A DNA stretch of 64,000 bases from contig NW_027362763.1 of assembly GCF_046119375.1 (NCBI RefSeq), positions 767,250,001 through 767,314,000 of the forward strand, in the 5' to 3' direction. This DNA is from Phyllobates terribilis (Eukaryota). Of the stretch, positions 1 through 64,000 are shown piece after piece. The stretch's first letter is position 1; each line of letters starts with the position of its first letter. The notes under the pieces were generated by a model that was not told the DNA's origin, made no database searches, and worked only from the letters and a program-made list of their open reading frames with translations. The position numbers were made by a program, and so were the translations under genes.

Positions 1-246
1 GATCTATAGGGACTCCCATGAACACACATTTATGAACAATCCTGTGGACTGGCTTAAAACTGTATACAACTTAAATGGGTGTAAACTGTATACAAGTTAA
101 AAGGATGTGGGATGGCAAAAAAAAAAAAAACGGTATGTGAATTAGCAGTAACATGAAGATTGCACTAATGGGGCATCTATTATATATACACACACATTAT
201 ATGCCACTGCCTAGAGCAGTATATGGCATACATTATATTATATATA

Positions 247-1866
247 CAGTACAGACCAAAAGTTTGGACACACCCTCTCATTTACAGATTTTTCTGTATT
301 TTCATGACTATGAAAATTGTACATTCACACTGAAGGCATCAAAACTATGAATTAACACATGTGGAATTATGTAGTTAACAAAAAAGTGTGAAACAACTGA
401 AAATATGTCTTATATTCTAGGTTCTTCAAAGTAACCACCTTTTGCTTTGATGACTGCTTTGCACACTCTTGATGAGCTTCAAGAGGTAGTCACCGGAAAT
501 GGTCTTCCAACAATCTTGAAAGAGTTCCTAGAGATGCTTAGCACTTGTTGGCCCTTTTGCCTTCACTCTGTGGTCCAGCTCACCCCAAACCATCTCGATT
601 GGGTTCAGGTCTGGTGACTGTGGAGGCCAGGTCATCTGGCGTAGCACCCCATCACTCTCCTTCTTGGTCAAATAGCCCTTACACTGCCTGGAGGTGTGTT
701 TGGGGTCATTGTCCTGTTGAAAAATAAATGATGGTCCAACTAAACGCAAACCGGATGGAATAGCATGACGCTGCAAGATGCTGTGGTAGCCATGCTGGTT
801 CAGTATGCCTTCAATTTTGAATAAATCCCCAACAGTGTCATCAGCAAAGCACCCCCACACCATCACACCTCCTCCTCCATGCTTCACGGTGGGAACCAGG
901 CATGTAGAGTCCATCCGTTCACCTTTTCTGCGTCACACAAAGACACGGTGGTTGGAACCAAAGATCTCAAATTTGGACTCATCAGACCAAAGCACAGATT
1001 TCCACTGGTCTAATGTCCATTCCTTGTGTTCTTTAGCCCAAACAAGTCTCTTCTGCTTGTTGCCTGTCCTTAGCAGTGGTTTCCTAGCAGCTATTTTACC
1101 ATGAAGGCCTGCTGCACAAAGTCTCCTCTTAACAGTTGTTGAAGAGATGTGTCTGATGCTAGAACTCTGTGTGGCATTGACCTGGTCTCTAATCTGAGCT
1201 GCTGTTAACCTGCGATTTCTGAGGCTGGTGACTTGGATAAACTTATGCTTAGAAGCAGAGGTGACTCTTGGTCTTCCTTTCCTGGGGCAGTCCTCATGTG
1301 AGCCAGTTTCTTTGTAAGGCTTGATGGTTTTAGCAACTGCACTTGGGGACACTTTCAAAGTTTGCCCAATTTTTCGCACTGACTGACCTTCATTTCTTAA
1401 AGTAATGATGGCCACTCGTTTTTCTTTACTTTGCTGCTTTTTTTCTTGCCATAATACAAATTCTAACAGTCTATTCAGTAGGACTATCAGATGTGTATCC
1501 ACCAGACTTCGGCACAACACAACTGATGGTCACAGCCCCATTTATAAGGCAAGAAATCCCATTTATTAAACCTGACAGGGCACACCTGTGAAGTGAAAAC
1601 CATTTCCGCTTACTACCTCTTGAAGCTCATCAAGAGAATGCCAAGAGTGTGCAAAGCAGTCATCAAAGCAAAAGGTGGCTACTTTGAAGAACCTAGAATA
1701 TAAGACATATTTTCAGTTGTTTCACACTTTTTTGTTAAGTATATATTTCCACATGTGTTAATTCATAGTTTTGATGCCTTCAGTGTGAATGTACAATTTT
1801 CATAGTCATGAAAATACAGAAAAATCTTTAAATGAGAAGGTGTGTCCAAACTTTTGGTCTGTACTG
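247..1866 (-). mobile_element. Tc1/mariner DNA transposon, full length, decayed transposase
   Basis: About 220-bp terminal inverted repeats (CAGTACAGACCAAAAGTTTGGACAC...) flanked by TA. ORFs 933-1520 and 528-914 are in the same frame and carry HTH and DD34E motifs (WSDESKF, QQDNDPKH, SPDLNPIE). In-frame stops and a frameshift near the ATG at 1452. Confidence 0.92.
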
Positions 1867-1888
1867 TATATATTTATTTTTTACACAC

Positions 1889-2405
1889 ACGGATAATAAT
1901 AATAATAATAATAGTTTATTTTTATAGCGCCAACATATTCCGCAGCACTTTACAAATTTTAGGGGGGACTTATACAGACAATACAGAATAAGCATATCTC
2001 ATATCGAACGGAGTGAGGGCCCTGCTCGCGAGCTTACAGTCTATGAGGAAGTGGGGGAGACACAAAAGGTAAAAAGTACATATATTGTATAATGCAGCCT
2101 TGATATACTGAATAGGATAAATAATAATACATGGACTGGTCGCCAGCCAGTATGTGTGCAGTCCTGACAGAGGCTTTTATGTGCATGGTTGGTTTGAACC
2201 CGAAGTTGAAGAAGATTTTAATATGGGGGAAAGCTGGGATGGACAGAGTGTGTTTAGGTGATACGCCAGTCTAAAGAAATGTGTTTTTAGGGTTCGCTTG
2301 AAACTGTGGGTATTGGGAATTAATCGAACTGTCCTGGGTAGTGCATTCCAGAGAATTGGCGCAGCACGCGAGAAATCTTGGAGACGGGAGTGGGAAGTTC
2401 GGATA
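1889..2405 (-). mobile_element. 3' fragment of an L2/CR1-clade LINE
   Basis: Minus-strand peptide FSRAAPILWNALP...FKRTLKTHFF is typical of the L2 ORF2 C-terminus. The 3' end (gcgccaacatattccgcagcactttaca) lies next to a (TAA)n tail. A second tail copy is at about 52400-52540. Confidence 0.7.
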
Positions 2406-3254
2406 CATAAATATAAACAAGCAAAAGTCTGTAGGGCAATAAAAACACTACAATAGCTATATTGTGGCAAATATCCTACATATATATGTAGCAAATGGTC
2501 CTATAACAGCATTTTTATAGCATGGAAACCAAACTTGCTTGTATTATATAGAATCAGTAAAATGTAATTCACGTAAAAGGCTTGGTGAATGCAGAAAGCC
2601 ATAAAACTACACCATTAGATCATTTATAGGTGTTTAAAAAGGTTTTATAACGCGCAAGAGTTTTAAGGAATCTGTCGTTCATTTTTTGTCACAATTGTCA
2701 TCTTATTAGCAGACATTAACTCCTCAGGTAACACTGATAAGGGTGCACATAAAACATCACTGTCCTCCAAGTGACTCTCAATTATCAGGTTTATAGATAA
2801 GCTAGGCCTACATTCTGAGGCTTTCATGCCTTCTTTGACAACTAAGATCTAGCTGAAATCCACCACAAGAAAGCTACCAAAAGCCACAAAGTTGGCATTT
2901 TCAGCTAGGATCAAAAGTTTATAAACGATTCGCCAACCACTTACAAAAGTTTAAAAGGCAAATTACAGCAATAAAACCTTCTACGTGTAACGGGTCTCAA
3001 AAGTTCACTGAACACATGCAGAGCAGACCAGCCACCGAAACAAAAGGATCTATAGAAATAAATACAAATAAAATGGCTGAACATATGTAAGCCCTAGGTT
3101 TCTAATATCCTTACAGTTTAGAGCCACTTTCTAAACTGTAATCTTGAGAGGCATGGTTTGGTGGTTTGGCCCACCAGAGAAAACGATCGACGGACTACAC
3201 GCCAAATATATAGAAAATGCACGTGTCTACGTTAACAGAATTTCAACCTCGGCT

Positions 3255-3625
3255 ATGCAAATTGTCTCTTCAGAGAGGAAGAGGACTAGAACTCTAGTGC
3301 CTCCTACAGGAAGTAGCAATCCTAAATGTCAATATCGACCCTTTAACAAGCCTTGTCACATGGCTTAGTATAAAAGCCAAAACCAAAATCTCAATTTGCA
3401 GACACTGTTTCGGGGTACTGCCCCTCATCAGTGCAAAGTGTGAGATCTCGTTTGGCTGGGTGAGAGGCGTCAGACCGATATCCAAGGGGTAACGTTTCTC
3501 CTTGGCACTAGAGTTCTAGTCCTCTTCCTCTCTGAAGAGACAATTTGCATATTTCCCAGAGGAGCATTGTGGCTTAAAAGACTCCTCACCTTAACCTGCT
3601 TAACATGTCACTCTCCGCAAGGAGG
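3255..3625 (-). mobile_element. Non-autonomous Penelope-like/retrozyme-type insertion with inverted arms
   Basis: 10-bp direct repeat AACCTCGGCT at 3245-3254 and 3626-3635 (candidate TSD). Perfect 48-bp inverted arms at 3254-3301 and 3504-3551 enclose a hammerhead core. Confidence 0.6.
3376..3456 (-). ncRNA. Minimal type I hammerhead ribozyme
   Basis: Minus strand reads TTTGCA-CTGATGA-GGGG-CAGTA-CCCC-GAA-AC-AGT-GT-C-TGCAAA. It has the complete catalytic core, a 4-bp stem II, a 2-bp stem III, a GUC cleavage triplet and an extended stem I. Confidence 0.72.
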
Positions 3626-4704
3626 AACCTCGGCTGTCAAACATACAGATTGATTTACCTCTGTGTAGACCAGGCTATCATGTTATAGCCAGTGCAAACC
3701 AGTGGCGCTTCTTCTTCCTTAGTGGGTTATTCTAATCCCGGCTTCAGACAAAAAAAAAGAAAAAAAAAATACTTACCTCACTGCTCTGTCCACCCGTTCC
3801 TCTTCTTTCTGCCCCATCTACGGCCTCTTCACAATAGACCATGACTTCCGTCTAGTCAAGACAAGATATCAATGCGCATCATCAATATCGCAACCTTATG
3901 ACGTGCAGTGATCTCCGGGGCCAGGACACAGCCAGAAGTCCTGGGCAATAGGAAAGAGGCCTGAGATGAGGCACGCAATGATGAAAAGAAGAAGACTGGA
4001 CAGCTAGTATTGCGGCGGCAGGAGAAGTAAGCAATGAGGTGGGGTGGTAGAAGGAAAAAACAAACTAATACTAGTCTCCCAGCCACCTCGCTGCCTGCCA
4101 TCCAGTCTTCTTCTCTTCGGTGTCGCGCACCACATCTCTGGTCTCTTTATTATAGGCCAGGAGTTCCGGCCACATCCAGGCCTCAGAGGTCACTTTGCGT
4201 AATAAGATCACTGCACACATCTTGATGTCACTATGTCGCAACCTTACGACGTAGAGTAACCTTCAAGGACGTGGACGGAAGTCCTAGCCTATAGTGAAAA
4301 GGTCAGAGATGCAAAGCGAGACGGCAGAAAGAGGACCGGATGGCAGACAGCAAACAGAAGGTTGGCCAAAGAAGTCAGTGAGAAGTTGAGTATTAGTTTG
4401 TTTTGCAGGCCTTGTTCAAACTTACATACAAATTCGGGTTACGAACAAACTTACAGAACCTATCTAGTTTATAAACTACGGACTGTCTGTATTTTCTCCA
4501 TGTGGACAGTATAAAAGTCTAAGTGCACATTAGAGAAAGTCAGAAGCGGGGCTGTGGTGTCTGTAAGCCAAGGTTTCATCTCTAGCTCCAACCCCTTTAT
4601 TTTTCCACACTCCCAACACATTTCTATAATGCAATATATATTTTTAATATTCCCATTTCTAAACATGTGAGCTTATGTAAATTCCTATGAAAGTTAATAA
4701 ATTA

Positions 4705-7169
4705 CAGTGCATTGTGAAAGTATTTGGCCCCCTTGAACTTTTCTACCTTTTGCCACATTTCTGGCTTCAAACATAAAGATATAAAATTCAAATTTTTGGG
4801 GGAAGAATCAACAAGTGGGACACAATCGTGAAGTGGAACGAAATTTATTGGACATTTTAAACTTTAACAAATTCAAAACTGAAAAGTGGGGCGTGCAATA
4901 TTATTCGGCCCACTTAATACTTTGTAGCGCCACCTTTTGCTGCGATTACAGCTGCAAGTCACTTGGAGTATGTCTCTGTCAGTTTTGCATATCAAGAGGC
5001 TGAAATTCTTGCCCATTTTTCCTTACAAAACAGCTCGAGCTCAGTGAGGTTGGATGGAGAGCGTTTGTGAACAGCAGTTTTCAGCTCTTTCCACAGATTC
5101 TCGATTGGATTCAGGTCTGGACTTTGACTTGGCCATTCTAACACCTGGATACGTTTATTTTTGAACCATTCCATTGTAGACTTTGCTTTATGTTTGGGAT
5201 CATTGTCTTGTTGGAAGATAAATCTCCATCCCAGTCTCAGGTCTTTTGCAGACTCCAACAGGTTTTCTTCCAGAATGGTCCTGTATTTGGCTCCGTCCAT
5301 CTTTCCATCAATTTTAACTATCTTCTCTGTCCTTGCTGAAGAAAAGCAGGCCCAAACCATGATGCTGCCACCACCATGTTTGACAGTGCGGGTGGTGTTT
5401 TGAGAGTGATGAGCTGTGTTGCTTTTAAGCCAAACATATCGTTTTGCATTGTGGCAAAAAAGTTCGATTTTGGTTTCATCTGAACAGAGCACCTTATTCC
5501 ACATGTTTGGTGTGTCTCCCAAGTGGCTTGTGGCAAACTTCAAACGAGACTTTTTATGGATATCTTTGAGAAATGGCTTTCTTCCATAAAGGCCAGATTT
5601 GTGCAGTGTACGACTGATTGTTGTCCTATGGACAGACTATCCCACCTCAGCTGTAGATCTCTGCAGTTCATCCAAAGTGATCATAGGCCTTTTGGCTGCA
5701 TCTCTGATCAGTCTTCTCCTTGTTCGAGATGAAAGTTTAGAGGGATGGCCGGGTCTTGGTAGATTTGCAGTGGTCTGATACTTATTCCATTTCAATATGA
5801 TCGCTTGCACAGTGCTCCTTGAGATGTTTAAAACTTGGGAAATCTTTCTGTATCCAAATCCGGCTTTAAACTTCGCCACAACAGTATCTCGGACCTGCCT
5901 GGTGTGTTCCTTGGTCTTCATGATGCTCTCTGCACTTGAAACAGAACCCTGAGGCTGAGTTCACACGATGCGTTTTTCATGCGTTTCCGCGGCGTTTTTG
6001 CAGTTGCGTAAACGCCGCGGAAAAGCATGAAAAACGCATGGTAGAAGGGCAGCAATGTTCCCCAATTGAAATCCGCATGTGCTGTGCCCATGATGCGGAT
6101 TTTTCCGCAGCGTAAACGCTGCGGTCAAAAATCCGCAGCATGTCAATTAATTTTGCGGAAACGCTGCTCTTTTGCCGCCATTGACTTGCATTAGACCGCA
6201 TGGAATCCGCATCACTGTATATGTTGATGCGCTTTTCATGCGGTCTAATGTGCGGATGGTACCCGGGTGTGGATGAGAGGACTTGCATCCAGACCCAGGT
6301 ACCATTAAAAAAAAAAGAATAAAATAAAAAATATATATATTCTCACCTTCTGACGGCCCGCGCAGCGCTCCTGTCGGCTTCCCGCGCACTTCGCGGTTGA
6401 ATGAAGGACCTTCGCTGACGTCAGAGTAATGTGACGGGTCACGTGACGCTGACGTCGGAAGGTCCTACAGTCTTCACTGCCGGCAGCAGGGACCGATGAA
6501 GCAGGACACCGGGGGCCATCAGAGGGTAAAGTATATATTTATTTTTTGACATCACACACTATATAAATCCATGCCGTTTGCATGGATTTATATAGTGTGA
6601 AGTTGACAAGCACTTTCCAAGTGATGCTAAAAGCGCTTGGGAAGCGCTTGTCAACCCGCATGCGGAAATGAAAGTGAAGACCGCTTCATTTCCGCATGTC
6701 CCTGGCAGGAAACCGCATGTACAATCCGCATGCGTTTTTTCCTGCCAGAGAGATGCAGAAACGCTCAGGAAAAAATCCTGAGCATTTCTGCATCGTGTGC
6801 ACATACCCTTAGACTATCACAGAGCAGGTGCATTTATACGGAGACTTGATTACACACAGGTGGATTCTATTGATCATTACCAGTCATTTAGAACAACATT
6901 GGATCATTCAGAGATCCTCACTGAACTTCTGGAGTGAGTTTGCTGCACTGAAAGTAAAGGGGCCGAATAATATTGCACGCCCCACTTTTCAGTTTTGAAT
7001 TGTTAAAAAAGTTTAAAATATCTAATAAATTTCGTTCCACTTCACGATTGTGTCCCACTTGTTGTTGATTCTTCCCAAAAAATTAGAATTTTATGTCTTT
7101 ATGTTTGAAGCCAGAAATGTGGCAAAAGGTAGAAAAGTTCAAGGGGCCAAATACTTTCACAATGCACTG
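4705..7169 (-). mobile_element. Tc1/mariner transposon (second subfamily) with a nested MITE
   Basis: About 210-bp TIRs (CAGTGCATTGTGAAAGTATTTGGCCCC) with TA flanks. Transposase pieces at 5637-5921 (MKTKEH...HTH) and 4992-5543 (DETK, QQDNDPKH, SPDLNPIE). Interrupted at 5952-6809. Confidence 0.92.
5952..6809. mobile_element. T2/Kolobok-type MITE nested in Tc1
   Basis: Termini AGGCTGAGTTCACACGA and TCGTGTGCACATACCCT with TGAG/TTAG flanks. The Tc1 sequence is continuous once the insert is removed. Same family as 8772-9611. Confidence 0.75.
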
Positions 7170-8771
7170 TAACTAGCCAATATTAATAATGGATATTTCC
7201 ACTATAATTAATATTGGTTAGTTAATTTATTGATAATGGAGTTATTTAATGCTAAAGTCGGTACGTTTCTTCCAACGTCAACCAAAACTTCCTCAGACTC
7301 ACCGGCGATGGTCGGCAAACCACATTGATTTCTGCAGGACTGGCTGTCTAAATTATATGTATTCTGGCCTCCTTAAAGTTGAGGTCAGGGTAATGAAAGA
7401 TCGAACATTTTGAATTTTAACGCCTTTTCCTTTTATTTGCAGGGGAGACCACTGCAAGAGGTGTCTGATAGTGGCTTACCACTCCCCGTTCCCAATTAAA
7501 ACACATGCATACTCAGCCAAACTCAAGTGTAGGAGTTGAAAGGAAATGCCAACAGCAGTTAAACGTGCATAGCTAGGACTTCTTGCTACTTTTGTCTATG
7601 AGCTAAAAAAATGAAACAGCAAGAATCCCTCATATTGGTATACTTTCTATAAGAGACGTCATACCATCTAGTCTCTGCTCACTAGCTCAGAGCCAACTGC
7701 AAATGAGAGAAAGAGCCTGCAGAGGGGGCAACTGGAGAAAATGCAGGATTACAAGTCATATAACGGCCAGTTATGTGTTATTTGTCATATACTGGACAGC
7801 TTGTACTAAAAAGTTACTTGACAGTACAGTTACCCTTTAAATATAAAAAGCAATGGTGAAAAAAAAATATGTCATTTCTATTTTAGGAGAGTTTCCATGA
7901 GCAATTTTTAACCATTAAAAAGATTTATTTTTACTGATTATATACAATAAAAGGCCAATATTGCTAAAAAAAAAAAAAAAAAAAAAGTATTGATACATGT
8001 TAAAAATTATAAAAACGTAAAGCTTTTTTTGTCCCAAAAAAAACAAAGCAGAAATATTTTCAAAACATTAAAAAAGAAAAAACTGGCAACAGCTGTTTGA
8101 CCAGGACATGCAAATACTCACCCTTTACAATTGTACTAATGTGCAAATTTTTGGCCCAAACTCAAAAGACCGTTTATTTTTATTATTTTTTTTGCTATTA
8201 CTTCTTTATATACATACAACAAGTGTTAGAATATACATATTTTTTTCCTTTTTTGAAACCGGATGAAAATGACATTGACCTGGGGGCTACATGTATAATG
8301 TTCAGGTTGCTGGAGTTTTACAGTCCTGTCTGCTCTCCAGGTCTCTGAAATCCTGTGTGGGATTAGATGGTGCTACACATGCATTAATGGGGTAAACAAC
8401 GGTCCTGATTCTTCACCATTAACAAGCTTCCTCACATGAAAGGTAGAAGTTTGCCTTCCATTAAGATACTGATGATAAAAAGCAAGTAATACTGACAGAG
8501 GCGACCTTTAAATATCAGTGACAGGACTGATAGTGGAGCCCATTTAAGGCTGTTAGTTTATCAAGACGTTGTCCTGATGAGTCCACCTAGTCACTCAGGG
8601 GTAGAAGTCTAAAGCCAACTCTGATCCATTGCGGAAAGAGAGGGAATGGTGCTCAAATCTACATGAAGTTGTCACTTTAGAAAGTCCAAACTGATTGTTC
8701 TTAATTTAAAGAGTCTGCTCAGACTAACTACATTAGTATACCCCCCACCATCCTGATGACCCGAAAGCATA

Positions 8772-9611
8772 AGGCAGAGTTCACACGATGCGTTTTTAAT
8801 GCGTTTCCGCGGCGTTTTTGCAGTTGCGTAAACGCATTAAAAACGCATGGTAGAAGGGCAGCAATGTTCCCCAATTGAAATCCGCATGTGCTGTGCCCAT
8901 GACGCGGATTTTTCCGCATCCGCAGCATGTCAATTAATTTTGCGTAAACGCGGCGTTTTCGCCGCCATTGACTTGCATTAGAACGCGCCAATTCCGCAAG
9001 ACTGCATTTGTACTTGCGTTATTGGCGCGTTCTAATGTGCGGATGGTACCCGGGTGTGGAGAAGATGAGACTCTCCTCCACACCCAGGTACCATAAAAAA
9101 GCTGTAAAACAAGAATAAAATAAAAAATTGATGTATACTTACCTTCTGTCGGCCCGCGCAGCGTTCCGGCTTGGTTCCCGGCACTTGGCAGTGAGTTGAA
9201 GGACCTGCGCTAACGTCAGAGTCATGTGACGGGTCACGTGACGCTGACGTCGGTAGGTCTTTCAATTCAAAGTTGCCGGCGAGGGAGAACGGAGTGAGCA
9301 GGACAGCGCGGGCCATCAGAGGGTAAAGTATACATGTATTTTTTATTTTTACCATTCTCTCGGGTCACACTATATAAATCCATGCTGTTTGCATGGATTT
9401 ATATAGTGTGACCTAGTTGTCAAGCACTTTCCAAGTGATGCTAAAATCGCCTGGAAAGCGCTTGTCAATCCACATGTGGAAACGCATGTGAATCCGCATG
9501 TATTCCGCAGGAAAAACGCATGCACAATCTGCATGCGTTTTTTCTGCCAGGGAGATGCAGAAATGATGCAGGAATTTTCTGCTTCATTTCTGCATCGTGT
9601 GCACATACCCT
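8772..9611. mobile_element. T2/Kolobok-type MITE, second copy
   Basis: Same termini and same internal order of blocks as 5952-6809. Confidence 0.75.
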
Positions 9612-10034
9612 AAGAAAAAAATTCTGACATCCTCTGTTGCATGCCGTATTATGGAGATATCCTCCTGCAGAAGCATTGCTCCTCTTTGTGAATATGTTCG
9701 ATATAGGTGTGACATTGGGGCCACGAGAACCTTCTTGAGCCGTACAGTATCTATTCTAACTACTGTCAAATAACAATGATAAAAATCAATTTGTATGGAG
9801 CACCAAATAGTTTCTAAAAGTCACATAACTTGTCCCGCAAACAACAAAGGTCTTAAACGGCTAATGTAAATGTGGAAACAAAAAAAGTTATGGCTGATAA
9901 AATGTTGTTAGGCAGAAATAATTTTGTGGTCCTAAAGATCAAAACTTACTCATTCCTTAACTTTGTACAACTGGCACTGGTCATCAGTGACAAATATTAG
10001 ACTTATACTAAGATTACGAGGCATCTACATTTAG

Positions 10035-10510
10035 GTCCAGAAATATTTGACCAGTGACTGAATCTTGGTGGTTTGGGCTCCGAATGCCTAGATTATGGAT
10101 TTAAAATGAAACAACTGAAAAGCAATTGTAGTGTAGACCTTCAGGTTTAATTCAAGGGGTTAAACATAAATATCCTGTGAAACATTTAGGAATTACAACC
10201 ATTTTTCTACAAAGCCTCCTCATTTCAGGGGCTCAAAAATATTTGGACAAATTAACTTTACCATAAATAAAATGCTAATTGTTAATACTTTGCAGAGAAT
10301 CCTTTGCAGGTCATGACTGCCTGAAGTCTAGAATCCATGGACATCACCAAACGCTGGGTTTCCTCCTTTACTGCAGCCGATCTCAGTTGTTTCTTATTTG
10401 TGGGTCTTTCTGCCTTAAGTTTTGTCTTAAGCATGTGAAATGTATGCTCAATGGGAGTGAGATCTGGTGGTGACTCCGCCATTGCTGAATTTTCCACTTC
10501 TTTGCCTAAA
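10035..10510 (-). mobile_element. Truncated Tc1 fragment
   Basis: Minus-strand peptide SPPDLTPIEH...LKTKLKAERPTNKKQL...RLQAV is a degenerate Tc1 transposase C-terminus. Confidence 0.6.
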
Positions 10511-11708
10511 AGGAATCAGTTTTTGAGCCTATGAACAAATGCCACCACTTTAACTGCTCCTTTTATTATTAACATTTTCCTGCCTGTTTTTAAACAATAT
10601 TTTACCTCACAAAATGAATCCTGTGCGATCACCTGCTGTAATGTCTGTATACTCTTTTGCTTCCTCCCCTGCCCAGGAGATGTGGTATGCTCCGTACACG
10701 GTCAGACACAGACAATTTTTAAAATGAACTTTTGTTTGTGGGAAAACCCCTTTAAATTCACCAAAAGAGGCAGCAAAAACACATGGTTGCTTCCTAAGCT
10801 GCAGTTTTCCAATTCAGTCGGGAAAAAAAAAAAAAAAAGCATTGGTGTGCAGGAGATTTCTGAAATTCATATCTTTTGCTGGTACTATAAAAAGCAGCTT
10901 TTAATTTTCAAAAAAAATGCCGCAAAAAAAAGCAACGTGTGAACATACCCCATCTGTCAGGGAGGCAGAGCGCTGTCAGTCTGCATACAGAAAATACACT
11001 ATGAGAACCAATTCAGAAACGGCAGTACTATATTGAACCTGGAATAAAATGCATGAAACCACGTCTTGTCGTAAGTCGGAGCCAGTGACCCATAGAATTG
11101 TAAATGTTGATGTTGACTATCAGACTTGCACGGTGAATTAGAGGGTGAACGCTTGAGGTGACGCGTCTCCCCTGATCCTGGTAACACTATATACAACTAC
11201 TAAATACAATTTGTCTCGGATTTACTTGCCAAATGTTTTCTACTTTTCACCACTTTTTAACAACTGACTGACATTATTTTATTAGCTACAAACGGGCTAC
11301 TTGAGACAACAGGAGCCTGAGCACAACCTTCCATAAAAAAAGAGACCCCGCATTACAAGTCAGCAACTGAAACAAGAAACTGCCCTGGGAACTTTATGAT
11401 AATAGATACACAAGCCGTCATTATCGTAAAAAAAAAAATCACAAAAACGGCACAGGGTATAGGCACGCAAGCAAGCTTCAGGAAGTAAAACCCAACGGCT
11501 TTCAGTAAGCCAGGGGATATTGGGATCAATACAATTTCCATGAAAAGTTCATGTTCTCAATGGCTAATCAAACTTTTTTAAAAGTTTTGATATTTTATAG
11601 CCAGTATTTAGTAAGGGGACTCAGAGTTCTGATACCCCTACCGGTAGCTGAAAGAAGGAGCGCTCAATTTATCCTCAATAAACAGAGCCGTGTACTCACT
11701 TTTCCTCT

Positions 11709-12143
11709 AAGTGAATCTGTTGGCAGGTTTTGCTGTGTAATCTGACAGCAGCATGGAGTAGAGATAGAAATCCTGATTCCAGCGATGTATCACTTAGTTT
11801 ACTGAATGCAGCAGTTGTGATACAATCACAGTTTTCTCTGCTGCAGATCTAGCAGAGCTCAGAATGCTGAGCCCTGTATAATCCCACCCACAACACTGAT
11901 TGCCAGCTTTCTGTGTACACTGTATAGTGAAAGAGAGCTGCTAATCAGTGCTGGGGGTGGGGTTGGACTTGGAGACACAAGGCCAGTTGTCTCCAGTAAT
12001 AATGTCATGCTGATAAAACACTGATTGTATTAAAACAGCAAAACACAGCCTAGTAAGTGACCCATCACTGGAATCAGGTTCTCTGCTAATACATTATGGT
12101 GCTCTCAGATAACATAGCAAAATCATTGTGACAGATTCCCTTT
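11709..12143. mobile_element. MITE (GAATCTGTC.../...GACAGATTCCCTTT family)
   Basis: Inverted termini and internal similarity to 16012-16403. Confidence 0.5.
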
Positions 12144-13329
12144 TAGGCAATCTGTGGAGTGTGAAGATTCAGATTCCCACCAATCACAACTACTAAACAG
12201 GAGCAAACAACATATCAAAAGTTTTGTAAATAGTGTATACTTGAGTATAAAGTAGTAGGGTTATACATTTTTGCACCAAGTTAAAAAGATTCCCGACTCG
12301 GATTTTTAGACCATCTCACTCCAGTTTTAGGGCTAATACACATCCATATTTTCATGCGCATGTGTGAATTATGGATTTTTTTTTTTATTCCGTGCTTGTT
12401 CTGATTTCATTTTGTGTTTGGTCCTGTTTGATCACCTGTACTACATTCTTTTTATTGTTAATTCATTCATTATTTTTGCTGTTTATGTAAAGCTGTAAAA
12501 ATATGGATTTAAAATTATTAAAAAAAAAATTAAAAAAAAGAGAACATGTTTTTTTAAATTCAACCCATCTTTCGGATAAAGTGGAACCCATATGTACTCA
12601 CCAGAACAGGCGTATAGAAAGAATGAGAATGCAAATAAAACCATTTAAATGTATTGGCCATATTGTCAAAATGAAAAATAAGAGAAGGGTATCACTACTG
12701 ATAATGTGCAAGACTGAATGAGCCCTTGCATGGTCATATATTTGGAAGTCTTGCATTAAAGGGAAAATGGCGCCCCTGATGGTGCACTTGAAATGGTGCA
12801 AAAGTAAATTTTGTTCAGCTGAACAATATCAGTGCCTTCAGGGGGAGATTAAGGCTAGTTTCAGTGTATGTTTGGGCCACATGCTGGTGGCTCTGTTGGG
12901 GCTTCTGTGTGCAGTCCTGAAAAACAGGATACGGGTGGAACTCCTGATGAAACCATTCACTATAATTAGGCAGACTAAGTCCCTTTTTGAATCGGTCTGG
13001 CCTGCGATTCAGCGATGTCTGCCTTATTGAGGAAGCACAAAAGTGGGGTCAACCTATCAGGACTGGATCCTGTAGACATGTCGCTTTGGCATCACAAGCT
13101 AATCCACCCGCATCCCATAACTGCACCCATCTCCTACAATATAAATTATCATTAGAAATCAACAATGTCTAGTCAGTTCATGGAGTTTCTTCCCTCCTAA
13201 ATATTACGCCATCATCTGTGAGTGGGATTATTTAAAAGTGGAAGGAACCGCAGCAACTCAGCCATAACATTACAGACTGAGGTCGCCAAGAGGTGAAGAG
13301 CGGAGCTCTTAAAGTCACCAATGTTCTGC

Positions 13330-13960
13330 TCACTCAATAACTTCAGAATCCAAACCTCACCTAGTATGAACACCAGCATGAAAGCTGTGACCTCGCCAAG
13401 AGCTCCATGAGGTGGGTAACCATGGCCGAGCCACTTCAAGCACGATACAAATCGTTATGTAGAGTGGTGTAAAGCCACCACCGCTGGACTCTGAAGAAGA
13501 GGAAAGGTGTCCTGTGGAGTAATGGATCACACTTCTCTATCTGGTAATTTTGTGGATGAGTGAATTTGGTAAATTCCGGGAGAATGTTACCTGCCTGGCT
13601 GCATGGTACCAACTAGAAAGTGTAATGGAGGAGGGATAATGCTATGAGGTTGCTTCTCAGGGGTCATCCATGGCCCTTAATTCCAGTGAAGGGACATTTT
13701 GAACAATTGTAACTTCCAGCTTTGTGAGAATAGTTTGAGAAAGGCCCTGTTCTGTTTCTACATCACTGTGCCCCAGTGCACAAAGCAAGGTTCATCAAGG
13801 CATGGTTGGCTGGGCTTGGTGTGGAGGGACTTGACCAGCCGCCTAGAGCCCTGACCTCAACCTCATCCAACACCTAGAAATTAAATATAACGGAGCTTGC
13901 AAGCCAGGTCTTCCCATCCAATATCAGTGACTGACCTCCCAAATGCTTTACTCATATAAT
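13330..13960 (+). mobile_element. Degenerate Tc1 transposase fragment
   Basis: Remnants of EWCK..WT..WK.VLWS, GGGIM, APVHKARFIK and PDLN..QH motifs with many stops and indels. Confidence 0.62.
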
Positions 13961-14735
13961 GCCATCATATTCCGTAGCTTTTAACAGACATTATCATCGT
14001 CATCATCCCCATTGGGGCTCACAATCGAAATTCTGTATGTGTTTGGAGTGTGGGAGGAAACCGGAATGGATACACTTGAATAAATTAGACAATTTCAGAA
14101 CATTTCATGGAACTGTTAACATTTGCATGAAATTCTGACGTTCATCATCAGCCCGGGAGATTCACTTGTGAATTACATGCAGCGAAACCATGAGGCATCA
14201 ATTCTGCCAAATTCCATGAATTCCCTTTTGTAATGTTCCAAAAAAAGGACAATAGTCATTATCAGCCCATGAGAAAGAATTGTTACTAATTGTCAGACAA
14301 CTAAAAATAAATGATTTTTGGACAAAAAGGAGAAGTAAAAGGTCACGTAAAACTGCAGAATCATTCTGTGTGTGGACATTTATTAATATTAGCTCATTTT
14401 ATGACTCCTAAATCATAAGACCTCCGCCTGTACGATCTACATGGTTTCCAAGGGGATGAAGAAGACTCTAAACATTGACTTTTTTTTTTAACCTCTTCAG
14501 TTATGTTTTTTTCTTCTTTATTTATTTTACCTCTTACAATGCTGAAAATGGGACAAACAGCTATATTGGGTATACCGAAAAAAAAAAACGAAAAAAGAAA
14601 AAATACAAAACAAATCATTGACATGTTAACTGTATTTTTGGGTCAGTACTATTACGGCTACACCAAAAACTTAAATTTATTATTATGTTACCTATAGTAT
14701 AATCCAGTGGTGGCCAGCACAACATTGTGAGGTCC

Positions 14736-15716
14736 CAGTGTTGCCAACTTGACATTTTAATTTTTTTCTGGACCAAAAAAAAAAAAAGTCACAGACAGAC
14801 AAAAAAAAAAATTTATGGACACATTGGAAAACCATAATAAATCATTATTATAAGTGATCCATAATTCTGGTATGAAGACATCATCTGCATTCACTGTAAA
14901 CTGTAAAATGCGGATAGTTTGATCTCCCGGGCTAGGGGCTCCTTCCCTGTCCCTAAAGCTAGGGGTGCCATAGCTATCCCTGCTCTCCAGATTACTTCTG
15001 ATGGTGAAGATGCCGGGGCCACATACCTTGCTGTGCTCCTGAATCATTCCTTATCTGTCCCCTCCCCCACCGAGGGAAGTGGGGAGTAGTTGTACATAGG
15101 AATACACCAATCAGACTAACAAGGGTAGACGTTCAGGGATAAATGAAAATGCCAATCATACAAATATGCACTCACAAACCGAGTGGAACACCAGGAAGTA
15201 AAAGGAAAGAACAACAAAATAGGAGAGGATGAGGATATGCAAACAGACAAACCACCAAGCAACAGTCTTTAGATCAACACTCTAAACGCCTCCTCAACAA
15301 ACGCCACCAACTCCACAGGCAGTATAAAACTAACACTGGCATCCCTAATAGACAGAGGCAAGTATATATAGGAGAGGGGGGTGGCCAACACTGAACAGCT
15401 GAAACCATCAATGTTGGAAAGCTCTAGAAGCTCTCAACTGAACAATTTAACCCCTGCACTGCTAGAAGAAATCTGCACCGTTTAATATGATGGTGAAGTG
15501 CTTCTAATCAGTGCAGGAGTACGGGAAATCGGGTGCTGCTGTCTTCTGGCACCTCTCTGTCTCGATAAACCCGTGACAATGATGATAATTACAGTCAAAA
15601 TGATCTGTAAAAGTTTCTTCAACTTCAAAAAAATCACGGATGTCTTAAATCTTTTTTCACGGACAAAAAAGTGCCCTATTTTTACAGACTGGAATTTCTG
15701 GACGGTTGGCAACCTG
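14736..15716. mobile_element. hAT-type non-autonomous element
   Basis: Termini CAGTGTTGCCAAC and GTTGGCAACCTG. 8-bp flanks TGAGGTCC (14728-14735) and TGAAGTCC (15717-15724) match 7/8. Confidence 0.65.
14902..15578. mobile_element. Possible solo LTR nested in the hAT element
   Basis: TG...CA ends (TGTAAAATG...CCCGTGACA) and a composition shift. No clean TSD found. Confidence 0.35.
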
Positions 15717-16011
15717 TGAAGTCCTTAATATCTGTCCTCAAGGCCATTGAATGAACATATGTCAATCTCAGCAAGGACTGAGCATATAAAGAAGACACAC
15801 ATATGACTTTTTTCAATATGCAATTAAAACTTTTTTGCTCCATTCCCCTAGCAGTGTAAATGTCAACATAGATATAATTACATCTGATTCCTCAAAACTA
15901 ACAGCTTTCCTAGTAATTTGGTGTGGCCAGAACTACTGCCAGATTAACTTTTCCTGAGTTCTGACTTTCCGTTTGTCTGTTGTGATTTTAGAAAAAAATA
16001 AACAGAATTAA

Positions 16012-16403
16012 AAGGGAATCTGTCAGTAGGATTTTGCCATGTAATCTGAAGACAGCAGGATATACAGGCTGAAACACAGAATTCAGGGATGTGTCACTTG
16101 TCAAATTGCATGCTGTTTACTAACTGTGAAGGATTTATCACTTAGAGATTAACATTGCAGGACTAGTCCGGCAACGCCCCCTTCTGTGATAAGCAGCTCC
16201 CTGTCTATGGACTTATATACAGAGAGCCTGGTGTGGGCGGGGTTAGCTTTATCAGCTCTGCTTCATTCTAAATCTAAAAGATCTGAGTGTTTAGAACGGC
16301 TGCACCCAATAATCTAAATGATGCATCCTTGGATTCAGCTTCTCTTTACCTACATTATGGTGCTCTCAGAAGAGGTAGCAAAAACCTGCTGACAGTGTCC
16401 CTT
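16012..16403. mobile_element. MITE, TTAA-type
   Basis: AAGGGAATCTGTCAGTAGG...CCTGCTGACAGTGTCCCTT with TTAA-like flanks. Confidence 0.6.
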
Positions 16404-16846
16404 TAAAGCCCAAAACAGATCAGTCCTATAAATAATCCAGACAGAAGCAGAGGGATCCCACTTATTATTATGGGGTTGGATCTGGGTTCTATTTTTGAGG
16501 ATGGGGAAAGAAAAAAAAAAAAAAAGTTCTGCATGATGCACTTTTTCTTCTTTTCTAAAAACAGACATGACAGGACCTTAAATATTACAAGGAGGCAGCA
16601 CTCCAAGCTCACAAACAAATGTAACTCATCAGATATGGACAAGAATTCCATTTTTCTGTTGAAAAAAAAAAAAGTGAGTGACGTCCTCTTTTCTGAAAAG
16701 TCAATTTTGGAAAATACTTATAATTTTCAAAAGATGATAAATATTTTTCCTCCTAGAAAAGTATGAATAAATTGACAGCTGGGCGTTACCAGTTTTCAGT
16801 GTGTCCCTGCACAATCTGACGCTGTCCAGCCAGTGCTCGGACTATC

Positions 16847-17042
16847 AGGCCACGTTCACAAGTTGAGTATTTGGTCAGTATTTTCCCTCAGTATTTGTAA
16901 GCTAAAATCAGAAGTGGAACAATCAGAGGAAATGTACGATAGAAACCCATCACCACTTCTGTATTTATCACCCACTCCACTATTTGTAAGCCAAAACCAG
17001 AAGTAAAATACTGACCAAATACTGAACGTGTGAACGTGGCCT
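16847..17042. mobile_element. Short palindromic MITE
   Basis: AGGCCACGTTCACA...GTATTTGGTCAGTATTT is mirrored by AAATACTGACCAAATAC...TGTGAACGTGGCCT. Confidence 0.7.
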
Positions 17043-18202
17043 CAGATTGTAGAGACACAACCATTTGACAAGGGGAGTAGCAACACCAAGTGGTCAATGG
17101 AGTAACAGAGGAACACCACAATGAGTAAAGGCTCATGCTGACATCCGTGGATCTGGCCCGGGTCTCCCGAATGGAGCATGACAACTTCACATACTACTAC
17201 GAGGCCGTCACACTCGAGTCGGGAGACCCAGACCCGCGGCCAGTCAGCGCAATGCAGTCTGTGAACAGACAGAGATCCATGCACGTCTGCTTGAGCCCTT
17301 ATGAGAAAAGATAATCCAGAATTGTATCTATTAAAGCAGACAAGTCAGGAGAGTGGACCAGACATGATCTATGAGGCGTTTTCATGTTTTTCCACATTGG
17401 TGGTGTTTTCCATTAGTAGTTGATATTACACCCCCTGGTTTTTCTGCTGCCCCCTCCCCAATGATTTGCTGGCACATTACAGGACACAATGGATCGGCGC
17501 TGTGCACAAGAGGCTCATTTATGAAGCCAAAGCTATTCACTATTTACAGGCCCTTGTAAAACATGCCTTATAAAAACATGCTTCATTTGCTTGGAAATGC
17601 CCTGGAACGGGCAGCAGTCACATATATCCAGAGTGTTTAGGCCTCGCAATAAGAGGAGCGTGGTTATAGGGTCTGTATGTCACCGCGTGAAATAATCCGG
17701 CTGTATGGTGGTTACAGTCCGTGCAGATTGTTCACCACAGGAGCATGACGAAGTTAAATCCATCATATATCATTATAGACACAGAAAAGGAAATTTCCCC
17801 ATTCCCCATCTCTGAAATAAAGAGGTGGCCTTCTGTACTCATGGACACTAGTTGTATAGACCGGTTGTATGGCACCCTATAGAAATCTATGGGTTCATGC
17901 TGTCCCTATGATTTTATACATAGGCATTCAAAAATTCACTCTCATGGATTCAGAAGTCGCCATAAATATTTTTCAGGAGAGTAAAACTTTATTTTTCTAC
18001 ATTAATTCCTAAGCTGCAAGCAAAGGAAAAAAAAAACAACTTTCTCCCCTCATTTTTTTATTTTATAATACATTACACTGAAAAAGACAGCGCAGTGGTT
18101 GTGACAGCACACAGAGCAAACCCCGCCAGAGCCATCATTACTTCTATTGCACAGTTCTCATCCAGCAAGAAAGTGAGAATGGAGGGACGCCCCAGTGTCA
18201 TT

Positions 18203-18540
18203 GGCGACTCGACCACGCCAGACACCCCGGCGATTCGGCCATGCCAGACACCCCAGTACCCCCGGCAACGCAGCCATGCCAGACACCCCAGTGCCCCCCG
18301 GCCATGCCAGACACCCCAGTGCCCCCGGCAACGCGGCCATGCCAGACACCCCAGTGCCCCCGGCAACGCGGCCATGCCAGACACCCCAGTGCCCCCGGCA
18401 ACGCGGCCATGCCAGACACCCCAGTGTCCCCGGCAACGCGGCCATGCCAGACACCCCAGTGTCCCCGGCAACGCGGACATGCCAGACACCCCAGTGCCCC
18501 CCGGCGACTCGGCCTTGCCAGATACCCCAGTGTCCCCAGC
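18203..18540. repeat. GC-rich 35-bp minisatellite, about 9-10 copies
   Basis: Unit GCCATGCCAGACACCCCAGTGCCCCCGGCAACGCG, with period read at 18301/18336. Confidence 0.9.
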
Positions 18541-19600
18541 AACAAAAAGGTAGAAGAAAAGGAAAAACAGCCCAATAACTGTGGCACAGATGCCACTCCT
18601 GGTCCAGGAATCCCACCTTGACTTGGTGTAGAATGACGCACACATGATGATCCATTTTCTCAGGGTAGAAGTCCAACTTTATTAAATACTCAGTTAAAAA
18701 AGAAATCTGAAGATCCACATCTGATCCTTACCAAGCTGTCCAGATTATACTTTACTCCGGATGCGTATGGCCAGCTTAGGAACTTTTCAATTTACATATC
18801 AGTAGGGAAACATACAAGGTCTGATAATGGCGGAGCAGAAGAAAAGCATGCAGAAAAAAAACTGCTCTACTTTCAGGGAGCCTGGGGAAATTAAAGAATG
18901 GGGCGGTTTTACTTTATATTCACCATCTCAACCTGCCAGTACACATGCATGCTAAAATTGGCCAAGTGTGCATGTATTTAGAATGGGGGCAAGGGAACAA
19001 GTGGCTGAAAGAAAAATGTGTTTGAGGCTTAAAGGACAAGGCATGTAGACATTCAAGATGTCCGATCCTTCTTTCCCTTGATATCTGCTTTCTAGGGAGA
19101 GTGCGGACACCTCATACACATCAGTTTACCGATCCGGCTGATATTGTCACATTTAGTCAATGTTGATCAATACATATGGCCACCTCAAGTCTGTCCTGAA
19201 ATCATCCAATATCATACAGACGTGAGTATTCTGATCTGTGAGTACTTCCCGCCCTGTCTTCTGACAACACTCAGACATCACATACAACCCCTGGCAAAAA
19301 TTATGGAATCACCAGGCTCGGAGGATGTTCATTCAGTTGTTTAATGTTGTTGAAAAAAGCAGATCACAGACATGGCACAAAACTAAAGTCATTTCAAATG
19401 GCAACTTTAGGGCTTTAAGAAACACTGAAAGAAATCAAGATTAAAAATGAGGTACTCAGTAAGGGTAATTTTTTGAGACCAAGCAGAGGGAAAAAAAATA
19501 TGGAATCACTCAATTCTGAGGAAAAAATTATGGAATCACCCTGTAAATTTTCATTTTCAAAACTAACACCTGCATCAAATTAGATCTGCTCGTTAGTCTG

Positions 19601-20670
19601 TGACGCACCCCTGGGCCTTCGTCGCGCGGCATCGCGCGCACGGGAGCTTACCCGGAGCCGGATCTGTTGAGGGTTGTAGTCTTGTGGCGGTGACCCGGTC
19701 CGTGCCCAGGGAGTCAAACTGAGCGGCGATGTATCAGCGGTAGATGTTGGATGACTACGCCACCCGTTGAATGCAGCTTTGGAGCTGCCGCTGCAGAGCA
19801 GACCGCTGAGGCCGGTGGAAGGATGGTGCAGCGGGGATGGTATAACCCCCAACGGGAGGGGTATGGCCTCAGGGCAGCCGACGTGGATGATGGGGGTAGC
19901 AGGAACCACTCGGAGACGGTACGGTGTAGTTCAGGGTCTTTACTGGTGACAAAGATAGACCCTCCCGGAGTACTGGCTAGCGATTGGGGCCTGGTCAGTC
20001 CTTGAGCAGATGGGATCTCCCCTGGCCAGGCGGAGTTGTAGGCCTCCCAAACTAACTGTACTCTTCTGGCTACCTTGCTAGAGGCGGGTATAAGTAGCCC
20101 ACGTCCCTGAGTGTACTGTGTGGTGCTCACCCGTATGGCCGGTGACTCGGGGCCTTCTAGTAGCTTCCGCTCCACGACGGCGGTGCTGGTCCCATGCGTG
20201 TGACCGTGCCTTCGGGTTTCTTGGCCAGAGGACCTGAAATCCCCTGCCTGATGGATTCTGCTGCTGGGTAGGAGTTAGTCCCCACAGCCTCGGACTCCGG
20301 GTCCGGTAAGAAATCTTCTCAGTCAGGGCGAGCTCTGCAGCTGCCAGCCCCTGACTCCTTGTAACACTGCTCCCACAGAGCTCCTGTTGTTTCTTCCCAT
20401 AGCTGCTTCTCTTCTCTGTCTCTACTTCTGGCATGGCCCAGGAGCTGGGCCCAGCCGGAGCCACAGCTCCCTATCAGCCCTCCTGGCTGAACTCTCCCTC
20501 TGAACTCCCTAACCCTGCCTCAGCCCCAGGTTTATATAGGGGAAGTTCTTCCCCTCCCAGGACTGGGCAGGAGGTGTGGCATGCATAGGATTCCTGACCA
20601 AGAGACCTCCCACCTGCTCTCAGACATAACATTGTTGTTACTGTGGAAACCAGACCCCTGGGGTGCCACA
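19601..20670 (-). mobile_element. Solo LTR nested in the Tc1 5' region
   Basis: TG...CA ends with short inverted termini and a TCTG duplication (19597-19600 and 20671-20674). Minus-strand TATA near 20535 and AGTAAA near 19940. Confidence 0.7.
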
Positions 20671-21420
20671 TCTGCATCTAAAAAGGAGTGATCACACATT
20701 GGAGAGCTGTTGCACCAAGTGGACTGACATGAATCATGGCTCCAACACGAGAGATGTCAATTGAAATAAAGGAAAGGATTATCAAACTCTTATAAGAAGG
20801 TAAATCATCAAGCAATGTTGCAAAAGATCTTGGTTGTTCACAGTCAGCTGTGTCTAAAATCTGGACCAAATACAAACAACATGGGAAGGTTGTTAAAGGC
20901 AGACATACTGGTAGACCAAGGAAGATATCAAAGCGTCAAGACCGGAAACTTAAAGCAATATGTCTCCAAAACAGGAAATGCACAAAACAAATGAGGAATG
21001 AATGGGAGGAAACTGGAGTCAATGTCTGTGACCGAACTGTAAGAAACCGCCTAAAGGAAATGGGATTTACATACAGAAAATCTAAACATAAGCCATCATT
21101 AACATCTAAACAGAAAAAAACAAGGTTACAATGGGCTAAGGAAAAGCAATCGTGGACTGTGGATGACTGGATGAAAGTCATATTCAGTGAGGAATCGTGA
21201 ATCTGCATTGGGCAAGGTGATGATGCTGGAACTTTTGTTTGGTGCCGTTCCAATGAGATTTATAAAGATGACTGCATGAAGAGAATATGCAAATTTCCAC
21301 AGTCATTGATGATAATGGGCTGCATGTCAGGTAAAGGCACTGGGGAGATGGCTGACATTACATCTTCAATAAATGCCCAAGTTTACATTGATATTTTGGA
21401 CAGTTTTCTTATCCCATCAA

Positions 21421-24318
21421 TAGTGTTGAGCATTCCGATACTGAAATATCGGGTATCGGCCGATATTCGCGGTATCGGAATTTCGATACTTAATTCCGAT
21501 ACTTTTACAATATCGAATACCGGAATCGGAAGTTCCCATAATGCCTGCGCTCTGCAGTGTCTCTGAAGGATGACAAGCTGGATGGCAGCGCTCAGCTGCG
21601 ATCCAGCCTGTCATCAGAATGCCATCCCAGCGTGAGAGAATTCTCCTGATTGTTTAAAAGCCAGCGGGCGGTAAAAAGCCGCCGGCTTTTAAACAATCAC
21701 ACAGCCCCATATTGCTTCCCCGCAGCCTCCCACCCCGATCCTCCGCTCCCCCCATCCTGATCGTAAATTAGGACTGGGCGGGGAGCGCAGCACCAAGGAG
21801 CGGGGAGCGAAGGACCCGGGCTGGGGAAGCCAGCAGTGAAAAGACTTCACCGCCGGCTTTCCCGTTCTGTGCTGCGCTTTCCTGCCGGTTATTTCAAATG
21901 AACAGCTGAGGTATCAGGTGATGCTGATCAGCTTTTCATTTGAAGTAGCCGCGGTGCCCTCGGAGGGTTCATGTGAGTTCATGCTCGACTGCATTGCATG
22001 AACTCACATGAACTTTCCCACGGCCGCACAGGTCAGCCTCACCTCCCAGACCATCAGCCCGTCATGATTAGTGTGTGCGCGATGTCTGCGGGTGTGTGCG
22101 GTGTCTGTGCGATGTCTGCGGGTGTGTGCGGTGTCTGTGCGATGTCTGCGGGTGTGTGCGCTGTGTCTGTGCGATGTCTGCGGGTGTGTGCGCTGTGTCT
22201 GTGCGATGTCTGCGAGTGTGTGCGCTGTGTCTGTGCGATGTCTGCGAGTGTGTGCGCTGTGCGCTGTGTCTGTGCGATGTCTGCGAGTGTGTGCGCTGTG
22301 TCTGTGCGATGTCTGCGAGTGTGTGCGTGCAGGCAGGCAGTCCGATATGACACTACTACTCCCATCGGCCTATGTCTGTCCCCCGTCCACTCGTGCCAGC
22401 AGGATCAGCTCGATGGGAGCAGTAGTTCCCAGCAGCCTGATCCTGCTATTTAAATTCCCCTACTGTGTCCCCAATAAATTTTAAATACATTTCATTGGTG
22501 GCCAGTGGATACCTAAAATAAATTAGTTTATACATTACCTGTCCCCGCCGATCGCCACCTAAAATAAAGTAAAAAATAAAAAACTACACCTATACTCACC
22601 TAGACACCTAATTCCCCGAAGCCATCGATCTCCTGTAATAAAATATAAAATAATAAACCACAACCTTATCCTTACCCCTCCGTAGTAGTCCAAGAGTATC
22701 CCACGATGATCTCCAGTTTAGAGCAGCCACATAGAATGTGACCGCTCTGAACCGCTGCCGCCGCTAGAATGATGGGGCCGTAAAGCAACCCCGTCATTGC
22801 ATAAGCGGGTTCGCCGGAGTTCAGGCAGCGCTGCTCCGGTTAGCTCCTTTACGGCCCCGCTGTATCGTGAGAAATTCCCACGGCACAGCAGTGCCGTAAA
22901 GGAGGTCTCCGGAGCTGCGCTGCCTGAATGCACTCCGGTGACCTCAGTCAGTGGCTCCCGCTGCCGGGAGCGGACGTGTTCCCGGCAGTGTGAGCTTACA
23001 GCAGCCATGCACAGCTGTCACCATCTCCAGATGTGACAGCTGTGCATGGGAGATCAGCGCAGGAACGTGGACAGGTAACTATTTTTTTTTAGTAAACTAA
23101 GAATTAAAAAAAATGGTGTGTTTTATTTCAAATAAATTATTTTTTTCTGGGTGTAGTGTGTGTTTTCTTTTTAACACTTTGAAGGTTAGTAATGGGGGTG
23201 TCTTATAGACGCCCATCATTACTAACCTGGGCTTCATGGCAGCTGGCGCTGACATGAACCCCACCACTATTACCCCCTGCCACCGCACCAGGGCAGCGTG
23301 GAAGAGCGAGGCTAAGTGCCAGAATTGGCGCATCCTATGAATGCGCCATTTCTGGGGCGGCTGACGGCTGGTGTTTCTAGCCTGGGAGGGGGCCAATATT
23401 CATGGCACCCTTCCTGGACTATTAATATCAGCCCCCAGCTGTCTGCCTAGCCTTTGCTAGCTATTAAAATAGGGGGGACCCCACGTCATTTTTTGGGGGG
23501 GGTCCCCCATTTTAATAGCTAGTAAAGGCTAGGTATTCAGCTGGGGGCTGATGTTAGTAGTCTGGGAAGCTCCGTGGGTATTACCCCCTTCCCAGGCTTT
23601 AAACATCTGCCCCAGCCGTCTGCTTAACCTCCGCTAGAGACTAAAATTATGGGGGATCCCACGCCAATTTTTTTTTAAATAAATCCTTTATTTTAACACT
23701 AAATGACATTTGAGGAGTTAATAAAGATGCAGTCCCTAAATTAATATTTATTTTTTAATTAATTTTTCCCAAAAATTTTGACGTGGGCTTTGCCATATTT
23801 TTGTATGCCAGCCAGGTACATCATCCAGCTTCTATGAACGTGCCATTTTCCGGGGTGGCTGCGGACTGCAATTTGCAGCGGGGGGGGGGGGGGGCAGAAA
23901 GCTTGGGCCTCCCAGCGCTGCGGATTGCATCCCCCAGCTGCCTAGTTGTACCTGGCTGGACACAAAAATAGGGAGAAGCCCCACGTATTTTTTTTTTTTT
24001 TAATTATTTCATGAAATTCATGAAATAATAAAGAAAAAAAAGGGCTTCCCTATATTGTTGTGTCCGGCCAGGTACAAATAGGCAGCTGGTGGTTGGGGGC
24101 AGCCCGTTCCTGCCTGCTGTACCTGGCTGGACACAAATATAGTGCGAAGCCCCACATCAATTTTTAATTATTTCAGGAAATTCATTAAATAATTTAAAAA
24201 AAATTGATGTGGGGCTTCGCCCTATATTTGTGTCCAGCCAGGTACAGCAGGCAGGAACGGGCTGCCCCCAACCACCAGCTGCCTATTTGTACCTGGTTGG
24301 ACACAATAATATAGGGAA

Positions 24319-24355
<37 letters not shown>

Positions 24356-25750
24356 ATTTCATGAAATAATAAAAAAAAAAAGTACGTGGGGCTTCGCCCT
24401 ATTTTTGTGTCCAGCCAGGTACAACTAGGCAGCTGGGGGCTGGAATCCGCAGCGCAGGGAGGCCCAAGCTTTCGGGGCCCCCCCCGCTGCAAATTGCAGT
24501 CCGCAGCCACCCCGGAAAATGGCGCGTTCATAGAAGCGCCATCTTCTGGCGCTGTACCCAACTTATCCAGGGCCCTGGTGCGGTGGCTCACTGGGTAATA
24601 AAGGGGTTAGGGCCAGCTTGGCATTATCAGCTGGCCCTAAGCCCGAAATTCATGAGGTCACGCCAATATTAGACATGACCGCCATGAATCTCTAGTAAAG
24701 TATTTAAAAAAAACCACAACACCCAGAATAAAGTCCTTTAATTGAAATAAACACACAATTCTTTATTGTTCTAAATTAAACCATACTTACCGTCACACCC
24801 ATTCCAGCTGAAGCCAACGATCTCCTGCAATAAAAGAAAAATAATAAACCAACCTCATCCTTACCTTCCCATGGATCCCACGACAGCTTCAGCTCTGCTA
24901 CATCGAGATGACAGGCTGGACCTGCAGAACGCTGCCATCCAGCCTGTCATCCCGCAGACACTGAGAAGCGCAGGCATGCTTGCGCTCCTCAGCGTCAGGC
25001 TGTGACGGCATCCCGATGAGCCGAGTCTCTCACGCTCACCGCATGCGCAGGAGAATTCTCCCACGCTGTCAGTGACGTGCATGAGGTGAGCGGAGTTCCT
25101 TGTCGGCTCATCTGGATGCCGTCACAGCCAGACAGTGAGGAGCGCAAGCATGCCTGCGCTTCTCAGTGTCCGCGGGATGACAGGCTGGATGGCAGCGTTC
25201 TGACATGTTTCTATCTATCTAATCTATGTGTGAAGCTCTATTCTGTCTGTTATAAATTGTCGGGTACAGATGCTGAATTGCCGGCCGGCTTTTTTAAAGA
25301 GACAGTGCATGAAAACACTATTATTTTTTTAAATAAATCCATTACACTAAATGACAAGTACAGTAAGCAACACTGTCACTGTACTTCATATATATGTGAC
25401 TGACATGTTTCTATCTATCTAATCTATGTGTGAAGCTCTATTCTTTCTACTCTAAATTGTCGGGTACCGGTGTATGCCGCTGCTGAATTGCCGGCTTTTC
25501 ATGTTTCACTGTGAGCACTGTTCCAATCGATTTGGGCAACCACCTCCCCCAATACATTCCACATTATTGTTAGTTGCTTTCCTTCATGTAGAATTAACCT
25601 ACAAGGAAAGAAAGGGTTTATTTTCATTCCGATATTTGTGTCCCATTGACTTGCATTGGTTTCCGGTATCGGAATCGGCGATATCCGATACTTTTTGGGT
25701 ATTGGCCCGATCCAATATTTCCTGATATCGGAAGGTATCGCTCAACACTA
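21421..25750. mobile_element. 4.3-kb non-autonomous hAT element inserted in the Tc1 transposase
   Basis: TIR TAGTGTTGAGC/GCTCAACACTA with a perfect 8-bp TSD CCCATCAA (21413-21420 and 25751-25758). Subterminal CCGATAY repeats. No transposase ORF. Confidence 0.85.
22071..22330. repeat. GT-rich 30-32-bp tandem repeat inside the hAT element
   Basis: Repeated GTGTGTGCG(C/G)TGTGTCTGTGCGATGTCTGCG(A/G). Confidence 0.9.
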
Positions 25751-27027
25751 CCCATCAATTGAAAGGATGTTTGGGGATGATGACATCATTTTTCAAGATG
25801 ATAATGCATCCTGCCATAGAGCAAAAACTGTGAAAACATTCCTTGAAAGAAGACACATAAGGTCAATGTCATGGCCTGCAAATAGTCCGGATCTCAATCC
25901 AATTGAAAATCTTTGGTGGAAGTTGAAGAAAATGGTCCATGACAAGGCTCCAACCTGCAAAGCTAATCTGGCAACAGCAATCAGAGAAAGTTGGAGCCAG
26001 ATTGATGAAGAGTACTGTTTGTCACTCATTAAGTCCATGCCTCAGAGACTGCAAGCTGTTATTAAAGCCAGAGGTGGTGCAACAAAATACTAGTGATGTA
26101 TTGGAGTGTTCTTTTGTGTGTTTGTTTTTCATGATTCCATATTTTTTTCCTCAGAATTGAGTGATTCCATAATTTTTTTCCCTCTGCTTGGTCTGAAAAA
26201 AAATTACCCTTACTGAGTACCACATTTTTTATCTTGATTTCTTTTAGTGTTTCTTAAAGCCCTAAAGTTGCCATTTGAAATGACTTTAGTTTTGTGCCAT
26301 GTCTGTGATCTGCTTTTTTTCAACAACATTAAACAACTGAATGAACATCCTCCGAGCCCGGTGATTCCACAATTTTTGCCAGGGGTTGTATAAGTAATAA
26401 TGTGATGGTCATTGTCTGTTCGGGAAACATAGGACCCACTGCACCCAGATCACAAGATCACATAGTAAAATCCGCTGTGAATGCGGCAGTACCACTGCAC
26501 GTGACGTGATGCAACCGCAGCACCACAGTTGTGGAAAGTCCAAACCTGCTGGAAAAGTCAACAGAAAGCAATGTAAAACATATGCGACTGCAAGTCAGAT
26601 TTTTTTTTTTTTAAGTAGCTGTCATGTTTATGTCATAAAATCACACGTCACTGCCAAATTGCACCCAATAATAATTAGGTAACTTTACTGCAAGTTGCAA
26701 GCGGATCTGGAAGCCATGAAGTCCTGGACTAAAAAGAACTAAAATGAGATTCCCTCATACATTAAGGGGCTTTTGTTACAAAATACACATCTTTTACAGT
26801 GCAATAAGTCTATAAAGACCCCGTGATAAAGTCTGAGTACCTTGATCACACTGGGAATAGCAGTTCTGGTTAGTTGCCGTACATTGAAAAGTTTGTGCTC
26901 TGGTATACGGACCGGGAGGCCTTTCCATGACATATTAGTTCAGCATAACCTATAGCTTCTTCTGGTGTAAGGACGCTGCAGTTTCTATTGTGTCAGCTGC
27001 AAAGGAGGCGCCGAAATATGGATAAAC

Positions 27028-27042
27028 ACTGCCATCTAGTGG
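27028..27042 (-). promoter_or_regulatory. CTCF consensus motif
   Basis: Minus strand CCACTAGATGGCAGT matches the core CCASYAGRKGGCRS except at the last position. Confidence 0.5.
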
Positions 27043-27096
27043 ACAGCGTTACGGACCATGCAGACTTATAATACAAGGTACAGGGAAGGACTATAA

Positions 27097-27452
27097 AGGG
27101 GTATTCCCATCTCCAAGATCCTATCCCAATATGTAGTAGGTGTAATAATAATATTAGCAAATACCTCCAATTAGAAATGTAATAAAGTTCTTCAGATTTG
27201 CTATATCGCTTACGTCATGTGCAGGGCATTGTAGTAGCTTAGGAATCCATGGTTATGACCACTAAGAGCAGTCTAATTAACTATCACTATATGAGTGGTC
27301 ATAACTATGGATTCCTAAGCTACTACAATGCCCTGCACATGGGGTAAGTGACAAAGCAAATCAGAAGAACTATACTACATTTCTAATTGGAGATATTTGC
27401 TAATATTACATCTACTTATTGGGATAGGATCTTGGAGATGGGAATACCCCTT
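27097..27452. mobile_element. Palindromic T2-type MITE
   Basis: AGGGGTATTCCCATCTCCAAGATCCTATCCC...GGGATAGGATCTTGGAGATGGGAATACCCCT, self-complementary along most of its length. A related copy is at about 32206-32528. Confidence 0.8.
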
Positions 27453-28910
27453 TAAATCAATGGTTTATAACTGACCACATCTTAGATTTTCTCATTTATG
27501 ACATTAATTACTCGTCCAAAGTGTCTGACCACTGTGGGCACCATCGCTGGGATCCCGACCGATCACTAGAACAAGGTCCCAATTCCTCGTTCTTCCCCGG
27601 TGTGAATGGTGAGGCATGGCCACACGTCCGCATCCACTGCATTCATGTCTATGGGACTGACACCGAGCAGTGAGATGTGACCGTAGTGATCCATTCAGTC
27701 CAGATCAGTCACCAGACTATGATGGCGGCGCAGCACAGATTCACTCTCCTATTAGCCAAAAACAGCACAAAAAATATTGTGCTACTATAATAATGGGTCT
27801 GGTGAATTCACGAGGGGAGCGCTACACCGGTCCTCCAGGTAGGGTTCTTTCAGTGACTGGTTTGCGGACTTCGCCATATTTTTACGGCAGCGCTTCAGAT
27901 GATCGCAGTGATCGCCAAAAGCAACGCGATATGGGGGCAGGATTACATATCTGGCATCAGCATGTCTGTACAGACTCATGGAATAAAGTTAACTTGCCCT
28001 TTGATGGGGAAAAGAGAATAAATATCAATGTTGGAATTGCTAATTGTCTGCACTCCTCCCAAAGGAAAAAAAAAAATCAATGATAGTTAATTAAAAAAAA
28101 AATAGATGTACTCCAAAATGATATCGCTCAAGAATACAAGTCCTCATACAATTAAATTAAGAGAAAAATATAAAAGATTCGGCTCATGGAATGGGACAAT
28201 GAAACAAACGACGCTCATAAGGTTAAATATACTGTACCTAAGGAGATAAAAGGGTTCTGTCATTCCCGCATGATCATACAGACACTTAATTACCAGGGAC
28301 CAATTTAAAAAGTAAATGAGAAATTAACATAAAGCAGAAATAAGGAGAAAGGGGTAAAATGTGTAAAATAGGTCAAAACGTATTAAAGACGAGCACTTTT
28401 TTTTCCCCACTGGTGCTCTGAGTGCAGAACATTGTGCGGCAAATGTGTTATGTCTGTGTATTGATAATTTCACTTCATCACTGAGGTCCTGCAGATTTAG
28501 GCAGCTGGTAACACCAGTCTCATCAATTGGGATTAGTAAAAGGATTTAGACCCCTGCTTTTTTCTATTACAAAAAAAAAATAACACTACACCCCCTAATC
28601 AATTCTCCCCACTTTCTTCAAGCACGACACTGGCAGACGCGCAGGAGCTCTTCCTGAGCTGTAGCTGCACCGACCGCAAGCTCACAATGTCAATCATAAG
28701 GAGCCAAGGATATGGGAACAGAGGACACAAGAAGCGGTATCATCAGGGTGCGGCAGAAGAGGATCACACTGGCCGATGTATTCATCCTGTGCAGAGCCTG
28801 GAGGACATCCCTTCTTGTTTCCTCGGTCCTCAAGTTCCATTTAGATACACATGTGGCTGTAGTAGCCATTCACTGGCTGTAATAAAGGTCCTATTGCTCA
28901 CTTCCGTGGA

Positions 28911-29630
28911 CCCGAGCAGAGCTGCAAGAGGAGCGGCAAGAGGCCCGAGCAGAGCTGCAAGAGGAGCGGCAAGAGGCCCGAGCAGAGCTGCAAGAGGAGC
29001 GGCAAGAGGCCCGAGCAGAGCTGCAAGAGGAGCGGCAAGAGGCCCGAGCAGAGCTGCAAGAGGAGCGGCAAGAGGCCCGAGCAGAGCTGCAAGAGGAGCG
29101 GCAAGAGGCCCGAGCAGAGCTGCAAGAGGAGCGGCAAGAGGCCCGAGCAGAGCTGCAAGAGGAGCGGCAAGAGGCCCGAGCAGAGCTGCAAGAGGAGCGG
29201 CAAGAGGCCCGAGCAGAGCTGCAAGAGGAGCGGCAAGAGGCCCGAGCAGAGCTGCAAGAGGAGCGGCAAGAGGCCCGAGCAGAGCTGCAAGAGGAGCGGC
29301 AAGAGGCCCGAGCAGAGCTGCAAGAGGAGCGGCAAGAGGCCCGAGCAGAGCTGCAAGAGGAGCGGCAAGAGGCCCGAGCAGAGCTGCAAGAGGAGCGGCA
29401 AGAGGCCCGAGCAGAGCTGCAAGAGGAGCGGCAGAGGCCCGAGCAGAGCTGCAAGAGGAGCGGCAGAGGCCCGAGCAGAGCTGCAAGAGGAGCGGCAGAG
29501 GCCCGAGCAGAGCTGCAAGAGGAGCAGCAGAGACCCGAGCAGAGCTGGAAGAGGAACAAGAGAGACCTGAGCAGAGCTGGAAGAGGCGCAGCAGAGACCT
29601 AAGCAGAGCTGGAAGAGGAGCAGCAGAAAA
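28911..29630. repeat. 33-bp purine-rich minisatellite
   Basis: About 15 identical CCCGAGCAGAGCTGCAAGAGGAGCGGCAAGAGG units, then 32-bp variants, then diverged units. Confidence 0.95.
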
Positions 29631-30503
29631 TTGCACAAGTATCTTTTTTTTTTTTCTTCTTTTTTTTAAACAATCCTGGGCTGTTTTTCCCAATCTATAG
29701 TATAGGTTAGCCATAGGATAGGGAAAAACCTCAGTTATCTCCTATTCACAGGATGTGGGATAACCTATCCATAATTGGAGGTGCAGCCACTGGGACGCCT
29801 GCGATCCTGAGAACGTGGCTCCGAAACGTAAGAAGTTGACTCTGCCAAGCCCTGTCTTGGATGGAAGCGCCAGAGAAAAATCTCAGCTATTTCCTACAGT
29901 CCCTCAGACAATGAATGGAGTGGGGGTCAAACATTCATGACGGGGCTGCAGATTCCGGTTCCTGGGTTCCACAGCACCATTCTCAGTATTGTTGTGGGCT
30001 CCAGTCGCCGGACTGACAGTGGTCAGTAAGTTATCCCCTAATTGAGAGAAGATAACTTACTATATTGGGAACAACCCTTTAATAAAATCTGTAACACAGA
30101 ATACCATGAGCAGAGGAGGGACAGGCCGCTTCGGCGATCATCATCAGAGTGTTTAGATCTGTGAATAAAAGTCCACACCAGACAAATAAGCAGCAGATTT
30201 TTGCCTTGGATTTGCATGCAGAAAATCCACTGTGCATTACAGCCCTGCACCGTGGTTGGGATTTGAAGAAATCTGAAGTGTGAATGGCCGAGGATCTGTA
30301 ATCTGCAACTTGTCAGTTTTCACTGAAGCTTTTCAACAAATATTTCATCCTTTACATAGAGCGTCATATTTGCAAAGAAATCACAGTATGGTGTGGATCT
30401 TCATCTGTGGAGAGTATGAAGGTGACCAGTGTCCTGCGGACATACCCTCTGGGCTGTGTGCACACAGGTGGATTCCACTTAGAATCTGCCTGAAACCACT
30501 GTA

Positions 30504-31412
30504 AGGTCTCTTTCACATGTCCGTGTCTCCAGTACATGAGGTGACAGTTTCCACACGTACCGGAGACACTGACACACGCAGTCCCATTCAAATGAATGGG
30601 TCTACGCACATCTCAGTGTTTCCACGGACCGTGTGATTCACAAGTAAACATGTCCGTTTTTGCCCGGCAGCACAGATCACACGGACCCATGCAAGTCAAT
30701 GGGTTCATGTAAACACCTACTGCACATGGATGCCATACGTGTGACACATACCGGCGCTTGAAAATCAGTGGTACAGTTAGCGCTGTGCCCAAGCACTGGG
30801 TGCTGAACGCTGCCTTCATCATAATGCCCTGCCAGAGCAGCAGGGACAATGATGAGAGTAGTACCACCTGTAACAATAAGAATAAAATAAAAAAATCCAT
30901 ATATTCACCTTATTCACCTGTCCTAAGTGTCGCCCGCTGTAATCCATGTGACTGCTCAAACCGAGGAGCATGATTCCTGCAGCGAGCGGCCCCGGTGCTG
31001 CGCTCAGCGAGTGGTGTCCTGTCACTCACTGAGCTCAGCGCAGCTCCAGGAGTCATTCTCCCCGGCGTCAGTGGTCAGAGGATTACAGCGGGGGACACTT
31101 AGGACAGGTGAGTATATGGATCTTATTATTTTATTCTTATTTTTTACAGGTGGGGACACTGCGGGAGCAGATACAACTACTCCCATAATGGTCTACTGCT
31201 AGTGCTGATTGCAGCGCCGGCAGAGAACCACGATGAGGGCAGTGTTCAGCACCCGGCGCTTGGGAACAGCGCTAACTGTAGCACTGATTCTCAGACTCTG
31301 GTCCATGCGACCCTGATGCGTCACACGGTTGCCACACGAACACATGGGAAATGGATATCTCCAGTACTGGTTTTTCCGATACCGGAAATATACGGACGTG
31401 TGAAACCGGTCT
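30504..31412. mobile_element. T2-type MITE with palindromic core
   Basis: Termini AGGTCTCTTTCACATGTCCGT and ACGGACGTGTGAAACCGGTCT, with mirrored inner blocks at about 30770-30960 and 31090-31270. Confidence 0.65.
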
Positions 31413-34400
31413 AAGACAGGCGCAGAAAATGAACATAATGCACAGCAATGCAAGAACAACATTACTGAGCACATGTTCAGTCTTTTGTTACTTCTTTTCC
31501 AAACCCTGAAGTGGTTAAAAGAACATGTTTGTGCTCCAAACGGAGATGAAACATATATAGGACCAAAAATGTCAGGGCACTTCCAAAAACCCAGAATATC
31601 CAAACAAGATAGAAGCAAAAAGCCCATATTGGACATTGTTATAAAAAATGATAATGTCCAATAATGACTGACAAAGTAATACAGGTAAGGCAAATAACAA
31701 TGAATGAAGAAACAATAAAGACCTGAAATGAATAGGACCAGAGTCCCAACGTGCATCTCGCGTCAGCTTCTTATACTTTGTCACTATTGGACATTAGCAT
31801 TTTTTTCTACTTATCTTTAGCCATTTTGTGGATAGACCTTGGTCCTTGGTTCTTCACCAACACAGATATTCTGACTTTAGTGCACAGTATATTTTATATT
31901 CTATATATTGCTCTGATTACATGTTACCTGGACAGGAGGTGTCTCTTGTGTCCATTACTCCCATCATGATTTTATTCCATTTTATCATGTTTGCTACATT
32001 GTGTAACTAATAACATCTGTTATTTCTACTTGGGCTTCTTTATTTCTATCTTTCTTTGGATATTTCTTTCTAGTTGAAAGTGTAGAGAAAAGATACCCTT
32101 GGTGGAGAGGCCGTAAAAACTATGTCAAAACCGCCAGCGAAGCCACTTCAGGAAAAGGACAGACCTTTTTTTCCTGAAGTGATTTCGGCTAGGAAAACCT
32201 CGGACCTTAAAAGAATATTCCTATATATTCCAATATGTAGTAGGTGTAATAATAATAATAATAATAATAATATTAGCAAATATCTCCAATTAGAAATGTA
32301 GTATAGTCCTTCTGATAAGCTATGTAGCTTACCTCATGTGCAGGGCATTGGAGTAGCTTAGGTATCCATGGTTATACTTATATAGTGACAGTTAGTTGTT
32401 AGTGGTCATAACCATGGGTACCTAAGCTACTGCAATGCCCTGCACATGGGGTAAGCGACATAGCTTATCAGGAGAACTATACTACTTTTCTAATTGGAGT
32501 CACTTGCTAATATTATTACACCTACTACATATTGGGATGGGATCTTGGAGATGAGAATAACCCTTTAAAAGACACCATGTACACATAGCCATTGGTTGTT
32601 ATTCTAGCACCTGTCAGGGTTGTCACCCAGCTTTCCCGGCTTCCTGAAAAGTAAATCTGTTCACTTCTGCAGTCCTACGAAACAATGCGGCATTCAGGAG
32701 CGCCATATCTCTGACCTCTATGAGTAAAGCACTTCCAAAAAAAAGATTTTGTTCCAAAATGTGAAATCCCCTGAAGATGAGCATTTTCTTTCTCTAGATT
32801 ATTGTATGTAGAGGGGATCAGATGATTCTCCATGACTATGAAGGGTCTGTACATTAACCCTATGTTTCACTGCCAGGGCAAATCACACAATCCATAAAGT
32901 ATTTCCCCCCGGGCCAGAAGTGGACGGTGATTCGTGTAATGTCTGGTTCCTACCTTGACAACCAGTTTGTAAGACATCACGTCACTCCGCCCAGACACCA
33001 GACCTGTAACGATCAGCAAAGAATGACATTGGTTACGGGAGGAGAAGTCCTACTCTGTGACTCAGCAGAACATGGCCGGACAAGCAGGACGCCCAGGGGG
33101 ATAATCCGCACATTGTACCCAGCCGGTCAGACACCAAGAAATAAGTATATACCGATCTTCAGAGGACAATTATCACGCTGTGCTGTCAAATTACGCTTTA
33201 TTGGTGCAATTTTGCCATAATCAAGGTAATAAATGGCGATTTGAGAGCACCACATTAATATGGTCTAAGGCCTCCGGCACAAATACTGATAGTATGATAC
33301 ATATGTCTATATACTGATGATATGTATATATACGCTATAGAGACCATTCAATATTTACTCTGGGTTTTAAAGGTTATTCCCGTCATAGAACGTTCTCCCC
33401 TAACTACACCGCCAGGACCCCGACTCATCCGGAGAATGGGCTCTACCGATCCTGCCAAGTGCCCGTCGTCCTGGAGCGATGGCCGACCACACAACCCCCA
33501 CTCGATTACCATTGGGACTGCTGGAGGACGCTGATCACAGTAAGTGACGATCTCCAGCCGTCCCATATGCAATAAATGAAGCGGTGACGCTCATCTGCGG
33601 CTTCCGCTCCACTCAGATGGGGCACTATAGACCCCCTTCTCAGCATCGGTGGGGGTCCCACTCTATGAACAGTGAGCAGAGTGATGGTGGGCAGGTGAGT
33701 CCATTGCTCTACTCAAACTGAACTTTTTGCCGCATTCTTGGGTTCAGAGAGGGTCCCAGCAGTCGGACCCTCAGCAATCGGCGAAATAGGTCTTATCCTG
33801 TGGGTGGGTGAAATATTTCTAAGATGGGAATATCCCTTTAAGGTAAGAAGTTGCCGCAGGTTTAAGGGGAAATTCGTAAGCTGCAAATTTCGTTGCGTAA
33901 AGTTCTGTAATTGCCCAATTCTCATGTTCAGTCCCAGACTTTACTGCAGCAAAATCTGTAACGTGGGAATTGACCCTTACACTGCCTGTTAAGCACAGAA
34001 AAAAAATGCTGCAAAACACAATGGAGTGGGGGCGGGGGATTTATTAAAGGTTTATTCCCAAAAAAACAAGTTTTCCCTTATTCACAGGAAAGGGAATAAC
34101 TTGCTGATCACTGGGGGCCAACCACTGCTGGCTCAAATCAGCAGCAGCAGCGAGTGCACTGTCAGTGCACAGGGTCAGAATACCTGGCCTGCAGTACCAG
34201 GGACATCACTTATGGGGGTAGCGATGGTCTCTGCACAGCAGGTATCCTGACAATGCACACAGACAGTGCACTCTCCTGCCGGCTCGTTACTGCTGATCTG
34301 AGCCAGTGCGCTGTCATTGTGCACATCGAGCAGGGAACAGCCCAGCCCCGAAACAAAGGTCACTGATGACACCTCATTTCAGGGCAGAGGACCTATTCCT

Positions 34401-34600
34401 ACACCCTGATGATGCTTTGCGTATCCCATCATGCACTGAGATTCTTAAACAAAGCATCATCAAAAAAAAGGGAGTGGAAAAAAAAAAGCATTTAGATAGT
34501 ATAGTTAAGGAAGGATAGGGAATTTTTAATCCAAGATTAGAAAATAGTTGCGATTATGGCACTAAATAGAAAGGGATTGAGGATATAAATTACTTAATGA

Positions 34601-34615
34601 CCACCAGATGGCAGC
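34601..34615 (+). promoter_or_regulatory. CTCF consensus motif
   Basis: CCACCAGATGGCAGC fits the CTCF core CCASYAGRKGGCRS through GGCAG. Confidence 0.55.
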
Positions 34616-36929
34616 ATAACACCGGATTATATAATTGACCCGTTTTACTTTCTGGCTCATACGCGCGTTTCACACACAGTTTACTTTCCTGTAAATCATA
34701 AAGAAGACACAAAAAAACCTCATTTATTCTACACCTACTTGTTACCTTTCTCTGTCTACAACGCTCGGGCGCCCAGCTACAAGGATCAGATCACAGGGAG
34801 ATCTGAAATCGGCGGCAAGGAAATGGACAAGTAAGGGCAACAGCTCTCGTAGAGTACGACACATTGCCCAAATGAAATATGGTCGCGGAATTACGGCGTC
34901 TGTGAAGGGACAAAATGCTTAAAGCGACCTCGAATAATAAAAGGCAAAGTATAAGGCGGTCCTGTGGGCGAGAGTTTTGTACTTTGCATTTTTTTAGGTT
35001 AGTTTAGCTCCTCATTAAGATTCTCACCCTTAAAAATTGCGGCTGGATAAAAAAAGAGGGTCTCAAGTTAATTGTGAAAAGATCGCCTGGTGATTACAAG
35101 ATGACACAGCCACTTAAAGGGGCAGAATATATGGATAGATGATAACCTGTAGATCGATGGGGTCTCACTGCTAGGATGCCCACCGATTACCAGAAAGGAC
35201 CCCTTTTAATCAAATTACAGTAGAGTGGCAGTGCGCACACCCGACAGCGGCTCCAATAATTCCCTATGGGACTGTGGCTATAAACTGAGTCCAAAAGTCT
35301 CATAGGTAATGAATAAAGCGGCAGTCAGATCGTGTGCGCCGCTTCTCTGTCCATTATAGGACAGCTGGAAGAAGACGGGAAGAAAAGGGGCCCTTTATGG
35401 AGATAACGTCTACAAACCGGACTGCCCCTTTAAGGCCGGGGCTACACAGTGAGATGTGTCACAACTGAAATCAGTGTTAAGTGCATCTAATGATCCAATA
35501 TGGCGACACAAGGGTGGCAAACGTTCCCAAATGTTTTGGATTTTCCCTTATAACTACTCACCTGCCATAGACTTCAATGCAGATCACATGCGACAGCAAC
35601 TTGGGGGCGACTTATGTGCAATTTGGCTCAAAAATAGTCATGTGTCGCGCAACGAATAACGTCTGTTCAACTGACTGCGACTTGCAACAGAAAATCCAAG
35701 ACATTTGGAAACATCATGGGGGTTGCAGTGCGACACCATAGGAAATAAGTCAGTGTTGCGCAATATGTGTAGCCCCCGTCTAAGTCATCAATACCAAGAA
35801 TCCATGGTCCGGGGCAGGGAAAGTGCCAAAGCACAGAAATACATGTTATTACCACACCAATCGTCCAGCACGTCTCTGTGGAGGTTGGGGTGGGATATAT
35901 TCCATCTGTTCGGTCACCTGGCCTCTGAAGGGTCGGGTGACTGGTAACCATGATGTCGGGACCCCGATGAACCAGGGTAGGGCTTTATGTAAGTACCTGT
36001 GACACTCTACAAGGTGAGGGGAATAAGTTTAGCAACCTTGTGGTCCACAGTGATGGGATGTTGAGGGTTTTTACCACACAGATTTCGTTGCATTTTACGG
36101 GGGATCCATCCCGTCTTTCATGTGGCAGCAGATTTTACCGAAATAGACTTGAAATCTGATTCAAAAAGTCAATATTAAAACCGTTTCTTCTAGGAAATCA
36201 CGAAGGGTAATATCGGATGGGACTAGTCCATGCCCAGCAGTTTAAACTCTAAACCATACATGTAAAACTCTGGCCCGGAGGGTGATTTTATTTGGTCAGC
36301 AACACCAGAACCACCATCCCAATGTGGGGCCATTATTCTGTATGGAGGACTATGTAGGGCCCATTATTCTGTATGGAGGACTATGCGGGGCCATTATTCT
36401 GTATGGAGGACTATGCGGGGCCATTATTCTGTATGGAGGACTATGTAGGGCCCATTATTCTGTATGGAGGACTATGCGGGGCCATTATTCTGTATGGAGG
36501 ACTATGCGGGGCCATTATTCTGTATGGAGGACTATGTGGGGCCCATTATTCTGTATGGAGGACTATGCGGGGCCATTATTCTGTATGGAGGACTATGCGG
36601 GGCCATTATTCTGTATGGAGGACTATGTGGGGCCCATTGTTCTGTATGGAGGACTATGTGGGGCCCATTATACTGTATGAAGGACTATGTGGGGCCCATT
36701 ATACTGCATGGAGGACTATGTGGGGCCCATTATACTGTATGGAGGACTATGTGGGCTCATTATACTGTATGGAGGACTATGCGGGGCCCATTATTCTGTA
36801 TGGAGGACTATGTGGGGCCCATTGTTCTGTATGCAGGACTATGTGGGGCCCATTGTTCTGTATGGAGGACTATGTGGGGCCCATTATTCTGTATGGAGGA
36901 CTATGTGGGGCCCATTGTTCTGTATGGAG

Positions 36930-38221
36930 TGTAGCGTCGGCGTCCCTGCTTCCTGCTAGGCAGGGACGCTGTTCCCTTCACCTCTCCGCTCTGTGCCCGG
37001 CGTCTTCCTCCCGCTCTGCTGGCAGCGCGCGCTGCTTCCCGGCCACGGTGCTTAGGGCGCGCGCGCGCTCCCCCTCTCTTAAAGGGACCGCGCGCGCCAT
37101 CCTAAGGAGTCCCCGGCCAATGGCCGGAGGACTTCACGATATATAAGGCACCTCCTCCAAAATGGAGGTGCCCGAGCAATGTTGTTGCAAAGCCTTCACT
37201 CTGCTTCAGCCCTCAGGTCCTGTTTCCAGTTACCTGCCAGTCACCTGCCAGATTCCTGCCTGTTACCTGCCAGTCACCTGACAGATTCCTGCCTGTTACC
37301 TGCCAGTCACCTGACAGATTCCTGCCTGTTACCTGCCAGTCACCTGCCAGATTCCTGCTTGATACCTGCCAGATATCCGTTTACCTGCTTGCAAGCCTGC
37401 GGTCCGACGGTCTGCCTTCCGACACCTGTCAGTCTGTCTATGGACCAGCCTGCCCGCTCACCTGGGAGCGCTCGTCTGCTACCTGCCTGCTAGCCTACCT
37501 GGAGGCTCCGCCGTCACTTGCCGTGACCACCTGCCTGTCCAGAGACTCTTGTCTGCTCACCTGGGAGCGCTCATCTGCTACCTGCTTGCTAGCCTACCTG
37601 GAGGCTCCGCCGTCACTTGCCGTGACCACCTGCCTGTCCAGAGACTCCTGTCTGCTCACCTGGGAGCGCTCATCTGCTACCTGCCTGCTAGCCTACCTGG
37701 AGGCTCCGCCGTCACTTGCCGTGACCACCTGCCTGTCCAGAGACTCTCGCCTGCTCACCTAGGAGCGCTCACCTGCTACCTGCCTGCTAGCCTACCTGGA
37801 GGCTCTGCCGTCACTAGCCGTGACCACCTGCCTGTCCAGAGACTCACTTGCCGTGAGTACCCGTCCTTCTACCCAGAGACTGTCCCTGTCACTTGCCGTG
37901 ACTACCTGCCCTTCTACCCAGAGACTGTCCCTGTCACTTGCCGTGACTACCTGCCCTTCTACCCAGAGACTGTCCCTGTCACTTGCCGTGACTACCTGCC
38001 CTTCTACCCAGAGACTGTCCCTGTCACTTGCCGTGACTACCTGCCCTTCTACCCAGAGACTGTCCCTGTCACTTGCCGTGACTACCTGCCCTTCTACCCA
38101 GAGATTGTCCCTGTCACTTGCCGTGATTACCTGCCCGTCTTCCCTGGGAGCCACCCGCTTCCTTACAAGGACCGCCCCCTTGTATAGTTGCTCAGAGGTT
38201 CCGCCTCCCAGACCCGTTACA
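36930..38221 (+). repeat. 5' LTR (1292 bp)
   Basis: TG...CA ends, CCAAT at about 37117, TATA at 37141, internal 99-bp and 45-bp tandem repeats. Confidence 0.93.
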
Positions 38222-38234
38222 GTTTGCTCGGGCC

Positions 38235-39185
38235 ATGGAATCCGGTGGCACCCAAGCTCCCTCGCTCTCGAACCTATGTCATGAACTGTCCCGTCAGAGG
38301 TCCCAACAGGAGTCCATCCTGAGTCACCTGCGGAGTGTCAACTCTCGCCTGGACACTCTGTCTGCTCCACCTGCAACCACCGCTAGTGTCATGACTCGCA
38401 ACCCGGCAGCGCCGCTGCCCACCAATACCATGGTATCCTGTCCCGGACCCCGGTTTTCTGCACCTCCTTATTTCGGAGGTGACTCCGCTCAAGCTCGGGG
38501 CTTCATAAACCAGTGCACCCTGCACTTTGAACTCTTGTCCCACCAGTTTATCTCCGACCGGTCCAAAGTAGCCTTTATCATGTGTCACCTCACGGGGGAG
38601 GCTCTGGCTTGGCTAAATCCTCTGTGGGAGAGAGGAGATCCCCTGGTGTCCGACCTGCCAGCCTTTCTCACGGCTTTCCGGAAAGTCTTCGACGAACCCG
38701 GACGGAAGACCTCATCCACATCGTCTCTGCTACGCCTCCGTCAAGGAGATCTCACCGTGGGCCAATATGCCATACGGTTCCGTACCCTTGCTTCGGAGCT
38801 GGCCTGGGATAACGACGCTCTGGTGTCTGTCTTCTGGGAAGGTCTGTCCGGCCGTATTAAAGATGAACTCGCCGGTCGGGACATTCCTACCACTCTCGAC
38901 AACTTAATAACACTTGCCACCCGGATTGACATCCGATTCCAGGAGCGCGCCAAAGAGGTTACCCGTGAGAGGAGGTTTCCACGTCTAGCCCCCACCTTCC
39001 AGAAACCCGTCACTCCCTCCGTTACTCCCCAGGCACACTCACCTGAGCCTATGCAGGTCGACCAGACCAAGATGGTCAAAACCCGTCAAGACTTACGCCG
39101 TGCCGAGGGGAGCTGCTTCTACTGTGGCAGTAAGGAGCACCGGATCCGTTCCTGCCCAGAGAGGTCGGGAAACGCCTGTGTCTAG
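38235..39185 (+). CDS. gag: Gypsy Gag, 316 aa (PEG10/RTL1-like capsid plus CCHC knuckle)
   Basis: Intact ORF with LTGEALAW and LRQGDLTVGQYAIRFRTLA capsid motifs and a CFYCGSKEHRIRSC zinc knuckle. Confidence 0.9.
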   Translation: MESGGTQAPSLSNLCHELSRQRSQQESILSHLRSVNSRLDTLSAPPATTASVMTRNPAAPLPTNTMVSCPGPRFSAPPYFGGDSAQARGFINQCTLHFELLSHQFISDRSKVAFIMCHLTGEALAWLNPLWERGDPLVSDLPAFLTAFRKVFDEPGRKTSSTSSLLRLRQGDLTVGQYAIRFRTLASELAWDNDALVSVFWEGLSGRIKDELAGRDIPTTLDNLITLATRIDIRFQERAKEVTRERRFPRLAPTFQKPVTPSVTPQAHSPEPMQVDQTKMVKTRQDLRRAEGSCFYCGSKEHRIRSCPERSGNACV

Positions 39186-42100
39186 GATCGCTCAGAGAGG
39201 TCGCCCTAGACAAAAGTAAACCCTCTCCATCTCTGATGCTGTCAGTCTCTATCTCCTGCGGAGAGAACCGCTATTTCGAACTGGCTCAACTTGACTCAGG
39301 AGCTGCTGGAAATCTCATTTCTCAGTCTCTGGTAGAGAAATACCGCATTCCCACCAAACCTCTGGCCGTACCTTTATCTGTCGCCGCTGTGGATGGGGGC
39401 CTCTTACCACATCCCATCAAACTCATCACCGAATCCATAACTCTGCAGGTGGGAATGCTGCATTCTGAGAGCATCTCCTTTCATGTTCTGCCTGGGCTCT
39501 CTCACGCACTCTTGTTAGGCCTACCTTGGCTCCAGAAACATGCACCCGTGCTTGACTGGCAGACCGGAGAAGTCCTTCACTGGGGACAGGACTGCCATAG
39601 GACTTGTCTAGTTCCCGTTCATCCTGCTCGTCCTTCTCCTACCCCAGTCAGTCTACCCGGTCTACCGGTTCCCTATTGGTCTTATGCGGATGTCTTCAAT
39701 AAAAAAGAAGCAGAGACATTACCCCCTCATAGACCATACGATTGTCCAATCGACCTGATTCCCGGCTCTACTCCTCCCCGTGGGCATATCTACCCTTTGT
39801 CCGCAGCGGAGACCCGGTCCATGTCAGAATATATTGAGGAGAATCTGGCCCGGGGATTTATCTGGAAATCTATCTCCCCGGCGGGAGCAGGCTTCTTCTT
39901 CGTCAAAAAGAAGGACGGCTCACTCCGTCCATGTATAGATTATAGAGGCCTTAACCAGATTACAGTGAAGAATAAATACCCCCTCCCGCTCATTCCTGAA
40001 TTATTTGACCGCCTGAGGGGGGCTAGAATCTTCACCAAACTGGATCTCCGTGGGGCGTATAACCTGGTCCGTATCCGTCAGGGGGATGAGTGGAAGACGG
40101 CATTCAACACCCGGGACGGCCACTATGAGTACCTTGTAATGCCATTCGGTCTCTGTAACGCTCCTGCCGTCTTTCAAGAGTTGGTCAATGACATCTTCCG
40201 TGACCTTCTCTACTCCTGCGTGGTGGTGTACCTGGACGACATCTTGGTCTTCTCTCCGGACCTTCCTACTCACCGGAGGGATGTTCGTCAGGTCCTGCTC
40301 AGGCTCAGGCAGAACCACCTCTACGCTAAATATGAGAAGTGCATCTTTGAGCAGACCTCTCTTCCATTTCTGGGCTACATAATCTCTCAGACCGGCCTAC
40401 AAATGGATCCTGAGAAACTGTCTGCCATCCAGAAGTGGCCCCGACCAGAGGGGTTGAAGGCTATTCAGCGGTTCCTGGGCTTCGCCAACTATTACCGCCT
40501 CTTCATACCGCACTTCTCTTCCAGGACTGCCCCTATCTCTGCGCTCACCTGTAAGGGTACTAATCCCAGAAGATGGCCGCCCGAAGCTGAGGAGGCCTTT
40601 CTTTCCTTAAAACAGGCCTTCTCCTCCGCCCTGGTGCTGCATCGTCCAGACGGCAACAAACAATTCTTCCTAGAAGTTGACGCTTCCTCCTCCGGAGCCA
40701 GGGCGGTACTTACCCAAAAGTCATCTTCCGGGAGAATGGTAACCTGCGGTTTTTTCTCCAAACTCTTCTCCTCTTCTGAGCGCAACTATTCTATTGGAGA
40801 CCGTGAATTGTTAGCCATTAAGCTGGCACTGGAGGAGTAGCGTTACCTGCTCGAGGGGGCTCTTCATCCGGTAATAATTTACACGGACCACAAGAACTTG
40901 GCTTACCTTCAGAGCGCCCAGAGACTTAACCCGCGCCAAGCCCGGTGGTCCTTGTTTTTTGCCCGCTTTGATTTTGTTCTTCATTTTCGCCCGGCAGACA
41001 AAAACATCAAAGCTGACGCCTTGTCCCGATCCTTCCTGGTATCTGATCTAGAGGAGGAACCTAAGCACATCATTGATCCCGCCAGAGTAATGCAAGTGGC
41101 TCCCGTGAATCTAAATCGTCTCCCTCCCGGTAAGACGTTTGTAACTGTACCTGATCGGAAGAAGGTCCTACACTGGGGTCATTCGTCTAAGCTAGCTGGC
41201 CACGCCGGTCAGAAAAAGACCCTCCAGCTCATTACTGGTGGCCTTCCCTGCAAAAGGATGTAATAGACTTTGTTTCTGCCTGTGTGTCCTGCGCCCGCAA
41301 CAAAGTTCCGAGACACCTGCCAGCCAGTCGCCTTCTTCCTCTTCCAGTACCTGCTGCCCCATGGCAGCATATTGCTATGGACTTTATAACGGATCTTCCT
41401 GTCTCTGCCGGTTGTACGGTCATTTGGGTGGTCGCTGATCGCTTCTCCAAGATGGCGCACTTCATTCCCCTGCCGGGTCTCCCGTCTGCACCCGAACTGG
41501 CTAAAGACTTTATCCGCCACATCTTCCGTCTCCATGACCTGCCCCTCCACATCATGTCAGATCGTGGGGTTCAGTTCACGCTTCTGGAGAGCCACATGTA
41601 AGTTGCTTGACGTCACTCTGGACTTCTCCGCTTACCATCCACAGTCCAATGGTCAAGTGGAGCGGATCAATCAGAACCTGACCAGTTACCTCCGGCACTT
41701 CGTTAATGCCCACCATTCGGACTGGGTGGATCTCCTACCATGGGCCGAGTTCTCTTACAATAATCACGAGAGCGAATCTTCCTCCGAATCCCCGTTTTTT
41801 GTAGTCTTCGGTCAGCATCCTCGGATCCCATTTCCCGTCTCCACCTCGGTGGACAATCCGGCTGCGGAATCTCTCGTTAGCGAATTCTCCTCCATTTGGG
41901 AGAGTACCCGATCCGCACTCCTTCAGTCGTCCGAACGGATGAAAAAACACGCTGACAAGAAACGCCTGGATCCTCCACAATTCCGTCCTGGAGATAAAGT
42001 CTGGCTCTCGTCCAAATATGTCCGGCTCAAGATTCCCTCCTACAAGTTAGGGCCTCGGTTCATCAGCCCACTGGAAGTTATCAAACAGATCAACCCGGTG

Positions 42101-42400
42101 GCCTATAAATTAAAACTCCCAGCCAACTTACGGATCCCTAACTCCTTCCATGTATCTCTTCTCAAACCCGTGGTACTTAACTCTTTTTCCAAGTCTACAG
42201 GTACGCCTCCTGCTCCGGTTTCCGCTGAGAACGAGTTTGAGGTAGAGAACATTCTGGCCACCAAAAGGGTAAGAGGAAAAACCTTTTTTCTGGTAGATTG
42301 GAAGGGGTTTGGTCCTGAGAAGAGAACGTGGGAGCCCCGGGAGAACATCCATGCCCCTCTCATCCTTGATAAATTTCTCTCTGGCCTAAAAAAGGGGGGG
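39167..42400 (+). pseudogene. pol: Gypsy Pol (protease, RT, RNase H, integrase, chromodomain), disrupted
   Basis: LDSGA protease site, YLDD RT, DAS RNase H, integrase D-D-E (IAMDF, SDRG, VERIN) and C-terminal chromodomain (FEVENIL...FLVDWKGFGPEKRTWEP). TAG at 40838-40840 and frameshifts or a deletion in the integrase. Confidence 0.92.
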
Positions 42401-42417
42401 CCTAGAGGGGGGGGTAC

Positions 42418-43530
42418 TGTAGCATCGGCGTCCCTGCCTCCTGCTAGGCAGGGACGCTGTTCCCCTCACCTCTCCGCTCTGTGCCCAGCGTCTTCCTCCC
42501 GCTCTGCTGGCAGCGCGCGCTGCTTCCCGGCCACGATGCTTAGGGCGCGCGCGCGCGCTCCCCCTCCCTTAAAGGGGCCGCGCGCGCCGTCCTAAGGAGT
42601 CCCCGGCCAATGGCCGGAGGACTTCACCATATAAAAGGCACCTCCTCCAAAATGGAGGTGCCCGAGCAATGTTGTTGCAAAGCCTTCACTCTGCTTCAGC
42701 CCTCAGGTCCTGTTTCCAGTTACCTGCCAGTCACCTGCGAGATTCCTGCCTGTTACCTGCCAGTCACCTGACAGATTCCTGCCTGTTACCTGCCAGTCAC
42801 CTGACAGATTCCTGCCTGTTACCTGCCAGTCACCTGCCAGATTCCTTCTTGATACCTGCCAGATATCCGTTTACCTGCTTGCAAGCCTGCGGTCCGACGG
42901 TCTGCCTTCCGACACCTGTCAGTCTGTCTATGGACCAGCCTGCCCGCTCACCTGGGAGCGCTCGTCTGCTACCTGCCTGCTAGCCTACCTGGAGGCTCCG
43001 CCGTCACTTGCCGTGACCACCTGCCTGTCCAGAGACTCTTGTCTGCTCACCTGGGAGCGCTCATCTGCTACCTGCCTGCTAGCCTACCTGGAGGCTCCGC
43101 CGTCACTTGCCGTGACCACCTGCCTGTCCAGAGACTCTCGCCTGCTCACCTAGGAGCGCTCACCTGCTACCTGCCTGCTAGCCTACCTGGAGGCTCTGCC
43201 GTCACTAGCCGTGACCAGCTGCCTGTCCAGAGACTGTCCCTGTCACTTGCCGTGAGTACCCGCCCTTCTACCCAGAGACTGTCCCTGTCACTTGCCGTGA
43301 CTACCTGCCCTTCTACCCAGAGACTGTCCCTGTCACTTGCCGTGACTACCTGCCCTTCTACCCAGAGACTGTCCCTGTCACTTGCCGTGACTACCTGCCC
43401 TTCTACCCAGAGACTGTCCCTGTCACTTGCCGTGATTACCTGCCCGTCTTCCCTGGGAGCCACCCGCTTCCTTACAAGGACCGCCCCCTTGTATAGTGGC
43501 TCAGAGGTTCCGCCTCCCAGACCTGTTACA
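42418..43530 (+). repeat. 3' LTR (1113 bp)
   Basis: Homologous to the 5' LTR, with fewer internal tandem units. Confidence 0.93.
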
Positions 43531-46500
43531 TGGAGGACTATGTGGGGCCCATTGTTCTGTATGGAGGACTATGTGGGGCCCATTGTTCTGTATGGAGGAC
43601 TATGTGGGGCCCATTGTTCTGTATGGAGGACTATGTGGGGCCCATTGTTCTGTATGGAGGACTATGTGGGGCCCATTGTTCTGTATGGAGGACTATGTGG
43701 GGCCCATTATTCTGTATGGAGGACTATGCGGGGTTATTATTCTGTATGGAGGACTATGCGGGGCCATTATTCTGTATGGAGGACTATGCGGGGCCATTAT
43801 TCTGTATGGAGGAGTATGTGGGGCCATTATTCTGTATGGAGGAGTATGTGGGGCCATTATTCTGTATAGAGGACTGTGTGGGGCCCATTATACTGTATAG
43901 AGGACTATGTGGGGCCATTATTCTGTATAGAGGACTGTGTGGGGCCCATTCTACTGTATAGAGGACTATGTGGGGCCATTATTCTGTATGAAGGACTATG
44001 TGGGGCCCATTATTCTGTATGGAGGACTATGTGAGGCCCATTATTCTGTATGGAGGACTATATGGGACCCATTGTTCTGTATGGAGGACTATGTGGGGCC
44101 CATTATACTGTATGGAGGACTATGTGGGGCCCATTATACTGTATGGAGGACTATGTGGCCCATTATACTGTATGGAGGACTATGTGGGGCCCATTATTCT
44201 GTATGGAGGACTATGTGGGGCCCATTGTTCTGTATGAAGGACTATGTGGGGCCCATTGTTCTGTATGGAGGACTATGTGGGATCCATTGTTCTGTATGGA
44301 GGACTATGTGGGGCCCATTGTTCTGTATGGAGGACTATGTGGGATCCATTGTTCTGTATGGAGGACTATGTGGGGTCCATTGTTCTGTATGGAGGACTAT
44401 GTGGGGCCCATTATTCTGTATGGAGGAATATGTGGGGCCATTATTCTGTATGGAGGAGTATGTGGGGCCATTATTCTGTATGGAGGAGTATGTGGGGCCA
44501 TTATTCTGTATAGAGGACTGTGTGGGGCCCATTATACTGTATAGAGGACTATGTGGGGCCCATTATACTGTATAGAGGACTATGTGGGGCCATTATTCTG
44601 TATGAAGGACTATGTGGGGCCCATTATTCTGTATGGAGGACTATGTGAGGCCCATTATTCTGTATGGAGGACTATGTGGGACCCATTGTTCTGTATGGAG
44701 GACTATGTGGGACCCATTGTTCTGTATGGAGGACTATGTGGGGCCCATTGTTCTGTATGGAGGACTATGTGGGATCCATTGTTCTGTATGGAGGACTATG
44801 TGGGGTCCATTGTTCTGTATGGAGGACTATGTGGGGCCCATTATTCTGTATGGAGGACTATGTAGGGCCCATTGTTCTGAATGGAGGACTATGTGGGGCC
44901 CATTGTTCTGTATGGAGGACTATGTGGGGCCCATTATACTGTACGGAGGACTATGTGGAGCCCATTATACTGTATGGAGGACTATGTGGGCCCATTATAC
45001 TGTATGGAGGACTATGTGGGCCCATTATACTGTATGGAGGACTATGTGGGGCCCTTTATTCTGTATGGAGGACTATGTGGGGCCCATTATTCTGTATGGA
45101 GGACTATGTGGGGCCCATTGTTCTGTATGGAGGACTATGTGAGGCCCATTGTTCTGTATGGAGGACTAAGTGGGGCCCATTGTTCTGTATGGAGGACTAT
45201 GTGGGGCCCATTGATCTGTATGGAGGACTATGTGGGATCCATTGTTCTGTATGGAGGACTATGTGGGGCCCATTGTTCCGTATGGAGGACTATGTGGGGC
45301 CCATTGTTCTGTATGGAGGACTAAGTGGGGCCCATTGTTCCGTATGGAGGACTATGTGGGGCCCATTGTTCTGTATTGAGGACTATGTGGGGCCCAGTGT
45401 TCTGTATTGAGGACTATGTGGGGCCCATTGTTCTGTATTGAGGACTATAGTGCGCCATTTATACTGTATGGAGGACTATGTGGGGCCCATTGTTCCGTAT
45501 GGAGGACTATGTGGGGCCCATTGTTCCGTATGGAGGACTATGTGGGGCCCATTGTTCTGTATTGAGGACTATGTGGGGCCCATTGTTCTGTATTGAGGAC
45601 TATAGTGCGCCATTTATACTGTATGGAGGACTATGCGGGGCCATTGTTCCGTATGGAGGACTATGTGAGGCCATTATTCTGTATGAAGGACTATGTGGGG
45701 CCCATTATTCTGTATGGAGGACTATGTGAGGCCCATTATTCTGTATGGAGGACAATGTGGGACCCATTGTTCTGTATGGAGGACTATGTGGGGCCCATTG
45801 TTCTGTATGGAGGACTATGTGGGGCCCATTGTTCTGTATGGAGGACTATGTGGGGTCCATTGTTCTGTATGGAGGACTATGTGGGGCCCATTATACTGTA
45901 TGGAGGACTATGTGGGGCCCATTATACTGTACGGAGGACTATGTGGAGCCCATTATACTGTATGGAGGACTATGTGGGCCCATTATACTGCATGGAGGAC
46001 TATGTGGGGCCCATTATTCTGTATGGAGGACTATGTGGGGCCCATTATTCCGTATGGAGGACTATGTGTGGCCCATTGTTCTGTATGGAGGACTATGTGC
46101 GGCCCATTGTTCTGTATGGAGGACTATGTGGGATCCATTGTTCTGTATGGAGGACTATGTGGGGCCCATTGTTCCGTATGGAGGACTATGTGGGGCCTAT
46201 TGTTCTGTATGGAGGACTAAGTGGGGCCCATTGTTCCGTATGGAGGACTATGTGGGGCCCATTGTTCTGTATTGAGGACTATGTGGGGCCCATTGTTCTG
46301 TATTGAGGACTATGTGGGGCCCATTGTTCTGTATTGAGGACTATAGTGCGCCATTTATACTGTATGGAGGACTAAGTGGGGCCCATTGTTCCGTATGGAG
46401 GACTATGTGGGGCCCATTGTTCCGTATGGAGGACTATGTGGGGCCCATTGTTCTATATGGAGGACTAAGTGGGGCCCATTGTTCTGTATTGAGGTCTATG

Positions 46501-48564
46501 TGGGGCCCATTGTTCTGTATGGAGGACTATGTGGGGCCCATTGTTCTGTATGGAGGACTATGTGGGATCCATTGTTCTGTATGGAGGACTATGTGGGGCC
46601 CATTGTTCCGTATGGAGGACTATGTGGGGCCCATTGTTCTGTATGGAGGACTAAGTGGGGCCCATTGTTCCGTATGGAGGACTATGTGGGGCCCATTGTT
46701 CAATATGGAGGACTAAGTGGGGCCCATTGTTCTGTATTGAGGACTATGTGGGGCCCATTGTTCTGTATTGAGGACTATAGTGCGCCATTTATACTGTATG
46801 GAGGACTATGTGGGGCCCATTGTTCCGTATGGAGGACTATGTGGGGCCCATTGTTCTATATGGAGGACTAAGTGGGGCCCATTGTTCTGTATTGAGGACT
46901 ATGTGGGGCCCATTGTTCTGTATTGAGGACTATAGTGCGCCATTTATACTGGTTGGCCAGCGACTTTGTCCAAGTTTTTCATTTTGGCCCTGTGTGTGTT
47001 TGAGTTTGACATCCCTGCTCTAAACGCAGGTTTTTCCACAAGTAAAATCTGCCATATGAACGTACCCTAAGGGGTCACATATAGATGGTCCTCAATAACT
47101 GGAATCAGCTGCGCTCCTGGATTCAACTCATCACTTTGATTGCGCTGATGCAAATAAGAAAAAGCAACAGAGCTGGAGGGGATGTCAGCCATGCAAACTG
47201 CTAGGTCAGTGTGAGGCACCGAGCCCTGGAAGAAGCTTGCAGAACGTCTGTGTGATTTTACACAAGTGATGCAAGCTGTCATTGGTTTTCACAGTTTAGA
47301 AGATATAGGCGGCATCACTATGCGAAAGGTCTCTTTATTCACCCTTGCACTGTTTCAGTTCAACTACGGAGCCTTTCTCCTGTAGACAGAGCAGGACATT
47401 TGCCAAGGCAAAAATTAGATGGCAGCCACACGGCTTTATAACATTATTAACCTGCAGGTTTACCCTATCTCTGTAGGTTAATAGTGTTTTTTACATGACA
47501 GATTCCCTTTAAATGCATGTATGTGGGGCTAAAAAAAATCATGTTTTTAATTCAATTTCATAAAAATTTTGCACCATTTTGCCCAGCTAAAAAGAGCTGA
47601 AAAAAAAGACTGGTAGAAGCGTTAGAAACTCTCTCATCAAACCTTTAGAATGAGCTCACACAGGGATTCTCAATTCACCCATTGTGCTTCTAGCAATAGA
47701 CAGCATTAGCGCTCGTCCAGATGACCGTAATAATCGGACGAGTGCCATTAGTCGTTTTATTATGTTATTCTATGGGGCCGAGCACATTTACAATTTTGTC
47801 CTCTGACCGAGTCTGGAGAAGAAAAAAAATCACACCATGCACAAGTTTGATCCAGTATTCAGATCGCAATCGGCCATGCAAGGCAATGACTGTGTGGAAA
47901 ACATCAGACTGCACTCAGATGACATCTGAGTGCAATCAGATTTCCATGGACTGACAGAATGGAGATGGAGACATTTTTTTCTCCATCTTCTCTTCTTCCG
48001 AATGAATTGGATCACACTATGATGACACTCTGATCAGTGTGAATTGCATAATTGACCCGATTTTCTCGTCTGCACCTAGCTTAACACAAGGGCTACAGAA
48101 GGCAAATGGTGCAAAATTATAAATATACCCAATTATACAAATGATTGTTAGCAAATAATACATGCAGTTAAGAAAGAAAAAATGTTCCAAAAGGTGGACA
48201 ACCCCTTTAAGGATGTTTGTTTACCAAGTGCAACTTGTATCTTCCATTTACTGCAATAGGACTTCAGATTTGGTTTGGCTAAGGGAAAATCTATTCAGAA
48301 TGTATTCACATAGGACATATCTGCTTTGGAAACCAGAATGGAAAACCATGCGGTTGTATGAACAGTGAAATAGGTTTTACATTGAAACCAATGGGTTGTG
48401 TTTTGTAGACATTTTTCACACCATTTTTAACATGGAAAATGTTCTTTCCACATGAAAACTGATAAAAATACCCCAAAACGTAACCGTACCACTAGTGTCT
48501 GCGCCAGCATGGCATTTCATGTGCTTCCCGGTCATTAGCAGAACCATTAGAGCGCACGTCCCAG

Positions 48565-51342
48565 ACACATACACCTGTACACCACACATACAACTATATA
48601 CCACACACTTACACCTATATACCACACACGTACACCTATATACTACACACTTGTATCTCATGTACACCTATACACCACACGTACACCTGTATGCCACATG
48701 TACACCACACACGTACACCTATATACCACACGTACACACCACACACGCACACCTCATGTACACCTATACACCACACACGTACACCTATATACCACACACG
48801 TACACCTCATGTACACCTATACACCACACACGCACACCTCATGTACACCTATACACCACACACGTACACCTATATACCACACACGTACACCTCATGTACA
48901 CCTATACACCACACACGCACACCTCATGTACACCTATACACCACACACGTACACCTCATGTACACCTACACACCACACACGCACACCTATATACCACACA
49001 CGTACACCTCATGTACACCTACACACCACACACGCACACCTCATGTACACCTATACACCACACACGCACACCTATATACCACACGTACACCTCATGTACA
49101 CCTACACACCACACACGCACACCTCACGTACACCTATATACCACACACACACACCTCATGTACACCTATACACCACACACGCACACCTATATACCACACA
49201 CGTACACCTCATGTACACCTACACACCACACACGCACACCTCATGTACACCTATACACCACACACGTACACCTATATACCACACACGCACACCTCATGTA
49301 CACCTATACACCACACACGTACACCTATATACCACACACGTACACCTCATGTACACCTATACACCACACACGTACACCTCATGTACACCTATACACCACA
49401 CACGTACACCTATATACCACACACGTACACCTCATGTACACCTATACACCACACACGCACACCTCATGTACACCTATACACCACACACGTACACCTATAT
49501 ACCACACACGTACACCTCATGTACACCTATACACCACACACGCACACCTCATGTACACCTATACACCACACACGTACACCTATATACCACACACGTACAC
49601 CTCATGTACACCTATACACCACACACCTCATGTACACCTATACACCACACACGTACACCTATATACCACACACGTACACCTCATGTACACCTATACACCA
49701 CACACGCACACCTCATGTACACCTATACACCACACACGTACACCTATATACCACACACGTACACCTCATGTACACCTATACACCACACACGCACACCTCA
49801 TGTACACCTATACACCACACACGTACACCTCATGTACACCTACACACCACACGCACACCTCATGTACACCTATACACCACACACGTACACCTATATACCA
49901 CACACGTACACCTCATGTACACCTATACACCACACACGTACACCTATATACCACACACGTACACCTCATGTACACCTATACACCACACACCTCATGTACA
50001 CCTATACACCACACACGCACACCTATATACCACACACGTACACCTCATGTACACCTACACACCACACACGCACACCTCATGTACACCTATACACCACACA
50101 CGCACACCTATATACCACACACGTACACCTCATGTACACCTACACACCACACACGCACACCTCATGTACACCTATACACCACACACGCACACCTATATAC
50201 CACACGTACACCTCATGTACACCTACACACCACACACGCACACCTCATGTACAACTATACACCACACACGTACACCTATATACCACACACGCACACCTCA
50301 TGTACACCTATACACCACACACGCACACCTATATACCACACACGTACACCTCATGTACACCTACACACCACACACGCACACCTCATGTACACCTATACAC
50401 CACACACGTACACCTATATACCACACATGCACACCTCATGTACACCTATACACCACACACGTACACCTATATACCACACACGTACACCTCATGTACACCT
50501 ATACACCACACACGTACACCTCATGTACACCTATACACCACACACGTACACCTATATACCACACACGTACACCTCATGTACACCTATACACCACACACGC
50601 ACACCTCATGTACACCTATACACCACACACGTACACCTATATACCACACACGTACACCTCATGTACACCTATACACCACACACGCACACCTCATGTACAC
50701 CTATACACCACACACGTACACCTATATACCACACACGTACACCTCATGTACACCTATACACCACACACCTCATGTACACCTATACACCACACACGTACAC
50801 CTATATACCACACACGTACACCTCATGTACACCTACACACCACACACGCACACCTCATGTACACCTATACACCACACGTACACCTATATACCACACACGT
50901 ACACCTCATGTACACCTACACACGCACACCTCATGTACACCTATACACCACACACGTACACCAATATACCACACACGTACACCTCATGTACACCTATACA
51001 CCACACACGTACACCTATACACCACACACGCACACCTCATGTACACCTATACACCACACGTACACCTATATACCACACACGTACACCTCATGTACACCTA
51101 CACACCACACACGCACACCTCATGTACACCTATACACCACACACGCACACCTCATGTACACCTATACACCACACACGTACACCTCATGTACACCTACACA
51201 CCACACACGTACACCTATATACCACACACGTACACCTCATGTACACTTATACACCACACACGCACACCTCATGTACACCTATACACCACACGTACACCTG
51301 TACACCACACATGTATACCACATGTACACCTATATACCACAC
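48565..51342. repeat. 2.8-kb CA/TA-rich compound minisatellite
   Basis: Shuffled modules ACACCTCATGT, ACACCTATAC/ACACCTATAT and ACCACACACG(T/C). Confidence 0.95.
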
Positions 51343-51534
51343 GGTTGACATTGACTGCAATTACAAAAGAAAAATATACTTTTTTCTTTTTACTACAGTT
51401 GGATTGTAAATCTGGCATTGGCTTTGACTGAGCATCTACAAATCTGAAAAAAAAATATACAAAGATTTCACATATATTGCATTTTTGCAAAATCTAAATA
51501 ATTTATTGAATCTGGAGTGAAAGTATAAGCAGAC

Positions 51535-51640
51535 CTTTCCAGGATGACACAACGTTTGAGGCCGGCTCAGGCCGCCGTAGTCGTGTGGTATGCCGCCATG
51601 TTTATGTAGTCCGTCGCCAACTTGTTTTCCCACTATCCTG
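51535..51640 (-). other. Possible non-coding first exon of a divergent gene (SLX4IP by mammalian synteny)
   Basis: Minus-strand YY1-type AACATGGCGG and candidate donor AAG|GTCTGC at 51534. No SLX4IP coding exon was recognised in the window, so identity is inference only. Confidence 0.3.
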
Positions 51641-51960
51641 ATGTAGCGGTTACAATAACAACCAATGGGAGCTCACGTATCATAGAATCTTACGAAACAC
51701 AAGTGAGAGTCGCGCTCCTATTGGTGGAAGGATGGCAGCGCGATTACAGGCAGAGAAGGTGACCTGAGCGCAGAGTTGTCGCCTCCTCGGTATTTCCGGT
51801 GCTGAAGCTCCTGCACCACAGCCGGCTGTAGTGTACGGTACAGGTGAGGCTGAGCTGCGGGGAGTGGGGACATTACATATTACACTCGGTGGGCACCTGT
51901 AGCCTTCATACACACCTGCAGCCGAGCGCTGATATAATGGTTGTCAGTGGCACGTGGTGT
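51540..51960. promoter_or_regulatory. CpG-containing, probably bidirectional MKKS promoter
   Basis: Local CpG/GC enrichment, CCAAT at 51662 and ATTGG at 51720, YY1-like motifs on both strands, ETS-like TTCCGG at about 51794, and a splice donor at 51844. Confidence 0.65.
51720..51843 (+). other. MKKS: Probable MKKS exon 1 (5' leader)
   Basis: Strong donor CAG|GTGAGG at 51843/51844 within the CpG patch, upstream of the uORF exons. The transcription start is approximate. Confidence 0.6.
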
Positions 51961-52261
51961 GGAGAGTTGTAGCCTAGCACTCACTGCAGTGTCACTGTGG
52001 CTGTCCAGACTCCAGGTGCTAATGCTTTGAAAAAATGGCAACAATGAAGCCCTACAGCTGGCGACACAAGGCAGGAGAGGGATTCCATAAATGTGCAGGT
52101 GCTGAGACTGGTTGCTACAGGCAACGGCTCTAGTTTGTCATGAATCTTGATACATATTTACAACAAAAAAGACACCGACCCAACATTTCTCCAGCAGTTA
52201 TCCGTCGCTAGACTATGTATGACCCACTATGCCATCGAAGCTGCCAAGAGAAAAGCGGCCA

Positions 52262-52299
<38 letters not shown>

Positions 52300-52759
52300 G
52301 TTTATTTAGTATCTGCAGTTATGACCTGTAACTGTAAAGAAGCCTTTCCTATAGAGATGCTGGAATCGCTTTACAATATATGGCATTGTGCTCCAATAAT
52401 AATTGTTATTTTTTTAGCGCCAACATATTCCACAGCACTTTACAATTTTAGGAGGGACTTGTACAGACAATAAAGACTTTACAGAATAAACATAACTCAG
52501 ATACCAGGAGGAGAGAGGGCCCTGATCACAAGCTACAGTCCAGGGCCGGCTCCAGGTTTTTGTGGGCCCCGGGCGAAAGAGTCTCAGTTGGCCCCTTTGA
52601 CACATACCACAATTCATGATGCACAGATACCGCAGAGAAATATATATATATATAGTACAAGGACAAAGATTTCACTTCTTACATTACATGAGTGATATCT
52701 ATTGTAAATTCTACAATAGCTCAGAAATCGGCAAATCGCTCCACACATTATACTTGTCC

Positions 52760-54458
52760 CCATATAACGCTCCATACAGGATACTGGCCCCCCACATAAT
52801 GCCTCATGCAGGCTGTTCCCCCCCACATAATGCCCCATGCAGGATGTTACATCCCCTTACATATAATGCCCCATGCAGGATGTTACACCCCCCTCCCTTA
52901 TAATGGCCCATGCAGGATGTTACACCCCCTCCCTTATAATGGCCCATGCAGGATGTTACACCCCCTCCCTTATAATGCCCCATACAGGATGTAACACAAC
53001 CCCCTCCATTATAATGCCCCATGCAGGATGACACACACACACACCCCCCTCCATTATAATGCCCCATGCAGGATGTCACACCCCCCCCCTCCATTATAAT
53101 GCCCCATGCCGGATGTCACCCCCCCTTCTAATGCCCCATGCAGGATGTCACACACCCCCCTCCCTTATAATGCCCCATGCAGGATGTCACACACCCCCCT
53201 CCCTTATAATGCCCCATGCAGGATGTCACACACCCCCTCCCTTATAATGCCCCATGCAGGATGTCACACACCCCCTCCCTTATAATGCCCCATGCAGGAT
53301 GTCACACCCCCCCCTCCCTTATAATGCCCCATGCAGGATGTCACACCCCCCCCTCCCTTATAATGCCCCATGCAGGATGTCACACCCCCCCCCCCTTATA
53401 ATGCCCCATGCAGGATGTCACACCCCCCCCTCACTTATAATGCCCCATGCTGGATGTCACACACCCCCTCCCTTATAGTGCCCCATGCAGGATGTTACAC
53501 CCCCTCCCTTATAATGCCCCATACAGGATGTCACACCCCCTACCCCCTTATAATGCCCCATGCAGGATGTCACACACCCCCTCCCTTATAGTGCCCCATG
53601 CAGGATGTTACACCCCCTCCCTTATAATGCCCCATACAGGATGTCACACCCCCTACCCCCTTATAATGCCCCATGCAGGATGTCACACACCCCACTCCAT
53701 TATAATGCTCCATGCAGGATGTCACACAACCCCCTCCATTATAATGCCCCATGCAGGATGACACACACACACACCCCCCTCCATTATAATGCCCCATGCA
53801 GGATGTCACACCCCCCCCCTCCATTATAATGCCCCATGCCGGATGTCACCCCCCCTTCTAATGCCCCATGCAGGATGTCACACACCCCCCTCCCTTATAA
53901 TGCCCCATGCAGGATGTCACACACCCCCCTCCCTTATAATGCCCCATGCAGGATGTCACACCCCCCCTCCCTTATAATGCCCCATGCAGGATGTCACACC
54001 CCCCCTCCCTTATAATGCCCCATGCAGGATGTCACACCCCCCCTCCCTTATAATGCCCCATGCAGGATGTCACACCCCCCCTCCCTTATAATGCCCCATG
54101 CAGGATGTCACACACCCCCTCACTTATAATGCCCCATGCAGGATGTCACACACCCCCTCACTTATAATGCCCCATGCTGAATGTCACACACCCCCTCCTT
54201 TATAATGACCCATGCAGGATGTCACACCACCCCCTCCCTTATAATGCCCCATGCAGGATGTCACCCCCCCTCCCTTATAATGCCCCATGCAGGATGTCAC
54301 ACACCCCCCTCCCTTATAATGCCCCATGCAGGATGTCACACCCCCCCCCCTTATAATGCCCCATGCAGGATGTCACACCCCCCCCCTCACTTATAATGCC
54401 CCATGCTGGATGTCACACACCCCCTCCCTTATAGTGCCCCATGCAGGATGTCACACAC
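52760..54458. repeat. About 39-bp C-run minisatellite in MKKS intron 1
   Basis: Unit CCCCCTCCCTTATAATGCCCCATGCAGGATGTCACACA. Preceded by a hAT-like end CAGGGCCGGCTCC at 52541. Internal 730-bp duplication (53041/53771). Confidence 0.93.
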
Positions 54459-55128
54459 CTGTTATTGCAGCTGGGGGACAGGTTTTCCAAAAATGGAAAA
54501 CCCATATAAGGAACGTAGACTCTAAATTCTTTTATATATTTCAAATAACAACCAGAGCAGGTACCTTCCTGCCGCTGCTTGGGTCTCAATGCTTTGGCTG
54601 CAATGGTGACATCATGTTGACAGTGCACGTTACTGCTACTGCCAATCACTGAGCTTAGTAGCTAACACAAGTAATAGCAGCTCAATCTCCACGAGGGAAG
54701 AGAAAACAGGCTATTATGTGCTGAATAGAAGTTGTACTGATAAGAGCAATGAATACAGCTGCATCCTAGATGCACACATACCTTACGTTCAGCCTGTATA
54801 ACTGGGAGGGTCAATCCCAGAAGACACAGTTCTGCATCTTAGATCAGGCCGCAATCAGCATTTCAGGAGTTTTGAAAGTGAATAATGGAATGAAGATTGC
54901 TGACTGAAACTTTGTACAATATGTAACTAACATATCAAAAGCATGTTTTTCATGTCTGAGGTTTCCATAGCCTTTTAGCGGACTGCATTTGACATATCTG
55001 TGTGTATTCTTGGTCCCGCTCGTACTCGAACATGCGTCTTTCTCCAGGCCCTGCTGTGTTATTTCCGATTTGTAGCATTATTTTTCTTATATATATATAT
55101 TTTGTTTTTGTGTAGATTGATCCAAGTG

Positions 55129-55314
55129 ATGGGACTAAAATCAATATGGAAGAGCTACAAAGTTTTGATTGTTATGGGAACAAGTCTTGGAGTAATACAC
55201 TGGGGCTGGATTAACATGCAGTCAAACCCAATATTTCATCCTGAGGGTCAAGGTCGATTACCATCCATTTTTCGGTTTCTTTCAAGTAAAGAAACGGATC
55301 CAAAAGACAAATAA
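55129..55314 (+). CDS. uMKKS1-like upstream microprotein, 61 aa, single predicted TM helix
   Basis: MGLKSIWKSYKVLIVMGTSLGVIHWGWINMQSNPIFHPEG... resembles recalled human uMKKS1 (MSLRNLWRDYKVLVVMVPLVGLIHLGWYRIKSSPVF). It lies in exon 55116-55336 (TGTAG| and |GTAGGT) with strong Kozak GTGATGG. Confidence 0.85.
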   Translation: MGLKSIWKSYKVLIVMGTSLGVIHWGWINMQSNPIFHPEGQGRLPSIFRFLSSKETDPKDK

Positions 55315-55451
55315 TGGTGTGATTGTGGTCCTTTAGGTAGGTGTCTATTCCATCCATCTGTATTCCCAGCTATACCATGCTACAGACCTCCAAAACTAAA
55401 CCTCAGGACTTTCATTTGCACATCTTCTATGTTTAAAATTAACAAATCTGT

Positions 55452-55457
55452 AATAAA
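55452..55457 (+). terminator. Candidate intronic poly(A) signal after the uMKKS1 exon
   Basis: AATAAA about 115 nt past the exon 2 donor. Confidence 0.3.
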
Positions 55458-57773
55458 GTCGCATGTGCATAGCCATATTACAGTCCAGTATGGACAGTCT
55501 TGGAAAAGGCACCCATAGATATATTTGGGGTCTCACTGTACATGCACAAACATGTGAAGTTTTTTATTCTGTCAATTACATATGTTCAAATGGTGACATC
55601 AGTCTTATGTAAGATACTATTCTCATATTTAAGCATTAGTACTAGGGGAAAATAGCTCCAAACATACGGCAGCACATGGGGAAGCTTCCTCCATACAACT
55701 CTTCCTTGTGCATGAGGCATCAAGTCCATCTGTTAAATTATAAAAAAAAAATGTTTAGTATGATTTGTTTATTGAAATCCTATTGACAACTTATCTGGCT
55801 GCCAGATCAACTTAAGGGTTGTTCCCTCACTTTCACTTACTCCTTAAATATGTTCTCCAGTAATGTAATAAAACTGTCCCTGTCACTTAACTCGAACGGC
55901 GTCACGTGTCAGGACAGGCTGCAGTCTGAAGAAACACAGCTCCCGAGATCTGTGTCTCAACTGACAGAGGAGCTGTATTGTAAACGCATGTTCCTCCGTG
56001 AGCCCAGGAGAAGAAATGAATCTATTCCTCGGCCAACTGCGCATGGAGGACTGAGGCTGGAAAAAAATTACTTTTGTGATCAGTTAGCCGAAGAGAAGAA
56101 TTACTTCTTCTCCTGTCACAGACCTTCTCGAGTAGCTCCAGTATGTGAGCTTATGATACGGCTCCTCTGTCAGTTGAGGCACAGGTCTCAAGAACTGTTT
56201 TTCTTCAGACTACAACCTGTTCTGACATGACTACGATGGGCTGCCGTATGAATTACATGATGGGGATAATGTTGTTCAATTCTTGGAGAAGCCATCCAAA
56301 GGGGTATGTTGGCCATCTTTTTTTTTTGTGTAAATGCAAATGCATGATCTGTGGGAAAATAAGAAAATCAGTCTTAAATAACCCATGATGCTCTAGTGCT
56401 ACTCCCTGTCCTTGTTGATGTGCACACTGCATCATGTAAACTACAAGTGTACTGAGCCCAGGCATTGGCTGCAGTGTTCACATGCCATAGACATAACCTC
56501 TCGGCTGCAGCGATGACAGTGGGCAGCAGTGGAGAGGCAGGGCTGGAGCAGCACGGCGTAATTAAGGCTGATTATTGAATTTTACACACAACAAAATCCT
56601 TAAACCCCTTTAAGATTTTTCAGAGGGTTTCTCTTAACTGGATATATTTCTTATTAGGCCTTATAGACATCATTGGAGCCCCCTGTATTCACCATAGTGC
56701 ATGTTATGTTAGGATGGGAACATTCTGTGCTTATGGCTATCGGTGGACGCGTATAGTCAGAGGTTATGTGCCCAACAATGGCCAAAGTCAGGATGAATGA
56801 CTGATCTATCTATGTATAATACATACATAATATTTTAAGCCTTTTTTGGGTGCTTTGCTGTAAAGGAATATATAGTCCAGCAAAAGGCACATGCCTGCCA
56901 AACGGAGCCCAAAAGTACGGTTGGCTTCCTCCTAGTGAATGGGAATGCTCCTGATATATCCGAGACAAAGCGCAATTACCCTTAGGGTGGAGTCAGACAG
57001 GACAGCCATATAAATCAGACCGCTGTCGCCGCTCTCCCGACCCGAGCATGACATCTTCATAGAAATCTATGCAGCGGTCATGCTCGGGTCTGGAGACCTG
57101 CCGCCCAGTCCATGCACTGCGGTTTGATCTTGGTCATACTTATACGGCCGTCTGACTGCGCCCCTACTCTGCGTTTCCTATCTAGTGGCTATAATGTATA
57201 GCTGCCTATATCTTATCCTAGTCATACCAGCCGATGGCTCGGGGGTTTTGCAGCTTTTCTGCAGAGTGCCCCATAGTACAGAAGGGGTTGTCCAGCTCTC
57301 AGCCTTATAATTGTTGGTTCACGAGTACTTCACTAATTTTGTAAAAGACCCCAGTAGTTCCTGACATGTACATCTATAAAATGTATGGCATATCATTGAA
57401 TATTCCATCACTTTGATTGTTATGGATACAACCTCTGGGACTTGCACTGATCCCGAAAATGAATCTGTCACTGTGTTATTTCAGTGCTGCAGCCCCCTTA
57501 ACAGTTTCCTCTGCCATTCTAGTGAATAGTCAGAAAATCAGAGTGAAGAGTCAGCGTTGCAGCTTTTTATACTTTTAGAATCATTGGGGTCCCAGAGATC
57601 AGATCCCCATCATGGTTTATCCTAATTATCATTTTACAGATTGCTTTAAACAAAATTCACAATAGTTTTTGTATTGGAGAATGAATGTTGAATTAAACGT
57701 AATTGTGATTTTTTTTTTTTTTCTTTTAGATTTTTTTTAAATCTGCTCTTCTTGACCTGGAAGCAAAGGTGAA

Positions 57774-57926
57774 ATGAAGCAGAAATCATTTTTGCGGAAG
57801 AATTGGTTCTGGGTCGCGGGGATATCTTTTCTAGGCATTCACTTTGGGACGTATTTTATTCAAAGAGTTGCAAAGAGTTCTGCTAGAGAAACTGTGGCCA
57901 TCAGAGATACTAAAAGCAGCGACTGA
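57774..57926 (+). CDS. uMKKS2-like upstream microprotein, 50 aa, single predicted TM helix (too short for the ORF track)
   Basis: Hand translation MKQKSFLRKNWFWVAGISFLGIHFGTYFIQRVAKSSARETVAIRDTKSSD resembles recalled human uMKKS2 (MKNTSWIRKNWLLVAGISFIGVHLGTYFLQRSAK...). Acceptor (T)nAG at 57728-57729. Confidence 0.87.
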   Translation: MKQKSFLRKNWFWVAGISFLGIHFGTYFIQRVAKSSARETVAIRDTKSSD

Positions 57927-58050
57927 ACAGACTGCCTCTTATACAGCCGTGCCACTGGATAAGTCACAATTCCCCAATGTTCATGCTCTCAGTACTTGCC
58001 AGCGTACATCTGTAATGTCACACATTTCCCCCCCATGTTGGTGTAAGATT

Positions 58051-58056
58051 AATAAA
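58051..58056 (+). terminator. Poly(A) signal between uMKKS2 and the MKKS start codon
   Basis: AATAAA followed by T-rich sequence. Short uORF-only MKKS transcripts are, as I recall, reported in mammals. Confidence 0.55.
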
Positions 58057-58116
58057 TTATATGATTTTTAAATCCTAAACTGATTTAGTTTTCTTGAGGA
58101 ATAGGAATTTGACATA

Positions 58117-59107
58117 ATGGAAAGAGTTGAACAGAAAAAGCAGTCGTTGTGTAGTGCCGGCCCCGTAACCAGTGCATCGCTCAGGCAGGCACTGAGTGTG
58201 ATACAGATGATGGTGACCTCATGCTATGGCCCGTATGGACGACTGAAGCAAATTCATAATGATAGTGGGGGGTATGTTACCACGACATCACAATCCTCTG
58301 CCTTGCTCGGTGGGATTTCGGTCACTCATCCTGCACTACAGTTACTAGTCGCCTCCATCCGTAATCATATCGCTGCCTTCAGTGATTGTGGACTCTTTGC
58401 AGCAATTCTTTGCTGCAACTTGATTGACAGGTGCCTGAGATTACCGGTCTCTACCCACAAGGTGATTAAATTACACGAGAGTCTTATGGACATGTGTTTT
58501 ACTTACCTGAAGTCAGAGGACTGTGCTTGCAGAGTCAATGTGGATTTTAGCCACAGCAAATCGCTGCTTGCCCTAACCCGTTCCGTTCTTTGTAGCAAGC
58601 CAGCCTGCATGATGACCATAAAAGAAGTAGATTATGTCAGTCTACTGATTGTAAAAGCTTTTCTCTACAAAGTGCCCAATGTGACCAGTCCCAATCACCT
58701 GTTAGGAAGAACCCTGATCGTGGCTGTAGAAGGAGCAAGCGTTATGGACTCTGCCTTCGTCCCTGGCGTGCTCATTGAAGCGCCAGCCCGCAGTTGGAGC
58801 AGAACGAGACCTTCTTCCAGACCGCCCCCAACCACCATTAAGTTGGCCTTGTTTTCGGGGTCGTTATGTGGAGAATTCAGTGATACAGGAGATGGCACAG
58901 TGGAAGTTATGGCTGGTGTAGATCCAGAAAAAGTAATGTTGGACCAGTTGATTGATTTAGGGAGACAGCTAGTGAATGATCATGTGCAAATACTTTTGTG
59001 TCAAAAAGTGATCCACCCGTCACTGAAGCAGTATTTGAAGGAGCACGATGTCTTTTCCTTGGACAGATTAGGAGCAGCCTTGATGAAACCATTAAGTGAA
59101 ATGACAG
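58117..59107 (+). CDS. MKKS: MKKS/BBS6 chaperonin-like protein, coding exon 1
   Basis: VTSCYGPYGRLKQIH...TTTSQSSALL...FSDCGLFAAILCC matches MKKS. Donor CAG|GTAATA, phase 1. Confidence 0.97.
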
Positions 59108-59644
59108 GTAATAACATAGTGATGTACTTATACAGTATAAAATGAGCTCCTTGTACTACTAGCTATGAAGGATTTCTGACCATGCCAGACTTTATTGTTT
59201 TTGAGAGGTCAATGATTGCACTAATTATTCAATTTTTCAAAACTGGATATACACTTACAAAAATAGAGGGTTTTTTTTGGGGGGGGAGGGATTGCATTAA
59301 ATTAGTTGTGCAAGATTGGAAAAACTTGGCTAAAAGCAGTGGCACTTATAGCCACAGATCTGTGTCTGACTTCATGGGCAATTGCTCCACACAGCCAGGC
59401 AAACCTGCAGGTCAACTACTTTTTCTGGAAGAAAACTGCTGTTTAAGGCTTCGTTCACACATTGATTTTTTTATTATTCTTTTCTCCTTTTAATGTTTGG
59501 CTTAAAAATAGCCATGTATTTTTAGTTGTTTTTGCATTTTTCATTATGGCCATCTTTCAAGTCCAGTAGCAAACCCTTTAATAAAAATGCTTGCAGAAAT
59601 GCCATATAAACAGTGGAGGGAGGAGAATTTGTTATTTATGTTTT

Positions 59645-60120
59645 TAAAGGAAACCTGTCGGGAGATCCGGCTGGGCTGCTCAAGCTGCAGGAAACCTAAA
59701 TCCGACACTGACTTGTAAAAGCGGATGGGGACAACGTGTCTAGGCTGACTAGTCCTAGATGCAGTTCCCAGTCGACTCCTTGCCAACCCGCTTCCCTTGA
59801 TTGACTGGTCTTTCACTTCACACCCAAGGAGAGGCTGGCCATTGGAGGAGAATGGGGTTGGGAGAAGCCACCAGGGTCCTGCCTCTTTGGCTCCAATGGT
59901 GTATAGGAAAAAGACCGATCAAACGGTCGAAACATCGATTTATGGATTCTGTTTTGTCCTGCCTTGCCGTATAAGGGTTTATTATCATTTAATAAAACAT
60001 CTATAATCACATCTATTGGAGTGCCGAAGTTCTATTTATACCTTACATGCAATAATGTAGCCAGTGCCTGATTCTTCTGTCTGTCGTTCGGGCAGAATGA
60101 ATCTGCTGTCAGATTCACCT
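59645..60120. mobile_element. MITE in MKKS intron
   Basis: AAAGGAAACCTGTC...GTCAGATTCACCTGTTTAA termini, related to the other TTAA-type MITEs. Confidence 0.45.
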
Positions 60121-60769
60121 GTTTAATCCCTTGTATACCTCTGTATTGTCGTAGCAATAATAGAGGTACTAACGTAGAAAACAGTCCTAACTACCACAAC
60201 AACCCCTAAGCACCCTGCAGTCATGGAAGGAAGGGGGTGAGAGCGCGATGGTGTGACACAGAGCCTTTCTTTTTGTCTAACTGTTTAGATGCTGTGGTCT
60301 TAATTGACCACGCCATCTATGGGGTTAAAACCTTACAGACTGGTGTTGACTTTATACCAAATCCAGCAGCCCCACATATGGACCATGCTAATGTGATTAG
60401 TTAACATAGGATTGCCTAGACAGCATGCAAATATATCCTTCTTCCAGTTGCTCTAATAATTCGGTCTAGTTTTCATTCTTTTAATTGAAAGGTAGTGGCT
60501 CTCCTTGCAGAAGTTCAACTTATATTTGGAGTTTTGCAGGCAATGCTTAATCTGGGGAAAAAAATATGCACATTAGCTCTCCTGCAGAGAGCAACCTCCC
60601 CAGTACCACCTACGGATAGCTACCCTTTATGACAATAAAACTTAACTAGGGGTATCTCTGGAGTGGAGCTAAATCATTTACAGTCCTCTAAATGAATACT
60701 TTACATGGCACAATGTTGTGTACAATTCTGTGCTTTAGACCATTGCCTTTTTTTCTCCTTTTCTCACAG

Positions 60770-60945
60770 GTGCACAGCCTGTCGCTTCTCTCTGCCCGGT
60801 GTCCTCTGCTTGTTATGGCCACCTCCAGCAGATCAGTGAAGTGTCCTATGGGAATAAGCAGTACCTGCATCTTCTCCCTGATTCCACTGCTGTGTGCAGT
60901 ATTGTGCTCTGCAACCGGAATGAGACCTCCCTAAAAGAGCTCACG
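60770..60945 (+). CDS. MKKS: MKKS coding exon 2 (176 nt)
   Basis: Acceptor CACAG| and donor ACG|GTAAAT. Encodes GAQPVASL...VCSIVLCNRNETSLKELT and keeps frame. Confidence 0.95.
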
Positions 60946-61635
60946 GTAAATTAGTTACAAAGGGAACTACATGAGAACATATTAATCTGATCAGTGTTGT
61001 ACATATAAGGAAGAGTAATCGGGTCGCCCCCTTTACACATCAGGCCATTGTACCTGGGCAGATAACAAAGGGGCCACTTCACTCCAAAAAGATTCTTGAT
61101 CAGTGGACTCCTCCATTACCCCTAAAATGTCCTAAGATCGTGTAATTTCTTACCCTTTAAGCTGGGGATTCGTACTGGAATTTTTCTGCTTTTAGATGGG
61201 GTGTCGAGGGAATAAAAATTCTTTGTAAAGGGCTCAGAGTGATGTTAAAAAACAAACAAACAGTAAGTAATACCCTAACCTATTCTCTGTAACTCTTGTT
61301 CTGATCGTTTACCCAGTCATGCCAGTCCTTACTACCTGGTCCTGTATCAGCACAACAGAAATGCCTACTGTGAGCCAATCATCACAGTGGAGATCCTCCT
61401 CACCCCTGTGATTGGCTGATCGGCATTTCTGGAGTGTTGAGATTGGACCAGGAATAGAGACGAGAGGGTCCGGGTAAATTGCAGGTGATCAGCAAGGTTA
61501 TTGCACCTCTTATTTTTTTTCTTTATCTCTCATTTTTATCATCAGGACGACCCTATTAATTGACGTGCTGTTTGCCTTTTGTAGTGAGGAACAGTTTCTC
61601 AGTTTCATCATTTTTCGCTCATCTTCCCTTTCCAG

Positions 61636-61746
61636 CGAACGTGTCAGACAGCTGAGCACACTTTAAATCTTCTTCTTAAGGATCCCTGGCTCCTGCTCGG
61701 TGGGGGATGCACTGAAGCGCACGTGGCTGCTTATATCCGTTATAAG
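61636..61746 (+). CDS. MKKS: MKKS coding exon 3 (111 nt)
   Basis: Acceptor TCCAG| and donor AAG|GTACAT. Encodes [37 protein letters not shown]. Confidence 0.95.
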
Positions 61747-62465
61747 GTACATGGTCATAAACAGAAGAAAAACAGCTTATTATAATTTGGCATATTATTG
61801 TAATACGGAGTTGTAATTTAGTAGTTAAAGGGATTGTTTAGCTTTAGTCTAAATCTCTTTCATGTACCCTATTAGGGAATAATGGGTAAACAAAAAGAAG
61901 TCCTCTGTTCAGGATCCTGATCTCTTAGGTGGGAGAGTGGCTACAAACAGCGTCTATCGGGCTGAGGTCACATATATCCGTTGAGTTCAGTTATTATGTG
62001 CCAGAGCTGGCACCACTGAGGACATTTTGGTGCACACAACTGATGCCCCCCAGCTGCAAAACTGATTCTATAGGAAATTTCAGATTGCGGCTTTTTTTTT
62101 TTTTTTTTTTTTATTAAACTGGAGGAAATTATGACAGGAGTGCAGGACTTGTATAAAGGAGGTCTCACTATGGAGAATCTGTCCTTTCTTGTATTACTGT
62201 GTGATACTTAAATGGGTTTTTTCGGTCTTCTGATGCTGTCAGGAGTCTCTGGTATTGCTGGCGAGAGCGAGCTATCTGATTTGCATACCAACTAGAAGTG
62301 CCCAGCCTTACGTACTTCACTTGTAATGAGCGAGACAAAGCACGTCTAGTTGGAAGGTGCCTGCAAATTACTTGAAGTCACGTGGCCACCCACTCTCACC
62401 GGCAATATTGACAACCACGCTATAATTGATTCAGACTTTTATCAGAAGACCTAACAACCCCTTTA

Positions 62466-63203
62466 AAAAGGAATCTGTCGTCCCAAAATGCAAATTAAAC
62501 CGTTATATAGGGAACTAAGCCTAGATAAAAAACACTCATATTAAAAGTATATATATCATTGCTCTAATTACTTTAAAAACTTGTTTTATTCCATATACAA
62601 ATGAGGGGACTTCGGTGCACCCTTGGCGTGGCCAACAGCTCAATGGACCGTTCGGCTTCCCTCAATTTGCCTGCTGAGCAGTTCCCTTGACTCTGACCTC
62701 TGCCTGATCCCTAACCGCGACCCTGACAGCAGCCACACCTTCAGTATACTCATACACCCAGAAGGGTAACAAGCGGCCTCAGATAGGACGGAGAGGATCT
62801 GTTATGTGTTCCTCCTATGTTCAGTGCATCACAGAATAGGTCAGTGTCAGCGCTGAGATTAACCTATTCTGTGATGCACTAACATAAGAGCTGTATGTGA
62901 CTGATCCTCTCCGCCCTTTCTTCATCTCTAAAGCCGCTTGTTACATTTATAGGCAATGAAGAAGCGTGCGCTGTCAGAGGTAGGGGAACTGCTCAGTATG
63001 GCAATTGAGGGGGTCATAATGGTGCACCAAGCTCTTGGCCACACCAAAGGTGCACCGAAGCCCCCTCATTTGTATACGGAATAAATTGAATTTTATAAGC
63101 AATTACAGCAATGAAATATGTACTGCTTATATTATTTTTATAGGGACTAAATCCCCTATATAACTGTTTAATTTGCATTTCAGAGGTGTTAGACTCCCTT
63201 TAT
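62466..63203. mobile_element. Palindromic MITE in the last MKKS intron
   Basis: AAGGAATCTGTC...AGACTCCCTT termini and mirrored inner blocks around a central hairpin at about 62810-62890. Confidence 0.6.
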
Positions 63204-63359
63204 TTTCCCCTGTGGTGGCGCTGCAGGGGAAATGATCCCTTACTGCCAGGTTTCTGCACAGATCACAGTTGATTGCTGGGGGTCCTATCTTTTGGGATTC
63301 TCCCAGACCTGGTTATTATCATGTATTTGAGGTAAATGTAGTATGTGTTATATTTTCAG

Positions 63360-63800
63360 ATTTCCCGTATTCCCAGCAGGCATCTTGAAGAGCTGAGGTG
63401 TACAGCGTCTGAGTACAAGCTGGCGGCTGACTGCTTCTGCTCCGCATTCGAGGCCGCTGCTCGAAGTCTGGAGCATGATGGCGGAGACATCATTACAGAT
63501 TTACAGGACGGACACGTCTGGTCTATACCTCCTGAGGCCAGTAATGGTGAATACGCAGAAGCTGTGCATATGTGTGGCTGTCGGCTTCTCCACAAGAGAG
63601 AGGATCTACAGTGGTCTGTGCTTGGAAGCCCATGTCTGCCATTCAGCCCCCGAACTCGCACAGAAGTCTCCCCAGTCTTACTAGCCAAAGACACTCTGAT
63701 TTTAGATAGCTTCACTGCAAAGTGTAATGGTATAAGGGTGGCTGTGGACACGACGGGGCTCATCTTGGATCTGGCATACGTTGTTAGAGATACAAATTAA
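63360..63800 (+). CDS. MKKS: MKKS last coding exon; total CDS 1719 nt, 572 aa
   Basis: Acceptor TTTTCAG|. Encodes FCSAFEAAARSLEHDGGDIITD...CGC...LDSFTAKCNG...LILDLAYVVRDTN*. ATTAAA at 63809-63814. Confidence 0.96.
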   Translation: MSRIPSRHLEELRCTASEYKLAADCFCSAFEAAARSLEHDGGDIITDLQDGHVWSIPPEASNGEYAEAVHMCGCRLLHKREDLQWSVLGSPCLPFSPRTRTEVSPVLLAKDTLILDSFTAKCNGIRVAVDTTGLILDLAYVVRDTN

Positions 63801-64000
63801 TATAAAAAATTAAAACTTTTTTCATCCTGTAAGAATTATTACTTTTCTGAGTACAAATCCATGATTGAAACAATGAATCCACATGTATCTGGTCAAAAAG
63901 ATCTACAGCTCCTTAACCCCTTCATGACCGGAGCTTTTTGCTTTTTCGTTTTTTGCTCCCCTTTTCCCAGAGCCATAACTTTTTTATTTTTCGGTCAATA

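What the first reader, a model, noticed from the sequence alone, without database searches (positions are those of the whole stretch)
51720..63814. MKKS locus is effectively tricistronic: two membrane microproteins precede the BBS chaperonin
Seen: exon 2 encodes a complete 61-aa ORF, and exon 3 encodes a complete 50-aa ORF followed 190 nt later by the MKKS ATG. Both have sound splice sites, and a purine at -3 of the start codon. Established (recalled): mammalian MKKS mRNA has uORFs encoding mitochondrial proteins that repress MKKS translation. Inference: this arrangement is conserved from amphibians to mammals despite heavy repeat invasion of the introns, implying selection on co-expression of mitochondrial microproteins with a cilia chaperonin. 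Automated annotation would likely call these exons UTR.
Basis: partly seen in the sequence, partly recalled or inferred. Interest (0 to 1): 0.85.

Follow-up and report, generated by a model that had tools for sequence, protein, structure and literature searches.

The report
Known microprotein ORFs upstream of MKKS
The frog MKKS messenger RNA does carry two conserved small membrane-protein genes ahead of the cilia chaperonin, but this is the already described vertebrate uMKKS1/uMKKS2 arrangement and is already annotated as coding in other frog genomes.

Summary
A 61-codon ORF (55129-55314) lies wholly in exon 2. A 50-codon ORF (57774-57926) lies in exon 3, 190 nt before the MKKS ATG (58117). 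Assembled RNA contigs from four public runs join exon 1, exon 2, exon 3 and downstream MKKS exons, with no depth over unique intron sequence.

The ORFs are orthologues of human uMKKS1 (Q9HB66, LOC128706665) and uMKKS2 (LOC128706666). Both evolve under purifying selection: omega is 0.25 and 0.15 across nine vertebrates, against 0.21 for MKKS. The order (61-63 aa, then 50 aa, then chaperonin 179-240 nt later) recurs in a teleost, an alligator, a macaque and five further frog genomes.

This is known biology (Akimoto 2013; a 2026 human knockout study).

Three extras came up:
- A conserved AATAAA block sits 61 nt before the MKKS ATG. It fits the human short microprotein-only transcripts but was not tested here.
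- An eel locus keeps both microprotein ORFs but has no MKKS.
- Cuttlefish transcripts carry a uMKKS1-like ORF, a second 50-codon ORF and an MKKS-like chaperonin, so the layout may predate vertebrates.

Verdict: a real feature that is already known. Interest is low to moderate.

The parts
51774..51843 (+). Non-coding exon 1 of the MKKS mRNA. This is the minimal extent; the true 5' end was not determined. The donor is ACAG|gtgagg.
   Evidence: Loose 5' letters of the RNA contigs (up to 70 nt) are identical to window 51812-51841 plus AG. No ATG occurs in this stretch.
52827..54459 (.). 38/39-bp minisatellite of about 43 copies inside intron 1.
   Evidence: Tandem Repeats Finder. It produces the many spurious repeat ORFs seen.
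55116..55336 (+). Exon 2 (221 nt). It holds the whole of uORF-A.
   Evidence: RNA contig pieces 55114-55336 in runs X1, X2, X3 and X15, with 0 mismatches. Splice sites were read.
55129..55314 (+). uORF-A, the uMKKS1 orthologue. It has 61 codons and is the first AUG of the supported mRNA. A predicted single long helix spans residues 11-32.
   Evidence: human Q9HB66, E 8e-14; omega 0.48 in frogs (p = 0.003) and 0.25 in nine vertebrates (p = 1e-17). Searches give hydropathy and the AF2 model.
57730..59107 (+). Exon 3. It holds uORF-B, a 190-nt spacer and the first 330 codons of MKKS.
   Evidence: RNA contig pieces 57739-59109 lie 9 contig letters after the exon 2 piece; the 9 letters match 57730-57738, a T-run the tool skipped. 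The acceptor and donor were read.
57774..57926 (+). uORF-B, the uMKKS2 orthologue. It has 50 codons. A predicted helix spans residues 11-48, with a hydrophobic core at 11-29.
   Evidence: macaque, E 8e-17; omega 0.26 in frogs (p = 1e-6) and 0.15 in nine vertebrates (p = 6e-25); residues 1-37 are nearly invariant across gnathostomes. One search gives the AF2 model.
57927..58116 (+). Spacer between uORF-B and MKKS. It contains five more AUGs heading ORFs of 3-18 codons.
   Evidence: The spacer length is 179-240 nt in all eight species that have MKKS.
58036..58106 (+). Conserved non-coding block with AATAAA (58051-58056) followed by U-rich sequence. It is a candidate alternative polyadenylation site that would give a microprotein-only mRNA.
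   Evidence: The block is 79-86% identical among five frogs, against 23-57% in the 5' part of the spacer. AATAAA occurs in the spacer of all five frogs, alligator and macaque, and after uORF-B in the eel. Use of the site was not shown here; the human precedent is cited in PMC11837024.
58117..59107 (+). Start of the MKKS (BBS6) coding sequence, a group II chaperonin-like protein.
   Evidence: By tblastn it is 54% identical to the macaque, 53% to the alligator and 74-78% to the frog Cpn60_TCP1 genes that lie downstream of the same two small ORFs. Omega is 0.23.
60770..60951 (+). MKKS exon 4 (the 3' boundary is approximate).
   Evidence: The RNA contig continues from 59107 into letters found at 60770/60772. 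tblastx against Leptodactylus MKKS supports it.
61633..61755 (+). MKKS exon 5 (boundaries approximate).
   Evidence: tblastx against Leptodactylus MKKS, 93% over 41 aa.
63342..63800 (+). Last MKKS coding exon, ending in the stop codon (the 5' boundary is approximate).
   Evidence: The ORF 63345-63800 matches the C-terminal part of MKKS in Paramormyrops, alligator and Leptodactylus.

Best explanation
This is the dendrobatid-frog orthologue of the vertebrate MKKS/BBS6 locus, with its known polycistronic leader.

Shown here:
- One spliced mRNA carries, in order, uMKKS1 (61 aa, exon 2), uMKKS2 (50 aa, exon 3) and MKKS.
- Both small ORFs are conserved at the protein level from teleosts to primates; uMKKS1 is also present in cyclostomes.
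- Conservation is concentrated in an N-terminal hydrophobic helix.

Inferred from sequence and from the human orthologues:
- Scanning ribosomes meet the uMKKS1 AUG first, in a strong context (G at -3, G at +4), and translate it.
- A fraction of ribosomes reinitiate 66 nt later at uMKKS2.
- Few reach the MKKS AUG, which is the 12th AUG and lies behind five further mini-ORFs. MKKS would therefore be translated at a low level.
- A conserved AATAAA/U-rich block 61 nt before the MKKS AUG probably allows cleavage and polyadenylation there. That would give a short bicistronic mRNA making the microproteins without MKKS, as described in human.
- The two products are single-pass membrane microproteins. 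In human they fractionate with mitochondrial membranes, and uMKKS1 supports oxidative phosphorylation.
For: Anatomy.

One assembled mRNA: (four runs; contigs of 2.5-2.6 kb spanning exon 1, exon 2, exon 3 and downstream exons; no depth over unique intron sequence).

Orthology:
- uMKKS1 against human Q9HB66/LOC128706665, E 8e-14.
- An exhaustive profile search found 40 representatives, including primates, marsupials, turtles, teleosts, lamprey and hagfish.
- uMKKS2 against macaque, E 8e-17, with hits in frogs, axolotl, crocodilians, turtles and a teleost named 'LOC128706666 homolog'.

Synteny: small ORF, then 50-aa ORF, then a Cpn60_TCP1 protein of 568-573 aa in Paramormyrops, Alligator, Macaca, D. 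tinctorius, Anomaloglossus, Rhinoderma, Leptodactylus and Engystomops, and in Dendropsophus once its unannotated uORF-A is added.

Selection: omega 0.25 (uMKKS1) and 0.15 (uMKKS2) across nine vertebrates. Likelihood-ratio tests against omega = 1 give p = 1e-17 and 6e-25. MKKS has omega 0.21.

Where the constraint lies: N-terminal residues 1-36/37 are 65-69% identical, the C-terminal tails 30-31%.

Helices: AF2 pLDDT 83-90 over residues 11-30; Kyte-Doolittle hydropathy 1.3-1.4 over 19 residues.

Polyadenylation block.

Human function: PMC11837024 (uMKKS1 and uMKKS2 are translated, found in mitochondrial membrane fractions and repress MKKS; alternative polyadenylation signals lie in the 5' UTR). 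PMC13577902 (the 63-aa product is the dominant MKKS-locus protein, is found at the outer mitochondrial membrane, and its knockout lowers respiration). PMC7530721 (repression depends on the peptide sequence).
Against: - Contigs assembled from short reads do not prove that single molecules carry all three ORFs, and they hide minor isoforms.
- No ribosome profiling or proteomics exists here for the frog, so translation is inferred from omega below 1.
- Hydropathy of both helices is only moderate (below the classic 1.6 threshold).
- Membrane and mitochondrial location is transferred from human.
- Use of the AATAAA site in frog RNA was not tested; the single read-laying run used contigs, which carry no end information.
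- Omega of uORF-A within frogs is only 0.48, and its dS (0.15-0.64) is lower than that of MKKS (0.52-0.89). Some of its conservation may therefore be at the RNA level.
Confidence: 0.88

Rival explanations
1. The two ORFs are purely cis-acting translational repressors of MKKS. They are conserved because the nascent peptides stall ribosomes or because the RNA is constrained, and the released peptides have no function of their own.
For: Human reporter work found that repression by the MKKS uORF depends on the peptide sequence (PMC7530721). dS of uORF-A among frogs is lower than in MKKS, which hints at some nucleotide-level constraint.
Against: - Conservation is concentrated in the N-terminal hydrophobic helix, not the C-terminal residues that lie in the exit tunnel at termination.
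- The family keeps a membrane-helix signature across vertebrates.
- An eel locus keeps both ORFs (omega 0.12 and 0.18 against Paramormyrops) with no MKKS to regulate.
- The human uMKKS1 protein is abundant, mitochondrial and needed for respiration (PMC13577902).
Confidence: 0.08
2. The microprotein ORFs and MKKS are effectively separate genes. The small ORFs would be expressed only from short transcripts that end at the AATAAA before the MKKS ATG. MKKS would be made from other transcripts, and the apparent tricistronic contig would be an assembly chimera.
For: A conserved AATAAA/U-rich block lies 61 nt before the MKKS ATG. Human isoforms exist that lack the main ORF, and the outputs are decoupled. 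The eel locus ends without MKKS. The tool itself warns that a contig across two genes shows no single transcript.
Against: - Exon 3 is one continuous exon from uORF-B through the MKKS start, so any MKKS mRNA that uses the mapped acceptor at 57730 must contain uORF-B.
- Four independent assemblies give the same unbranched contig from exon 1 to the MKKS 3' part.
- No alternative first exon or promoter for MKKS was seen between 57927 and 58116.
- NCBI gene models in eight other species place the MKKS start 179-240 nt after the 50-aa ORF.
Confidence: 0.07
3. The ORFs are chance open frames in a long 5' UTR.
For: Open frames of 50-60 codons are common in this AT-rich, repeat-rich region.
Against: The ORFs are orthologous, length-conserved and under purifying selection in nine vertebrates, with p = 1e-17 and 6e-25 against neutrality.
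Confidence: 0.01

Closest known systems
Human uMKKS1 (63 aa, UniProt Q9HB66, NCBI LOC128706665, 'micro-MKKS63') and uMKKS2 (50 aa, V9GZ13, LOC128706666) in the MKKS 5' leader (Akimoto et al. 2013, as reviewed in PMC11837024; PMC13577902)
   Same: - Same order and exon placement: uMKKS1 in its own exon, and uMKKS2 in the exon that also holds the MKKS start.
- Same or nearly the same lengths (61 against 63 aa; 50 against 50 aa).
- Same conserved helix motifs: YKVLIVMxxxLGxIHxGW in uMKKS1 and RKNWLxVAGxSFxGxHxGTYxxQ in uMKKS2.
- AATAAA between uMKKS2 and the MKKS ATG.
- A similar spacer (190 nt in the frog, 220 nt in macaque).
   Different: - The supported frog exon 1 has no uMKKS0-type AUG.
- The frog uMKKS1 C-terminal tail (GRLPSIFRFLSSKETD) differs from the EYIPEPGIV / DIPEEDS tail of fishes, alligator and primates.
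- Nothing about translation, location or function has been measured in frogs.
NCBI RefSeq models 'uncharacterized LOC128706665 homolog' and 'LOC128706666 homolog' in other frogs (for example Pseudophryne corroboree, Hyla sarda, Pelobates fuscus, Dendrobates tinctorius)
   Same: The D. tinctorius 61-aa protein is 98% identical to uORF-A. The Anomaloglossus 50-aa protein is 86% identical to uORF-B. The gene order with MKKS is the same.
   Different: Annotation is patchy. uORF-A is not called in Dendropsophus ebraccatus and uORF-B is not called in the eel.
Other uORF-encoded mitochondrial microproteins on mRNAs of unrelated main proteins: the MIEF1 microprotein and the SLC35A4 uORF product
   Same: A conserved-peptide uORF gives a stable mitochondrial microprotein and also lowers translation of the main ORF (PMC7530721, PMC11837024).
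   Different: There is no sequence relationship. Those loci have one such uORF, whereas MKKS has two in tandem plus an internal polyadenylation option.

Membership tests
uMKKS1 / LOC128706665 family | Sequence similarity to human Q9HB66 | tested here: met
   BLASTP gives 39% identity over 46 aa, E 8e-14. The profile of frog sequences finds the primate cluster that holds Q9HB66 at E 1.9e-11 in a library of 1.84 billion proteins.
uMKKS1 / LOC128706665 family | Encoded upstream of MKKS on the same strand and on the MKKS mRNA | tested here: met
   RNA contigs join exon 2 to exon 3 and the MKKS coding exons. The same order is seen in eight other species.
uMKKS1 / LOC128706665 family | Protein-level purifying selection | tested here: met
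   Omega 0.48 in frogs (p = 0.003) and 0.25 in nine vertebrates (p = 1e-17).
uMKKS1 / LOC128706665 family | Translated, and located in the mitochondrial (outer) membrane | not testable with these tools
   Only indirect support: a predicted helix at residues 11-32 (pLDDT 83-89) and moderate hydropathy of 1.38. The location is known only for human (PMC13577902, PMC11837024).
uMKKS2 / LOC128706666 family | Sequence similarity to the mammalian 50-aa peptide | tested here: met
   67% identity over 33 aa to the macaque ORF at L004:17025-17174, E 8e-17. Residues 1-37 are nearly invariant in 22 gnathostome sequences. The human sequence itself was not retrieved; the link to it rests on NCBI's 'LOC128706666 homolog' names.
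uMKKS2 / LOC128706666 family | Lies in the same exon as the MKKS start codon, roughly 200 nt upstream | tested here: met
   190 nt in the window and 179-240 nt in the eight other species that have MKKS. Exon 3 is continuous in the RNA contigs.
uMKKS2 / LOC128706666 family | Protein-level purifying selection | tested here: met
   Omega 0.26 in frogs (p = 1e-6) and 0.15 in nine vertebrates (p = 6e-25).
MKKS/BBS6 (main ORF) | Group II chaperonin-like protein orthologous to mammalian MKKS | tested here: met
   The exon 3 part is 54% identical to macaque MKKS over 331 aa, E 3.5e-118. The syntenic genes carry Pfam Cpn60_TCP1. The remaining exons were located.
uORF-mediated repression of MKKS with alternative polyadenylation in the leader (Akimoto 2013 model) | The uORFs lower MKKS translation, and polyadenylation sites before the MKKS ATG are used | not testable with these tools
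   The sequence is compatible: the MKKS AUG is the 12th AUG, and a conserved AATAAA/U-rich block lies at 58036-58106. No 3'-end or translation data for the frog were available.

The most novel reading that the evidence does not exclude
The linkage of a uMKKS1-type microprotein ORF, a second 50-codon ORF and an MKKS-like chaperonin on one mRNA may predate vertebrates. Transcripts in Sepia esculenta RNA runs have exactly this layout. The microprotein pair may also be the independent, ancestral unit: an eel locus keeps both ORFs, with a polyadenylation signal after them, but no MKKS. The two microproteins may themselves be tandem paralogues (hhalign probability 90%). If so, MKKS would be a poorly translated passenger on an ancient mitochondrial microprotein gene rather than the reverse.
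Probability: 0.4. Interest if true: 0.6.

Novelty: already known. Interest (0 to 1): 0.3.

Why it matters
For this window it matters mainly for annotation. Exons 2 and 3 of MKKS are coding, and gene models for this frog should carry the two small CDS, as NCBI's models already do for related frogs. The biology (two mitochondrial microproteins ahead of the BBS6 chaperonin, repression of MKKS and short polyadenylated isoforms) has been published for human since 2013 and was extended in 2026, so the frog case adds an orthologue and no new principle.

The side observations could matter more if confirmed. A positionally conserved polyadenylation block would show that the microprotein-only isoform is an ancient regulated output. 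A cephalopod tricistron and an MKKS-less eel locus would bear on which gene is host and which is passenger. They also bear on the recurring statement that BBS6 is vertebrate-specific, and on how to read MKKS loss-of-function alleles and knockouts that also disturb the leader.

Tried and rejected
- Shallow profile comparison of the two peptides (A1 against A2) gave only 2.7% probability. With deeper alignments it rose to 90%, E 1.7e-6 over 23 ungapped columns. I treat paralogy as possible but not settled, because hydrophobic helices inflate such scores.
- The cuttlefish second ORF showed no similarity to the uMKKS2 profile, so it cannot be called uMKKS2.
dN/dS therefore used four more distant hyloid frogs.
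- The unnamed uMKKS1-like hit P0058 lies on a 5-kb genomic contig with no MKKS-like sequence, which is uninformative.
- A metagenome scan with the invertebrate-like alignment found three short contigs with 88-100-aa ORFs carrying a GFHYLWYRLQ motif. None had a chaperonin within 2-3 kb and none had a taxon.
- The ESUCA paper's table of the taxonomic range of the MKKS uORF is not held as text. I could not check whether conservation outside vertebrates has been reported.
- tblastn of frog and Paramormyrops MKKS against the eel locus found nothing above noise. I could not search the rest of the eel genome.
- The read-laying run returned assembler contigs, not raw reads, so it gave no information on 3' ends or isoform ratios.

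Full report
**What is in the sequence**

On the + strand, an ATG at 55129 opens a 61-codon frame that ends in TAA at 55312-55314. An ATG at 57774 opens a 50-codon frame that ends in TGA at 57924-57926. The long chaperonin frame starts at ATG 58117, exactly 190 nt after that stop. Start contexts are caagtgATGG, ggtgaaATGA and gacataATGG, so there is a purine at -3 in all three. The window contains no N.

**Transcript evidence**

Four public RNA runs of one organism hold 97-98% of the sampled words of exon 3. When laid on 54700-59400, each run gives one contig of 2.5-2.6 kb. Each contig covers 55114-55336 and 57739-59109 without mismatches. It is preceded by up to 70 letters identical to window 51812-51843 (exon 1) and followed by letters found at 60770 onward.

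The nine contig letters between the two pieces equal 57730-57738, a T-run the tool skipped. Depth over unique intron sequence is zero; the only intronic signal comes from short repeat-derived pieces. This gives the following exons, all with canonical AG/GT sites:
- exon 1 ends at 51843;
- exon 2 is 55116-55336;
- exon 3 is 57730-59107.

One caveat applies. Short-read contigs do not prove single molecules, and they hide minor isoforms.

**Identity of the small ORFs**

uORF-A:
- It finds 61-62-aa 'uncharacterized' NCBI proteins in frogs (98% identity in Dendrobates tinctorius) and an eel protein.
- An exhaustive profile search of 1.84 billion representatives gave 40 hits at E of 0.001 or better.
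- The cluster of one hit contains human Q9HB66, named 'Alternative protein MKKS' and 'uncharacterized LOC128706665'.
- Direct BLASTP of the frog ORF against that human protein gives 39% identity over 46 residues, E 8e-14.
- Other named members come from marsupials, turtles, salmonids, cyprinids, syngnathids, lampreys and a hagfish.

uORF-B:
- It finds 48-53-aa proteins in many frogs, axolotl, crocodilians, turtles and a teleost. Several are named 'LOC128706666 homolog'.
- It is 67% identical over 33 residues to the macaque ORF that lies between uMKKS1 and MKKS (E 8e-17).

**Synteny**

Gene tables around these proteins show a 61-63-aa ORF, then a 48-55-aa ORF, then a Cpn60_TCP1 protein of 568-573 aa. 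This holds in Paramormyrops, Alligator, Macaca, D. tinctorius, Anomaloglossus, Rhinoderma, Leptodactylus and Engystomops.

In Dendropsophus uORF-A is intact but not annotated. The gap from the uORF-B stop to the MKKS ATG is 179-240 nt in every species that has MKKS. uORF-B has 50 codons in eight of nine species.

**Selection**

| Region | Omega, five frogs | p against omega = 1 | Omega, nine vertebrates | p against omega = 1 |
|---|---|---|---|---|
| uORF-A | 0.48 | 3e-3 | 0.25 | 1e-17 |
| uORF-B | 0.26 | 1e-6 | 0.15 | 6e-25 |
| MKKS exon 3 part | 0.23 | 4e-52 | 0.21 | 3e-112 |

These values come from codon models (IQ-TREE, GY+F3X4). Pairwise NG86 values agree.

Conservation is concentrated in the N-terminal 36-37 residues (65-69% mean identity). 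The C-terminal tails are only 30-31% identical. That pattern fits a functional membrane helix better than a C-terminal stalling peptide.

AlphaFold2 predicts one long helix in each peptide: residues 11-32 in uORF-A (pLDDT 83-89) and residues 11-48 in uORF-B (pLDDT about 90 over residues 11-30). Kyte-Doolittle hydropathy over 19 residues is 1.38 and 1.34, which is only moderate.

**How it most likely works**

- In the spliced mRNA the uORF-A AUG is the first AUG, as far as exon 1 is supported. uORF-B starts 66 nt after the uORF-A stop.
- The MKKS AUG is the 12th AUG and lies behind five further mini-ORFs in the spacer. Under scanning and reinitiation, MKKS should be poorly translated.
- This matches the human literature. 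The uORFs repress MKKS (PMC11837024, PMC7530721). In human brain and cell lines the 63-aa product dominates while MKKS protein is barely detectable (PMC13577902).
- A canonical AATAAA lies in the spacer of all five frogs, alligator and macaque.
- Among frogs the block 58036-58106 (AATAAA plus U-rich sequence) is 79-86% identical, against 23-57% for the 5' part of the spacer. Synonymous divergence of MKKS between the same species is 0.5-0.9.
- I infer a conserved alternative polyadenylation site that yields a microprotein-only mRNA, as described for human. Use of the site in the frog was not tested.
- Membrane and mitochondrial location and a role in respiration are transferred from the human orthologues.

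**Comparison with what is known**

The arrangement is the published uMKKS1/uMKKS2 system. NCBI's pipeline already annotates both ORFs as separate protein-coding genes in many frogs.

The inference of selection for co-expression with a cilia chaperonin is not supported. The architecture and the human data point to repression or uncoupling of MKKS.

**Side observations that go beyond the literature I could read**

1. The eel locus. In Synaphobranchus kaupii (L003) both ORFs are intact. An AATAAA lies 121 nt after uORF-B. No MKKS-like sequence occurs in the 7.6 kb before the conserved Steroid_dh neighbour, or anywhere in the 20-kb locus. Omega against Paramormyrops is 0.12 and 0.18.

2. The cuttlefish transcripts.
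   - One unnamed profile hit (P0053, 58 aa, E 2.5e-6) lies on RNA contigs of about 3 kb (L010-L012).
   - It is followed by a second ORF of exactly 50 codons with a hydrophobic segment, and then by a 589/595-aa Cpn60_TCP1 protein.
   - That protein is 27% identical to frog MKKS (E 5e-39) but matches the CCT subunits and other group II chaperonins in the PDB at 53 bits or less.
   - Two of the runs are Sepia esculenta larval transcriptomes (PMC10571815).
   - The second ORF shows no similarity to uMKKS2. Orthology of the chaperonin to BBS6 rather than BBS10 or BBS12 was not tested. Contamination of the runs cannot be excluded.
   - Reviews disagree on whether BBS6 exists outside vertebrates.

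3. Possible paralogy. Deep profiles of the two microprotein families align over 23 ungapped columns with 90% probability, E 1.7e-6. Tandem paralogy is therefore possible, although shallow profiles did not show it.

**Verdict**

The feature is real, well supported and correctly read by the first stage, but it is already known and already annotated in sister genomes. Interest is low to moderate, and rests on the conserved polyadenylation block, the MKKS-less eel locus and the cuttlefish tricistron.

Noticed in passing
L003:10001-18470 (Synaphobranchus kaupii): The eel locus has intact uMKKS1 (10001-10210) and an unannotated uMKKS2 (10677-10829), with AATAAA 121 nt downstream. No MKKS-like sequence lies before the conserved Steroid_dh neighbour. 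MKKS may have been lost here while the microproteins were kept.
   Followed up: partly
L010:377-2548; L011:94-2416; L012:91-2413: RNA contigs from Sepia esculenta runs carry a 58-aa uMKKS1-like ORF, a second 50-codon ORF with a hydrophobic segment, and a 589/595-aa chaperonin. The chaperonin is 27% identical to frog MKKS. L011 and L012 have about 130-150 nt more than L010 between the second ORF and the chaperonin start, so these may be isoforms.
   Followed up: partly
window 55129-55314 and 57774-57926: Deep profiles of uMKKS1 and uMKKS2 match over 23 ungapped columns (KVLIVMGxSLxxIHxGWYxxQ against NWLWVAGxSFLGIHxGTYxIQ). hhalign gives 90% probability, E 1.7e-6. The two peptides may be tandem paralogues.
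   Followed up: partly
window 58036-58106: This is the most conserved non-coding block of the leader among five frogs (79-86% identity). It contains AATAAA at 58051-58056 and U-rich sequence, 61 nt before the MKKS ATG.
   Followed up: partly
window 55237-55311 (uORF-A codons 37-61): The frog uMKKS1 C-terminal tail (PEGxGRLPSIFRFLSxKETD) is conserved within frogs. It differs from the EYIPEPGIVxxV tail shared by fishes and alligator.
   Followed up: no
window 55129-55314: Synonymous divergence of uORF-A among frogs (dS 0.15-0.64) is lower than in MKKS exon 3 (0.52-0.89). This suggests an extra nucleotide-level constraint on exon 2.
   Followed up: no
window 55312-55322: The uORF-A stop overlaps a new start (TAATG), which opens a 2-codon ORF (M V stop).
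   Followed up: no
window 48561-51342: A 2.7-kb CA-rich minisatellite (53/85-bp units, about 32-49 copies) lies about 430 nt upstream of the supported start of exon 1. It produces spurious ORFs of up to 978 aa.
   Followed up: no
P0043 (Liparis tanakae, 125 aa); P0031, P0042: Some fish gene models fuse uMKKS1 and uMKKS2 into one 125-aa protein, or extend uMKKS1 into another frame of the uMKKS2 region. These are probably prediction artefacts.
   Followed up: no
L007:7347-7526 (Dendropsophus ebraccatus): An intact 59-aa uMKKS1 orthologue is present but is not annotated in that genome. The eel uMKKS2 is likewise not annotated.
   Followed up: yes
L013:1464-1781; L014:2030-2347; L015:329-625: Metagenome contigs of unknown organisms carry ORFs of about 88-100 aa with a GFHYLWYRLQ motif resembling the uMKKS1 helix. 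No chaperonin lies within 2-3 kb.
   Followed up: partly

What the first reader, a model, noticed from the sequence alone, without database searches (positions are those of the whole stretch)
55129..57926. The two microproteins share an identically spaced motif and may be ancient tandem paralogues
Seen: uMKKS1 has G17-T-S-L-G-V-I-H-W-G-W-I-N-M-Q31 and uMKKS2 has G16-I-S-F-L-G-I-H-F-G-T-Y-F-I-Q30. Both fit G-x-S-x3-I-H-[WF]-G-x4-Q, and both have K4-S5 and a basic/aromatic lead-in. Inference: duplication of one microprotein exon, giving a possible heterodimer whose intramembrane histidines could bind a metal or haem or mediate assembly. I do not recall this relationship being described. The peptides are short and hydrophobic, so chance similarity is possible.
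Basis: inference. Interest (0 to 1): 0.7.

Follow-up and report, generated by a model that had tools for sequence, protein, structure and literature searches.

The report
uMKKS1 and uMKKS2: likely ancient paralogues
The two small membrane proteins encoded ahead of the frog MKKS gene are the known mitochondrial microproteins uMKKS1 and uMKKS2, and family-level comparison (though not the frog pair alone) indicates that they descend from one ancestral microprotein.

Summary
Both ORFs, residue numbers and the shared pattern are in the window. Transcript contigs put both ORFs and the MKKS start on one spliced mRNA. They are frog orthologues of the known uMKKS1 (LOC128706665) and uMKKS2 (LOC128706666).

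The frog pair alone is not distinguishable from chance: BLASTP E 0.98, Smith-Waterman P 0.2-0.3.

Family profiles do match:
- 0 of 800 membrane-segment-preserving column shuffles reach that score (maximum 26).
- The basal uMKKS1-like profile scores 13 of 29 uMKKS2 proteins above its best hit among 177,635 PDB sequences.
- The match is strongest for cyclostome and invertebrate uMKKS1-like proteins and weakest for frogs. This favours divergence from a common ancestor over convergence.

His is invariant in both families. Gly, His, Tyr and Gln line one helix face.

New here: a uMKKS1-like uORF precedes MKKS in amphioxus and cuttlefish. uMKKS2 was found only in jawed vertebrates.

The heterodimer and metal or haem idea is untested. 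No paper held in the library describes the paralogy.

The parts
51812..51843 (+). 3' end of non-coding exon 1 of the MKKS mRNA (donor AG|GTGAGG)
   Evidence: The letters that precede exon 2 in the transcript contigs match the window once, at 51812-51841. The sequence is read.
55116..55336 (+). Exon 2 (5' UTR exon), which holds the whole uMKKS1 ORF
   Evidence: Contigs of 2.5-2.7 kb from four runs in two studies cover 55114-55336 and continue directly into 57730 onward. The acceptor AG lies at 55114-55115 and the donor GT at 55337-55338.
55129..55314 (+). uMKKS1 ORF, 61 aa plus stop: a single N-terminal membrane helix and a polar tail
   Evidence: Translation. 98% identical to a Dendrobates tinctorius protein. 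The same family holds the primate cluster named 'Alternative protein MKKS / LOC128706665'. AlphaFold2 predicts a helix at residues 3-32 with pLDDT 85-93.
55159..55230 (+). uMKKS1 residues 11-34: the stretch that aligns without gaps to uMKKS2 residues 10-33.
   Evidence: hhalign. Column frequencies.
55337..57729 (+). Intron between the two microprotein exons. It holds repeat or transposon-like inverted repeats around 55880-56230.
   Evidence: Skipped in the transcript contigs. Short high-depth pieces there belong to other contigs. Sequence.
57730..59107 (+). Exon 3: uMKKS2 ORF, an internal AATAAA, and the first coding part of MKKS
   Evidence: Contig coordinates: record positions are continuous from 55336 to 57730, and 57694-57738 is masked as a repeat. 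The donor CAG|GTAATA lies at 59107/59108.
57774..57926 (+). uMKKS2 ORF, 50 aa plus stop: a single membrane helix
   Evidence: Translation. Hits named 'LOC128706666 homolog' in frogs, a salamander, crocodilians, turtles, teleosts and a rodent, E 1e-17 to 1e-29. AlphaFold2 predicts a helix at residues 11-48.
57801..57872 (+). uMKKS2 residues 10-33, aligned to uMKKS1 residues 11-34.
58051..58056 (+). AATAAA between the uMKKS2 stop and the MKKS ATG: a candidate internal polyadenylation signal
   Evidence: Its position matches the alternative polyadenylation sites reported for the human 5' UTR (as summarised in PMC11837024). Its use in the frog is not shown.
58117..59107 (+). Start of the MKKS (BBS6) chaperonin-like coding sequence
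   Evidence: Pfam Cpn60_TCP1, E 1.9e-42.

Best explanation
The two ORFs are the frog orthologues of the known mitochondrial microproteins uMKKS1 and uMKKS2. They sit 66 nt apart on one spliced MKKS mRNA, upstream of the MKKS start codon. Each is a single-pass, N-terminally anchored membrane peptide.

They are most likely paralogues. uMKKS2 would have arisen by tandem duplication of an ancestral uMKKS1-like microprotein ORF that was already linked to MKKS before vertebrates. Jawed-vertebrate uMKKS1 would then have drifted (for example Q to K after the helix, and loss of the Gly at H-2). uMKKS2 kept an ancestral-looking core: S-h-h-G-I-H-aromatic-G-x-Y-x-h-Q, where h is a hydrophobic residue.

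Shown here:
- ORF identity, one shared mRNA, and family membership.
- Significant family-level similarity in one ungapped register.
- An invariant His in both families.
- The uMKKS1-MKKS linkage in amphioxus and a cuttlefish.

Inferred:
- Common descent rather than convergence.
- Conserved Gly, His, Tyr and Gln lie on one helix face (i, +4, +7, +11, +14). This suggests a polar helix-helix interface used for self-association, mutual association, or docking to a shared partner in the mitochondrial (outer) membrane.
For: Anatomy:
- ORFs and splice sites are read.
- Single transcript contigs join 55116-55336 to 57730-59107 in four runs from two studies.

Identity:
- Searches give hits named LOC128706665 and LOC128706666 homologs, and 'Alternative protein MKKS'.

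Profile against profile:
- uMKKS1 family (43 sequences) against uMKKS2 family (29 sequences): score 30.4-30.5, probability 85-90%, nominal P 2e-6 to 6e-6, 24 ungapped columns.
- Column shuffles that keep the N-flank, membrane segment and tail blocks: mean 11.3, sd 3.3, maximum 26, 0 of 800 reach the observed score. My own Gumbel fit to those figures gives about 4e-4.
- Reversed profiles score 11-13.

- Nine invertebrate uMKKS1-like proteins against vertebrate uMKKS2: score 30.6, 0 of 220 shuffles reach it, Gumbel P 9e-5.

Real-protein controls:
- The best of 177,635 PDB sequences scores 12.6, 11.6 and 12.6 bits against the uMKKS1, uMKKS2 and basal uMKKS1-like profiles.
- Cross-family scores reach 16.3 bits (uMKKS1 profile on uMKKS2), 15.7 bits (uMKKS2 profile on hagfish uMKKS1) and 20.8-21.6 bits (basal profile on uMKKS2), with 13 of 29 above 12.6 bits.
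- No Pfam family matches either group.
- A real second membrane uORF family from invertebrate MKKS mRNAs scores only 9-14 against both families.

Direction of the signal: cyclostomes 35.1, invertebrates 30.6, jawed vertebrates 21.6, frogs 16.2.

Other support:
- MAFFT on a mixed set independently stacked uMKKS2 on uMKKS1 in the same register, with a single one-residue gap.
- Both peptides fold as one long N-terminal helix.
Against: - The aligned stretch is only 24-37 residues and mostly membrane helix, where convergence and compositional similarity are common. Column shuffles do not reproduce all the 'grammar' of real membrane helices.
- The frog pair alone is not significant. The frog-only profile scores 16.2, within the null range.
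- The uMKKS1 profile gives the window's own uMKKS2 only 6.6 bits.
- The position of one conserved Gly differs in jawed vertebrates: H-3 in uMKKS1, H-2 in uMKKS2.
- Invertebrate mRNAs already carry a different second uORF at the position of uMKKS2. It has W or Y where uMKKS2 has His. If that ORF is the true orthologue of uMKKS2, the His-centred similarity would be convergent.
- A 32-column tree cannot place the uMKKS2 branch.
- Absence of uMKKS2 outside jawed vertebrates rests on two loci and a word-index search.
Confidence: 0.65

Rival explanations
1. Convergence. The two peptides have independent origins. For example, uMKKS2 descends from the unrelated second uORF seen in invertebrate MKKS mRNAs, or arose de novo in the 5' UTR. 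They came to look alike because both must insert into the same mitochondrial membrane and perhaps contact the same partner through a Gly/His/Tyr/Gln helix face.
For: - Invertebrate MKKS mRNAs (cuttlefish L003, L008, L009) have a 50-64 aa membrane uORF exactly where uMKKS2 lies. It shares W-x2-K-N/H before the helix and [ST]-Y at its end by eye, but has W or Y instead of His.
- Short membrane helices converge easily.
- Both peptides are mitochondrial.
Against: - That invertebrate uORF2 family scores at null level against uMKKS2 (10.6) and uMKKS1 (9-14).
- Vertebrate uMKKS2 matches invertebrate uMKKS1-like proteins better than it matches its own co-expressed jawed-vertebrate uMKKS1 (30.6 against 21.6). 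Co-evolutionary convergence would predict the opposite.
- The match is gapless over 24-37 columns, including the flanks.
Confidence: 0.2
2. Chance. Two hydrophobic peptides of similar length share a few residues, and the reader picked the pattern after seeing it.
For: - BLASTP E 0.98.
- Smith-Waterman P 0.22-0.33.
- The exact motif is present in only 2/43 uMKKS1 sequences.
- The frog-only profile score of 16.2 is within the null range.
Against: - 0 of 800 and 0 of 440 segment-preserving shuffles reach the family-level scores.
- Cross-family HMM scores exceed every one of 177,635 PDB sequences.
- An independent set of invertebrate sequences gives the same register and score.
- Only one comparison was planned, between two adjacent ORFs, so there is little multiple testing.
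Confidence: 0.1
3. The similarity reflects membership of both in a known small mitochondrial membrane protein family, for example Tom7-like small TOM subunits, rather than a private duplication.
For: A weak Pfam Tom7 match to uMKKS1: E 0.13, 12.5 bits against a cutoff of 27, residues 14-28.
Against: - Only 2 of 43 uMKKS1 members and no uMKKS2 member touch Tom7.
- No PDB chain of any TOM or TIM small subunit appears at E up to 10.
Confidence: 0.03

Closest known systems
uMKKS1 / uMKKS2 of the human MKKS 5' UTR (Akimoto et al. 2013; also 'Alternative protein MKKS' Q9HB66, micro-MKKS63, MKKS3, LOC128706665 and LOC128706666)
   Same: - Same genes: two uORFs, the first 61 aa here against 63 aa in human and the second 50 aa in both, upstream of MKKS on one mRNA.
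- An AATAAA between uMKKS2 and the MKKS ATG.
- Single membrane helix. Family membership is shown by sequence.
   Different: - This is a frog orthologue.
- The point at issue, that the two are related to each other, is not stated in any paper I could search. The 2013 paper itself is not held.
- The review held describes conservation across mammals only. Here the uMKKS1-MKKS linkage reaches amphioxus and a cephalopod.
Polycistronic tandem small-ORF genes such as insect tarsal-less / polished rice (from my own knowledge of the literature, not tested here)
   Same: Several related small ORFs arranged in tandem on one mRNA, produced by duplication of a peptide-coding unit.
   Different: - The tarsal-less peptides are 11-32 aa, soluble, and nearly identical repeats.
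- The uMKKS peptides are 50-63 aa membrane proteins, have diverged beyond pairwise detection, and precede a long main coding sequence.
SERCA-regulating micropeptide family (phospholamban, sarcolipin, myoregulin, DWORF, insect sarcolamban; from my own knowledge, not tested here)
   Same: Single-pass membrane micropeptides whose common ancestry is visible only through a few conserved helix positions and profile-level or structural comparison.
   Different: A different organelle and partner, and no sequence relationship. These genes are dispersed rather than tandem in one mRNA.
Tom7 and other small TOM subunits
   Same: Small single-pass mitochondrial outer-membrane proteins. There is a weak local resemblance around I-[HR]-W-G.
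   Different: The Pfam match is far below threshold and is not shared by the family or by uMKKS2. Tom7 is tail-anchored, whereas uMKKS1 is N-terminally anchored.

Membership tests
uMKKS1 (LOC128706665 / Alternative protein MKKS) | Sequence homology to the named family | tested here: met
   98% identical to the D. tinctorius protein. The profile search retrieves the primate cluster representative P0054 at 1.9e-11, and that cluster is named 'Alternative protein MKKS / LOC128706665'.
uMKKS1 (LOC128706665 / Alternative protein MKKS) | Complete ORF in a 5' UTR exon of the MKKS mRNA | tested here: met
   Transcript contigs join exon 55116-55336 to the exon that carries the MKKS ATG.
uMKKS1 (LOC128706665 / Alternative protein MKKS) | Mitochondrial membrane localisation and translation in vivo | not testable with these tools
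   Known for the human protein only.
uMKKS2 (LOC128706666) | Sequence homology to the named family | tested here: met
   Hits named 'LOC128706666 homolog' in alligator, turtle, rodent and frogs, E 1e-17 to 1e-29.
uMKKS2 (LOC128706666) | Lies between uMKKS1 and the MKKS ATG and is followed by an internal poly(A) signal | tested here: met
   ORF at 57774-57926, AATAAA at 58051, ATG at 58117. Use of the signal is not shown.
One superfamily uniting uMKKS1 and uMKKS2 (paralogy) | Family profiles more alike than composition-matched and real-protein controls | tested here: met
   hhalign score 30.5 against a null maximum of 26 in 800 shuffles. The invertebrate-only test gives Gumbel P 9e-5. Cross-family HMM scores exceed all PDB sequences.
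One superfamily uniting uMKKS1 and uMKKS2 (paralogy) | Pairwise similarity of the two peptides of this genome | tested here: not met
   BLASTP E 0.98. Smith-Waterman P 0.22-0.33.
One superfamily uniting uMKKS1 and uMKKS2 (paralogy) | Similarity increases towards the presumed ancestor | tested here: met
   Scores: cyclostomes 35.1, invertebrates 30.6, jawed vertebrates 21.6, frogs 16.2.
One superfamily uniting uMKKS1 and uMKKS2 (paralogy) | Lineages with a single copy predating the duplication | tested here: inconclusive
   The amphioxus locus has a uMKKS1-like ORF directly before MKKS and no uMKKS2. The lamprey locus has none within 10 kb. However, cuttlefish and two other invertebrate mRNAs carry an unrelated-looking second uORF.
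One superfamily uniting uMKKS1 and uMKKS2 (paralogy) | Same fold and topology | tested here: inconclusive
   Both are predicted as one long N-terminal helix. A single helix cannot discriminate between the hypotheses.
   It fits 2/43 uMKKS1 and 10/29 uMKKS2 sequences. Only His is invariant. The relaxed core fits 31/43 and 24/29.
Tom7 (PF08038) | Score above Pfam's gathering threshold | tested here: not met
   12.5 bits against a cutoff of 27. Only 2 of 43 members match, and no uMKKS2 member does.

The most novel reading that the evidence does not exclude
MKKS is an ancient operon-like animal gene. A uMKKS1-like membrane microprotein has been co-transcribed with the BBS6 chaperonin since before the protostome-deuterostome split. 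In vertebrates its duplicate, uMKKS2, pairs with it through a conserved Gly/His/Tyr/Gln helix face. The pair would form a hetero-oligomer in the mitochondrial outer membrane whose two invariant intramembrane histidines jointly bind a ligand (haem or a metal) or gate assembly of a partner complex that affects respiration.
Probability: 0.12. Interest if true: 0.8.

Novelty: new variant of a known kind. Interest (0 to 1): 0.5.

Why it matters
uMKKS1 is reported as the dominant protein product of the human MKKS locus, and its knockout lowers respiration (PMC13577902). Its mechanism is unknown, and uMKKS2 is almost unstudied.

If the two are paralogues with one shared conserved helix face, several things follow:
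- Experiments should treat them as a pair. Redundancy could mask single knockouts, and heteromeric assembly becomes a concrete hypothesis.
- The invariant His and the Gly, Tyr and Gln positions are the obvious residues to mutate.
- The uMKKS1-MKKS linkage in amphioxus and a cephalopod would make this one of the oldest conserved polycistronic arrangements in animals.
- That linkage argues that the microprotein, and not only translational repression of MKKS, is under selection.

Tried and rejected
- Pairwise BLASTP and Smith-Waterman of the frog peptides: no significant alignment.
- Pfam scans of both peptides and of every family member: only sub-threshold noise (Tom7, EMC10, holin). Rejected as relatives.
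- PDB sequence searches with three profiles: nothing below E 0.8.
- Metagenome scan for more invertebrate loci. The first alignment was too diverse to seed. The second found 31 pattern matches, none confirmed.
- Tree of 72 sequences on 32 shared columns. The uMKKS2 branch joins an unresolved basal comb of uMKKS1-like sequences, so the duplication cannot be dated.
- Testing whether the invertebrate second uORF is a uMKKS2 orthologue: hhalign 10.6, not significant.
- Heterodimer modelling. The only single-chain proxy was a Liparis gene model that fuses both peptides (P0050). MAFFT stacked the uMKKS2 rows onto the uMKKS1 half, so no valid alignment could be made.
- Akimoto 2013 could not be read.
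- First shuffle run timed out and was repeated with fewer replicates.
- Human sequence. No human contig was fetched, saved or compared. One cluster listing named a human protein among its members, and it was not used.
Full report
**1. What is there**

The window holds the 5' part of a dendrobatid frog MKKS (BBS6) gene.
- ORF 55129-55314 encodes 61 aa.
- ORF 57774-57926 encodes 50 aa.
- The MKKS coding sequence starts at 58117 (Cpn60_TCP1, E 1.9e-42).

The exon structure comes from assembled transcript contigs.
- Contigs of 2.5-2.7 kb from four public runs in two studies join a short first exon, ending at 51843, to 55116-55336.
- They then continue directly to 57730 and onward to about 59107.
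- Both ORFs and the MKKS start are therefore on one mRNA. Only 66 nt separate the uMKKS1 stop from the uMKKS2 ATG.
- An AATAAA lies at 58051, between uMKKS2 and the MKKS ATG.

**2. What they are**

The first ORF is 98% identical to a Dendrobates tinctorius protein. It belongs to a family whose primate cluster is named 'Alternative protein MKKS / LOC128706665'. That is uMKKS1, also published as micro-MKKS63 and MKKS3.

The second ORF matches proteins named 'LOC128706666 homolog' in frogs, a salamander, crocodilians, turtles, teleosts and a rodent. That is uMKKS2.

From the literature:
- Both are reported as translated and mitochondrial.

AlphaFold2 models each peptide as one long N-terminal helix: residues 3-32 for uMKKS1 and 11-48 for uMKKS2.

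**3. Is the similarity more than chance?**

For the frog pair alone, it is not.
- BLASTP does not align the helices (E 0.98).
- The Smith-Waterman score of 24 has P 0.22-0.33 against shuffles.
- Seven identities in 17 ungapped positions has P about 0.017, and this measure was chosen after the fact.

The exact motif is not a family signature.
- It fits 2/43 uMKKS1 and 10/29 uMKKS2 sequences.
- K4 is not conserved.
- uMKKS1 Q31 is K in most jawed vertebrates.

At family level the picture changes. I assembled 43 uMKKS1-type sequences: jawed vertebrates, lamprey, hagfish, amphioxus, cuttlefish and unnamed invertebrate transcripts. I also assembled 29 uMKKS2 sequences.

| Test | Result |
|---|---|
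| Column shuffles that keep N-flank, membrane segment and tail blocks | mean 11.3, sd 3.3, maximum 26; 0 of 800 reach the observed score |
| Reversed profiles | 11-13 |
| HMMER: uMKKS1 profile on uMKKS2 sequences | up to 16.3 bits |
| HMMER: uMKKS2 profile on uMKKS1-type sequences | hagfish 15.7, an invertebrate 14.9, lamprey 14.7 bits |
| HMMER: basal uMKKS1-like profile on uMKKS2 | up to 20.8-21.6 bits; 13 of 29 above 12.6 bits |
| The same kinds of profile against 177,635 distinct PDB sequences | best hits 12.6, 11.6 and 12.6 bits |
| Pfam scans of both families | no family matches either |
| Real second-uORF membrane family from invertebrate MKKS mRNAs, against both families | 9-14 |

MAFFT, given a mixed set, independently stacked uMKKS2 on uMKKS1 in the same register with one single-residue gap after S5.

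**4. Homology or convergence?**

The signal is graded.

| uMKKS1-type subset, against uMKKS2 | hhalign score |
|---|---|
| Cyclostomes | 35.1 |
| Invertebrates only | 30.6 |
| Jawed vertebrates | 21.6 |
| Frogs only | 16.2 |

None of 220 shuffles reach its score, and the Gumbel P is 9e-5.
- The two consensus lines read s-l-i-G-i-H-y-g-W-y-x-l-Q against s-F-l-G-I-H-x-G-T-y-x-i-Q.
- Vertebrate uMKKS2 therefore resembles ancestral-type uMKKS1 more than it resembles its co-expressed jawed-vertebrate neighbour.
- Divergence after duplication predicts that pattern. Convergence driven by co-function does not.
- I put common descent at about 0.65, convergence at 0.2 and chance at 0.1.

**5. When did it happen?**

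This is unresolved.

- uMKKS2 was found only in jawed vertebrates.
- Amphioxus has a uMKKS1-like ORF directly upstream of an MKKS-like gene. No uMKKS2 was found in the 20 kb searched.
- The lamprey locus has uMKKS1 alone within 10 kb.

Three invertebrate MKKS-like mRNAs carry a uMKKS1-like uORF, then a second 50-64 aa membrane uORF, then the chaperonin.
- One is from Sepia esculenta. The runs are identified through PMC10571815.
- Two are from mixed marine samples.
- Their chaperonins are 27-32% identical to frog MKKS, with E 5e-39 to 6e-50.
- Their second uORFs resemble one another. They have W or Y in place of His and are not detectably related to uMKKS2 or uMKKS1.

So either vertebrates replaced that ORF with a duplicate of uMKKS1, or it is a uMKKS2 orthologue that has diverged beyond recognition. 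A 32-column tree leaves the uMKKS2 branch in an unresolved basal comb.

**6. Mechanism**

Shown: His is invariant in both families (43/43 and 29/29).

Inferred from helix geometry: Gly17/16, His24/23, Tyr28/27 and Gln31/30 fall within an 80 degree arc of the helix in uMKKS1 and a 60 degree arc in uMKKS2. Gly21 extends that face in uMKKS1 only. This suggests a polar packing face in the C-terminal half of the membrane helix.

The most likely reading is that this face mediates helix-helix association with self, with each other, or with a shared partner. The tools could not model a heterodimer.

**7. Novelty**

- The microproteins and their arrangement are known.
- None of the papers held in the library that mention them describes a relationship between the two. 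The 2013 paper itself is not held.
- The review held describes conservation across mammals only. The reach of the uMKKS1-MKKS linkage to amphioxus and a cephalopod is not mentioned in the papers I read.

Noticed in passing
L003:94-2416 (Sepia esculenta transcript); also L002, L004, L008:71-2216, L009:127-2364: Invertebrate MKKS-like mRNAs are tricistronic. A uMKKS1-like uORF (58-69 aa) is followed by a second 50-64 aa membrane uORF and then a 571-595 aa Cpn60_TCP1 protein that is 27-32% identical to frog MKKS. The microprotein-MKKS linkage therefore predates the protostome-deuterostome split.
   Followed up: partly
L003:325-477, L008:285-473, L009:377-571: The second uORFs of the three invertebrate mRNAs resemble one another (K-x-K/R-F-V-S ... 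I-x-G ... [ST]-Y). They form a conserved microprotein family with no detectable relation to uMKKS2 or uMKKS1. They carry W or Y where uMKKS2 has its invariant His.
   Followed up: partly
L006:10001-10228 and about 10770 onward (Branchiostoma lanceolatum): The amphioxus uMKKS1-like ORF (75 aa) lies about 540 nt upstream of the MKKS-like start, with no second uORF between them. Two near-identical copies of the microprotein are annotated on the same chromosome (P0073, P0093).
   Followed up: partly
L001:10001-10826 (Synaphobranchus kaupii) and L007:10001-10204 (Lethenteron reissneri): In the eel, uMKKS1 and uMKKS2 lie only 467 nt apart, and no MKKS coding exon is found within 10 kb downstream. 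In the lamprey, uMKKS1 stands alone within 10 kb. The microprotein ORFs may be uncoupled from MKKS, or separated from it by long introns, in some lineages.
   Followed up: no
P0050 (Liparis tanakae), P0025 (Anguilla anguilla), P0038, P0049: Public gene models mishandle this polycistronic locus. One fuses uMKKS1 and uMKKS2 into a 125 aa protein. One splices the uMKKS1 N-terminus onto uMKKS2. Two extend uMKKS1 through the uMKKS2 region in another reading frame.
   Followed up: no
window 58051-58056; window 57984: An AATAAA lies between the uMKKS2 stop and the MKKS ATG, as reported for the human 5' UTR. One run has a contig that leaves the genomic sequence at 57984. Whether a short microprotein-only transcript exists in the frog is not shown.
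   Followed up: partly
window 55880-56230 and 57000-57170: The intron between the two microprotein exons contains inverted-repeat, transposon-like segments. Short high-depth pieces of unrelated transcript contigs map to them, so they are probably dispersed repeats expressed elsewhere.
   Followed up: no
window 51732-51767: A tiny 11-codon ATG ORF lies just upstream of the part of exon 1 seen in the contigs. It could correspond to the minimal 'uMKKS0'-type uORF if transcription starts further upstream. The start site was not determined.
   Followed up: no
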